Shown piece by piece: positions 1 to 13,714 of a stretch of DNA of 13,714 bases; positions within the stretch are counted from its first letter, which is position 1; the number at the start of each line of letters is the position of its first letter. Position numbers and translations under genes: made by a program. The DNA comes from a virus (lineage: Duplodnaviria > Heunggongvirae > Uroviricota > Caudoviricetes). Location of the stretch: IMG/VR virus record IMGVR_UViG_2693429599_000004; one strand, 5' to 3'. The notes beneath the pieces were generated by a model. It was given only the letters and a program-made list of their open reading frames with translations, was not told the origin of the DNA and made no database searches.

Positions 1-7665: not shown

Positions 7666-8199
7666 TTATCTGTCGATTCCCCAGCACGCCAGCGCGCTCT
7701 CCTGGTCACGACGGGATACCTGACCATAACAGTTATTTGAGCGGATACGGCAGTCTCTGCCACCGTCCTTAATCCACCAGCGAATCGCCTCACACGCTCC
7801 CCTGCGGTCACCAGCATTCAGCCGCTTATAAAACGTCGACGGGAAACACTTACCGGGGCCAATGTTATAGGGACAGAATGACGCTATACCCGCTTTCTGT
7901 GGTTCGGTCAGTGGAACTTTAATATTGCGCTCCACCCATGCCAGCGCCTTATCCCGTTCAATGGCATTAACCTGGTCGCATTTTTCCTTCGACAGTTTCA
8001 TGCCCGGAATAACAGGTTTACCATCCACCATTGTGGCACCGCGGCAGATGGTCCAGATACCCGCACCATCACGGTATGCCGTTGTGTGGTTACCTTCTTT
8101 TTCATCCAGAAACTGGTCGAGAATATCAGGCGCAGGCGCACCGATGGCAATCAACGCCAGAACGGCAGCCGACAGGCCATATTTGATTTTGGTGTTCAT
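7666..8199 (-). CDS. R: Endolysin R, lysozyme with N-terminal signal-arrest-release (SAR) domain
   Basis: 177 aa; Gly/Ala-rich weakly hydrophobic N-terminus (GLSAAVLALIAIGAPA) then a lysozyme catalytic region (EGNHTTAYRDGAGIWTICRGAT). Matches the Stx-phage/P21-type R from memory. Confidence 0.9.
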   Translation of the reverse strand: MNTKIKYGLSAAVLALIAIGAPAPDILDQFLDEKEGNHTTAYRDGAGIWTICRGATMVDGKPVIPGMKLSKEKCDQVNAIERDKALAWVERNIKVPLTEPQKAGIASFCPYNIGPGKCFPSTFYKRLNAGDRRGACEAIRWWIKDGGRDCRIRSNNCYGQVSRRDQESALACWGIDR

Positions 8200-8327
8200 G
8201 GATATTTATCAGGATTTATCGGTTCCGAATCCCTGGATATGTTAAATCTTCAGCCCGCCAGCGGTAGGACACTGGCGTTTTTCCTGATGGCTGAAATATA
8301 TCTGACAATTTCAGTAGAGGATTAACC

Positions 8328-8642
8328 ATGCATAACGATCAACATAATTATGATTTATGCCTGCAAGCCATAAATGAGCGGGTAAAATCAGAGTGCCTCT
8401 TACTCCTCCCACAAGAACACGATGCAGTAAAATCCATTCAGGCTGAGCCGTATGGACATCTCACACCTGTGACTCTCGGCATTATCGCCAGAGCATTAAC
8501 ACAGCCCATGCTTATGCGTATTAAGACCAATATAAATAACTGGTTGAATGAAGAATTAAGCTACCTTGATTGTGAGTGGGACAATCATTACGCAAAAACA
8601 CAAAAAGAACGCATCTTCAGTCGATTATCCAGCAACAGATAA
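8328..8642 (+). CDS. Hypothetical protein (104 aa), convergent partner inside the holin-endolysin insert
   Basis: ATG at 8328 with GAGG SD 7 nt upstream. Opposite strand to the late operon; stop lies 10 bp from the stop of the 268-aa gene. No motif recognised. Confidence 0.5.
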   Translation: MHNDQHNYDLCLQAINERVKSECLLLLPQEHDAVKSIQAEPYGHLTPVTLGIIARALTQPMLMRIKTNINNWLNEELSYLDCEWDNHYAKTQKERIFSRLSSNR

Positions 8643-8651
8643 CGAGCCACC

Positions 8652-9458
8652 TTATATACGCCCTTTCAGATAAGTCATCCCCGGCTGCATCCAGTCAACA
8701 GGTGCTTTCTTAAAGGGCGTATTATCAAAATCACGCAGAAGAGCCTCCAGCACAACTGCATCATTGTCAGCACCACTGGCCATCATTTCAATCTCAGCTG
8801 CTACCTGCAGATATCCCATGCAACGACCAATGCGCTTCATCAGCCCCTGCTTTTTATTGTTCTTCAGGTAATCAATGGCAAATTCAATGAGCGCCTCACT
8901 ATGCTGGTGCGATGGCGGTGTTAATTTCCCATTTTCTGAGATGGTTATTTTCCCGCCATCTCCGTATACAACAAAGGATGGCCGGTTACACTCCCATTCC
9001 TGATCTTTATCAGGTGCAGACGCAATAAAATAACGTTTATTTCCTTCCTCTCCGGCACTTTTAACCGTAATGGAGTACTCAGACTGCAGACAAGACGCCT
9101 CTTTTTCTGACCGCAGTGTTGACGGCGGCATCTTCAGAGAACCAGTAATTCTTCCCGGTAGCTTTCCTTTGTAGGTTATCAACACATCCTGCGCCTCTAA
9201 AATTATGGGGCGCTTTTCCGGCAACGGTTCGTTCCCTTCACATAACCCGGCAGCAACATCCATGAAAAACTGCTTCGCCTGCTTTTTCGCCTCAGCTTCG
9301 TAAAACTCCAGCGTGGCACCTTCAGTACGGTCAAGACTAATCGCCACATTTGGCAACAACAGTGACGGATACCCACCAATTTCCAGTACCACAGTAACAG
9401 TAATCTTATCCGGGTAATTATTTATCCCTTTAACAACCAGTTCGTATTTTTTCTTCAT
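8652..9458 (-). CDS. Hypothetical protein (268 aa) inserted between pinholin and endolysin
   Basis: ATG at 9458 lies 4 nt after the holin stop, with GGGGAGAG SD inside the holin 3' end. Long uninterrupted ORF. No catalytic motif, signal peptide or TM segment recognised by eye. Confidence 0.65.
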   Translation of the reverse strand: MKKKYELVVKGINNYPDKITVTVVLEIGGYPSLLLPNVAISLDRTEGATLEFYEAEAKKQAKQFFMDVAAGLCEGNEPLPEKRPIILEAQDVLITYKGKLPGRITGSLKMPPSTLRSEKEASCLQSEYSITVKSAGEEGNKRYFIASAPDKDQEWECNRPSFVVYGDGGKITISENGKLTPPSHQHSEALIEFAIDYLKNNKKQGLMKRIGRCMGYLQVAAEIEMMASGADNDAVVLEALLRDFDNTPFKKAPVDWMQPGMTYLKGRI

Positions 9459-9462
9459 CGCT

Positions 9463-9678
9463 TTACTCTCCCCGCGCCGCCTTACGCCGGTCCTCTCTGA
9501 TTTTGAAATACAGGTTAGTCAGATATGTCAGCAGCCCAAACAGCAGACTCCCCAGCACGCCTATTGCCGCCCACTGAGACGGGGAAACCCTGTCCAGCAA
9601 CTGCAGGAACCAGTAGCCCGTTCCCACCGCTGACGTGGTGTATGACACACCTGTTGTGATTTTTTCCATCTGGTACAT
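9463..9678 (-). CDS. S: Pinholin S (phage 21 S21-like class II holin) with dual-start motif
   Basis: [71 protein letters not shown] matches S21 from memory; two ATGs three codons apart; GGGAGA SD. Upstream part of the track ORF (to 9783) rejected. Confidence 0.9.
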
Positions 9679-9827
9679 ACCCCGTCTCCCGTTATCCGGA
9701 AGCTGACAACAATAAAAAAGCCACCAGTTAAGTACTGATGGCTCTGATAACTCATGCAGGCATCTCAGACGACCCACTGACACTACCGGTGAGTTTAACG
9801 ATACCTTCCATTTGACTGGCTCACTTT

Positions 9828-11696
9828 TTATGATGATGCTGGTGCATTTATCTCCAGCACCAGACTTTCTATCTCAACGCCATACGCTGCATTTTTGGTA
9901 ATATCCGTCAGCGTCAGCGCATTCAGCCCCAGTGTCAGACTGTCTTTTATGACCTGGAATGCCGGGCCAGCCACTCCATTCAGTTTCGGAGTAACCGTGG
10001 CACTGCCGGCGGTGAACACCAGCTCCAGCGTCTGCCAGTCGTTACTGTAATTCCCGAACTCGCCCAACTTTGTGTTTCCTGCTTTCCTGTGATGCATCAG
10101 ATTCAGTTTGCCGTCTGTGGTCTGGGTGAAGAACGACATCAGGAACGGGTTACCAGTCCCGGTCATCGCCACGACGTCAGGTAACGCTACATCGGTATAC
10201 AGATAAATTCCCAGACCGAACTGGTTGTTGGTCAGTGCGCCTGACAGTCGAAACTTACAGCTCAGTCTGCCACCCCGTGTCAGCAGGGAGACTGCGTCAT
10301 CCACCGGGCGCGTCAGGGACCAGGCTTTATTGCTCTGCTTGGCGATCTTAAATACACCACCCGACAACTGAATTCCGCCGTCCTTAATGGTCCAGCCCTG
10401 CGCAGCAGCCTCTCCGGCTGTCGGCAGCAGGGAGATTGTGCGAACGGACGTATCTGCAGACGGACCCGATGGCGTGTCGCCGCCGGGCGAGGGTTTGATT
10501 TCCGGTGCCTTACCACTGATGAAGGCTGAGGTGCGCCCGGCTACGTTCAGAATAGCAGTTGCCATACGATCGGGAATAATGCCACGACGCGCCCATGAGC
10601 TGAAATGCGTCGGGCGATTTGATGATACCCAGTTTTTGTTCGTTCGGGATGCCGAACCGTAATAACCAGACCCGGCAATATCAGGATCTTCTGACGGGTT
10701 GTTTGTCGGTGTATTAACTCCGCTACCATCGGTCATAAAGGGAACAAAATAAATCTGCTGGGATTCTTTACCTTTATATGCACCATATACCACTTCATAT
10801 TGCGTACCGTGTTCTTGTTTCCACGCGTATGTCGTGTCGCCACAAATCCAGGGGACTGATGCCGGACTTCCACCGTGACACTGCGCTGCCAGCCCGGCAA
10901 GGTCAGCACGGAACTGCTGTACCATTGCAAGAAATGCTGCTGGCTGCTGGGCGTAACTGGCATTCGTCATATCGAATTCCCCCTGCATCCAGCATATCGC
11001 CAGCAAAACGTTTTTCGGGTTTTTCTGCAATGCTGCCTTCGTGCGGAAAAGCAGATCCTGATATAACGGCTTACCCACTCCCCAGCGAGCCGAATCCTGA
11101 CTGGCCCCCGTGGACTCGCTGAATGTCCCCTCCGTGCCCTGGGTGAATGCCGAACCACCACGACAGCATGGTACCAGCAGGATCCCCGCATTATTAGGGA
11201 TATACGGAAGCAGTTTTTTGGCAATATGTAAGCCCTGGCCGACACAGCCGTACTGCCCTTTGCTCAGGTCAGCCCGGGGATGGTTAATCGTACTCATATC
11301 CTGAACATCATGCAGACAATGGTCAGCAGGAATGATGTCGTTAAATACGCATACTTCACCACCGGGAGTCACTGTGTTACGACGGGCCAGTTGCTTAATG
11401 CGCGGATGGGGCGCATCGTATGAATCCGGAAGCGGAAGCCCTTCACCGTAAGCCATGGCATTGGACTGCCCGGCCAGTACGATGACGTAGTACCACTCCG
11501 GCTCAGTTGCACCACTGACGACCACATCACCTTCTGCTGCAATCGCCTGCATCAGGGTATAAGGGGTTATGGCCACCGGACTACCAAACGGCTGCCAGCC
11601 CTCTTTCAGTTTATGTGTCAGCTTTTCCGCAAGATCTGACGGCGACGCCGCCCTGACAACATCATAGTGTTTAAATGCCATGGTTCTTTCCACCAT
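9828..11696 (-). CDS. nanS: Prophage-encoded sialate O-acetylesterase NanS-p-like (N-terminal DUF1737-like region plus SASA/SGNH esterase domain)
   Basis: 622 aa; GQSN esterase motif ([18 protein letters not shown]). Position between the tRNA/cargo block and the holin, as in Stx phages. Likely true start is the second ATG at 11681 ([16 protein letters not shown]). Confidence 0.85.
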
Positions 11697-11874
11697 CTGA
11701 AAAATGATTCTTTAAAATACCTGACATGTAATACAGAAAAAACACAAAACCATACCTTAATTAAAAACCTCATCATCAAGCAGATATGCATGGATAAACT
11801 ACAAGACGAGATATAAACCACCCTGCATTTAAATAAACAATAAACAACATCAGAAAAATAATTCTGCTCTATGG

Positions 11875-11901
11875 TTTACAATCAAAAATATCATTTATAC
11901 T
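11875..11901 (+). promoter_or_regulatory. Candidate sigma70 promoter for the divergent 111-aa gene
   Basis: TTTACA (11875-11880), 15-bp spacer, TATACT (11896-11901), about 40 nt upstream of the ATG in an AT-rich intergenic region. Spacer is short; pattern match only. Confidence 0.25.
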
Positions 11902-11941
11902 TTTCAGAACATCACCAGCAAGGCATAAACAAGGAAACTAA

Positions 11942-12277
11942 ATGAAGTGGATTGTGATTGATACAGTTATCCAGCCATCATGCGGAATATCTTTTTCAGT
12001 CATATGGAGTAAAATAAAATTAATAATCTGGTATCAATCGGATGCTTTCTTACCTCCTGAAAGTATATTTACACTGACTCACACAGGCATCATGCTCAAT
12101 AACAAAGTGCTGCCTGTAACCATTTACAACGTAGTACCATTCAATAAAACATTCTGGAATTTAATCAAAAACAGCCAGGAATGCCCTACAAATACAGATA
12201 ACGTATTGAATGAATGCTTTAATAACCGTTGCACTCTGCAAATATGTCCTTATGGGCTAAAACAACAAAGTCCATAA
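11942..12277 (+). CDS. Hypothetical AT-rich, Cys-containing protein (111 aa), divergent from the late operon
   Basis: ATG with AAGGAAA SD; low-GC coding sequence; Cys-rich C-terminal half ([25 protein letters not shown]). No homolog recognised. Confidence 0.45.
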
Positions 12278-12300
12278 GGAGTTTACTCACATCTGACAAA

Positions 12301-12333
12301 ATCAATATAAACAGCCCCTCCGGAGAGGGGCTG
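12301..12333 (-). terminator. Rho-independent terminator (minus strand) inside the cargo region
   Basis: Minus strand CAGCCCCTC-TCCG-GAGGGGCTG (9-bp perfect GC-rich stem, 4-nt loop) followed by TTTATATTGATTTTGT. Confidence 0.65.
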
Positions 12334-12724
12334 GAGAGTGGCGCTATGTGCCATTGCATGGTGCCGGGTGCCTCCCGGTGAATTCAGTACCAGCACCTGA
12401 ATCCGCGATTATCCCATATACCTACTCGCTGATTGCCCCTCCGCACAGGGGGATTCACCATGCCAGTTTCTTTTAACAAACTCCCCGCAAACCAGACAAC
12501 AGTCAACCGCCTGAATTGTGAAGTATTTAAAAATTTCTCCCGCTAACTGATACCCGGCTAACAGTCTGGCGTTTTCTTTTTCAGCAACGGGAAAGCAGCA
12601 ACCACCACACCCGCCACCAGCACACCGTCAGCCAGCACTGACATTATCCGGCTGCTGCAATGCCATTCACAAAAACAGTAAGCAATCACTTTTTACCGTA
12701 ACCGGTGATAATCCAGATATGTAT

Positions 12725-13081
12725 CTACCCCAGATGAGTAATCCGAAGTTCATCCATACCACAGGTCCTGGCTATTCTGTTGTACTCCTGAACAAGAGCA
12801 AATAATTCTGAATTAGCCACCATGAACTCATCGCAAACCCTCTGTATAGCATCACTATTCAGAATAATAACGTCTCTTCCCGAAAGACGATCAGGAGTAC
12901 AGAACAAAACTGTCAAACGGCTGAAGGCCTTTGCTCGTTCTGCATTGACTATATCAATACGCTGCCTAAGGATGAAACACCCCGACGCCTCATCAATATT
13001 CACTCTACCCACACCATATGAATGATAAATATTTAATGCTGAAAAAACCATTAGACCGTATAACAAACACTCAATCAACAC
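12725..13081 (-). CDS. Hypothetical protein (up to 118 aa) at the position stxA occupies in Stx phages
   Basis: Track ORF starts at GTG 13081; first ATG at 13051 gives 108 aa; weak SD. Co-directional with the tRNAs and late genes. No homolog recognised. Confidence 0.4.
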   Translation of the reverse strand: MLIECLLYGLMVFSALNIYHSYGVGRVNIDEASGCFILRQRIDIVNAERAKAFSRLTVLFCTPDRLSGRDVIILNSDAIQRVCDEFMVANSELFALVQEYNRIARTCGMDELRITHLG

Positions 13082-13188
13082 TTAACAGAACTTTTATTTT
13101 TGACAAACATATAATATTTTCAACAATATCCTGAGCCAGGTATATTTCAGTATAAGGCTCTGCCGAAAGGAATCTGGAAGAATGAATA

Positions 13189-13265
13189 TGGCGCGCTGTA
13201 CTGGATTCGAACCAGTGACCGATTGCTTAGAAGGCAATTGCTCTGTCCGGCTGAGCTAACAACGC
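13189..13265 (-). tRNA. argO: tRNA-Arg (anticodon UCU), phage argO/argU-like
   Basis: 77-nt cloverleaf read by hand: acceptor GCGTTGT/ACAGCGC, D-arm TAGCTCAGCCGGACAGAGC, anticodon loop CTTCTAA, T-arm GGTTCGAATCC, encoded CCA. Resembles E. coli argU. Confidence 0.9.
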
Positions 13266-13365
13266 TGAATACCGATAATGGACCGCCATCGGGGACCCGC
13301 CCCCGCACCAACAACCCTGTTATCGTGTCGTCTGCTCTTCCTGATAAGCTAATGGCGGTTTGTGA

Positions 13366-13441
13366 TGGTGGCCCTTGCTGGATTTGAACCAGCGACCTGG
13401 CGATTATGAGTCGCTCGCTCTCACCACTGAGCTAAAGGGCC
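13366..13441 (-). tRNA. ileZ: tRNA-Ile2 (anticodon CAU, lysidine type; ileX/ileZ-like), formally tRNA-Met by anticodon
   Basis: 76-nt cloverleaf: GGCCCTT acceptor, GCTCAGTGGTGAGAGC D-arm, anticodon CAT at 34-36, GGTTCAAATCC T-arm, encoded CCA. Near-identical to E. coli ileX from memory. Confidence 0.88.
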
Positions 13442-13450
13442 GGAAGCAGA

Positions 13451-13479
13451 ATAATAATGGTGCGTAATTAATTCTGCAA
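13451..13479 (-). promoter_or_regulatory. Candidate sigma70 promoter directly upstream of the tRNA pair
   Basis: Minus strand TTGCAG, 17-nt spacer, TATTAT; the -10 ends 9 nt before the tRNA-Ile2 5' end. Confidence 0.35.
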
Positions 13480-13490
13480 TCTCATCCGTT

Positions 13491-13714
13491 TCAAACGATT
13501 AAATCCTGAACTTCCCTGACTGTCTGCTCAAAACGTCCGGTCTCCAGTTCAACGCCAATCGCACGACGCCCGAGCGCCAGTGCAGCTTTTACCGTTGAAC
13601 CTGAGCCCATAAAAAAATCTGCAACCAGGTCATCATCTGCATAGTACGTCAGCGCCGGCCACTGGTTCAGGGCGTATGCGAACGCTTTCGCCAGTTCTGA
13701 GTGTCGCGACAGGG
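13491..13714 (-). CDS. DNA methyltransferase (N6-adenine/N4-cytosine, YhdJ/CcrM-like), C-terminal part; 5' end outside the window
   Basis: Open frame to the window edge ending ...DLVADFFMGSGSTVKAALALGRRAIGVELE...; the D-FxGSGST AdoMet-binding motif followed by an IGxE segment is typical of this methylase class. Confidence 0.6.
   Translation of the reverse strand, partial: LSRHSELAKAFAYALNQWPALTYYADDDLVADFFMGSGSTVKAALALGRRAIGVELETGRFEQTVREVQDLIV

Follow-up and report, generated by a model that had tools for sequence, protein, structure and literature searches.

Genes and signals between S and R

The window analyzed here is a stretch of 13,714 nucleotides of Caudoviricetes phage DNA (IMG/VR record IMGVR_UViG_2693429599_000004). 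Its lysis cassette contains a holin gene, S, and an endolysin gene, R, which are separated by 1.26 kb (positions 8200–9462) with two open reading frames. The genes of the cassette and their ribosome-binding signals are listed below.

9463–9678, minus strand: S, 71 aa, P21-type class II holin of the pinholin family (PF04971, E 9e-33; phrog_9876/phrog_20, 'holin')
9466–9473, minus strand: Shine-Dalgarno-like sequence GGGGAGAG of the 268-aa ORF, inside the 3′ end of S, from direct reading of the sequence
8652–9458, minus strand: 268-aa ORF (long YdfR gene), with its ATG 4 nt past the S stop codon
8328–8642, plus strand: 104-aa ORF (ORF104, phrog_1853), convergent with the long YdfR gene and encoding a predicted soluble five-helix protein
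8316–8321, plus strand: Shine-Dalgarno (SD) sequence AGAGGA of ORF104, 6 nt ahead of the ATG
7666–8199, minus strand: R, lysozyme-family endolysin (PF00959, E 2.8e-25; phrog_7, 'endolysin')
6711–7184: Rz-type spanin gene

The upstream neighbor of S is a NanS-p-like esterase gene. At the DNA level, R shares ~90% identity with rrrQ and with R genes from Stx phages. Its N-terminal segment is Gly/Ala-rich, and by analogy with R21 the protein is probably a SAR-type endolysin. The G+C content across the S–R interval is 0.41–0.46, compared to 0.53–0.55 for S, R and Rz.

The coordinates given in an initial annotation of this DNA for S, R, both ORFs and their SD sequences are all borne out by the ORF map and the sequence. 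The convergent arrangement of the two ORFs stands as well, but 9 nt (8643–8651) lie between their stop codons instead of the 10 bp that had been stated. The 268-aa gene is 452 nt away from R. Its location directly after S supports its placement in the Q-dependent late transcript, and ORF104, having its own SD and a conserved promoter-like sequence, does qualify as a separate unit on the opposite strand.

The long YdfR protein

No motif had been recognized in either protein, a statement that does not hold for the 268-aa ORF. Residues 1–100 match PF07041 (DUF1327) with 147.2 bits against a cut-off of 25, and the full length matches the profile of phrog_1085 (E 2.5e-159), a family listed as function unknown. 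The product appears as 'YdfR family protein' in public records and belongs to a 90% cluster of 584 member sequences. A transmembrane segment, signal peptide or hydrophobic N-terminus was not found in the 268-aa protein, for which the maximum 19-residue hydropathy is 1.31. The protein was divided by comparing the window with phages BP-4795, 783R2, PhiR5_1, Stx2_95 and Stx2_12E129. This mosaic comparison yields five modules (A, A2, B, C1 and C2), which are given here together with the corresponding regions of the window protein.

9231–9458, minus strand: module A, the DUF1327 N-terminal core, aa 1–76, modelled with three strands and then a long helix (AlphaFold pLDDT 65–88 for aa 1–70)
9099–9230, minus strand: module A2, the basic linker, aa 77–120, ending ...LRSEKE, from alignment; predicted disordered, with pLDDT <40 and pI 9.3
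8652–9098, minus strand: conserved C-terminal region, aa 121–268, and the stop codon, with invariant residues that include H, GR, LQxAA, PxK, W, PG and YL
Module B: coiled-coil segment
Module C1: ...LSEKE..YSITVKSAGEEGNKRYFIASAPDKDQ
Module C2: EWECNRPSFVV...YLKGRI

The window protein consists of A+A2+C1+C2, apparently after B was lost in frame from between two SEK(D/E) motifs. Among the other phages compared, the arrangements are A+A2 only (114 aa), A+A2+B, A+A2+B+C2 (329 aa), and B′+C without DUF1327. The 114-aa gene of the BP-4795 type has its deletion breakpoint at 9123, in the part that encodes the linker, and it ends (...PPLA*) within a remnant of the palindrome of the ORF104 leader. This ending indicates a deletion product, so that at least the BP-4795-type short gene is, as read from its junction, a derivative of the long form that lost approximately window positions 9123 to 8265.

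A search of the C region against 1.84 billion cluster representatives returned only 21 proteins. The distant homologues of the C-domain, at 35–45% identity, keep an N-domain-like segment, a coiled coil and the C-domain. In Salmonella, a 260-aa protein aligns over most of the window protein and a 262-aa protein over nearly all of it, with 27–28% identity and E values of 2e-26 and 2e-25. Since the distant homologues and the Salmonella proteins retain the multi-domain architecture, the long form is, on this comparative evidence, the ancestral one. The DUF1327 N-domain itself, surveyed with one genome per species, was found only in Escherichia and Shigella and in two MAG bins that are probably contaminated. 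It should be added that PGAP marks the intact long ORF as 'pseudogene, missing C-terminus' because the short K-12 form serves as its reference model, and that the C-domain is left unannotated in many genomes.

ORF104 and its family

ORF104 has a full-length match to the profile of phrog_1853 (E 8.4e-50), a family that is likewise listed as function unknown. A profile search found 41 clusters in Escherichia and Salmonella, in which the Salmonella members have 105–106 aa and 41–47% identity to the window protein. The length is 103–106 aa in most alleles and 111 aa in one metagenomic copy (L106), and is kept down to 41% identity. The dN/dS ratio is 0.24–0.37, with 18/6/27 differences at the three codon positions, and the structural model is confident (five helices, pLDDT 87.8, pTM 0.81). 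From the dN/dS values and the helical model, ORF104 is judged to be a real gene under purifying selection. Purifying selection acts on both genes, and neither ORF is explained by chance. The G+C content of ORF104 is 0.41, well below the 0.53–0.55 of S and R. The ORF104 protein was found to have no transmembrane segment, signal, lipobox or hydrophobic N-terminus, its maximum 19-residue hydropathy being 1.16.

Checking both proteins by family and fold, as had been suggested in the initial annotation, thus gave a family for the 268-aa ORF and an informative fold match for neither. In a PDB sequence search with both proteins and their family profiles, nothing was significant; the best matches were KEOPS Pcc1 (E 0.034), a designed four-helix bundle (E 0.037) and the RpiR N-domain (E 0.44). 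No recurring Pfam family appeared among 21 members of the ORF104 family at E up to 10. NCBIfam and PADLOC gave zero hits for either protein, and up to E 0.1 there was no match in PADLOC-DB, Pfam or NCBIfam to any described component of a defence or toxin-antitoxin system.

A conserved tail-to-tail pair

In all nine ORF104 alleles whose context was examined, from Escherichia, Salmonella and metagenomes and with 41–100% identity, ORF104 lies tail-to-tail with a long YdfR-family gene, with a convergent spacing that ranges from a 4-nt overlap to a 19-nt gap. This pairing holds both inside and outside the lysis cassette. Close copies of ORF104 agree, being tail-to-tail with a C2-module gene at 17 of 17 loci (10 unique sequences), and two E. 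coli alleles of 58–61% identity have the same convergent pairing. Among the paired loci are cassettes with a holin of only 42% identity and contigs on which the other neighbor is a gene different from R. In Salmonella prophages, the ORF104 homologues are convergent with the gene for the 260–262-aa long YdfR-family protein, upstream of the holin gene. The metagenomic contig of one distant C-domain homologue (P0140) has a convergent 111-aa gene right past the stop codon of that homologue; its product is 43% identical to ORF104 (E 7e-34), and neither S nor R is found around it on the contig.

The survey for co-occurrence thus gave a one-sided answer. ORF104 is always accompanied by a long YdfR-family gene, but the converse fails, as C-domain genes without ORF104 (for example in Stx2_95 and at loci L107 and L108) are about nine times commoner. 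This excess indicates that ORF104 is dispensable for the function of the C-domain gene. Because the nine alleles are tail-to-tail regardless of their position, ORF104 and the long YdfR gene make up, at the level of gene order, a conserved pair across Escherichia and Salmonella wherever ORF104 occurs. The linkage could persist merely since a spacing of 0–19 nt gives recombination little room. We found no description of the conserved pair, or of the shared leader described in the next section, in the searchable literature.

The leader in front of ORF104

The segment between R and ORF104 contains the following elements.

8200–8327, plus strand: leader of the ORF104 cassette, 128 nt between the R start and ORF104; its minus strand is the 5′ region of R
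8216–8221, plus strand: −35-like TTATCG
8238–8243, plus strand: −10-like TATGTT
8253–8277, plus strand: hairpin 1, the palindrome GCCCGCCAGCGGTAGGACACTGGCG, followed by TTTTT
8291–8297 and 8308–8314, plus strand: hairpin 2, CTGAAAT/ATTTCAG

All ORF104 homologues are preceded by the palindrome in nearly unchanged form, including those with only 41–47% protein identity. An exact-pattern scan of IMG/VR gave 77 unique canonical contexts among the matches listed, and the canonical unit seen in them spans ~150 nt around the palindrome. TAnnnT is found at a fixed offset, 9 nt before the palindrome, in 65 of these 77 unique copies among the matches listed, and TT(G/A)C is located 15–16 nt further upstream. 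In hairpin 1, the pair 10–27 is U·G in 48 copies and C–G in 20, again among the 77 contexts from the matches listed, a variation that favors the cargo-sense strand; the pair 14–23 varies between U–A, U·G and C–G. Hairpin 2 has the loop AUGGCUGAUUA and compensatory stems, with the SD and ATG after it. The leader in the window is a diverged version of this unit. Its TTATCG-N16-TATGTT has 3/6 and 4/6 matches to the consensus, which is below the threshold of a simple sigma-70 scan.

In E. coli alleles of ORF104, TTTT(T/A) directly follows hairpin 1, and the two together could terminate most transcripts before they reach ORF104. On the plus strand downstream of ORF104, no terminator-like site was found. 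An Rfam search with the leader of the window and one canonical copy identified no family, the sole match being isrK on the opposite strand (E 0.63). A conserved upstream leader peptide was considered and rejected, as neither the ATGGCTG... frame nor its stop codon is conserved and the ATG is replaced by ATA in one Salmonella allele.

The same leader unit stands in front of at least 23 other, unrelated families of small ORFs (45–210 aa). HK022 gp23 is included: in that phage the unit is located between tail genes I and J, ahead of the antisense 'moron gene product gp23'. The R-proximal place, together with the left part of the leader, is used by at least three unrelated antisense ORFs, with an 86-aa ORF in PhiR5_1 and a 90-aa ORF in 783R2 among them besides ORF104. 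One superfamily uniting all the cargo ORFs of the leader is rejected for ORF104, as the hhalign probability is ≤1% against every other family. In the same profile-profile comparison, some of the other cargo families are related to each other.

Occupancy of the S–R interval

The initial annotation had started from the premise that S and R normally abut, so that the present cassette appeared to be unusually split. The premise was examined with 71 IMG/VR viral contigs that have a holin ≥97% identical to the S of the window and an R gene downstream. S abuts R, with a gap of 1–4 nt, in only 10 of these loci; inserts of 358–1316 nt, mostly YdfR/DUF1327-based, are present in ~60, and three of the 71 have exactly the architecture of the window. 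The gene order also matches essQ-ydfR-rrrQ in the Qin prophage of E. coli K-12. The premise therefore fails for this cassette class, and a filled slot between S and R is ordinary among close relatives. The two-gene layout is likewise ordinary and already annotated in public records. Ubiquity at this position in annotated phages, which had been named together with a known role as an argument against a new regulator, was indeed found for the YdfR gene; a known role was not.

Of 5426 complete E. coli genomes, 3105 have DUF1327 DNA (6634 places), 780 the DNA of the C-terminal module, 90 that of ORF104 and 55 the whole 1.26 kb block, with O104:H4 strains among the last. In the metagenomic and Salmonella relatives, the long YdfR gene is upstream of the holin gene, often with other genes in between. 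Given this location, the slot is, as far as gene order tells, not tied to lysis.

Proposed role of the two genes

We tentatively explain the S–R interval as an accessory slot that is usual in lambdoid lysis cassettes of the P21-holin type, seen here in nearly its fullest state and lying outside the lysis machinery, with a late long YdfR factor and ORF104 as moron-type cargo. Taken as a whole, this explanation is plausible although we would not yet call it probable. The long YdfR protein would be cytoplasmic and would be transcribed with the late operon, from a start 4 nt after S. It would join a DUF1327 N-domain, for which the K-12 homologue shows binding to the catalytic half of RNase E and co-purification of RNA, to a conserved C-terminal domain. 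Its late target may thus be host RNA turnover, through RNase E or RNA, and not the envelope; for the window protein, the RNase E link is an analogy to a homologue only 44% identical over 78 aa. ORF104 would be the low-G+C cargo of a moron-type cassette, opposing the late operon and equipped with its own SD behind a sigma-70-like promoter and a structured 5′ leader. Its transcription would take place in the repressed prophage and would be silenced by head-on transcription of the late genes, modified by Q, and by antisense pairing. As there is no room for a terminator, the ORF104 mRNA would have to continue, as antisense RNA, into the 3′-terminal part of the YdfR gene. The ORF104 product may be a partner or an antagonist of the C-domain protein.

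A more specific proposal, which we consider rather doubtful, concerns the leader and the pair jointly. The leader would comprise a promoter, a 5′-terminal hairpin and a second hairpin with a conserved AUGGCUGAUUA loop able to pair with 5′ UCAGCC, forming a portable regulatory RNA/promoter unit for diverse small moron genes of Escherichia and Salmonella lambdoid phages. The two proteins would be an effector and its modulator, with the late, RNase E- or RNA-directed long YdfR protein held in check from the prophage by the ORF104 protein.

Lysis timing, exclusion or abortive infection, and an antisense-controlled toxin had all been proposed earlier for these genes. None of them gains sequence support from PADLOC, NCBIfam or further Pfam matches, from a transmembrane segment or from an informative fold. 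Of the readings that differ from our accessory-slot explanation, a prophage exclusion, abortive-infection or toxin-antidote module, with ORF104 as the active factor of the lysogen and the C-domain protein as its counterpart (antidote, target mimic or activator), is unlikely but accommodates several observations. The asymmetric co-occurrence, with ORF104 never found without a C-domain gene and C-domain genes often alone, resembles that of orphan antidotes; moron cassettes of the HK97 type include a superinfection-exclusion gene (PMC3594210); HicAB modules adjoin the pair in Salmonella and metagenomic relatives; and the use of one leader before at least 23 diverse small cargo ORFs suggests arms-race cargo. 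However, neither protein has a PADLOC match, ORF104 is without the transmembrane segment of HK97 gp15 and unrelated to the other cargo families by profile-profile comparison, and at dN/dS 0.24–0.37 there is no diversifying selection within its family. Moreover, synthesis of the putative antidote from the Q-dependent transcript would be confined to the late phase, a timing unsuited to the protection of a lysogen.

It is improbable that one or both proteins set the timing of lysis through the pinholin or the SAR endolysin, as an accessory that resembles an antiholin or regulates the endolysin. The location of the genes between S and R, with the 268-aa ORF starting 4 nt past the S stop codon, would suit such a role, as would a genetic screen that, as cited in PMC13232886, linked K-12 ydfR to envelope integrity. 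Yet both proteins lack a signal peptide and a membrane segment, and in Salmonella and metagenomes the pair or the long gene is upstream of the holin gene with other genes between. The 10 of 71 near-identical cassettes without an insert, and the many with truncated ones, fit a dispensable accessory better than a component of timing. Still less credible, to the point of being very improbable, is a decaying interval of mosaic remnants that has no present role. In-frame and out-of-frame deletion variants are indeed very frequent, and the PGAP flag and the missing annotation of the C-domain in many genomes point the same way. But the flag reflects the short K-12 reference model, both ORFs are intact, the cluster of the 268-aa protein has its 584 members, ORF104 is under purifying selection, and both families keep their length and motifs from Escherichia to Salmonella.

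More than half of the complete E. coli genomes contain YdfR-family DNA, as do many Stx phages. What is new here is the fixed opposite-strand partner of the long YdfR protein and the structured leader shared across a class of cassettes. An ancestral long form, a fixed partner and the cassette class of that partner with its shared leader make the problem of YdfR testable, and a pipeline annotation by which an intact long gene had been marked as a pseudogene is corrected. For lysis biology the outcome is negative, as the S–R gap would be a tolerated cargo site that holds no new lysis component.

Comparison with known systems

K-12 YdfR of the Qin prophage (b1555, P76160) belongs to the same N-domain family as the window protein (44% identity over 78 aa). 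The essQ-ydfR junction has the same 4 nt from holin stop codon to ATG and likewise precedes an R-type lysozyme gene. However, K-12 YdfR has 103 aa and no C-domain, and its gene overlaps rrrQ by ATGA, whereas the window protein has 268 aa with the extra conserved domain and so differs from the short single-domain form of ~100–115 aa that K-12 represents. Binding of RNase E and of RNA has been demonstrated for K-12 YdfR only (PMC13232886). It binds RNase E 1–597 in two-hybrid and co-purification experiments through its first 72 residues and brings down DNase-resistant nucleic acid, and its overproduction alters few transcripts (PMC13232886). In the literature on ydfR, DUF1327, essQ/rrrQ and phage 86, we found no functional work beyond that study. 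Neither protein of the window has the membrane or periplasmic localization of an antiholin-type factor (maximum hydropathy 1.31 and 1.16).

Stx2-converting phage 86 has the identical two-gene block between its s and r genes, annotated as gp05 (YP_794052, 'YdfR family protein') and gp06 (YP_794053, 'hypothetical protein'). It is 97.4% identical to the window at the nucleotide level over 2.2 kb, and the 104-aa proteins are 100% identical. Phage 86 differs in carrying stx2 and, between R and Rz, an ant gene, both of which are absent from the window.

The moron concept is taken from Juhala et al. 2000 as summarised in PMC3594210. ORF104 is extra DNA of deviating G+C, being present or absent among near-identical cassettes and having 0.41–0.43 compared to 0.53–0.55. 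An own terminator was not found, with 9 nt between the stop codons and no terminator-like site downstream on the plus strand. By its sequence features, which include a putative promoter, ORF104 would thus fit the moron concept except for the absent terminator. The HK97/HK022-type morons (HK022 gp23 'srb', HK97 gp15) are likewise independent low-G+C units in a late operon, and HK022 gp23 has the conserved leader in common with ORF104 and is also antisense to its neighbors. The moron cargo proteins of the leader-bearing phages are, however, unrelated to the ORF104 protein, and HK97 gp15 is an inner-membrane exclusion protein whereas the ORF104 product is predicted to be soluble.

The bor gene of lambda and Stx phages is likewise a small opposite-strand gene by the lysis genes, and in phage 86 bor (plus strand) is beside rz (minus strand). 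The prophage expresses bor, and the product is an outer-membrane lipoprotein whose gene lies beyond Rz. By contrast, the ORF104 protein shows neither signal nor lipobox, and its gene is flanked by the YdfR gene and R and linked to a partner gene.

A conserved leader upstream of unrelated small genes

The 104-aa gene (ORF104) is preceded by a conserved unit of ~150 nt that is also found upstream of at least 23 unrelated small-ORF families in Escherichia and Salmonella lambdoid phages, with the HK022 gp23 moron among its cargo. No Rfam family was found for this unit.

Copies of the conserved leader
8200-8327 (+): window copy; other copies in comparison loci L117-L196
NC_002166 13962-14126 (L237 2501-2665): HK022 copy

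Its parts are a promoter-like TT(G/A)C..TAnnnT and two hairpins, the first GCCCGYCAGYG..CRCTGGCG and the other with AUGGCUGAUUA as its loop. The 5' UCAGCC is able to pair with GGCUGA in the loop of the second hairpin, and compensating changes are seen in loci L116 and L111.

Origin and annotation of the YdfR genes

The 114-aa 'YdfR family protein' is common in BP-4795-type phages. Because what remains of the leader palindrome supplies its final codons (L004, BP-4795, 2094-2175), this gene is a deletion product of the arrangement of long YdfR plus cassette, with the deletion points at about window 8265 and 9123. The matches in Stx1a phages agree with the BP-4795-type gene in query coverage, spans and identity.

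The intact 268-aa ORF has been labelled by PGAP as a pseudogene with a 'missing C-terminus' (L002 8924-9259, NZ_CM129860), and in many complete E. coli genomes the DNA of the conserved C-domain carries no PGAP annotation. In Salmonella and metagenomic relatives, the long YdfR gene is adjoined by HicA/HicB toxin-antitoxin genes, located between Q and the late genes (L107 2280-2934; L109 5260-5894; L111 5587-6224). The DUF1327 loci L101 and L103 are on genome contigs binned with a Veillonella parvula MAG and a Bacillota MAG, most likely through mis-binning of contigs from Escherichia prophages.

Other features of the window

The R-Rz interval is likewise occupied, and a terminator-like hairpin after R sits within the late operon.

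Features outside the S-R insert
7181-7542 (-): two small ORFs, phrog_1115 and phrog_4906, R-Rz interval
7543-7575 (-): strong terminator-like hairpin, 13 pairs and a T-run, just after R and ahead of the two small ORFs
12303-12492 (-): Rfam sRNA STnc100, full-length match (132 bits), with the tRNA genes (13189-13441) on one side and the NanS-p-like gene on the other

Among ORFs of at least 90 aa, a limit at which stxB would lie, no stx-sized ORF is listed on the minus strand between the tRNA genes and the NanS-p-like gene.

A T-run behind the leader hairpin

In E. coli ORF104 alleles, TTTT(T/A) lies directly 3' of the leader hairpin (window 8253-8282, +), giving the 5' leader what looks like an intrinsic terminator. 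In the canonical leader, CACTC takes the place of the T-run. The hairpin and T-run could possibly act as an attenuator.

Follow-up and report, generated by a model that had tools for sequence, protein, structure and literature searches.

The 13,714-bp window analysed here very probably belongs to an E. coli prophage that is lambda-like, lacks stx and has become defective, and whose late operon includes an ordinary nanS-p gene. This reading is drawn from the domain architecture and active-site blocks of the encoded protein, synteny with related prophages, breakpoints mapped at the position of the toxin genes, the absence of stx, and the prevalence of the same arrangement elsewhere. The stx-less layout is not unusual. 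With coverage of at least 80% required, the same junction was found in 864 of 5,426 complete E. coli genomes (~16%), including, among the matches listed, EPEC E2348/69, FDAARGOS_1259 and AR_0069. Occurrences of nanS-p in non-Stx prophages have already been published (PMC10462455; PMC8065619; preprint 10.64898/2026.05.13.724894), and fewer than 3% of chromosomal PasA-esterase loci adjoin stx (10.64898/2026.05.13.724894). Because the layout is both common and previously described, the finding is correct but ordinary, and it leaves the current understanding of NanS-p and of Stx phages unchanged. Its import is mostly for annotation: the name nanS-p can be given to the gene confidently, and the locus neatly illustrates the mosaic late region common to Stx and non-Stx lambdoid prophages.

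The esterase gene and its product

The longest reading frame is uninterrupted, covers 9828–11696 on the minus strand and encodes 622 aa. The true gene is most likely 9828–11681 (617 aa), since homologues are annotated from the second ATG (MAFKHYD...) and a Shine-Dalgarno-like motif, GGAAAG, lies upstream of it. Within the 622-aa frame, Pfam models identify DUF1737 at aa 8–55 (E 1.9e-15), SASA (PF03629, E 1.5e-12) and DUF6645 at aa 472–582 (E 3.7e-19). In a sequence search against solved structures, E. coli NanS (3PT5) matches aa 64–384 (E 4.8e-122) and a NanS-p C-terminal domain (6YP6) matches aa 427–618 (E 3.3e-29); phrog_143 matches over the full length. In 617-aa numbering, the protein thus consists of DUF1737 (~3–50), a NanS-type SGNH esterase (~59–379), a linker, and a lectin-like DUF6645 domain (~422–613), the three-domain arrangement of NanS-p proteins. 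Its gene is also in the expected place for nanS-p, ahead of holin S among the late genes of a lambdoid prophage, and on the same strand as the tRNAs, holin, lysozyme, Rz and terminase. The intact NanS-p-type esterase reported in the initial annotation is therefore confirmed. An identical protein is encoded on at least 10 contigs, and that of E. coli FDAARGOS_1259 is 99% identical.

All four NanS sequence blocks, as defined in PMC10792757, are present in the 622-aa frame: GQSNA at 76, RGGSAF at 179, MQGEFD at 237 and THFS at 363, the last within RPTHFSS. Alignment to 3PT5 and 933W shows that Ser73 (in GQSNA) and His359 (in RPTHFSS) are kept in 617-aa numbering. A catalytic Ser/His/Asp set had been anticipated; the Ser and His are indeed conserved, but the Asp does not belong to this family, as catalysis in NanS is by a Ser19/His301 dyad without Asp (PMC9063846), and the window protein has the same Ser nucleophile and His base with no catalytic Asp. 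The RPTH form of block IV has been described previously for Stx2 phage 86 (PMC10462455). As judged from its sequence, the product is a type-II SGNH sialate O-acetylesterase with a jelly-roll, lectin-like C-terminal domain.

By analogy with characterised NanS and NanS-p enzymes, it would strip O-acetyl groups from Neu5,9Ac2 and mucin-bound sialic acids, and this deacetylation would free sialic acid for use as a carbon source. Strain EDL933 has seven functional nanS-p alleles and O104:H4 five, all prophage-borne, and all those tested from both were active (PMC8065619). The N-terminus of the window protein has no hydrophobic stretch resembling a signal peptide, so access to substrate would presumably come only with late-operon expression (through Q antitermination) and cell lysis. 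The C-terminal domain is just 35% identical to the crystallised phi24B/933W domain, and only one of the four aromatics put forward as carbohydrate-binding is kept, two being changed from Tyr to Phe and the fourth from Phe to Leu. The low identity and these substitutions suggest that ligand specificity may differ.

The characterised relatives differ from the window to varying degrees. The catalytic domain of chromosomal NanS (YjhS; 3PT5) aligns end to end, with GQSNA, RGGSAF, MQGEFD and xHFS all kept, but NanS is a single-domain, 337-residue chain without DUF1737 or a lectin-like domain (PMC10462455; PMC8065619). The NanS-p proteins of 933W (L0105/z1466) and phi24B (vb_24B_21/gp84) have the same three domains and four SGNH blocks, and their genes likewise have the tRNA/stx region on one side and holin S on the other. 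Identity to them is 56% overall and 70.6% in the catalytic region; the N-terminal linker in the window is 14 residues shorter and lacks SISSP, and there is no stx upstream. The NanS-p of phage 86 (orf3, BAF34035; “NanS-p sequence 20” in PMC10462455) is 92% identical at the protein level, and has in common a C-terminal domain of the same type and RPTH, an unusual form of block IV. Its DNA is 96.6% identical to the window from the lysozyme gene through most of nanS-p (window 7580–11505, the esterase and lysis segment), and the downstream genes are alike (S, a 268-aa DUF1327 protein, a 104-aa ORF and R). Phage 86 differs in having a 933W-type DUF1737 and long linker, with a mosaic joint at about window 11505, and also in having stx2AB upstream, no iraM-like gene and another packaging module.

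The stx position and its flanks

The gene order in the window is methylase, ileZ, argN relic, argO, slot, STnc100/PasD-type sRNA, iraM-like gene, nanS-p, S, R and Rz. This is the late scaffold of Stx phages (Q, methylase, ileZ/argN/argO, slot, nanS-p, S, R, Rz), with the Q gene and the pR' promoter beyond the end of the contig and Q present in collinear relatives. Synteny with 933W, EH2201 and phage 86 bears out the claim that the esterase is positioned as in Stx phages. Features described below are on the minus strand unless noted otherwise.

On the tRNA side, the DNA methyltransferase gene located between Q and the tRNAs is represented by its 3' end (13491–13714), cut at the contig end. The adjacent tRNA, with a CAT anticodon (tRNA-Ile2, reading AUA; 13366–13441), has no mismatch to ileZ of 933W and is annotated as tRNA-Ile in RefSeq relatives. 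A degenerate argN-like relic at 13279–13358, recognised by alignment with 933W argN, retains its acceptor arms, while its anticodon and T arms have diverged. It was considered as a functional middle tRNA and rejected: neither ARAGORN nor the Rfam tRNA model calls it, and the T-loop and anticodon arm are non-canonical. The counterpart of 933W argO, a tRNA-Arg with anticodon TCT (13189–13265), bounds the stx slot on its upstream side.

On the other side of the slot is an STnc100/PasD-type prophage sRNA gene (12303–12492), which matches Rfam RF02076 over model positions 1–206 of 206 with a score of 132.4 bits against a gathering threshold of 47 (E 1.5e-29); its assignment as PasD-type comes from its position and this STnc100 match. 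A terminator scan identified an intrinsic terminator (stem 12312–12333, followed by a T-tract), the fold energy is −74.6 kcal/mol (z −2.3), and the sequence ahead of the esterase in E2348/69 matches it at 99.5% identity. A TTGAC conserved at the right boundary of the slot was considered as a −35 element for this sRNA and rejected, since it precedes the start of the Rfam alignment by only ~14 nt. An iraM-like anti-adaptor gene (11942–12277, plus strand; 111 aa), oriented against the late operon, separates the sRNA from nanS-p; its predicted function is RssB inhibition. Its product is placed in the IraM family by NF007393 (162 bits against the NCBIfam cut-off of 121) and in the PmrD/IraM family by Pfam, and the gene has 78% nucleotide identity to one annotated as iraM between stx2B and yjhS in the Stx2a phage EH2201.

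Downstream of the esterase, the intergenic region before the holin (9679–9827) has a strong stem-loop at ~9717–9745 followed by a U-tract, and is 99% identical to its counterparts in Stx2 phage 86, FDAARGOS_1259 and AR_0069. PasA/PasC is placed at the esterase-holin position in the Pas-sRNA preprint (10.64898/2026.05.13.724894), a likeness that here is one of position only. The first lysis-cassette gene is a class II, P21-type holin S (9463–9678, 71 aa; PF04971, E 2.5e-32), followed by the endolysin R, a lysozyme (7666–8199, 177 aa; PF00959), and the Rz spanin (6711–7169, 152 aa; PF03245, E 7e-47).

No stxA-stxB pair lies between the argO-type tRNA and nanS-p, its place in Stx-converting phages. 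Searches of the whole window with Stx2A/B (tblastn, E ≤ 10) and with the stx2 segment of 933W (permissive blastn, word size 7) gave chance-level matches only, the best of all with E 0.39, and none of them within the slot (12523–13188). The toxin genes are thus absent, as had been claimed, and the search turned up no overlooked stx remnants upstream of the esterase. Comparison of this junction with Stx2 phages located the breakpoints. Stx-phage homology covers the ileZ/argN/argO block and ends at 13181, 8 bp beyond tRNA-Arg(TCT), then restarts at 12521, 46 bp beyond the stx2B stop codon; on the tRNA side, 933W and EH2201 match window 13181–13592/13632 at 86–87.5%. Exactly at the stx position is a 666-bp cassette (12523–13188) unrelated to stx, in agreement with the idea of alternative cargo. 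It stands in for positions 3381–4748 of the 933W segment (the stx2 promoter and stx2AB). Its identity is 100% with FDAARGOS_1259 and AR_0069, and ~98.5–98.7% with mEp460 (mEp460_ev081), a non-Stx phage. An empty-site allele is found in the O104:H4 C227-11 prophage, where positions 9713/9716 of the segment compared correspond to 4745/3412 of the 933W segment. The three alleles (empty in O104:H4, stx2AB in 933W and the small-ORF cassette) define the boundaries of the stx2 cassette to the base, in a slot between a tRNA and the STnc100/PasD-type sRNA.

The cassette is probably coding. Its larger ORF (12725–13051, 108 aa, with a conserved core of 92 aa from a GTG at 13003) matches phrog_2873, a family of unknown function, over its full length (E 1.2e-70); a conserved, uncharacterised ORF of 92–108 aa occupies the place of the toxin. 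It has 23 homologues, all of them unnamed proteins, in two clades that are ~60% identical, and where organisms are named they are only Escherichia or Shigella. No match was found in Pfam, NCBIfam or PADLOC, and PADLOC likewise gave no sign of a defence system in the small genes nearby. For the 108-aa ORF, AlphaFold2 predicts a helical hairpin (pLDDT 75), for which Foldseek returned no match at E < 0.1 in the PDB or BFVD. The second ORF (12558–12689, 43 aa) is small, hydrophobic and DUF3927/TciB-like (phrog_1470, E 1.5e-11; PF13064), and RefSeq relatives annotate it as a DUF3927 family protein. The argO-to-sRNA interval might be viewed as a three-state “moron slot” (empty, stxAB, or the 108-aa ORF with the TciB-like one), with the cassette as late-operon cargo in an accessory role like that of stx. 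This is a tentative suggestion and rather doubtful; if true, the cassette could, for example, encode a factor that serves the lysogen or interacts with the host and is made upon induction.

Origin of the stx-less layout

The same arrangement is found at several stx-negative loci. At the PP4-type locus of E2348/69 (at potB), in FDAARGOS_1259, in AR_0069 and in others, the gene order is identical to that of the window (methylase, tRNA-Ile, tRNA-Arg, DUF3927, sRNA, IraM, SASA esterase), the DNA is 98–100% identical, and, as in the window, stx is lacking here. E2348/69 differs in having ISEc13 and IS200C between the esterase and the holin, and most of its morphogenesis genes are present, while the window prophage has its own deletions. 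At the PP4-type locus the Pas-sRNA preprint puts PasD2 and PasA on opposite sides of the esterase (10.64898/2026.05.13.724894).

Outside this region the resemblance to Stx phages is limited. The suggestion of an Stx-phage backbone holds for the late-regulatory, esterase and lysis segment, to which collinearity is confined, but not for packaging and tail: the terminase, gpW, J, Lom and tail-fibre genes are lambda-like, with best matches to non-Stx phages such as PhiR12, 434 and lambda. The prophage is defective, having lost nu1, the N-terminus of gpA and the gpW-to-J genes. The whole window is not covered to 80% or more by any complete E. coli genome or phage record.

With the late-region scaffold shared, and the slot holding stxAB in Stx phages, a two-ORF, 0.66-kb cassette here and nothing in the O104:H4 prophage, such mosaics are best accounted for if lambdoid prophages resident in one cell recombined homologously across the flanks conserved on either side, the tRNAs and the sRNA/esterase. 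A more specific history, in which the locus descends recently from a genuine Stx-converting phage whose stxAB was lost or exchanged, had been raised in the initial annotation and seems improbable. It could account for the 96.6% identity of the esterase and lysis segment to phage 86 and for a replaced segment that agrees with the stx2 cassette boundaries within tens of bases, and the Pas-sRNA preprint proposes that stx may be repeatedly lost from such loci (10.64898/2026.05.13.724894). However, the flanks of the slot match Stx phages at only 86–87.5% on the tRNA side and ~70% on the sRNA/iraM side, against 98.7–100% for stx-negative prophages and phage mEp460, and the window retains no trace of stx. 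The similarity to phage 86 collapses within nanS-p at ~11505, so the slot did not come with the phage-86-like segment, and the packaging and tail modules are unlike those of phage 86. Such descent cannot be shown where the filler itself is shared with a non-Stx phage and an empty-site allele exists, and the direction, gain or loss, is not recoverable from these data. That the stx-less appearance is instead an artefact of short-read assembly, with repeated prophage DNA collapsed or mis-joined, is extremely improbable. The window is an entire draft contig (GCA_001283785.1, CYFI01000043.1), bounded by an IS1 end and a repeated prophage gene, and the lack of a complete E. coli genome covering at least 80% of it might raise this concern. 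Positions 11600–13632 are nevertheless 100% identical and collinear in the closed genome of FDAARGOS_1259, and 11650–13300 are 100% identical in that of AR_0069, and the esterase has the same neighbours on several independent contigs; misassembly could affect only the distant junctions at 3689/3690 and 5437–5648.

A different question is whether NanS-p is mainly a virion component, with DUF1737 docking to the capsid and the esterase and lectin domains acting on surface glycans at infection. The gene here would then be a structural relic in a dead prophage and no gut fitness factor, which is compatible with its being an ordinary nanS-p in a defective stx-negative prophage. This role is considered unlikely for the window, if less so than the alternatives above. 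Some of its features fit: DUF1737 is kept, with 62.5% identity to that of 933W, and a cryo-EM and proteomics preprint on phi24B (2026) reports that the NanS-p homologue gp84 decorates the capsid, bound through DUF1737. The head, however, is of another kind, since head genes of lambda type, among them one for a gpD-like decoration protein, are found in the window prophage and in its intact relatives, in contrast to the T=9 podovirus head of phi24B, and the window protein is without the longer SISSP linker proposed in that preprint as a processing site. The esterase ORF has also remained intact, and identical on the contigs noted above, despite the deletion of morphogenesis genes, as would be expected if it were selected for a role outside the virion. 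Lysogens, moreover, depend on nanS-p alleles to grow on Neu5,9Ac2 (PMC8065619). For the NanS-p family more broadly, the same review considers that it may have a part in the phage life cycle, and the reported function of DUF1737 as a capsid anchor in phi24B suggests that the primary role may be virion-associated rather than in lysogen fitness.

Gene order and the stx slot

The nanS-p gene, encoding a prophage-borne sialate O-acetylesterase, lies in a gene order that is largely that of Stx2 phages. Upstream of it, all on the minus strand, are the 3' end of a DNA methyltransferase gene (13491-13714), a tRNA with a CAT anticodon that aligns to 933W ileZ without mismatch (13366-13441), a degenerate argN-like relic (13279-13358), an argO-like tRNA-Arg (TCT; 13189-13265), a 666 bp slot segment (12523-13188), and an STnc100-type sRNA (12303-12492), followed on the opposite (+) strand by an iraM-like gene (11942-12277; NCBIfam 162 bits, cut-off 121). 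Downstream come the minus-strand esterase-holin intergenic region (9679-9827), which contains a strong terminator hairpin, and then holin S, a DUF1327 protein of 268 aa, an oppositely oriented ORF of 104 aa, lysozyme R, and Rz. This scaffold is shared with Stx2 phages, where the interval from argO to the sRNA-like region carries stx2AB.

On the tRNA side, homology to 933W and the Stx2a phage EH2201 spans window positions 13181-13592/13632 at 86-87.5% identity, taking in the tRNA block and stopping 8 bp past the argO-like tRNA. It restarts at 12521, at a point 46 bp beyond the stop codon of stx2B. The comparison of the upstream junction with Stx2 phages proposed in the initial annotation thus places the breakpoints at 13181 and 12521 against both phages. 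The toxin genes are absent, as had been claimed: no stx remnant was detectable in the window by similarity search, and the stx position is occupied by unrelated filler, which matches the non-Stx phage mEp460_ev081 at 98.5% identity and, at 100%, FDAARGOS_1259 and AR_0069, two E. coli genomes with stx-negative relatives of the locus.

A non-Stx prophage of O104:H4 C227-11 has an empty site. Positions 9713 and 9716 of its locus correspond to 4745 and 3412 of the 933W locus, so that 933W 3413-4744 (1,332 bp), containing the stx2 promoter region, stx2A, and stx2B plus 41 bp, is precisely missing. This allele defines the stx2 cassette at 933W locus positions 3413-4744, and the comparison shows one slot with three alternative states: empty, stx2AB, or a small-ORF cassette. 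All three end on the right at a conserved block, TCACAATTCAGnCGGTTGACnGTTGyCTG, located a little upstream of the sRNA. In 933W a terminator hairpin follows argO, whereas in the window the filler replaces that hairpin too.

Two minus-strand ORFs are found in the small-ORF cassette. The shorter (12558-12689, 43 aa) encodes a hydrophobic DUF3927/TciB-like peptide. The larger (12725-13051, 108 aa) has a 92-aa conserved core that begins with GTG at 13003; the ORF is a full-length match to phrog_2873 and is left unannotated by RefSeq (PGAP) in the relatives inspected. Its homologues, whose named organisms are only Escherichia or Shigella, fall into two clades at about 60% identity, and this pattern speaks for a coding sequence. 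A helical hairpin is the predicted fold of its product; a fold search and PADLOC found no informative fold or family match. This ORF is the only element at the locus that might repay experimental work.

The sRNA, a full-length Rfam match to STnc100 (132 bits, gathering score 47), has its own terminator and separates the slot from the iraM-like gene. It shares 99.5% identity with the E2348/69 locus where a 2026 preprint places PasD2 (10.64898/2026.05.13.724894); in Stx2 phages a ~70% identical homologue follows shortly after stx2B. The esterase-holin region, 99% conserved in Stx2 phage 86 and E. coli prophages, contains a G+C-rich hairpin of 12 bp with a U-tract behind it (about 9711-9745). The region agrees in position with the site reported for the PasA/PasC sRNAs (10.64898/2026.05.13.724894).

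Within the ileZ-argN-argO trio, the middle tRNA has degenerated both here and in phage mEp460. The relic (13279-13358) retains the acceptor stem, with a 4-nt insertion in the anticodon arm and a non-canonical T-loop, and was not called as a tRNA by ARAGORN or the Rfam tRNA model.

The esterase and its possible roles

An ORF scan of the window gives nanS-p as a single long ORF of 622 aa (9828-11696, minus strand). The second ATG (MAFKHYD...) is the annotated start in phage and genome homologues and has a GGAAAG motif just 5' of it, so the gene most likely extends over 9828-11681 and encodes 617 aa; at least 10 public contigs carry exactly this protein call. DUF1737, SASA (PF03629), and DUF6645 were all found by Pfam, and in a PDB sequence search aa 64-384 matched E. 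coli NanS (3PT5, E 4.8e-122) and aa 427-618 the C-terminal domain of a NanS-p solved by crystallography (6YP6, E 3.3e-29). On these grounds the gene is judged real, intact, and of NanS-p type, in agreement with the initial annotation. The protein is 99% identical to the FDAARGOS_1259 prophage protein, 95.6% to that of E2348/69, 92% to that of Stx2 phage 86, ~88% to that of phage JLK-2012 and to one allele of O104:H4 C227-11, and 56% to 933W L0105.

A catalytic Ser/His/Asp had been expected. NanS uses Ser19 and His301 and has no catalytic Asp (PMC9063846), and the type is diagnosed by four blocks, GQSNA, RGGSAF, MQGEFD, and R-x-SHFS (PMC10792757). All four are kept here (GQSNA 76, RGGSAF 179, MQGEFD 237, RPTHFS 361, in 622-aa ORF numbering), while the expected Asp was a mistake, NanS-type enzymes being without the triad. 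The RPTH form of block IV was noted earlier for the NanS-p of Stx2 phage 86 (PMC10462455).

By analogy with NanS and tested NanS-p enzymes, the protein would de-O-acetylate Neu5,9Ac2 and mucin sialic acids via a Ser/His dyad, with the C-terminal jelly-roll domain probably targeting glycans. Direct reading of the N-terminus revealed no signal-peptide-like hydrophobic stretch, so release would need late-operon expression and lysis. A virion-associated role, not exclusive of a released enzyme, is suggested by a 2026 cryo-EM preprint in which the phi24B homologue is reported to attach to a T=9 capsid through its DUF1737; relatives of the window prophage, however, have lambda-type heads, and the N-terminal linker of the window protein lacks SISSP, the proposed processing-site motif.

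Mosaic ancestry and prevalence

The description of the locus as an Stx-phage backbone holds for one part of it. From 7580 to 11505 (R, two ORFs, S, and most of nanS-p) the window is 96.6% identical to Stx2 phage 86. Identity falls to 84% at ~11505, about codon 60 of nanS-p, and then to ~71% upstream of the gene. This joint falls where DUF1737 meets the catalytic domain, which suggests that NanS-p is shuffled domain-wise by recombination. The packaging and tail genes identified by Pfam (gpA terminase, gpW, J C-terminus, Lom, tail fibre) are instead lambda-type, with best matches in non-Stx phages (PhiR12, 434, and lambda among them). With one part phage-86-like and the other lambda-type, the locus reads as a typical lambdoid mosaic of modules common to Stx and non-Stx phages alike.

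Nor is the arrangement rare. The 1.65-kb junction (11650-13300), counted as present at ≥80% coverage, is in 864 of 5,426 complete E. coli genomes, and E2348/69, the stx-negative EPEC prototype, has the same layout. Functional nanS-p alleles, seven in EDL933 and five in O104:H4, are all on prophages (PMC8065619); non-Stx prophages are known to carry the gene (PMC10462455); and <3% of chromosomal PasA-esterase loci adjoin stx (10.64898/2026.05.13.724894). An esterase without stx is thus a correct observation that was already known; the earlier reading is confirmed as to observation and partly supported as to interpretation.

State of the prophage

The prophage is defective, and the window that contains it amounts to one complete short-read contig (GCA_001283785.1, CYFI01000043.1). 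Closed genomes match the stx-slot region at 100% identity, so that region is not an assembly artefact. At 3689/3690, gpW, with 57 of its 68 aa, runs straight into the final 166 codons of J, all head and tail genes between them (portal to tail) being missing; this joint, found in this contig only, may be a genuine deletion or a product of short-read assembly. At 5437-5648, ~0.95 kb is deleted relative to intact relatives, removing the first ~100 gpA codons and most of nu1, which remains as a 29-codon stub. This deletion recurs: the 528-aa truncated terminase is also in at least one other contig, from another draft assembly. Positions 1 to about 91 are an IS1 end that adjoins and cuts short an nleB-family gene (92-685, minus strand) for a type III effector (arginine glycosyltransferase), leaving 197 of ~329 aa and suggesting an EPEC/EHEC-like host.

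Between holin and lysozyme, the 268-aa protein (8652-9458, minus strand) has a DUF1327 N-terminus and an extra C-terminal part, and the 104-aa ORF (8328-8642, plus strand) is antisense. Both are present in Stx2 phage 86, as orf5 and orf6, whereas the closest E. coli relatives have a short YdfR-type gene in their place.

Follow-up and report, generated by a model that had tools for sequence, protein, structure and literature searches.

A prophage-borne iraL gene, very probably encoding an RssB anti-adaptor, in the late region of a degraded lambdoid prophage

The open reading frame (ORF) at 11942–12277 of the window, by which we mean the whole 13,714-nucleotide stretch of viral DNA analyzed here, is almost certainly iraL, a prophage-borne moron for a small cytoplasmic anti-adaptor of RssB. 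Its translation is identical at 111 of 111 residues to CFT073 IraL (WP_000871291.1), whose gene (NC_004431.1 1343465–1343800) sits in a potB-adjacent prophage. IraL, whose gene was formerly called ycgW and lies on the potB island, was characterized by Hryckowian et al. (2014, mBio; PMC4045071); the gene, product, promoter, and function of iraL were thus already described in 2014 and are not new. A first-pass annotation, made from the letters of the DNA without database searches, had not recognized the family and proposed homology and structure searches. We ran both, and they gave the IraL identity and a PmrD-like barrel that matches IraM in the Protein Data Bank (PDB) entry 8TWD. The features of the gene and its surroundings are as follows.

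11697–11941 (no strand): AT-rich spacer of 245 bp, 29% GC, from the esterase start codon to iraL
11875–11901 (+): probable σ70 promoter; positions relative to the mapped start, hexamers assigned here by eye
11909–11941 (+): iraL 5′ untranslated region (UTR), 33 nt; start A11909 deduced from identity to the CFT073 RACE end
11931–11936 (+): Shine–Dalgarno sequence AAGGAA, with 6 nt from GGA to ATG, by direct reading of the sequence
11942–12277 (+): iraL coding sequence, 111 amino acids plus stop, ATG start; very probable RssB anti-adaptor of the IraM/IraL family
12312–12333 (no strand): GC-rich hairpin of 9 bp, 35 nt past the iraL stop, from a terminator scan and folds of both strands

ORF 11942–12277 is the sole plus-strand gene amid the minus-strand genes of the late region. 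Its opposite orientation to the flanking phage genes had been pointed out in the first-pass annotation, and we found all other credible features nearby on the minus strand. The GC fraction is 0.351 in the ORF and 0.294 in the spacer at 11697–11941; the whole window has 0.494, and the esterase gene at 9828–11696 has 0.539. The low GC content, the good Shine–Dalgarno sequence, and the clustering of cysteines in the C-terminal half, all claimed earlier, agree with our readings; four of the five cysteines (positions 14, 81, 92, 97, and 102) lie within the last 31 residues. The intergenic region is AT-rich, as had been stated, but it is 245 bp long and not 240 bp.

The window and CFT073 are 99% identical over 644 nt of DNA, and the coding DNA differs at two of 336 positions, both silent. 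In genomes with 100% DNA identity to the window locus, the RefSeq protein is again WP_000871291.1. By the published definition of IraL, namely, at least 95% identity to CFT073 iraL across the whole coding region (PMC4045071), the window gene is iraL, its protein being 100% identical; by that of K-12-type IraM, which takes at least 95% identity together with the iraM upstream region, it is not iraM. Window IraL and K-12 IraM share 62% amino acid identity and about 71% nucleotide identity, and the published amino acid identity of IraL and IraM is 58.9% (PMC4045071). The protein matched the NCBIfam model NF007393 (“anti-adapter protein IraM”) with 162 bits (cut-off 121, E = 4.7e-48, residues 1–110) which, together with the CFT073 identity and the 8TWD match, places it in the known IraM/IraL/RssC family. 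The RefSeq product name “IraM” for the window protein is a family-level label, applied because the protein shares with IraM its family and fold, 62% identity, contacts to the N-terminal domain (NTD) of RssB, and a four-cysteine motif. No Pfam family was assigned to the window ORF by hmmscan with E values allowed up to 1, so the classification is based on NCBIfam, the PDB, and the fold. PF11183 (PmrD) is precomputed for homologues, yet the Pfam hmmscan gives nothing for the window protein itself. Searching 1.84 billion representative proteins with a profile brought up 93 relatives at E ≤ 1e-3, about 50 of them full length; those with a named source belong to Salmonella, Citrobacter, Enterobacter, and Cronobacter.

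A 604-nt iraL locus was present in 1446 of 5426 complete Escherichia coli genomes and was always annotated there as “anti-adapter protein IraM.” Identity over this locus, which takes in the promoter, was at least 95% in 1419 genomes and at least 99% in 796; the window iraL allele is the common one. These counts bear on whether the ORF might be a chance reading frame in AT-rich DNA or a relic that is silent in its host, a reading that would suit both the degraded state of the prophage and an AT-rich region typical of H-NS targets. Reading frames of 111 codons or more, however, turned up in just six of 2000 mononucleotide shuffles of 11697–12300, the family is conserved across Enterobacteriaceae, the locus and its promoter are at least 95% identical in those 1419 genomes, and in CFT073 and S. 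sonnei the gene has been shown to be expressed and functional (PMC4045071). We consider either origin extremely unlikely.

A phmmer search of the PDB gave a single significant match, IraM in the IraM–RssB complex (8TWD, 8twd_A; E = 9e-32, residues 1–78). An earlier AlphaFold2 model built with 16 close homologues had a pLDDT of 54.8, and a model built with 42 diverse homologues was used instead; in this model, residues 1–80 have pLDDT values of about 80 to 96, with seven strands across residues 2–66 and a helix at 69–77. Foldseek superimposed the N-terminal domain of the model on 8twd_A with a TM score of 0.90 and an rmsd of 1.3 Å, and PmrD was next best (2jso, 4hn7, and 2rqx; E = 6e-4 to 3e-3, TM about 0.7, identity 14–21%). 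These models suggest that residues 1–78 of IraL form a PmrD-like β-barrel plus a helix, and the PmrD likeness of IraM was reported in the IraM structure paper (PMC10844676). Zinc proteins of the Kti11/Dph3 type also appeared in the PDB search (E = 0.26–0.9); their matches lie in the N-terminal barrel and not in the cysteine tail, and we took them as chance.

The PmrD fold and the precomputed PF11183 label on homologues would also be expected of a PmrD-type connector that protects another response regulator, such as phospho-PmrA, with RssB not its main target. The identity to PmrD is merely 14–21%, however, whereas the protein is 62% identical to IraM and lies above the cut-off of the IraM NCBIfam model, and the identical protein was published as binding RssB and stabilizing σS (PMC4045071). 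A PmrD-type connector is thus very unlikely, and we return to the RssB anti-adaptor.

Deletion of iraL lowered log-phase σS in CFT073 and S. sonnei and halved the half-life of σS from about 5 to about 2.5 min, and in a two-hybrid assay, IraL bound the NTD of RssB, the only domain for which binding was reported (PMC4045071). As published for the identical protein, the window IraL would bind the response-regulator-like adaptor RssB, this binding would block delivery of σS (RpoS) to ClpXP, and σS would thereby be stabilized even in unstressed exponential growth. By analogy with IraM, IraL may block the σS-binding face of the RssB receiver domain, with inhibition occurring through occlusion of its α4-β5-α5 face. 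We compared the two proteins at the 14 IraM residues that touch RssB, as listed in PMC10844676, using an IraL–IraM alignment, and 10 of the 14 were identical. All five residues of cluster I, which meets the NTD face of RssB (I4, I6, W22, K26, and I42), are identical in IraL, whereas four of the nine in clusters II and III, which meet the C-terminal domain or linker of RssB, differ (T13S, L75I, H63N, and I64V). These changed contacts may explain the reported NTD-only binding of IraL. The IraM-like geometry suggested here for IraL is an extrapolation; the paralogue that it comes from has 62% identity and reportedly binds RssB in another way.

[quoted passage not shown] Window positions 11909–11940 agree with this end at 31 of 32 bases, the exception being a C to T change at 11939. 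According to the same paper, iraL has its own σ70 promoter with σ70-like −10 and −35 elements (PMC4045071). The window carries TATACT (11896–11901) 7 nt ahead of the start and a −35-like TTTACA (11875–11880), separated by a short spacer of 15 nt. A generic σ70 scan with a rule of 16 to 18 nt for the spacer did not call the TATACT/TTTACA site; its plus-strand hits at 11834–11862 and 11993–12020 misfit the mapped start, were fewer than in shuffled sequences, and were discarded. The iraL regulatory region from −100 to +1 corresponds to 11809–11908, and a fragment beginning at −100 and including the iraL coding region was sufficient to raise log-phase σS in K-12 (PMC4045071).

The 245 nt upstream of the gene are 96.7% identical to CFT073, and the spacer is 96.7 to 100% identical across CFT073, FORC_069, FDAARGOS_1259, and E. 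albertii; no similarity of the window spacer to the K-12 iraM upstream region was found. The promoter and UTR of the window and CFT073 differ at 11881 (A and T, respectively), 11908 (A and G; position −1), and 11939 (T and C), and for the window allele we therefore infer the level of expression. With an opposite orientation in the late region, a GC fraction of 0.35 compared with 0.54 in its neighbor, and a start of its own mapped in CFT073, the gene has the features of a moron. The earlier suggestion of independent expression was thus borne out by the identical CFT073 gene, which has a RACE-mapped start and a σ70-type promoter in a region 96.7 to 99% identical to that of the window. A promoter pair firing in both directions from the spacer, as had also been suggested, was not recovered: a consensus scan found no minus-strand promoter-like site in 11600–12600, and the esterase gene lies within the phage late operon. 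In a lysogen, iraL would be transcribed from its own promoter, starting at about 11909 and running counter to the phage late operon, and, because this promoter opposes the late operon, it would be independent of Q antitermination. H-NS could silence the very AT-rich iraL region in some hosts; a 2012 paper by Battesti is said to deal with H-NS control of iraM. At the other end of the gene, the hairpin at 12312–12333 is followed by a U-rich run on the minus strand and by no U-tract on the plus strand. It is the terminator of a convergent minus-strand small RNA (sRNA) and, for iraL, at best a weak terminator or 3′ stabilizer; a dedicated plus-strand terminator for iraL was not evident from the terminator scan and folds.

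The surrounding prophage contains the following features.

92–685: fragment of an SseK/NleB-family type III effector, 197 amino acids of a 317-position profile
9828–11696 (−): esterase of nanS-p type (SASA/DUF1737/DUF6645), 622 amino acids
beyond the esterase (−): P21-type holin, DUF1327 protein, lysozyme, and Rz
12303–12492 (−): prophage sRNA of the STnc100/PasD family (Rfam RF02076, 132.4 bits, gathering score 47)
12558–12689 (−): ORF of 43 amino acids; related genomes annotate its counterpart as a DUF3927 protein
12725–13081 (−): ORF of 118 amino acids matching phrog_2873 (E = 1.7e-70), which has no assigned function
13366–13441 (−): tRNA-Met (CAT), one of two minus-strand tRNAs, called by ARAGORN

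Positions 92–5480 hold the effector fragment, a tail fibre gene, lom, and the C-terminal 166 amino acids of J, whose end abuts a 5′-truncated large terminase gene (3831–5480), and head and tail genes have therefore been deleted. As a whole, the window represents a lambdoid prophage in a degraded state, with iraL in its late region. Over positions 8625–13632 it has 98.7% identity to the prophage of FORC_069, and FORC_069, FDAARGOS_1259, and CFT073 have the order Q, then tRNAs, DUF3927, STnc100, iraL on the opposite strand, esterase, holin, and lysozyme. The slot taken by iraL is that of stx in Stx phages. Q-dependent late transcription would run antisense through iraL, so that interference upon induction is plausible; we offer this as a proposal.

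Several neighbors of iraL deserve comment in their own right. The STnc100 sRNA converges on iraL, leaving 25 nt between it and the iraL stop. Such a convergent pairing of an iraL-family gene with STnc100 occurs in CFT073, in an O157 Stx2c prophage, and in two copies in E. albertii, and was absent at K-12 iraM and in Citrobacter. In related genomes, RefSeq lays a pseudo “hypothetical protein” over the sRNA, and in the RefSeq genomes inspected, no gene is annotated where the phrog_2873 ORF would be. Related prophages annotate the tRNA at the 13366–13441 position as tRNA-Ile, and it is probably a lysidine-modified tRNA of ileX type; lambdoid and Stx phages usually carry a tRNA of this type downstream of Q. 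Between holin and lysozyme, the DUF1327 (YdfR-family) ORF at 8652–9458 (−) encodes 268 amino acids with the domain in residues 1–100 only, its relatives have about 115 amino acids (345–351 nt), and identity to related prophages drops in 8652–9458; this ORF may be a fusion or carry an insertion.

The C-terminal tail of IraL contains four cysteines whose codons span 12182–12247 of the window (residues 81–102), with a C-x10-C-x4-C-x4-C spacing and no classic CxxC knuckle. We examined their conservation in an alignment of 56 enterobacterial homologues with a median identity of 32% to IraL. Cysteine was kept at C81 in 53 of the 56, at C92 in 48, at C97 in 50, and at C102 in 47, and these columns, together with the flanking CP and CPYG, were among the best conserved of the whole protein. 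Most of the 10 sequences lacking one tail cysteine have frameshift-like tails. Among the 16 close homologues, C81, C92, C97, and C102 are invariant, as are P82, I101, P103, and G105, and C14 is often replaced by serine. The tail had pLDDT values below 50 in the AlphaFold2 models built with both 16 and 42 homologues. In IraM, residues 79–107 were removed from the crystal construct as proteolytically unstable, and the tail was termed less conserved and flexible, with no mention of cysteine or zinc (PMC10844676). Searching the literature for IraM together with zinc and cysteine gave nothing relevant, and two anti-adaptor papers are likewise silent on zinc and on the cysteines of IraM. From sequence conservation, we tentatively suggest that the IraL/IraM tail, rather than being a flexible end that the protein could do without, is a conserved four-cysteine module (CP-x9-10-C-x4-5-C-x4-CPYG) that might bind zinc or sense redox, a proposal that we regard as possible but doubtful. 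If it is true, the module could tune the stability or activity of the anti-adaptor and provide a metal or oxidant input to σS proteolysis.

Four cysteines inside 22 residues of the tail would also suit a secreted or periplasmic disulfide-rich protein, as the first-pass annotation had suggested along with a signal-peptide prediction. Kyte–Doolittle hydropathy, used here for that prediction, showed no h-region; the highest 15-residue mean was 1.42, and D7 breaks the hydrophobic run of an N-terminus that is not signal-like. Residues 2–11 form a strand of the barrel instead, and the corresponding region of the homologue IraM touches RssB in the complex through Ile4 and Ile6 (PMC10844676). Both the partner RssB and ClpXP are cytoplasmic, and the chance that the protein is secreted appears negligible; the cytoplasmic RssB anti-adaptor is the reading that we retain.

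The importance of this finding is modest: a degraded lambdoid prophage that carries an effector also bears iraL, which would raise RpoS in growing cells. A statistical association of the gene with uropathogenic, prostatitis, and Shigella isolates has been reported (PMC4045071). At least three distinct paralogues borne by prophages, whose promoters are unrelated, share the RefSeq label “IraM,” and one lies beside stx2c. That paralogue, the conserved four-cysteine tail, and the convergent iraL–STnc100 pair are minor leads, and iraL may interact with the sRNA and with the antisense late transcription.

Among known systems, CFT073 IraL has the identical protein and 99% identical locus DNA, including the mapped start, and it occupies the same slot on the opposite strand, with the tRNA/DUF3927/STnc100 block on one side and a nanS-p-type esterase and holin on the other. 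Three base changes in the promoter and 5′ UTR, together with two silent ones in the coding sequence, separate the two loci; in CFT073, the esterase gene is truncated, with an IS200 upstream, whereas in the window, the esterase is intact and the head and tail genes are lost. K-12 IraM (b1160, beside the cryptic prophage e14; 8TWD) shares family, fold, RssB-NTD contacts, and the C-terminal four-cysteine motif with the window protein, but its upstream DNA is unrelated, and it lies at another locus without STnc100 beside it. IraM acts under Mg2+ starvation and IraL in unstressed log phase (PMC10844676). Both domains of RssB are contacted by IraM, but reportedly only the NTD by IraL.

A third IraM-family paralogue, WP_001303568.1, is found in E. 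coli O157:H7 SS52 (NZ_CP010304.1 2656716–2657039), where its gene lies between stx2cB/STnc100 and the esterase in the Stx2c prophage; our literature search found no functional study of this protein. It has 75% amino acid identity to the window protein and the same slot, immediately upstream of a nanS-p-type esterase, on the opposite strand and converging on STnc100. It differs in lying directly downstream of stx2cB, and upstream of it, similarity to the window is limited to 40 nt. An iraL upstream region that is unlike that of K-12 iraM and shares 40 nt with the Stx2c variant is in keeping with the distinct regulation reported in published work. Salmonella RssC and the enterobacterial “IraM” homologues have a similar length (about 107–125 amino acids), the same domain plan, and the four-cysteine tail, but their identity is 20 to 55%, and they are mostly chromosomal (Salmonella, Citrobacter, Enterobacter, and Cronobacter); the published identity of rssC and iraL is 49% (PMC4045071). 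PmrD (4HN7, 2JSO, and 2RQX) resembles IraL in its barrel-plus-helix fold and in being a small protein that binds the receiver domain of a response regulator. By contrast, its identity is 14 to 21%, it is without the cysteine-rich tail, and its target is PmrA rather than RssB.

What the first reader, a model, noticed from the sequence alone, without database searches (positions are those of the whole stretch)
12280..12724. About 440 bp structured non-coding stretch with a strong minus-strand terminator; possible phage sRNA or micro-peptide locus
No ORF of 60 aa or more lies between the 111-aa and 118-aa genes. The region contains a perfect 9-bp GC-rich hairpin with a T-rich tail on the minus strand (12301-12333), further hairpins (for example CCGGGAGGCACCCGG near 12375-12389), and two 28-codon ORFs: minus strand 12558-12644 (MSVLADGVLVAGVVVAAFPLLKKKTPDC, hydrophobic) and plus strand 12460-12546. 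Transcription from the tRNA promoter or the late promoter would end at this terminator and yield a discrete RNA.
Basis: seen in the sequence. Interest (0 to 1): 0.45.

Follow-up and report, generated by a model that had tools for sequence, protein, structure and literature searches.

The report
Known prophage small RNA (STnc100) locus
The stretch holds a copy of STnc100, an already catalogued small regulatory RNA of lambda-like prophages, preceded by a small membrane-peptide gene of a known but uncharacterised family, so it is real but ordinary.

Summary
There is no ORF of 60 aa or more, the minus strand has a 9-bp GC-rich terminator hairpin at 12333-12312, there are further hairpins, and both 28-codon ORFs exist.

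The region is not anonymous. Window 12492-12303 (minus) matches Rfam RF02076 STnc100 at 132.4 bits (gathering score 47, E 1.5e-29). STnc100 is a multi-copy sRNA of lambdoid prophages. Relatives are EcOnc27/sRNA103 downstream of stx2B and PasD1/PasD2 in EPEC. These relatives were shown on Northern blots and found with Hfq.

The hydrophobic 28-codon ORF is the C-terminal part of a 43-aa ORF (12689-12558, minus). That ORF matches Pfam DUF3927 at 92.7 bits and is called TciB-like in PHROGs. The plus-strand ORF has no support.

Covariation in about 60 variants supports a closing helix and hairpin P2. P1 and P3 hardly vary, so they are uninformative. It also supports a pseudoknot that I did not find in the Rfam consensus line or the 2026 preprint.

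A conserved promoter-like block lies just upstream. Its predicted start, G12463, coincides with the RNA-seq start reported for PasD2. The RNA is therefore probably made from its own promoter, not from the tRNA or late promoter.

Verdict: already known, low interest.

The parts
12303..12492 (-). Full-length match to Rfam RF02076 STnc100, model positions 1-206
   Evidence: 132.4 bits against a gathering score of 47, E 1.5e-29.
12304..12463 (-). Predicted sRNA transcript of about 160 nt, from the inferred +1 at G12463 to the U-tract after the terminator
   Evidence: The +1 is inferred by homology to the RNA-seq start of PasD2 at NC_011601:741157, which is the G of GCATGGTG. MFE is -69.5 kcal/mol, z = -3.08. 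The 5' end is inferred, not mapped.
12464..12533 (-). Conserved upstream block with an inferred sigma-70 promoter: -35 TTGTCT at 12499-12494, and an extended -10 TGtTAAAAG at 12478-12470
   Evidence: Position-wise conservation in 48 distinct upstream sequences: TTG at -36 to -34, TT at -17/-16, T at -13, AAAA at -11 to -8. 44 of 69 variants carry the CACAATTCAG block. It is often directly preceded by an unrelated terminator. Homology with O157 copies ends at 12533. The tool's promoter scan did not list this site.
12356..12463 (-). Structured core. P0 closing helix 12463-12456 with 12363-12356. P1 hairpin 12451-12447 with 12440-12436. P2 hairpin 12404-12397 with 12387-12380. P3 hairpin 12378-12374 with 12368-12364
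   Evidence: The Rfam consensus and the MFE fold agree. On 32 variants, 83.4% of cells pair, against 40-48% when partners are slid. Covariation score is 0.191 against 0.132 in shuffles, 0 of 500 reaching it. P2 has 5 of 8 pairs changed on both sides and P0 has 2 of 8.
12389..12433 (-). Candidate pseudoknot: AUCAGC (12433-12428) pairs with GCUGGU in the P2 loop (12394-12389). The two strands enclose the hypervariable segment 12427-12405
   Evidence: 12 sequence classes carry different but complementary strands, 6-10 bp in 11 of them. Mean duplex energy is -9.13 kcal/mol, against -4.08 +/- 0.83 when partners are permuted, 0 of 20000. It also holds in PasD2 and, read by eye from the sequence, in the Sp5 copy.
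12334..12355 (-). 3' linker AAUGGCACAUAGCGCCACUCUC between core and terminator; candidate seed region
   Evidence: The position matches that of the predicted PasD seed UGUGAG (PMC8550237 Fig. S5). It also matches the EcOnc27 Northern probe site. The seed role here is inference only.
12297..12333 (-). Intrinsic terminator: 9-bp stem, TCCG loop, tail UUUAUAUUGAUUUUG
   Evidence: The same CCCCTCTCCGGAGGGG hairpin ends most variants.
12558..12689 (-).
   Evidence: Pfam PF13064 at 92.7 bits, cut-off 25. PHROG 1470 matches residues 12-40 only. RefSeq annotates the identical sequence as WP_001438304.1. A DUF3927-like ORF precedes 61 of 133 STnc100 copies.
12460..12546 (+). Plus-strand 28-codon ORF; probably not a gene
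   Evidence: No Pfam or NCBIfam match. It lies antisense to the sRNA's 5' end and inferred promoter. RefSeq marks an overlapping frame (12348-12473) as an incomplete pseudogene.

Best explanation
The stretch holds two adjacent genes on the minus strand of a lambdoid prophage late region. They lie between the Q/tRNA segment and the esterase and lysis genes.

**Gene 1: an STnc100-family small RNA.** It is most likely transcribed from its own constitutive sigma-70-type promoter (-35 at 12499-12494, extended -10 at 12478-12470). It would start near G12463 and end at the intrinsic terminator 12333-12312, giving an RNA of about 160 nt.

The 5' 108 nt fold into a compact domain: a closing helix, three hairpins and probably a loop-to-junction pseudoknot. 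This domain would protect the RNA and present it. The 3' linker plus terminator tail is the likely Hfq-binding and target-pairing part.

By analogy with EcOnc27/sRNA103 and PasD1/PasD2, it would act in trans by base-pairing with host and prophage mRNAs while the phage is a lysogen.

**Gene 2: a 43-aa DUF3927 (TciB-like) membrane peptide ORF.** Its N-terminal part departs from the family consensus, and its translation here is uncertain.

**What is shown and what is inferred.**
- Shown here: family membership, the fold with its covariation, synteny, and wide distribution.
- Taken from the literature on homologues: expression and Hfq association.
- Inferred: the promoter, the +1, the seed position and the trans-acting mechanism for this copy.
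For: **Family membership and fold**
- Rfam STnc100 match at 132.4 bits against 47.
- The fold is more stable than shuffles, z = -3.08.
- Nested helices are supported on 32 variants: 83.4% paired against 40-48% when slid, covariation 0 of 500 shuffles.
- The pseudoknot strands covary in 12 classes, 0 of 20000 permutations.

**Promoter**
- The conserved promoter-like block predicts a +1 that equals the PasD2 RNA-seq start.
- In many relatives the block follows an upstream terminator, so transcription has to restart there.

**Context and distribution**
- Synteny is Q, tRNAs, (moron), STnc100, SASA esterase, holin. It is seen in the window, FORC_069, E2348/69, O157 WS4202 and VT2-Sakai.
- The sequence occurs in 2860 of 5426 complete E. 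coli genomes, with up to 12 places per genome.

**Literature on homologues**
- EDL933 has 11 copies, with RNA-seq reads for all 11, and one (STnc100_4) was confirmed by Northern blot (PMC5331693).
- EcOnc27 has an Hfq-CRAC peak, and its 247-nt Northern species is listed as 'destabilised', which I read as in the hfq mutant (PMC4104026 supplement).
- PasD1/PasD2 are Hfq-dependent and have many RIL-seq partners (PMC8550237).

**Peptide ORF**
- DUF3927 match.
Against: - No transcript data exist for this window, so the 5' end is inferred.
- The Northern sizes for EcOnc27 (about 235 and 247 nt) exceed the 175 nt that my +1 predicts for that copy. The start may therefore lie 45-70 nt further upstream, or the RNA may be 3'-extended.
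- The inferred -10 (TAAAAG) lacks the usual final T, and the tool's promoter scan did not list it.
- The U-tract here is interrupted (UUUAUAUU). This may weaken both termination and Hfq binding.
- No target of canonical STnc100 has been shown to pair directly. fimZ/espA effects come from overexpression only (PMC7873438).
- The pseudoknot and P2 could be alternative structures rather than forming together.
- The DUF3927 ORF has no evident Shine-Dalgarno sequence, and its N-terminus is divergent.
Confidence: 0.8

Rival explanations
1. The RNA is not an independent gene. It is a 3' product, by processing or termination, of a longer transcript from the late promoter, the tRNA cluster or the DUF3927 mRNA.
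For: - The sRNA has the same orientation as the late operon and the DUF3927 ORF, which ends only 65-95 nt upstream.
- EcOnc27 Northern species (about 235 and 247 nt) are longer than the promoter model predicts.
- The inferred -10 is imperfect, and the scan did not list it.
Against: - The upstream context varies freely: stx2B, tRNA-Arg, DUF3927, another STnc100 copy, or an intrinsic terminator directly in front of the conserved block. The block itself is kept.
- In a lysogen the late promoter transcript stops at tR' without Q (established lambda biology). Yet homologues are abundant in uninduced cultures (PMC5331693, PMC8550237).
- The PasD2 coverage start falls exactly where the promoter model predicts.
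Confidence: 0.15
2. The conserved structured core is mainly a cis-acting or DNA-level element. It could be a moron boundary or recombination linker, a transcription insulator-terminator unit, or a leader acting on downstream esterase and lysis genes. It would not be a trans-acting riboregulator.
For: - Recombination breakpoints fall right at the edges of the conserved boxes. Different internal cassettes and different 3' tails are joined to the same P0, P1 and P3 sequences.
- P1 and P3 are nearly invariant in sequence, which covariation cannot distinguish from DNA-level conservation.
- The mEp460 copy has no terminator within 330 nt and runs into the next gene.
Against: - P0, P2 and the pseudoknot show compensatory changes, which argues for selection on RNA pairing.
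- Homologues accumulate as discrete RNAs that bind Hfq and form chimeras with many mRNAs (PMC4104026, PMC8550237).
- Most copies end in a terminator.
Confidence: 0.08
3. The functional unit is the micro-peptide. DUF3927 would be a small membrane toxin or effector, and the downstream RNA would be its 3' UTR or a type I antitoxin-like partner.
For: - The ORF matches a conserved family (92.7 bits).
- The peptide is hydrophobic with a KKK tail.
- A DUF3927-like ORF lies 40-110 nt upstream of 61 of 133 STnc100 copies.
- PHROGs files the family under host takeover.
Against: - More than half of STnc100 copies have no DUF3927 neighbour, including those after stx2B and after tRNA-Arg.
- The sRNA is co-directional with the ORF and does not overlap it, unlike the cis-antisense arrangement of hok/sok-type loci.
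- The window's ORF lacks the family's N-terminal segment and a clear ribosome-binding site.
- No function for DUF3927 was found in the literature.
Confidence: 0.05
4. This particular copy is a decaying, non-functional relic of the family inside a defective prophage.
For: - The U-tract is interrupted.
- The DUF3927 ORF is N-terminally divergent.
- The convergent anti-sRNA found in Sp5 is absent here.
Against: - The sRNA scores full length, 1-206, with all helices intact.
- The 445-bp stretch is at least 99% identical in 1225 E. coli records.
- It is 100% identical over 198 nt to phage Nil3.
Confidence: 0.05

Closest known systems
STnc100 (Rfam RF02076), also called EcOnc27 or sRNA103, downstream of stx2B in Stx2 phages
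   Same: - Full-length covariance-model match.
- Same core fold, same promoter-like block, and same position between the Q/tRNA segment and the esterase and lysis genes.
- Same CCCCTCTCCGGAGGGG-type terminator as most variants.
   Different: - The internal cassette and 3' linker differ. VT2-Sakai is only about 72% identical over the core and scores 207.7 bits against 132.4 here.
- Sp5 has a convergent AsxR anti-sRNA. This window has iraM at that position and no AsxR or AgvB match.
- The upstream neighbour here is DUF3927, not stx2B.
PasD1/PasD2 of EPEC E2348/69 (EcOnc13 in Sakai)
   Same: - Same synteny: DUF3927, then sRNA, then SASA esterase.
- Same closing helix, P1, P2 and pseudoknot logic, and same promoter geometry.
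- A 2026 preprint proposes common ancestry with STnc100.
   Different: - PasD2 scores only 41.4 bits on the STnc100 model, below the gathering score.
- P3 is reduced in PasD2.
- The PasD 3' tail, with its predicted UGUGAG seed and GGCUGCGC terminator, is absent from the window's sRNA.
Convergent Hfq-binding sRNA dyads of EHEC lambdoid prophages (AsxR/AgvB anti-sRNAs with a partner; Tree et al. 2014)
   Same: Same moron site between the late promoter and the lysis genes, and the same sense-strand partner family.
   Different: The window has no anti-sRNA partner. The convergent element is a protein gene, iraM.
DUF3927 (Pfam PF13064), PHROG 1470 'TciB-like'
   Same: The C-terminal transmembrane segment and KKK tail match strongly. 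RefSeq gives it the same name.
   Different: It is 43 aa, against 52-54 aa in JLK-2012 and E2348/69. The first hydrophobic segment is replaced by VIAYCFCEWHC. No tciA gene lies upstream; instead there is a PHROG 2873 ORF.
StxS and lambda 6S RNA (short pR'-tR' transcripts)
   Same: Both are phage late-region sRNAs ending at an intrinsic terminator.
   Different: Those arise at pR' immediately after Q. This locus lies downstream of the tRNAs and a moron gene, and it carries its own conserved promoter-like block.

Membership tests
Rfam RF02076 STnc100 | Covariance-model score at or above the curated gathering score (47 bits), full-length | tested here: met
   132.4 bits, E 1.5e-29, model positions 1-206, not truncated.
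Rfam RF02076 STnc100 | Consensus fold: long-range closing helix around three hairpins, then a terminator hairpin | tested here: met
   The MFE fold reproduces it. On 32 variants, 83.4% of cells pair, against 40-48% when slid. P0 and P2 have compensatory changes. P1 and P3 hardly vary, so they are uninformative. P1 was also part of my search pattern.
Rfam RF02076 STnc100 | Location in a lambdoid prophage late region between Q/tRNAs and lysis genes | tested here: met
   tRNAs at 13189-13441. SASA esterase at 9828-11696. Holin and antiterminator Q in the matching FORC_069 locus (100% identity was tested only for 12280-12724).
Rfam RF02076 STnc100 | Accumulates as a discrete, Hfq-associated RNA | not testable with these tools
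   Known only for homologues: PMC5331693 (Northern of STnc100_4), the PMC4104026 supplement (Hfq-CRAC and Northern of EcOnc27), and PMC8550237 (PasD).
PasD1/PasD2 sRNAs | PasD-type 3' tail with predicted UGUGAG seed and GGCUGCGC...GCGCAGCC terminator | tested here: not met
   The window's tail is AAUGGCACAUAGCGCCACUCUC plus a CAGCCCCUC hairpin. PasD2 scores 41.4 bits on the STnc100 model, against 132.4 here.
Pfam PF13064 DUF3927 / PHROG 1470 TciB-like | HMM score above the curated cut-off | tested here: met
   92.7 bits against 25. PHROG 1470 E-value 1.5e-11.
Pfam PF13064 DUF3927 / PHROG 1470 TciB-like | Full-length protein of about 52-54 aa including the N-terminal hydrophobic segment | tested here: not met
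   The ORF is 43 aa. PHROG aligns residues 12-40 only. The N-terminus VIAYCFCEWHC differs from MRLAVVALLLFLVVMVDF of JLK-2012.
Anti-sRNA dyad (AsxR RF02703 / AgvB RF02702 convergent with STnc100) | A convergent anti-sRNA gene abutting the STnc100 terminator | tested here: not met
   No match up to E = 1 in 11800-13200. The same search finds AsxR at 88.1 bits in VT2-Sakai.
Type I toxin-antitoxin | Antitoxin RNA antisense to, or complementary with, the toxin mRNA, and obligate linkage of the two | tested here: inconclusive
   The sRNA is co-directional with the ORF and does not overlap it. Only 61 of 133 copies have a DUF3927 neighbour. Complementarity in trans was not computed.
IpeX sRNA region of DLP12 (nmpC locus) | Homology of the equivalent K-12 late-region locus to STnc100 | tested here: not met
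   No STnc100 match in MG1655 573000-583000 at the gathering score.

The most novel reading that the evidence does not exclude
The STnc100/PasD family may be a modular RNA. In this reading, invariant boxes (P0, P1, P3) frame an exchangeable cassette. The cassette carries its own self-complementary pseudoknot strands, a hypervariable single-stranded segment, and an exchangeable 3' seed-terminator tail. Prophages would then diversify regulatory specificity by swapping cassettes through recombination in the invariant boxes. The loop-to-junction pseudoknot is absent from the Rfam consensus structure line and is not mentioned in the 2026 preprint on this family. It would define a compact 5' domain whose role is still unknown: RNase protection, a protein-binding platform, or presentation of the variable segment.
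Probability: 0.45. Interest if true: 0.45.

Novelty: already known. Interest (0 to 1): 0.2.

Why it matters
The locus itself adds nothing new. It is one more copy of an sRNA family found in about half of complete E. coli genomes. That family is already linked in the literature to Shiga-toxin phages, Hfq regulation and virulence-gene networks.

Three side results could help people working on the family:
- A candidate pseudoknot with strong covariation.
- A conserved promoter geometry that predicts the 5' end.
- The cassette-like mosaic of the RNA.

Published SNPs near stx2B associated with haemolytic uraemic syndrome appear to fall in or next to this inferred promoter in the Sp5 copy. If so, they would change sRNA level rather than sRNA sequence.

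Tried and rejected
1. **Genome-collection scan.** An exact 14-mer scan (ATGGTGAATCCCCC) returned almost only chance hits in unrelated phyla. Only two of these loci were shown to carry STnc100-like copies: Atlantibacter (L060) and the unidentified L241. A 21-base pattern on viral contigs worked instead.
2. **IpeX of DLP12.** I tested it as a possible characterised homologue. The K-12 late region has no STnc100 match.
3. **PasA/PasC.** I looked for a homologue between the esterase and the holin. There is no BLAST or probe match.
4. **AsxR/AgvB anti-sRNA partner.** None is present in the window.
5. **tRNA-like or tmRNA-like reading of the four-way junction.** ARAGORN finds nothing there. The resemblance is topological only.
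6. **Column-based count of the pseudoknot.** On MAFFT alignment A1 only 54% of cells pair, because the 5' strand shifts register by 1-2 nt between classes. I replaced it with a per-sequence duplex test and a class-level permutation.
7. **Terminator-less variants suggesting a leader function.** For JLK-2012 this was an artefact of my 210-nt cut. A PasD-type terminator follows at +168. Only mEp460-type copies lack a terminator.
8. **Alternative promoters.** CACAAT as -10, or TTGACT (12506-12501) as -35, give no acceptable partner hexamer at 16-18 nt.
9. **An ORF inside the sRNA.** The 46-aa frame 12359-12219 would have to read through the terminator. I judged it not to be conserved, because the linker it starts in differs between variants. 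This was not tested directly.

Full report
**Context.** The window is the late region of a lambdoid E. coli prophage, with its genes on the minus strand. In order they are:
- a DNA methyltransferase fragment;
- tRNA-Met(CAT) at 13441-13366 and tRNA-Arg(TCT) at 13265-13189;
- a 118-aa ORF at 13081-12725;
- the stretch in question;
- a convergent plus-strand iraM-like gene at 11942-12277 (NCBIfam PRK09919, 162 bits);
- a SASA-family esterase at 11696-9828, followed by the lysis genes.

The 445-bp stretch is 100% identical in E. coli FORC_069. It matches 2860 of 5426 complete E. coli genomes, with up to 12 places per genome.

**Observation.**
- No ORF of 60 aa or more lies in the gap.
- The terminator hairpin is at 12333-12312, with a T-rich tail.
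- The CCGGGAGGCACCCGG hairpin exists, at 12378-12364, about 11 bases from the stated position.
- Both 28-codon ORFs are there.

**What it is.** Rfam places 12492-12303 (minus) in family RF02076 STnc100 at 132.4 bits, against a gathering score of 47, over the full model. No other Rfam family matches up to E = 1 in 11800-13200.

STnc100 is a multi-copy prophage sRNA.
- EDL933 has 11 copies, with RNA-seq reads for all 11, and one was confirmed by Northern blot (PMC5331693).
- The copy downstream of stx2B is EcOnc27/sRNA103. It has an Hfq-CRAC peak and Northern species of about 235 and 247 nt (PMC4104026 supplement; PMC7873438; PMC12711010).
- A 2026 preprint relates STnc100 to the Hfq-dependent EPEC sRNAs PasD1/PasD2.

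I confirmed the links directly.
- VT2-Sakai carries STnc100 (207.7 bits) 75 nt after stx2B, with a convergent AsxR.
- E2348/69 PasD2 lies between a DUF3927 gene and the esterase. It scores 41.4 bits on the STnc100 model.

The window's copy is therefore a canonical STnc100, not a PasD.

**The small ORF.**
- It matches Pfam DUF3927 at 92.7 bits and PHROG 1470, 'TciB-like'.
- RefSeq annotates the identical sequence as a DUF3927 family protein.
- Full-length relatives have 52-54 aa.
- Here the N-terminal hydrophobic segment is replaced, and PHROG aligns residues 12-40 only.
- No clear ribosome-binding site precedes either the GTG or the internal ATG.
- I found no functional literature on the family.
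- A DUF3927-like ORF lies 40-110 nt upstream of 61 of 133 STnc100 copies in the loci I collected. The pairing is common but not obligatory.

The plus-strand ORF at 12460-12546 has no family match and lies antisense to the sRNA's 5' end.

**Structure.** A 21-base pattern scan of viral contigs gave 120 loci. Together with loci fetched earlier, they hold 84 distinct variants, of which 60 have distinct cores.

I aligned 32 representative cores with the variable middle removed. The results were as follows:

| Measure | Observed | Control |
|---|---|---|
| Cells forming a standard pair | 83.4% | 40-48% with partners slid |
| Covariation score | 0.191 | 0.132 in shuffles, 0 of 500 reaching it |

- P2 has 5 of 8 pairs changed on both sides, and the closing helix P0 has 2 of 8.
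- P1 and P3 are almost invariant, so they say nothing either way. P1 was also part of my search pattern.

The predicted 160-nt RNA folds at -69.5 kcal/mol, with z = -3.08.

**Candidate pseudoknot.** The six bases after P1 (AUCAGC, 12433-12428) are complementary to the P2 loop (GCUGGU, 12394-12389).

Across variants these two strands change together. Examples are CUGGUG/CACCGG, AAUGAC/GUCAUU, ACUGGAUA/UAUCCAGU, UUCCAGCAG/UUGCUGGAG and UAUCAGUAC/GUACUGAUA. In PasD2 the pair is AAUGAUC/GAUCAUU, and in the Sp5 copy it is CUGGUG/UACCAG.

With one representative for each of 12 classes, the mean duplex energy is -9.13 kcal/mol. With partners permuted it is -4.08 +/- 0.83, and 0 of 20000 permutations reach the observed value.

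There are exceptions and caveats.
- One class (u2/u66) lacks the pairing.
- One class (u7/u19) has it as a simple nested hairpin without P2.
- Neither the Rfam consensus line nor the 2026 preprint mentions the pairing.
- I cannot tell whether it forms together with P2 or alternates with it.

**Mosaic layout.** Between the two pseudoknot strands lies a hypervariable segment of about 20-45 nt. The 3' tails also come in several interchangeable types. The RNA therefore looks like a mosaic of cassettes framed by invariant boxes.

**Origin of the transcript.** A block of about 70 nt upstream (12533-12464) is conserved in most variants, whatever lies further upstream. That can be stx2B, tRNA-Arg, DUF3927, another STnc100 copy, or an intrinsic terminator directly in front.

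Within the block, position-wise conservation picks out the following:
- TTG at -36 to -34;
- TT at -17/-16;
- T at -13;
- AAAA at -11 to -8.

This fits a -35 TTGTCT, an 18-nt spacer and an extended -10 TGtTAAAAG. The predicted +1 is the G of GCAUGG, at 12463. That is exactly the 5' end estimated for PasD2 from RNA-seq coverage (NC_011601:741157).

Three caveats remain.
- The -10 lacks the final T, and the tool's scan did not list it.
- The EcOnc27 Northern sizes exceed the 175 nt predicted for that copy.
- Nothing was mapped for this allele.

**Mechanism.** By homology, the most likely function is an Hfq-associated, trans-acting base-pairing sRNA expressed from the lysogen.
- The structured 5' domain would act as a stabilising scaffold.
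- The 3' linker (12355-12334) plus the terminator tail would be the Hfq-binding and seed region. This is where PasD's predicted seed and the inferred EcOnc27 Hfq-CRAC peak lie. I placed that peak on the VT2-Sakai sequence using stx2B coordinates recalled from memory, so its position is approximate.
- Direct targets of canonical STnc100 are unknown.

**Verdict.** Interest is low. The pseudoknot, the promoter geometry and the cassette architecture are modest additions that would need experiments.

Noticed in passing
window 12725-13081 (-): The 118-aa ORF matches PHROG 2873 (unknown function) at 235 bits over residues 11-118. The real product is therefore probably about 108 aa. RefSeq's annotation of the matching FORC_069 locus lists no gene there; sequence identity with FORC_069 was tested only for 12280-12724.
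   Followed up: partly
window 11942-12277 (+), with flanks 11650-12250: An iraM-like anti-adapter gene (NCBIfam PRK09919, 162 bits) sits in a 30-36% GC island. It is convergent with the late operon and ends 35 nt before the sRNA terminator hairpin. This is the position where phage Sp5 carries the anti-sRNA AsxR. Read-through of iraM would be antisense to the sRNA's 3' end.
   Followed up: partly
window 12348-12473 (+): RefSeq (PGAP) annotates an incomplete pseudogene, 'hypothetical protein', on the strand opposite the STnc100 core in the FORC_069 and O157 WS4202 loci. This is probably an annotation artefact caused by the unannotated sRNA.
   Followed up: partly
window 9678-9827 (-): The esterase-holin intergenic region ends in a terminator-like hairpin (GCCATCAG...CTGGTGGC followed by TTTTTT). 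EPEC carries PasA/PasC at this position. There is no sequence similarity to PasA here, so the region may hold a different short RNA or only the esterase terminator.
   Followed up: partly
window 13266-13365: A 100-nt spacer lies between the two tRNA genes. In FORC_069, the matching locus has a second tRNA-Arg at the corresponding position. Neither ARAGORN nor Rfam finds a tRNA in this spacer.
   Followed up: no
L003 (two cores, about 467 nt apart); L129 (three cores within about 500 nt): Some prophages carry tandem arrays of two or three STnc100 paralogues, each with a different internal cassette.
   Followed up: partly
L248 (VT2-Sakai), about 1501-1517: Published SNPs at +90 and +103 after stx2B predict haemolytic uraemic syndrome (PMC12711010). 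They appear to fall in or next to the extended -10 and discriminator of the promoter I infer for the Sp5 STnc100 copy. They would then change sRNA level rather than sRNA sequence. The numbering could not be matched to the base.
   Followed up: partly
L001 (phage JLK-2012), sRNA +108 to +195: This is a chimeric copy. It has an STnc100-type core joined to a PasD-like 3' tail, with a GGCTGCGC...GCGTGGCC terminator followed by eight T. It shows that cores and tails recombine.
   Followed up: partly

Follow-up and report, generated by a model that had tools for sequence, protein, structure and literature searches.

A conserved 92-codon gene, probably a moron, in the prophage late-operon segment that carries stx2AB in Stx2a phages

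The window analyzed here, a 13,714-nucleotide stretch of Caudoviricetes DNA (IMG/VR record IMGVR_UViG_2693429599_000004), carries on its minus strand a 92-codon gene that the comparative sequence data identify as genuine and under purifying selection. The gene probably represents a late-operon accessory 'moron' situated in the stx2AB segment, expressed through Q-dependent read-through and encoding a protein-binding helical hairpin rather than a secreted toxin or an enzyme. Gene order identifies it as an accessory cassette that follows the Q antiterminator, a DNA methyltransferase and phage tRNAs and precedes the lysis genes.

An earlier note on this DNA had described an ORF at 12725–13081 with a product of 108–118 aa. 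An ORF of 118 codons with a GTG start is present there on the minus strand but the product is shorter, since the conserved CDS (12725–13003, minus strand, 279 nt) consists of 92 codons plus a stop (12725–12727) and starts with the GTG at 13003, so that the protein would begin MNIDEASG. The remaining 26 codons (13004–13081, minus strand) would, if translated, form a hydrophobic N-terminal extension (mean Kyte-Doolittle value of 1.82 in a 19-residue stretch), and the peptide stretch MVFSALNIYHSYGVGR would be expected with initiation at 13051 or 13081. Were the 108–118 aa form real, the hydrophobic N-terminus VLIECLLYGLMVFSALNIY could act as a signal peptide or membrane anchor and the product would be exported or membrane cargo in the toxin slot. 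Consistent with this, no stop interrupts the 26 upstream codons in clade A (the E. coli clade to which the window belongs), ATG13051 is kept in 84/84 clade-A copies, a 108-aa version is used by gene callers and PHROGs, and an in-frame extension is found in certain clade-B assemblies (P0014 and P0015). However, among the 84 close clade-A copies the extension varies as non-coding DNA would. Its polymorphism density (0.103/nt, compared with 0.029/nt in the core) equals that of the upstream intergenic DNA and shows no wobble bias, whereas polymorphism in the core is 3.5-fold below that of the flanks, wobble-biased and mostly synonymous. GTG13081 is changed to GTA in 53 of 83 close copies, and both clade C and a clade-B representative (L005) lack any in-frame start upstream of the conserved GTG. 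Over the extension region the frame is lost or the start codon absent in clades B and C, and alignment of clade A with clade B across it revealed a 7-nt difference, corresponding to a frameshift. The GC content of the extension is 32%, as against 44% for the CDS. Predicted anti-Shine-Dalgarno pairing was poor for GTG13081 (-0.4 kcal/mol) and ATG13051 (-2.9 kcal/mol) and best for GTG13003 (-5.3 kcal/mol), where a GGTG Shine-Dalgarno-like element (13012–13015, minus strand) lies 8 nt 5' of the start codon. The weak translation signals remarked on previously are thus a property of the long forms and not of GTG13003. With unconserved upstream starts, intergenic-like polymorphism and poor pairing, the 118- and 108-aa forms were rejected and an exported or membrane-anchored product is highly improbable; from its pattern of variation, the stretch 13004–13081 is most likely an untranslated leader rather than coding sequence.

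On the question of conservation, raised when the ORF was first described, the 92-aa frame proved to be conserved across clades. The three E. coli clades A, B and C are 60–65% identical at the amino acid level and 68–72% at the nucleotide level, with a common GTG, 279-nt length and stop and with zero indels, and dN/dS of the sense frame between them is 0.18–0.31. Of the five other frames, four gave values of approximately 1, the exception being the wobble-aligned antisense frame with 0.23–0.37. Among the 12 lineages examined, which extend down to 23% aa identity, all keep the sense frame open and most have stops in each of the antisense frames, and for this reason the ORF is far beyond chance expectation. 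These observations bear directly on the proposal that the region is non-coding and owes its conservation to an antisense gene or to an RNA, for example an sRNA or an element for processing of the late transcript. The slot surrounding the gene is indeed rich in sRNA (STnc100/PasD), an antisense ORF does exist (12822–13025, plus strand, 67 aa in the window; 92–95 aa in clade C) and the low dN/dS of the wobble-aligned antisense frame could be read in the same way. That frame, however, contains stops in clades A and B and 2–8 stops in 9 of the 12 lineages, and its amino acid replacements are less conservative than those of the sense frame (mean BLOSUM62 of -0.55 to -1.06 versus approximately 0). 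The antisense ORF was rejected as a real gene on account of these stops. No Rfam covariance model matched at 12725–13081, the only Rfam matches in the window being 12303–12492 and two tRNAs. Overlap with a Pas sRNA was also rejected, as these lie elsewhere, PasD2 and PasA flanking the esterase gene on either side in E2348/69 (bioRxiv 10.64898/2026.05.13.724894). A search of 1.84 billion proteins with a family profile recovered relatives of equal length, and a confident AF2 fold was obtained from just five sequences, both findings favoring a protein product. An RNA or antisense origin for the conservation is therefore extremely unlikely. A second concern, that the ORF might be a fragment of a known late-region gene, was not substantiated. 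Derivation from part of stx, TerB/TciA or a late structural gene was rejected, as the ORF resembles none of these and its homology to clade C stops cleanly at the borders of the gene.

The position reported for the ORF was confirmed, the gene lying directly downstream of tRNA-Arg (TCT anticodon; 13189–13265, minus strand) and co-directional with both this tRNA and tRNA-Ile2 (CAT anticodon, ileZ-type; 13366–13441, minus strand). Both tRNAs were detected by ARAGORN and Rfam, the latter being named tRNA-Ile by PGAP, and tRNA-Arg forms the upstream boundary of the cargo slot. The late-region genes were likewise confirmed, with a nanS-p-type sialate O-acetylesterase gene (9828–11696; DUF1737-SASA-DUF6645 by Pfam, 'SASA family carbohydrate esterase' by PGAP), a P21-type holin gene (9463–9783) and a lysozyme gene (7666–8199) all on the same minus strand as the ORF, nanS-p being the next late-strand gene before the holin. 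One comparison locus, L001, departs from the window beyond the holin, and among complete E. coli genomes coverage of the window reaches at most 64%. Contrary to the impression given by the earlier description, the ORF is not alone in the slot. At 12558–12689 (minus strand), beginning 35 nt downstream of the 92-aa gene, is a gene for a small membrane protein of 43 aa that matches Pfam DUF3927 (1.3e-26) and the TciB-like phrog_1470 (1.5e-11). This is followed by an STnc100-family, PasD-related prophage sRNA (12303–12492, minus strand; Rfam RF02076, scoring 132 bits where the gathering threshold is 47), the terminator hairpin of which was located at 12312–12333 (minus strand) by a terminator scan, and, antisense to the late operon, by a gene of the IraM anti-adaptor family (11942–12277, plus strand; NCBIfam NF007393, 4.7e-48, also annotated by PGAP). 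The iraM homologue is a neighboring, independent cargo gene.

No Stx-like protein is encoded in the slot, as had been noted, and comparison with Stx2a phages supports the proposal that the ORF occupies the site at which those phages carry stx. Like the window, the Stx2a phages have the tRNAs on one side and the beginning of the STnc100-like element on the other, with stx2A and stx2B in between, and this common pair of flanks indicates that the same slot is involved. In the Stx2a phage WGPS8, homologous argN/argO tRNA genes precede stx2A, and Stx2 phages align to the window from approximately 12521 onwards. On the basis of these alignments the STnc100-family sRNA is the downstream boundary of the segment that stx2AB replaces in Stx phages. 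The 92-aa gene and stx2AB thus share one interchangeable segment, extending from ileZ/argN-type tRNAs to the STnc100-like element upstream of nanS-p, and both are co-directional with the Q-dependent late transcript. The similarity ends there. There is no sequence, domain or fold relationship between the proteins, and whereas Stx, an RNA N-glycosidase of the AB5 type, has signal peptides and is exported, the 92-aa product is predicted to be a single 10.5-kDa cytoplasmic hairpin. The 92-aa gene is absent from all Stx phages in the phage collection.

The TciB-like neighbor raises the possibility of a three-gene module in which the 92-aa protein, as the first and cytoplasmic component, acts with TciA (TerB family) and TciB (the DUF3927 membrane peptide) in phage exclusion or in the physiology of the envelope or of stress, and that the window contains a degraded version from which tciA has been lost. 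The order ORF92-TciA-TciB-holin is found in E. coli clade C (loci L006 and L008) and in Citrobacter braakii (L007), the copy of which is approximately 40% identical at the amino acid level, and tciB lies directly downstream of the gene in four of the six lineages with a readable downstream context. In phage P1 the tciA-tciB-tciC cassette likewise adjoins a DNA methyltransferase gene and phage tRNAs including tRNA-Ile2, and P1 TciA is 87% identical to the TciA that follows the 92-aa gene, and is itself followed by TciB, in clade C and Citrobacter. Against a functional module, an intrinsic terminator separates ORF92 from tciA in both clade C and Citrobacter, TciA is present in 104 phage records and ORF92 in only one of 50,697, P1 and phage CharmingMan possess tciAB without ORF92, and clade B, the P0030 contig and ST64B carry ORF92 relatives without tciAB. 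P1 has no 92-aa homologue, having instead plp and upl upstream of the tci cassette on the other strand, and its TciC, a 35-aa peptide encoded downstream of tciB, is set apart from the 92-aa gene by position. Co-occurrence with TciA and TciB is not obligate, the window itself lacking tciA, the TerB partner of TciB. Co-location may merely reflect a common insertion hotspot, and membership of a Tci module is considered unlikely.

An independent accessory gene, the interpretation preferred here, has much in common with the classical phage morons defined by Hendrix and colleagues, such as lambda bor and lom. Like these, the 92-aa gene is a single small gene between conserved late-operon genes with a patchy distribution, the space between the conserved flanks being filled by stx2AB in Stx2a phages, by other cargo elsewhere and by the 92-aa gene in the window. 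Its base composition is also atypical, with 44% GC in the CDS and 31–32% in the leader and intergenic DNA compared with 53–54% in the neighboring nanS-p, lysozyme and methyltransferase genes. A factor-independent terminator, a further moron feature, is located immediately 3' of the gene in clade C (L004 5334–5351 plus a T-run) and in Citrobacter (L007 6328–6347). In the window, by contrast, the terminator scan detected none directly after the gene or before the next one, the first terminator-like hairpin being that of the STnc100-family sRNA, past tciB. The other departure from classical morons concerns the promoter, which in the window is only a candidate match. A consensus scan identified a sigma-70 promoter-like sequence (TTGAAA-16-AAAAAT, 9/12 positions) at 13096–13123 on the minus strand, approximately 90 nt 5' of the GTG, and a 10/12 match is present at a comparable distance in clade C (range approximately 90–110 nt upstream). 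The number of such matches in the window region and in clade C was no higher than in shuffled sequences, making the evidence for this promoter weak. Transcription on induction would probably occur by Q-antiterminated read-through from pR', and a weak sigma-70 promoter belonging to the gene itself may additionally drive transcription via an untranslated leader of approximately 85 nt.

Whether the gene is still active in the window's clade deserves consideration. All 84 clade-A copies are intact and retain the GTG, and five of the eight polymorphic core sites are synonymous third positions. In approximately 60% of copies, however, E22A or E22G is present at a position where the other clades show no variation, and clade A could consequently be under relaxed constraint. 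The Shine-Dalgarno element is also weak in this clade, with GGTG at the position homologous to AGGAG in clade C (anti-Shine-Dalgarno duplex of -6.9 kcal/mol). Together with the missing terminator, these features might mark a decaying remnant in clade A, once functional and now unexpressed, residing in a defective prophage. The window's prophage does have a truncated terminase and no head and tail genes, the adjacent tciB-like gene shows non-coding-like polymorphism and is truncated in E2348/69, and the 92-aa gene has never been called by PGAP. The intact reading frames and the low, mainly synonymous core polymorphism described above argue against decay, as do the presence of the same GGTG-type Shine-Dalgarno in clade B and retention of the locus, at ≥95% identity, in approximately 1,185 of 5,426 complete E. 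coli genomes. The remnant explanation is accordingly regarded as very unlikely.

The description of the ORF as unrecognized was correct with respect to RefSeq but not with respect to phage catalogues or to its nearest relatives. PGAP leaves the gene unannotated at every clade-A copy inspected (38 genomes), and RefSeq is silent in every clade-A genome sampled; enteropathogenic E. coli E2348/69 is among the carriers of the clade-A locus (NC_011601.1, approximately 1,287,600–1,288,000). The ORF is, however, catalogued as phrog_2873, the profile of which was built on the 108-aa gene call and matches residues 11–118 over positions 1–108 of 108 (E = 1.7e-70, 235 bits); this family is listed with unknown function. 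In sister clade C, PGAP annotates a 92-aa, GTG-start hypothetical protein, WP_001017777.1. Proteins of this type have the length, start and stop of the window's gene, along with the identity and dN/dS values given above, and are encoded between the late-operon DNA methyltransferase (or Q) and the lysis genes. The window's clade differs from them in its weaker Shine-Dalgarno, in lacking its own terminator, in the open extension that misleads gene callers and in the absence of PGAP annotation. A location downstream of Q is common to the copies of E. coli clades A, B and C, of mEp460_ev081 and of the P0030 contig, and the Citrobacter copy sits directly upstream of the holin-endolysin cassette. 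A search for related loci with a narrow family alignment returned four. More distant relatives are Sb55 of Salmonella phage ST64B, P0036 and P0038, proteins of 97–106 aa with profile E-values of 2e-5 to 9e-5. Sb55 and the other distant relatives retain an N-terminal N-[IF]-[DE]..RC..L motif and a C-terminal EYN..A motif, and Sb55, too, is encoded at an accessory site of the late operon, flanked by the lysis cassette and the HNH/terminase genes. Identity to the window's protein is only 23–24%, however, and the TPDR loop motif is not kept. The genomic positions differ too, the gene following Rz in ST64B and lying within or beside tail modules in the others, and at this level of identity the remote tail-module relatives may not share its function. 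The sequences recovered indicate a small family that is restricted to Enterobacteriaceae, where it occurs in temperate phages and prophages. The family peptides, the RefSeq accession and the PHROG identifier gave no matches in the searchable literature.

AF2 modeling of the 92-aa protein from the five-sequence input produced a two-helix hairpin (pLDDT 81.6) with helices at residues 3–35 and 50–81 joined by a loop at residues 36–49 that carries the conserved TPDRxSG motif. The protein has a predicted pI of 5.3 and a maximum Kyte-Doolittle value of 0.94 in any 19-residue window. By its hydropathy profile it has no hydrophobic N-terminus, signal peptide or transmembrane segment, the only hydrophobic stretch being that of the non-conserved extension. 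The model and profile together predict a soluble, cytoplasmic helical hairpin. Searches of Pfam, NCBIfam and PADLOC gave no informative match for the ORF (the best Pfam match was an insignificant RHIM, E = 0.095), the best match of a sequence-profile search against the PDB was non-specific (E = 0.03), and structure comparison matched only generic coiled-coil hairpins, with nothing significant. In PADLOC-DB 2.0 no hits at E ≤ 1 were obtained for the 92-aa protein, its Citrobacter and P0036 relatives, TciA, TciB or IraM. The toxin or virulence character implied for the ORF by its location thus found no support, the product showing no similarity to Stx or to any Pfam, NCBIfam or PADLOC family, adopting a generic helical hairpin in the model and having no signal peptide. 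We infer that it is neither a secreted toxin nor an enzyme.

In the predicted product, an antiparallel hairpin, the TPDRxSG tip is invariant and the helix faces are conserved. A helical hairpin without catalytic potential would most likely act by binding another protein, of host or phage origin, possibly after dimerization into a four-helix bundle. This suggestion comes from the modeled fold alone, and nucleic-acid binding could be an alternative, as with Rop. The role envisaged is that of a small modulator of the kind represented by the neighboring IraM, which it would resemble in the way it works: both are cytoplasmic, non-enzymatic proteins of approximately 100 aa carried as horizontally acquired prophage cargo, and both plausibly bind and modulate another protein. 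The two are unrelated by sequence, and the NCBIfam IraM model matches only the neighboring gene. A bolder and quite unlikely extension is that the 92-aa hairpin founds a class of late-operon lysogenic-conversion or counter-defence factors that replace stx in non-Stx lambdoid prophages and target a defence protein or a regulator of the host, binding it perhaps as IraM does and thereby altering host physiology in the lysogen or upon induction.

On present evidence the gene encodes an ordinary hypothetical phage accessory protein. Standard annotation nevertheless overlooks a conserved, selected gene in roughly one-fifth of the complete E. coli genomes, and since RefSeq has no feature for it, transcriptomic, proteomic and pan-genome studies relying on RefSeq never see it. 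The remedy is simple, namely annotation of a 92-aa CDS with a GTG start as in the sister clade. Were the conversion or counter-defence reading true, such a factor would be invisible to every annotation-based omics study, those of enteropathogenic E. coli E2348/69 included. The gene also marks the exact cargo segment exchanged for stx2AB and helps to describe how this hotspot is filled in Stx-negative relatives. If a host target exists, the product would be one more small prophage-encoded modulator beside iraM and the PasD/STnc100 sRNA, at a site where regulators and virulence factors are already known to occur.

The late strand of the prophage is the minus strand of the window, and along it the 3' end of a DNA methyltransferase gene is followed by tRNA-Ile2 (CAT, 13366-13441), tRNA-Arg (TCT, 13189-13265), the GTG-initiated 118-codon ORF of the ORF listing (12725-13081), a 43-aa DUF3927 (TciB-like) gene (12558-12689), an STnc100-family sRNA (12303-12492; Rfam, 132 bits) and a nanS-p-type esterase gene (9828-11696), with a P21-type holin gene, a DUF1327 ORF and a lysozyme gene downstream. 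This order agrees with the Stx-phage late-region architecture described in the earlier note. An IraM-family anti-adaptor gene (11942-12277; NCBIfam, 4.7e-48; GC 35%) lies on the plus strand, antisense to the late operon, beside a bidirectional terminator-like hairpin at 12312-12333. The ORF named as occupant of the slot is present, but it shares the slot with cargo that had gone unmentioned, namely the TciB-like gene, the sRNA and the IraM-family gene. The alignment of Stx2a phages with the window covers the tRNA region and resumes at approximately 12521, the start of the STnc100-like element, and the order in phage Stx2a_WGPS8 is Q, ileZ, argN, argO, stx2A, stx2B and then this common element. 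As the flanks are homologous, the segment comprising the ORF and the tciB-like gene sits at the stx2AB position, confirming the assignment to the Stx slot and making unknown cargo in a toxin slot an accurate description. A tblastn search of 50,697 phage records, more than 170 of them from Stx phages, matched the ORF only in mEp460_ev081. Over the 1.8-kb stretch around the ORF, E. coli AR_0069 and other strains match the window at 100% identity, and the PGAP annotation of AR_0069 contains all of these slot features with the ORF alone missing.

The STnc100 match between the tciB-like gene and iraM belongs to the PasD/STnc100 family, a group of prophage sRNAs that Zhu, Shabalina and Storz described in EPEC (bioRxiv 10.64898/2026.05.13.724894). 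At this position PGAP has a partial 'hypothetical protein' pseudogene on the other strand, and E. coli OkiPb01694 (locus L005, 3627-3866 and 5563-6483) carries 4-5 tandem copies of the element with a spacing of ~260-270 nt. The TciB-like gene lacks its usual TerB/TciA partner in the window, is annotated at only 28 aa in E2348/69 and across 84 close copies shows a non-coding-like polymorphism of 0.098/nt without wobble bias; it may be decaying. The tRNA-Arg has seven polymorphic sites in 77 nt across 84 loci that are otherwise ~98-99% identical, the variability of intergenic DNA.

Homologues of the ORF were restricted to ~20-30 clusters per search (5.8 billion proteins; full HMMER scan of 1.84 billion representatives), nearly all from E. 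coli or Shigella, and fall into three clades: clade A, that of the window, at 96-98% identity, and clades B and C at 60-65% amino acid and 68-72% nucleotide identity. PGAP annotates clade C as a 92-aa hypothetical protein (WP_001017777.1, WP_047088380.1) with a GTG start preceded by AGGAG, and all three clades share this GTG in position, with 279 nt from it to the stop and zero indels. Upstream of it there are 10 open codons without a start codon in clade C and a stop after five codons in the clade B locus L005, the 26 open codons being confined to clade A. In 84 clade A loci (80 from IMG/VR plus four others) the GTG is kept and the 92-codon frame intact throughout, with eight polymorphic sites in the 279-nt core (0.029/nt), five of them synonymous third positions. 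The 78-nt "extension" has eight sites without wobble bias, a density (0.103/nt) equal to that of upstream intergenic DNA (0.103/nt). Predicted anti-SD pairing is -5.3 kcal/mol at GTG13003, -2.9 at ATG13051 and -0.4 at GTG13081. These results place the gene at 12725-13003 on the minus strand, correcting the previously proposed length of 108-118 aa to 92 aa (ORF92). A long, membrane-targeted product, third among the rival explanations, would draw on the reading frame left open in clade A and is improbable, GTG13081 reading GTA in 53 of 83 copies. The 108- and 118-aa calls, that of phrog_2873 included, begin with a hydrophobic "N-terminus" that on sequence grounds is most likely an untranslated leader. 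The leader (13004-13078, minus strand) can be aligned between clades A and B (L005 5001-5068) with a 7-nt length difference and with clade C for no more than ~30 nt; as a conserved 5' leader it could have a regulatory role.

By comparative sequence criteria ORF92 is a conserved coding gene, upholding the view that the ORF is real: dN/dS between clades is 0.18-0.31 and third positions differ about twice as often as first or second positions. The last-ranked rival, a non-coding or antisense element, is very improbable. The antisense frame sharing wobble positions with the sense frame also has a low dN/dS and so was tested separately; it contains 2-8 stops in nine of 12 lineages, the sense frame being open in 12 of 12, and its replacements are less conservative (mean BLOSUM62 -0.55 to -1.06 vs ~0).

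The 92-aa product (10.5 kDa, pI 5.3) contained no detectable transmembrane or signal-like segment. An AlphaFold2 model from a five-sequence alignment (pLDDT 81.6, pTM 0.67) has helices at 3-35 and 50-81 joined by a loop (36-49) bearing an invariant T-P-D-R-x-S-G, predicting a soluble helical hairpin. The toxin character suspected from the Stx slot is not supported by such a product, which belongs to a catalogued family and is an ordinary, uncharacterised accessory protein of phages. Since the modelled hairpin offers no scaffold for catalysis and its conservation covers the tip and both helices, it would most likely act by binding a partner. The late transcript of lambdoid and Stx phages spans everything from Q to the lysis genes, and on this basis ORF92 would be transcribed by Q-antiterminated read-through from pR'. 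A promoter of its own might contribute; in both clade A and clade C, promoter-like matches occur ~90-110 nt upstream, in counts no higher than chance.

A Citrobacter braakii relative (P0029, 95 aa, ~40% identity) has intrinsic terminators on both sides, and after it come genes for TciA (TerB family), TciB (DUF3927), two holins and an M15 endolysin. The order ORF92, TciA, TciB, holin recurs in E. coli clade C (L006, L008), with a clean terminator directly 3' of ORF92, and this TciA is 87% identical to TciA of P1. Membership of ORF92 in a functional module with TciA and TciB, first among the rivals, fits this order and is unlikely; tciA, with or without tciB, occurs in P1, CharmingMan and ~100 other phages, all without an ORF92 homologue, and the link is frequent and not obligate. 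A Q-like gene and a tRNA-Thr lie upstream of relative P0030 (42% identity). Sb55 of Salmonella phage ST64B (23-24%) has the lysis cassette with a regulator gene on one side and the HNH/terminase genes on the other, and further distant relatives (23-24%) are small genes at tail-module edges. GC content is 44% in ORF92 vs 53-54% in neighbouring genes. The family is a small cassette in late-operon accessory slots of temperate enterobacterial phages, often with its own terminator; its slot and atypical GC, and in clade C and Citrobacter its terminator, follow the classical moron pattern. In phage P1 (L011, NC_005856.1 68.6-71.0 kb) a DNA methyltransferase, tRNAs (Asn, Thr, Ile2) and tciABC occur together, the same association as in the lambdoid late-region slot, which suggests that unrelated phage types have a tRNA/tci cargo block in common.

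Elsewhere, the terminase large subunit (gpA) ORF (3831-5480, minus strand) lacks its N-terminus; next on that strand come Lom (2511-3110) and then a tail-fibre gene (1133-2452). The ~700 nt between gpA and Lom hold small ORFs (3177-3847) and no head or tail-shaft gene recognised by Pfam. This prophage is defective, with an internal deletion, and coverage of the window by any complete E. coli genome reaches at most 64%. A 197-aa ORF (92-685, minus strand) beyond the tail-fibre genes matches the SseK/NleB family of type III effector glycosyltransferases (1.4e-94) over positions 1-187 of 317; it is an nleB-like effector gene that has been either truncated or interrupted further downstream. Following the holin gene, a DUF1327/YdfR-like ORF (8652-9458, minus strand) encodes 268 aa and its AR_0069 counterpart 114 aa; only the first ~100 residues match DUF1327, and it may be a fusion or read-through. 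Decay of ORF92 itself to a remnant in clade A, ranked second among the rivals, would accord with the clearly defective prophage, the weaker SD, the lack of its own terminator and E22A/G, present in ~60% of clade A copies at a residue that does not vary elsewhere; given the frame kept in every clade A locus, it is improbable.

Of 5,426 complete E. coli genomes, 1,312 contain the 489-nt ORF region: 1,185 have a clade A match (95% identity or more) and 126 a match at 60-80%, the range of clades B and C. None of 36 clade A matches sampled across the ranking had an annotated feature beneath it, nor did AR_0069 or EPEC E2348/69; among the four divergent matches listed, both from clade C were annotated 'hypothetical protein' and both from clade B were unannotated. 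No mention of the family was found in the literature searched. The omission of ORF92 from RefSeq is systematic, and its recognition, together with the corrected gene model, is the main value of these data.
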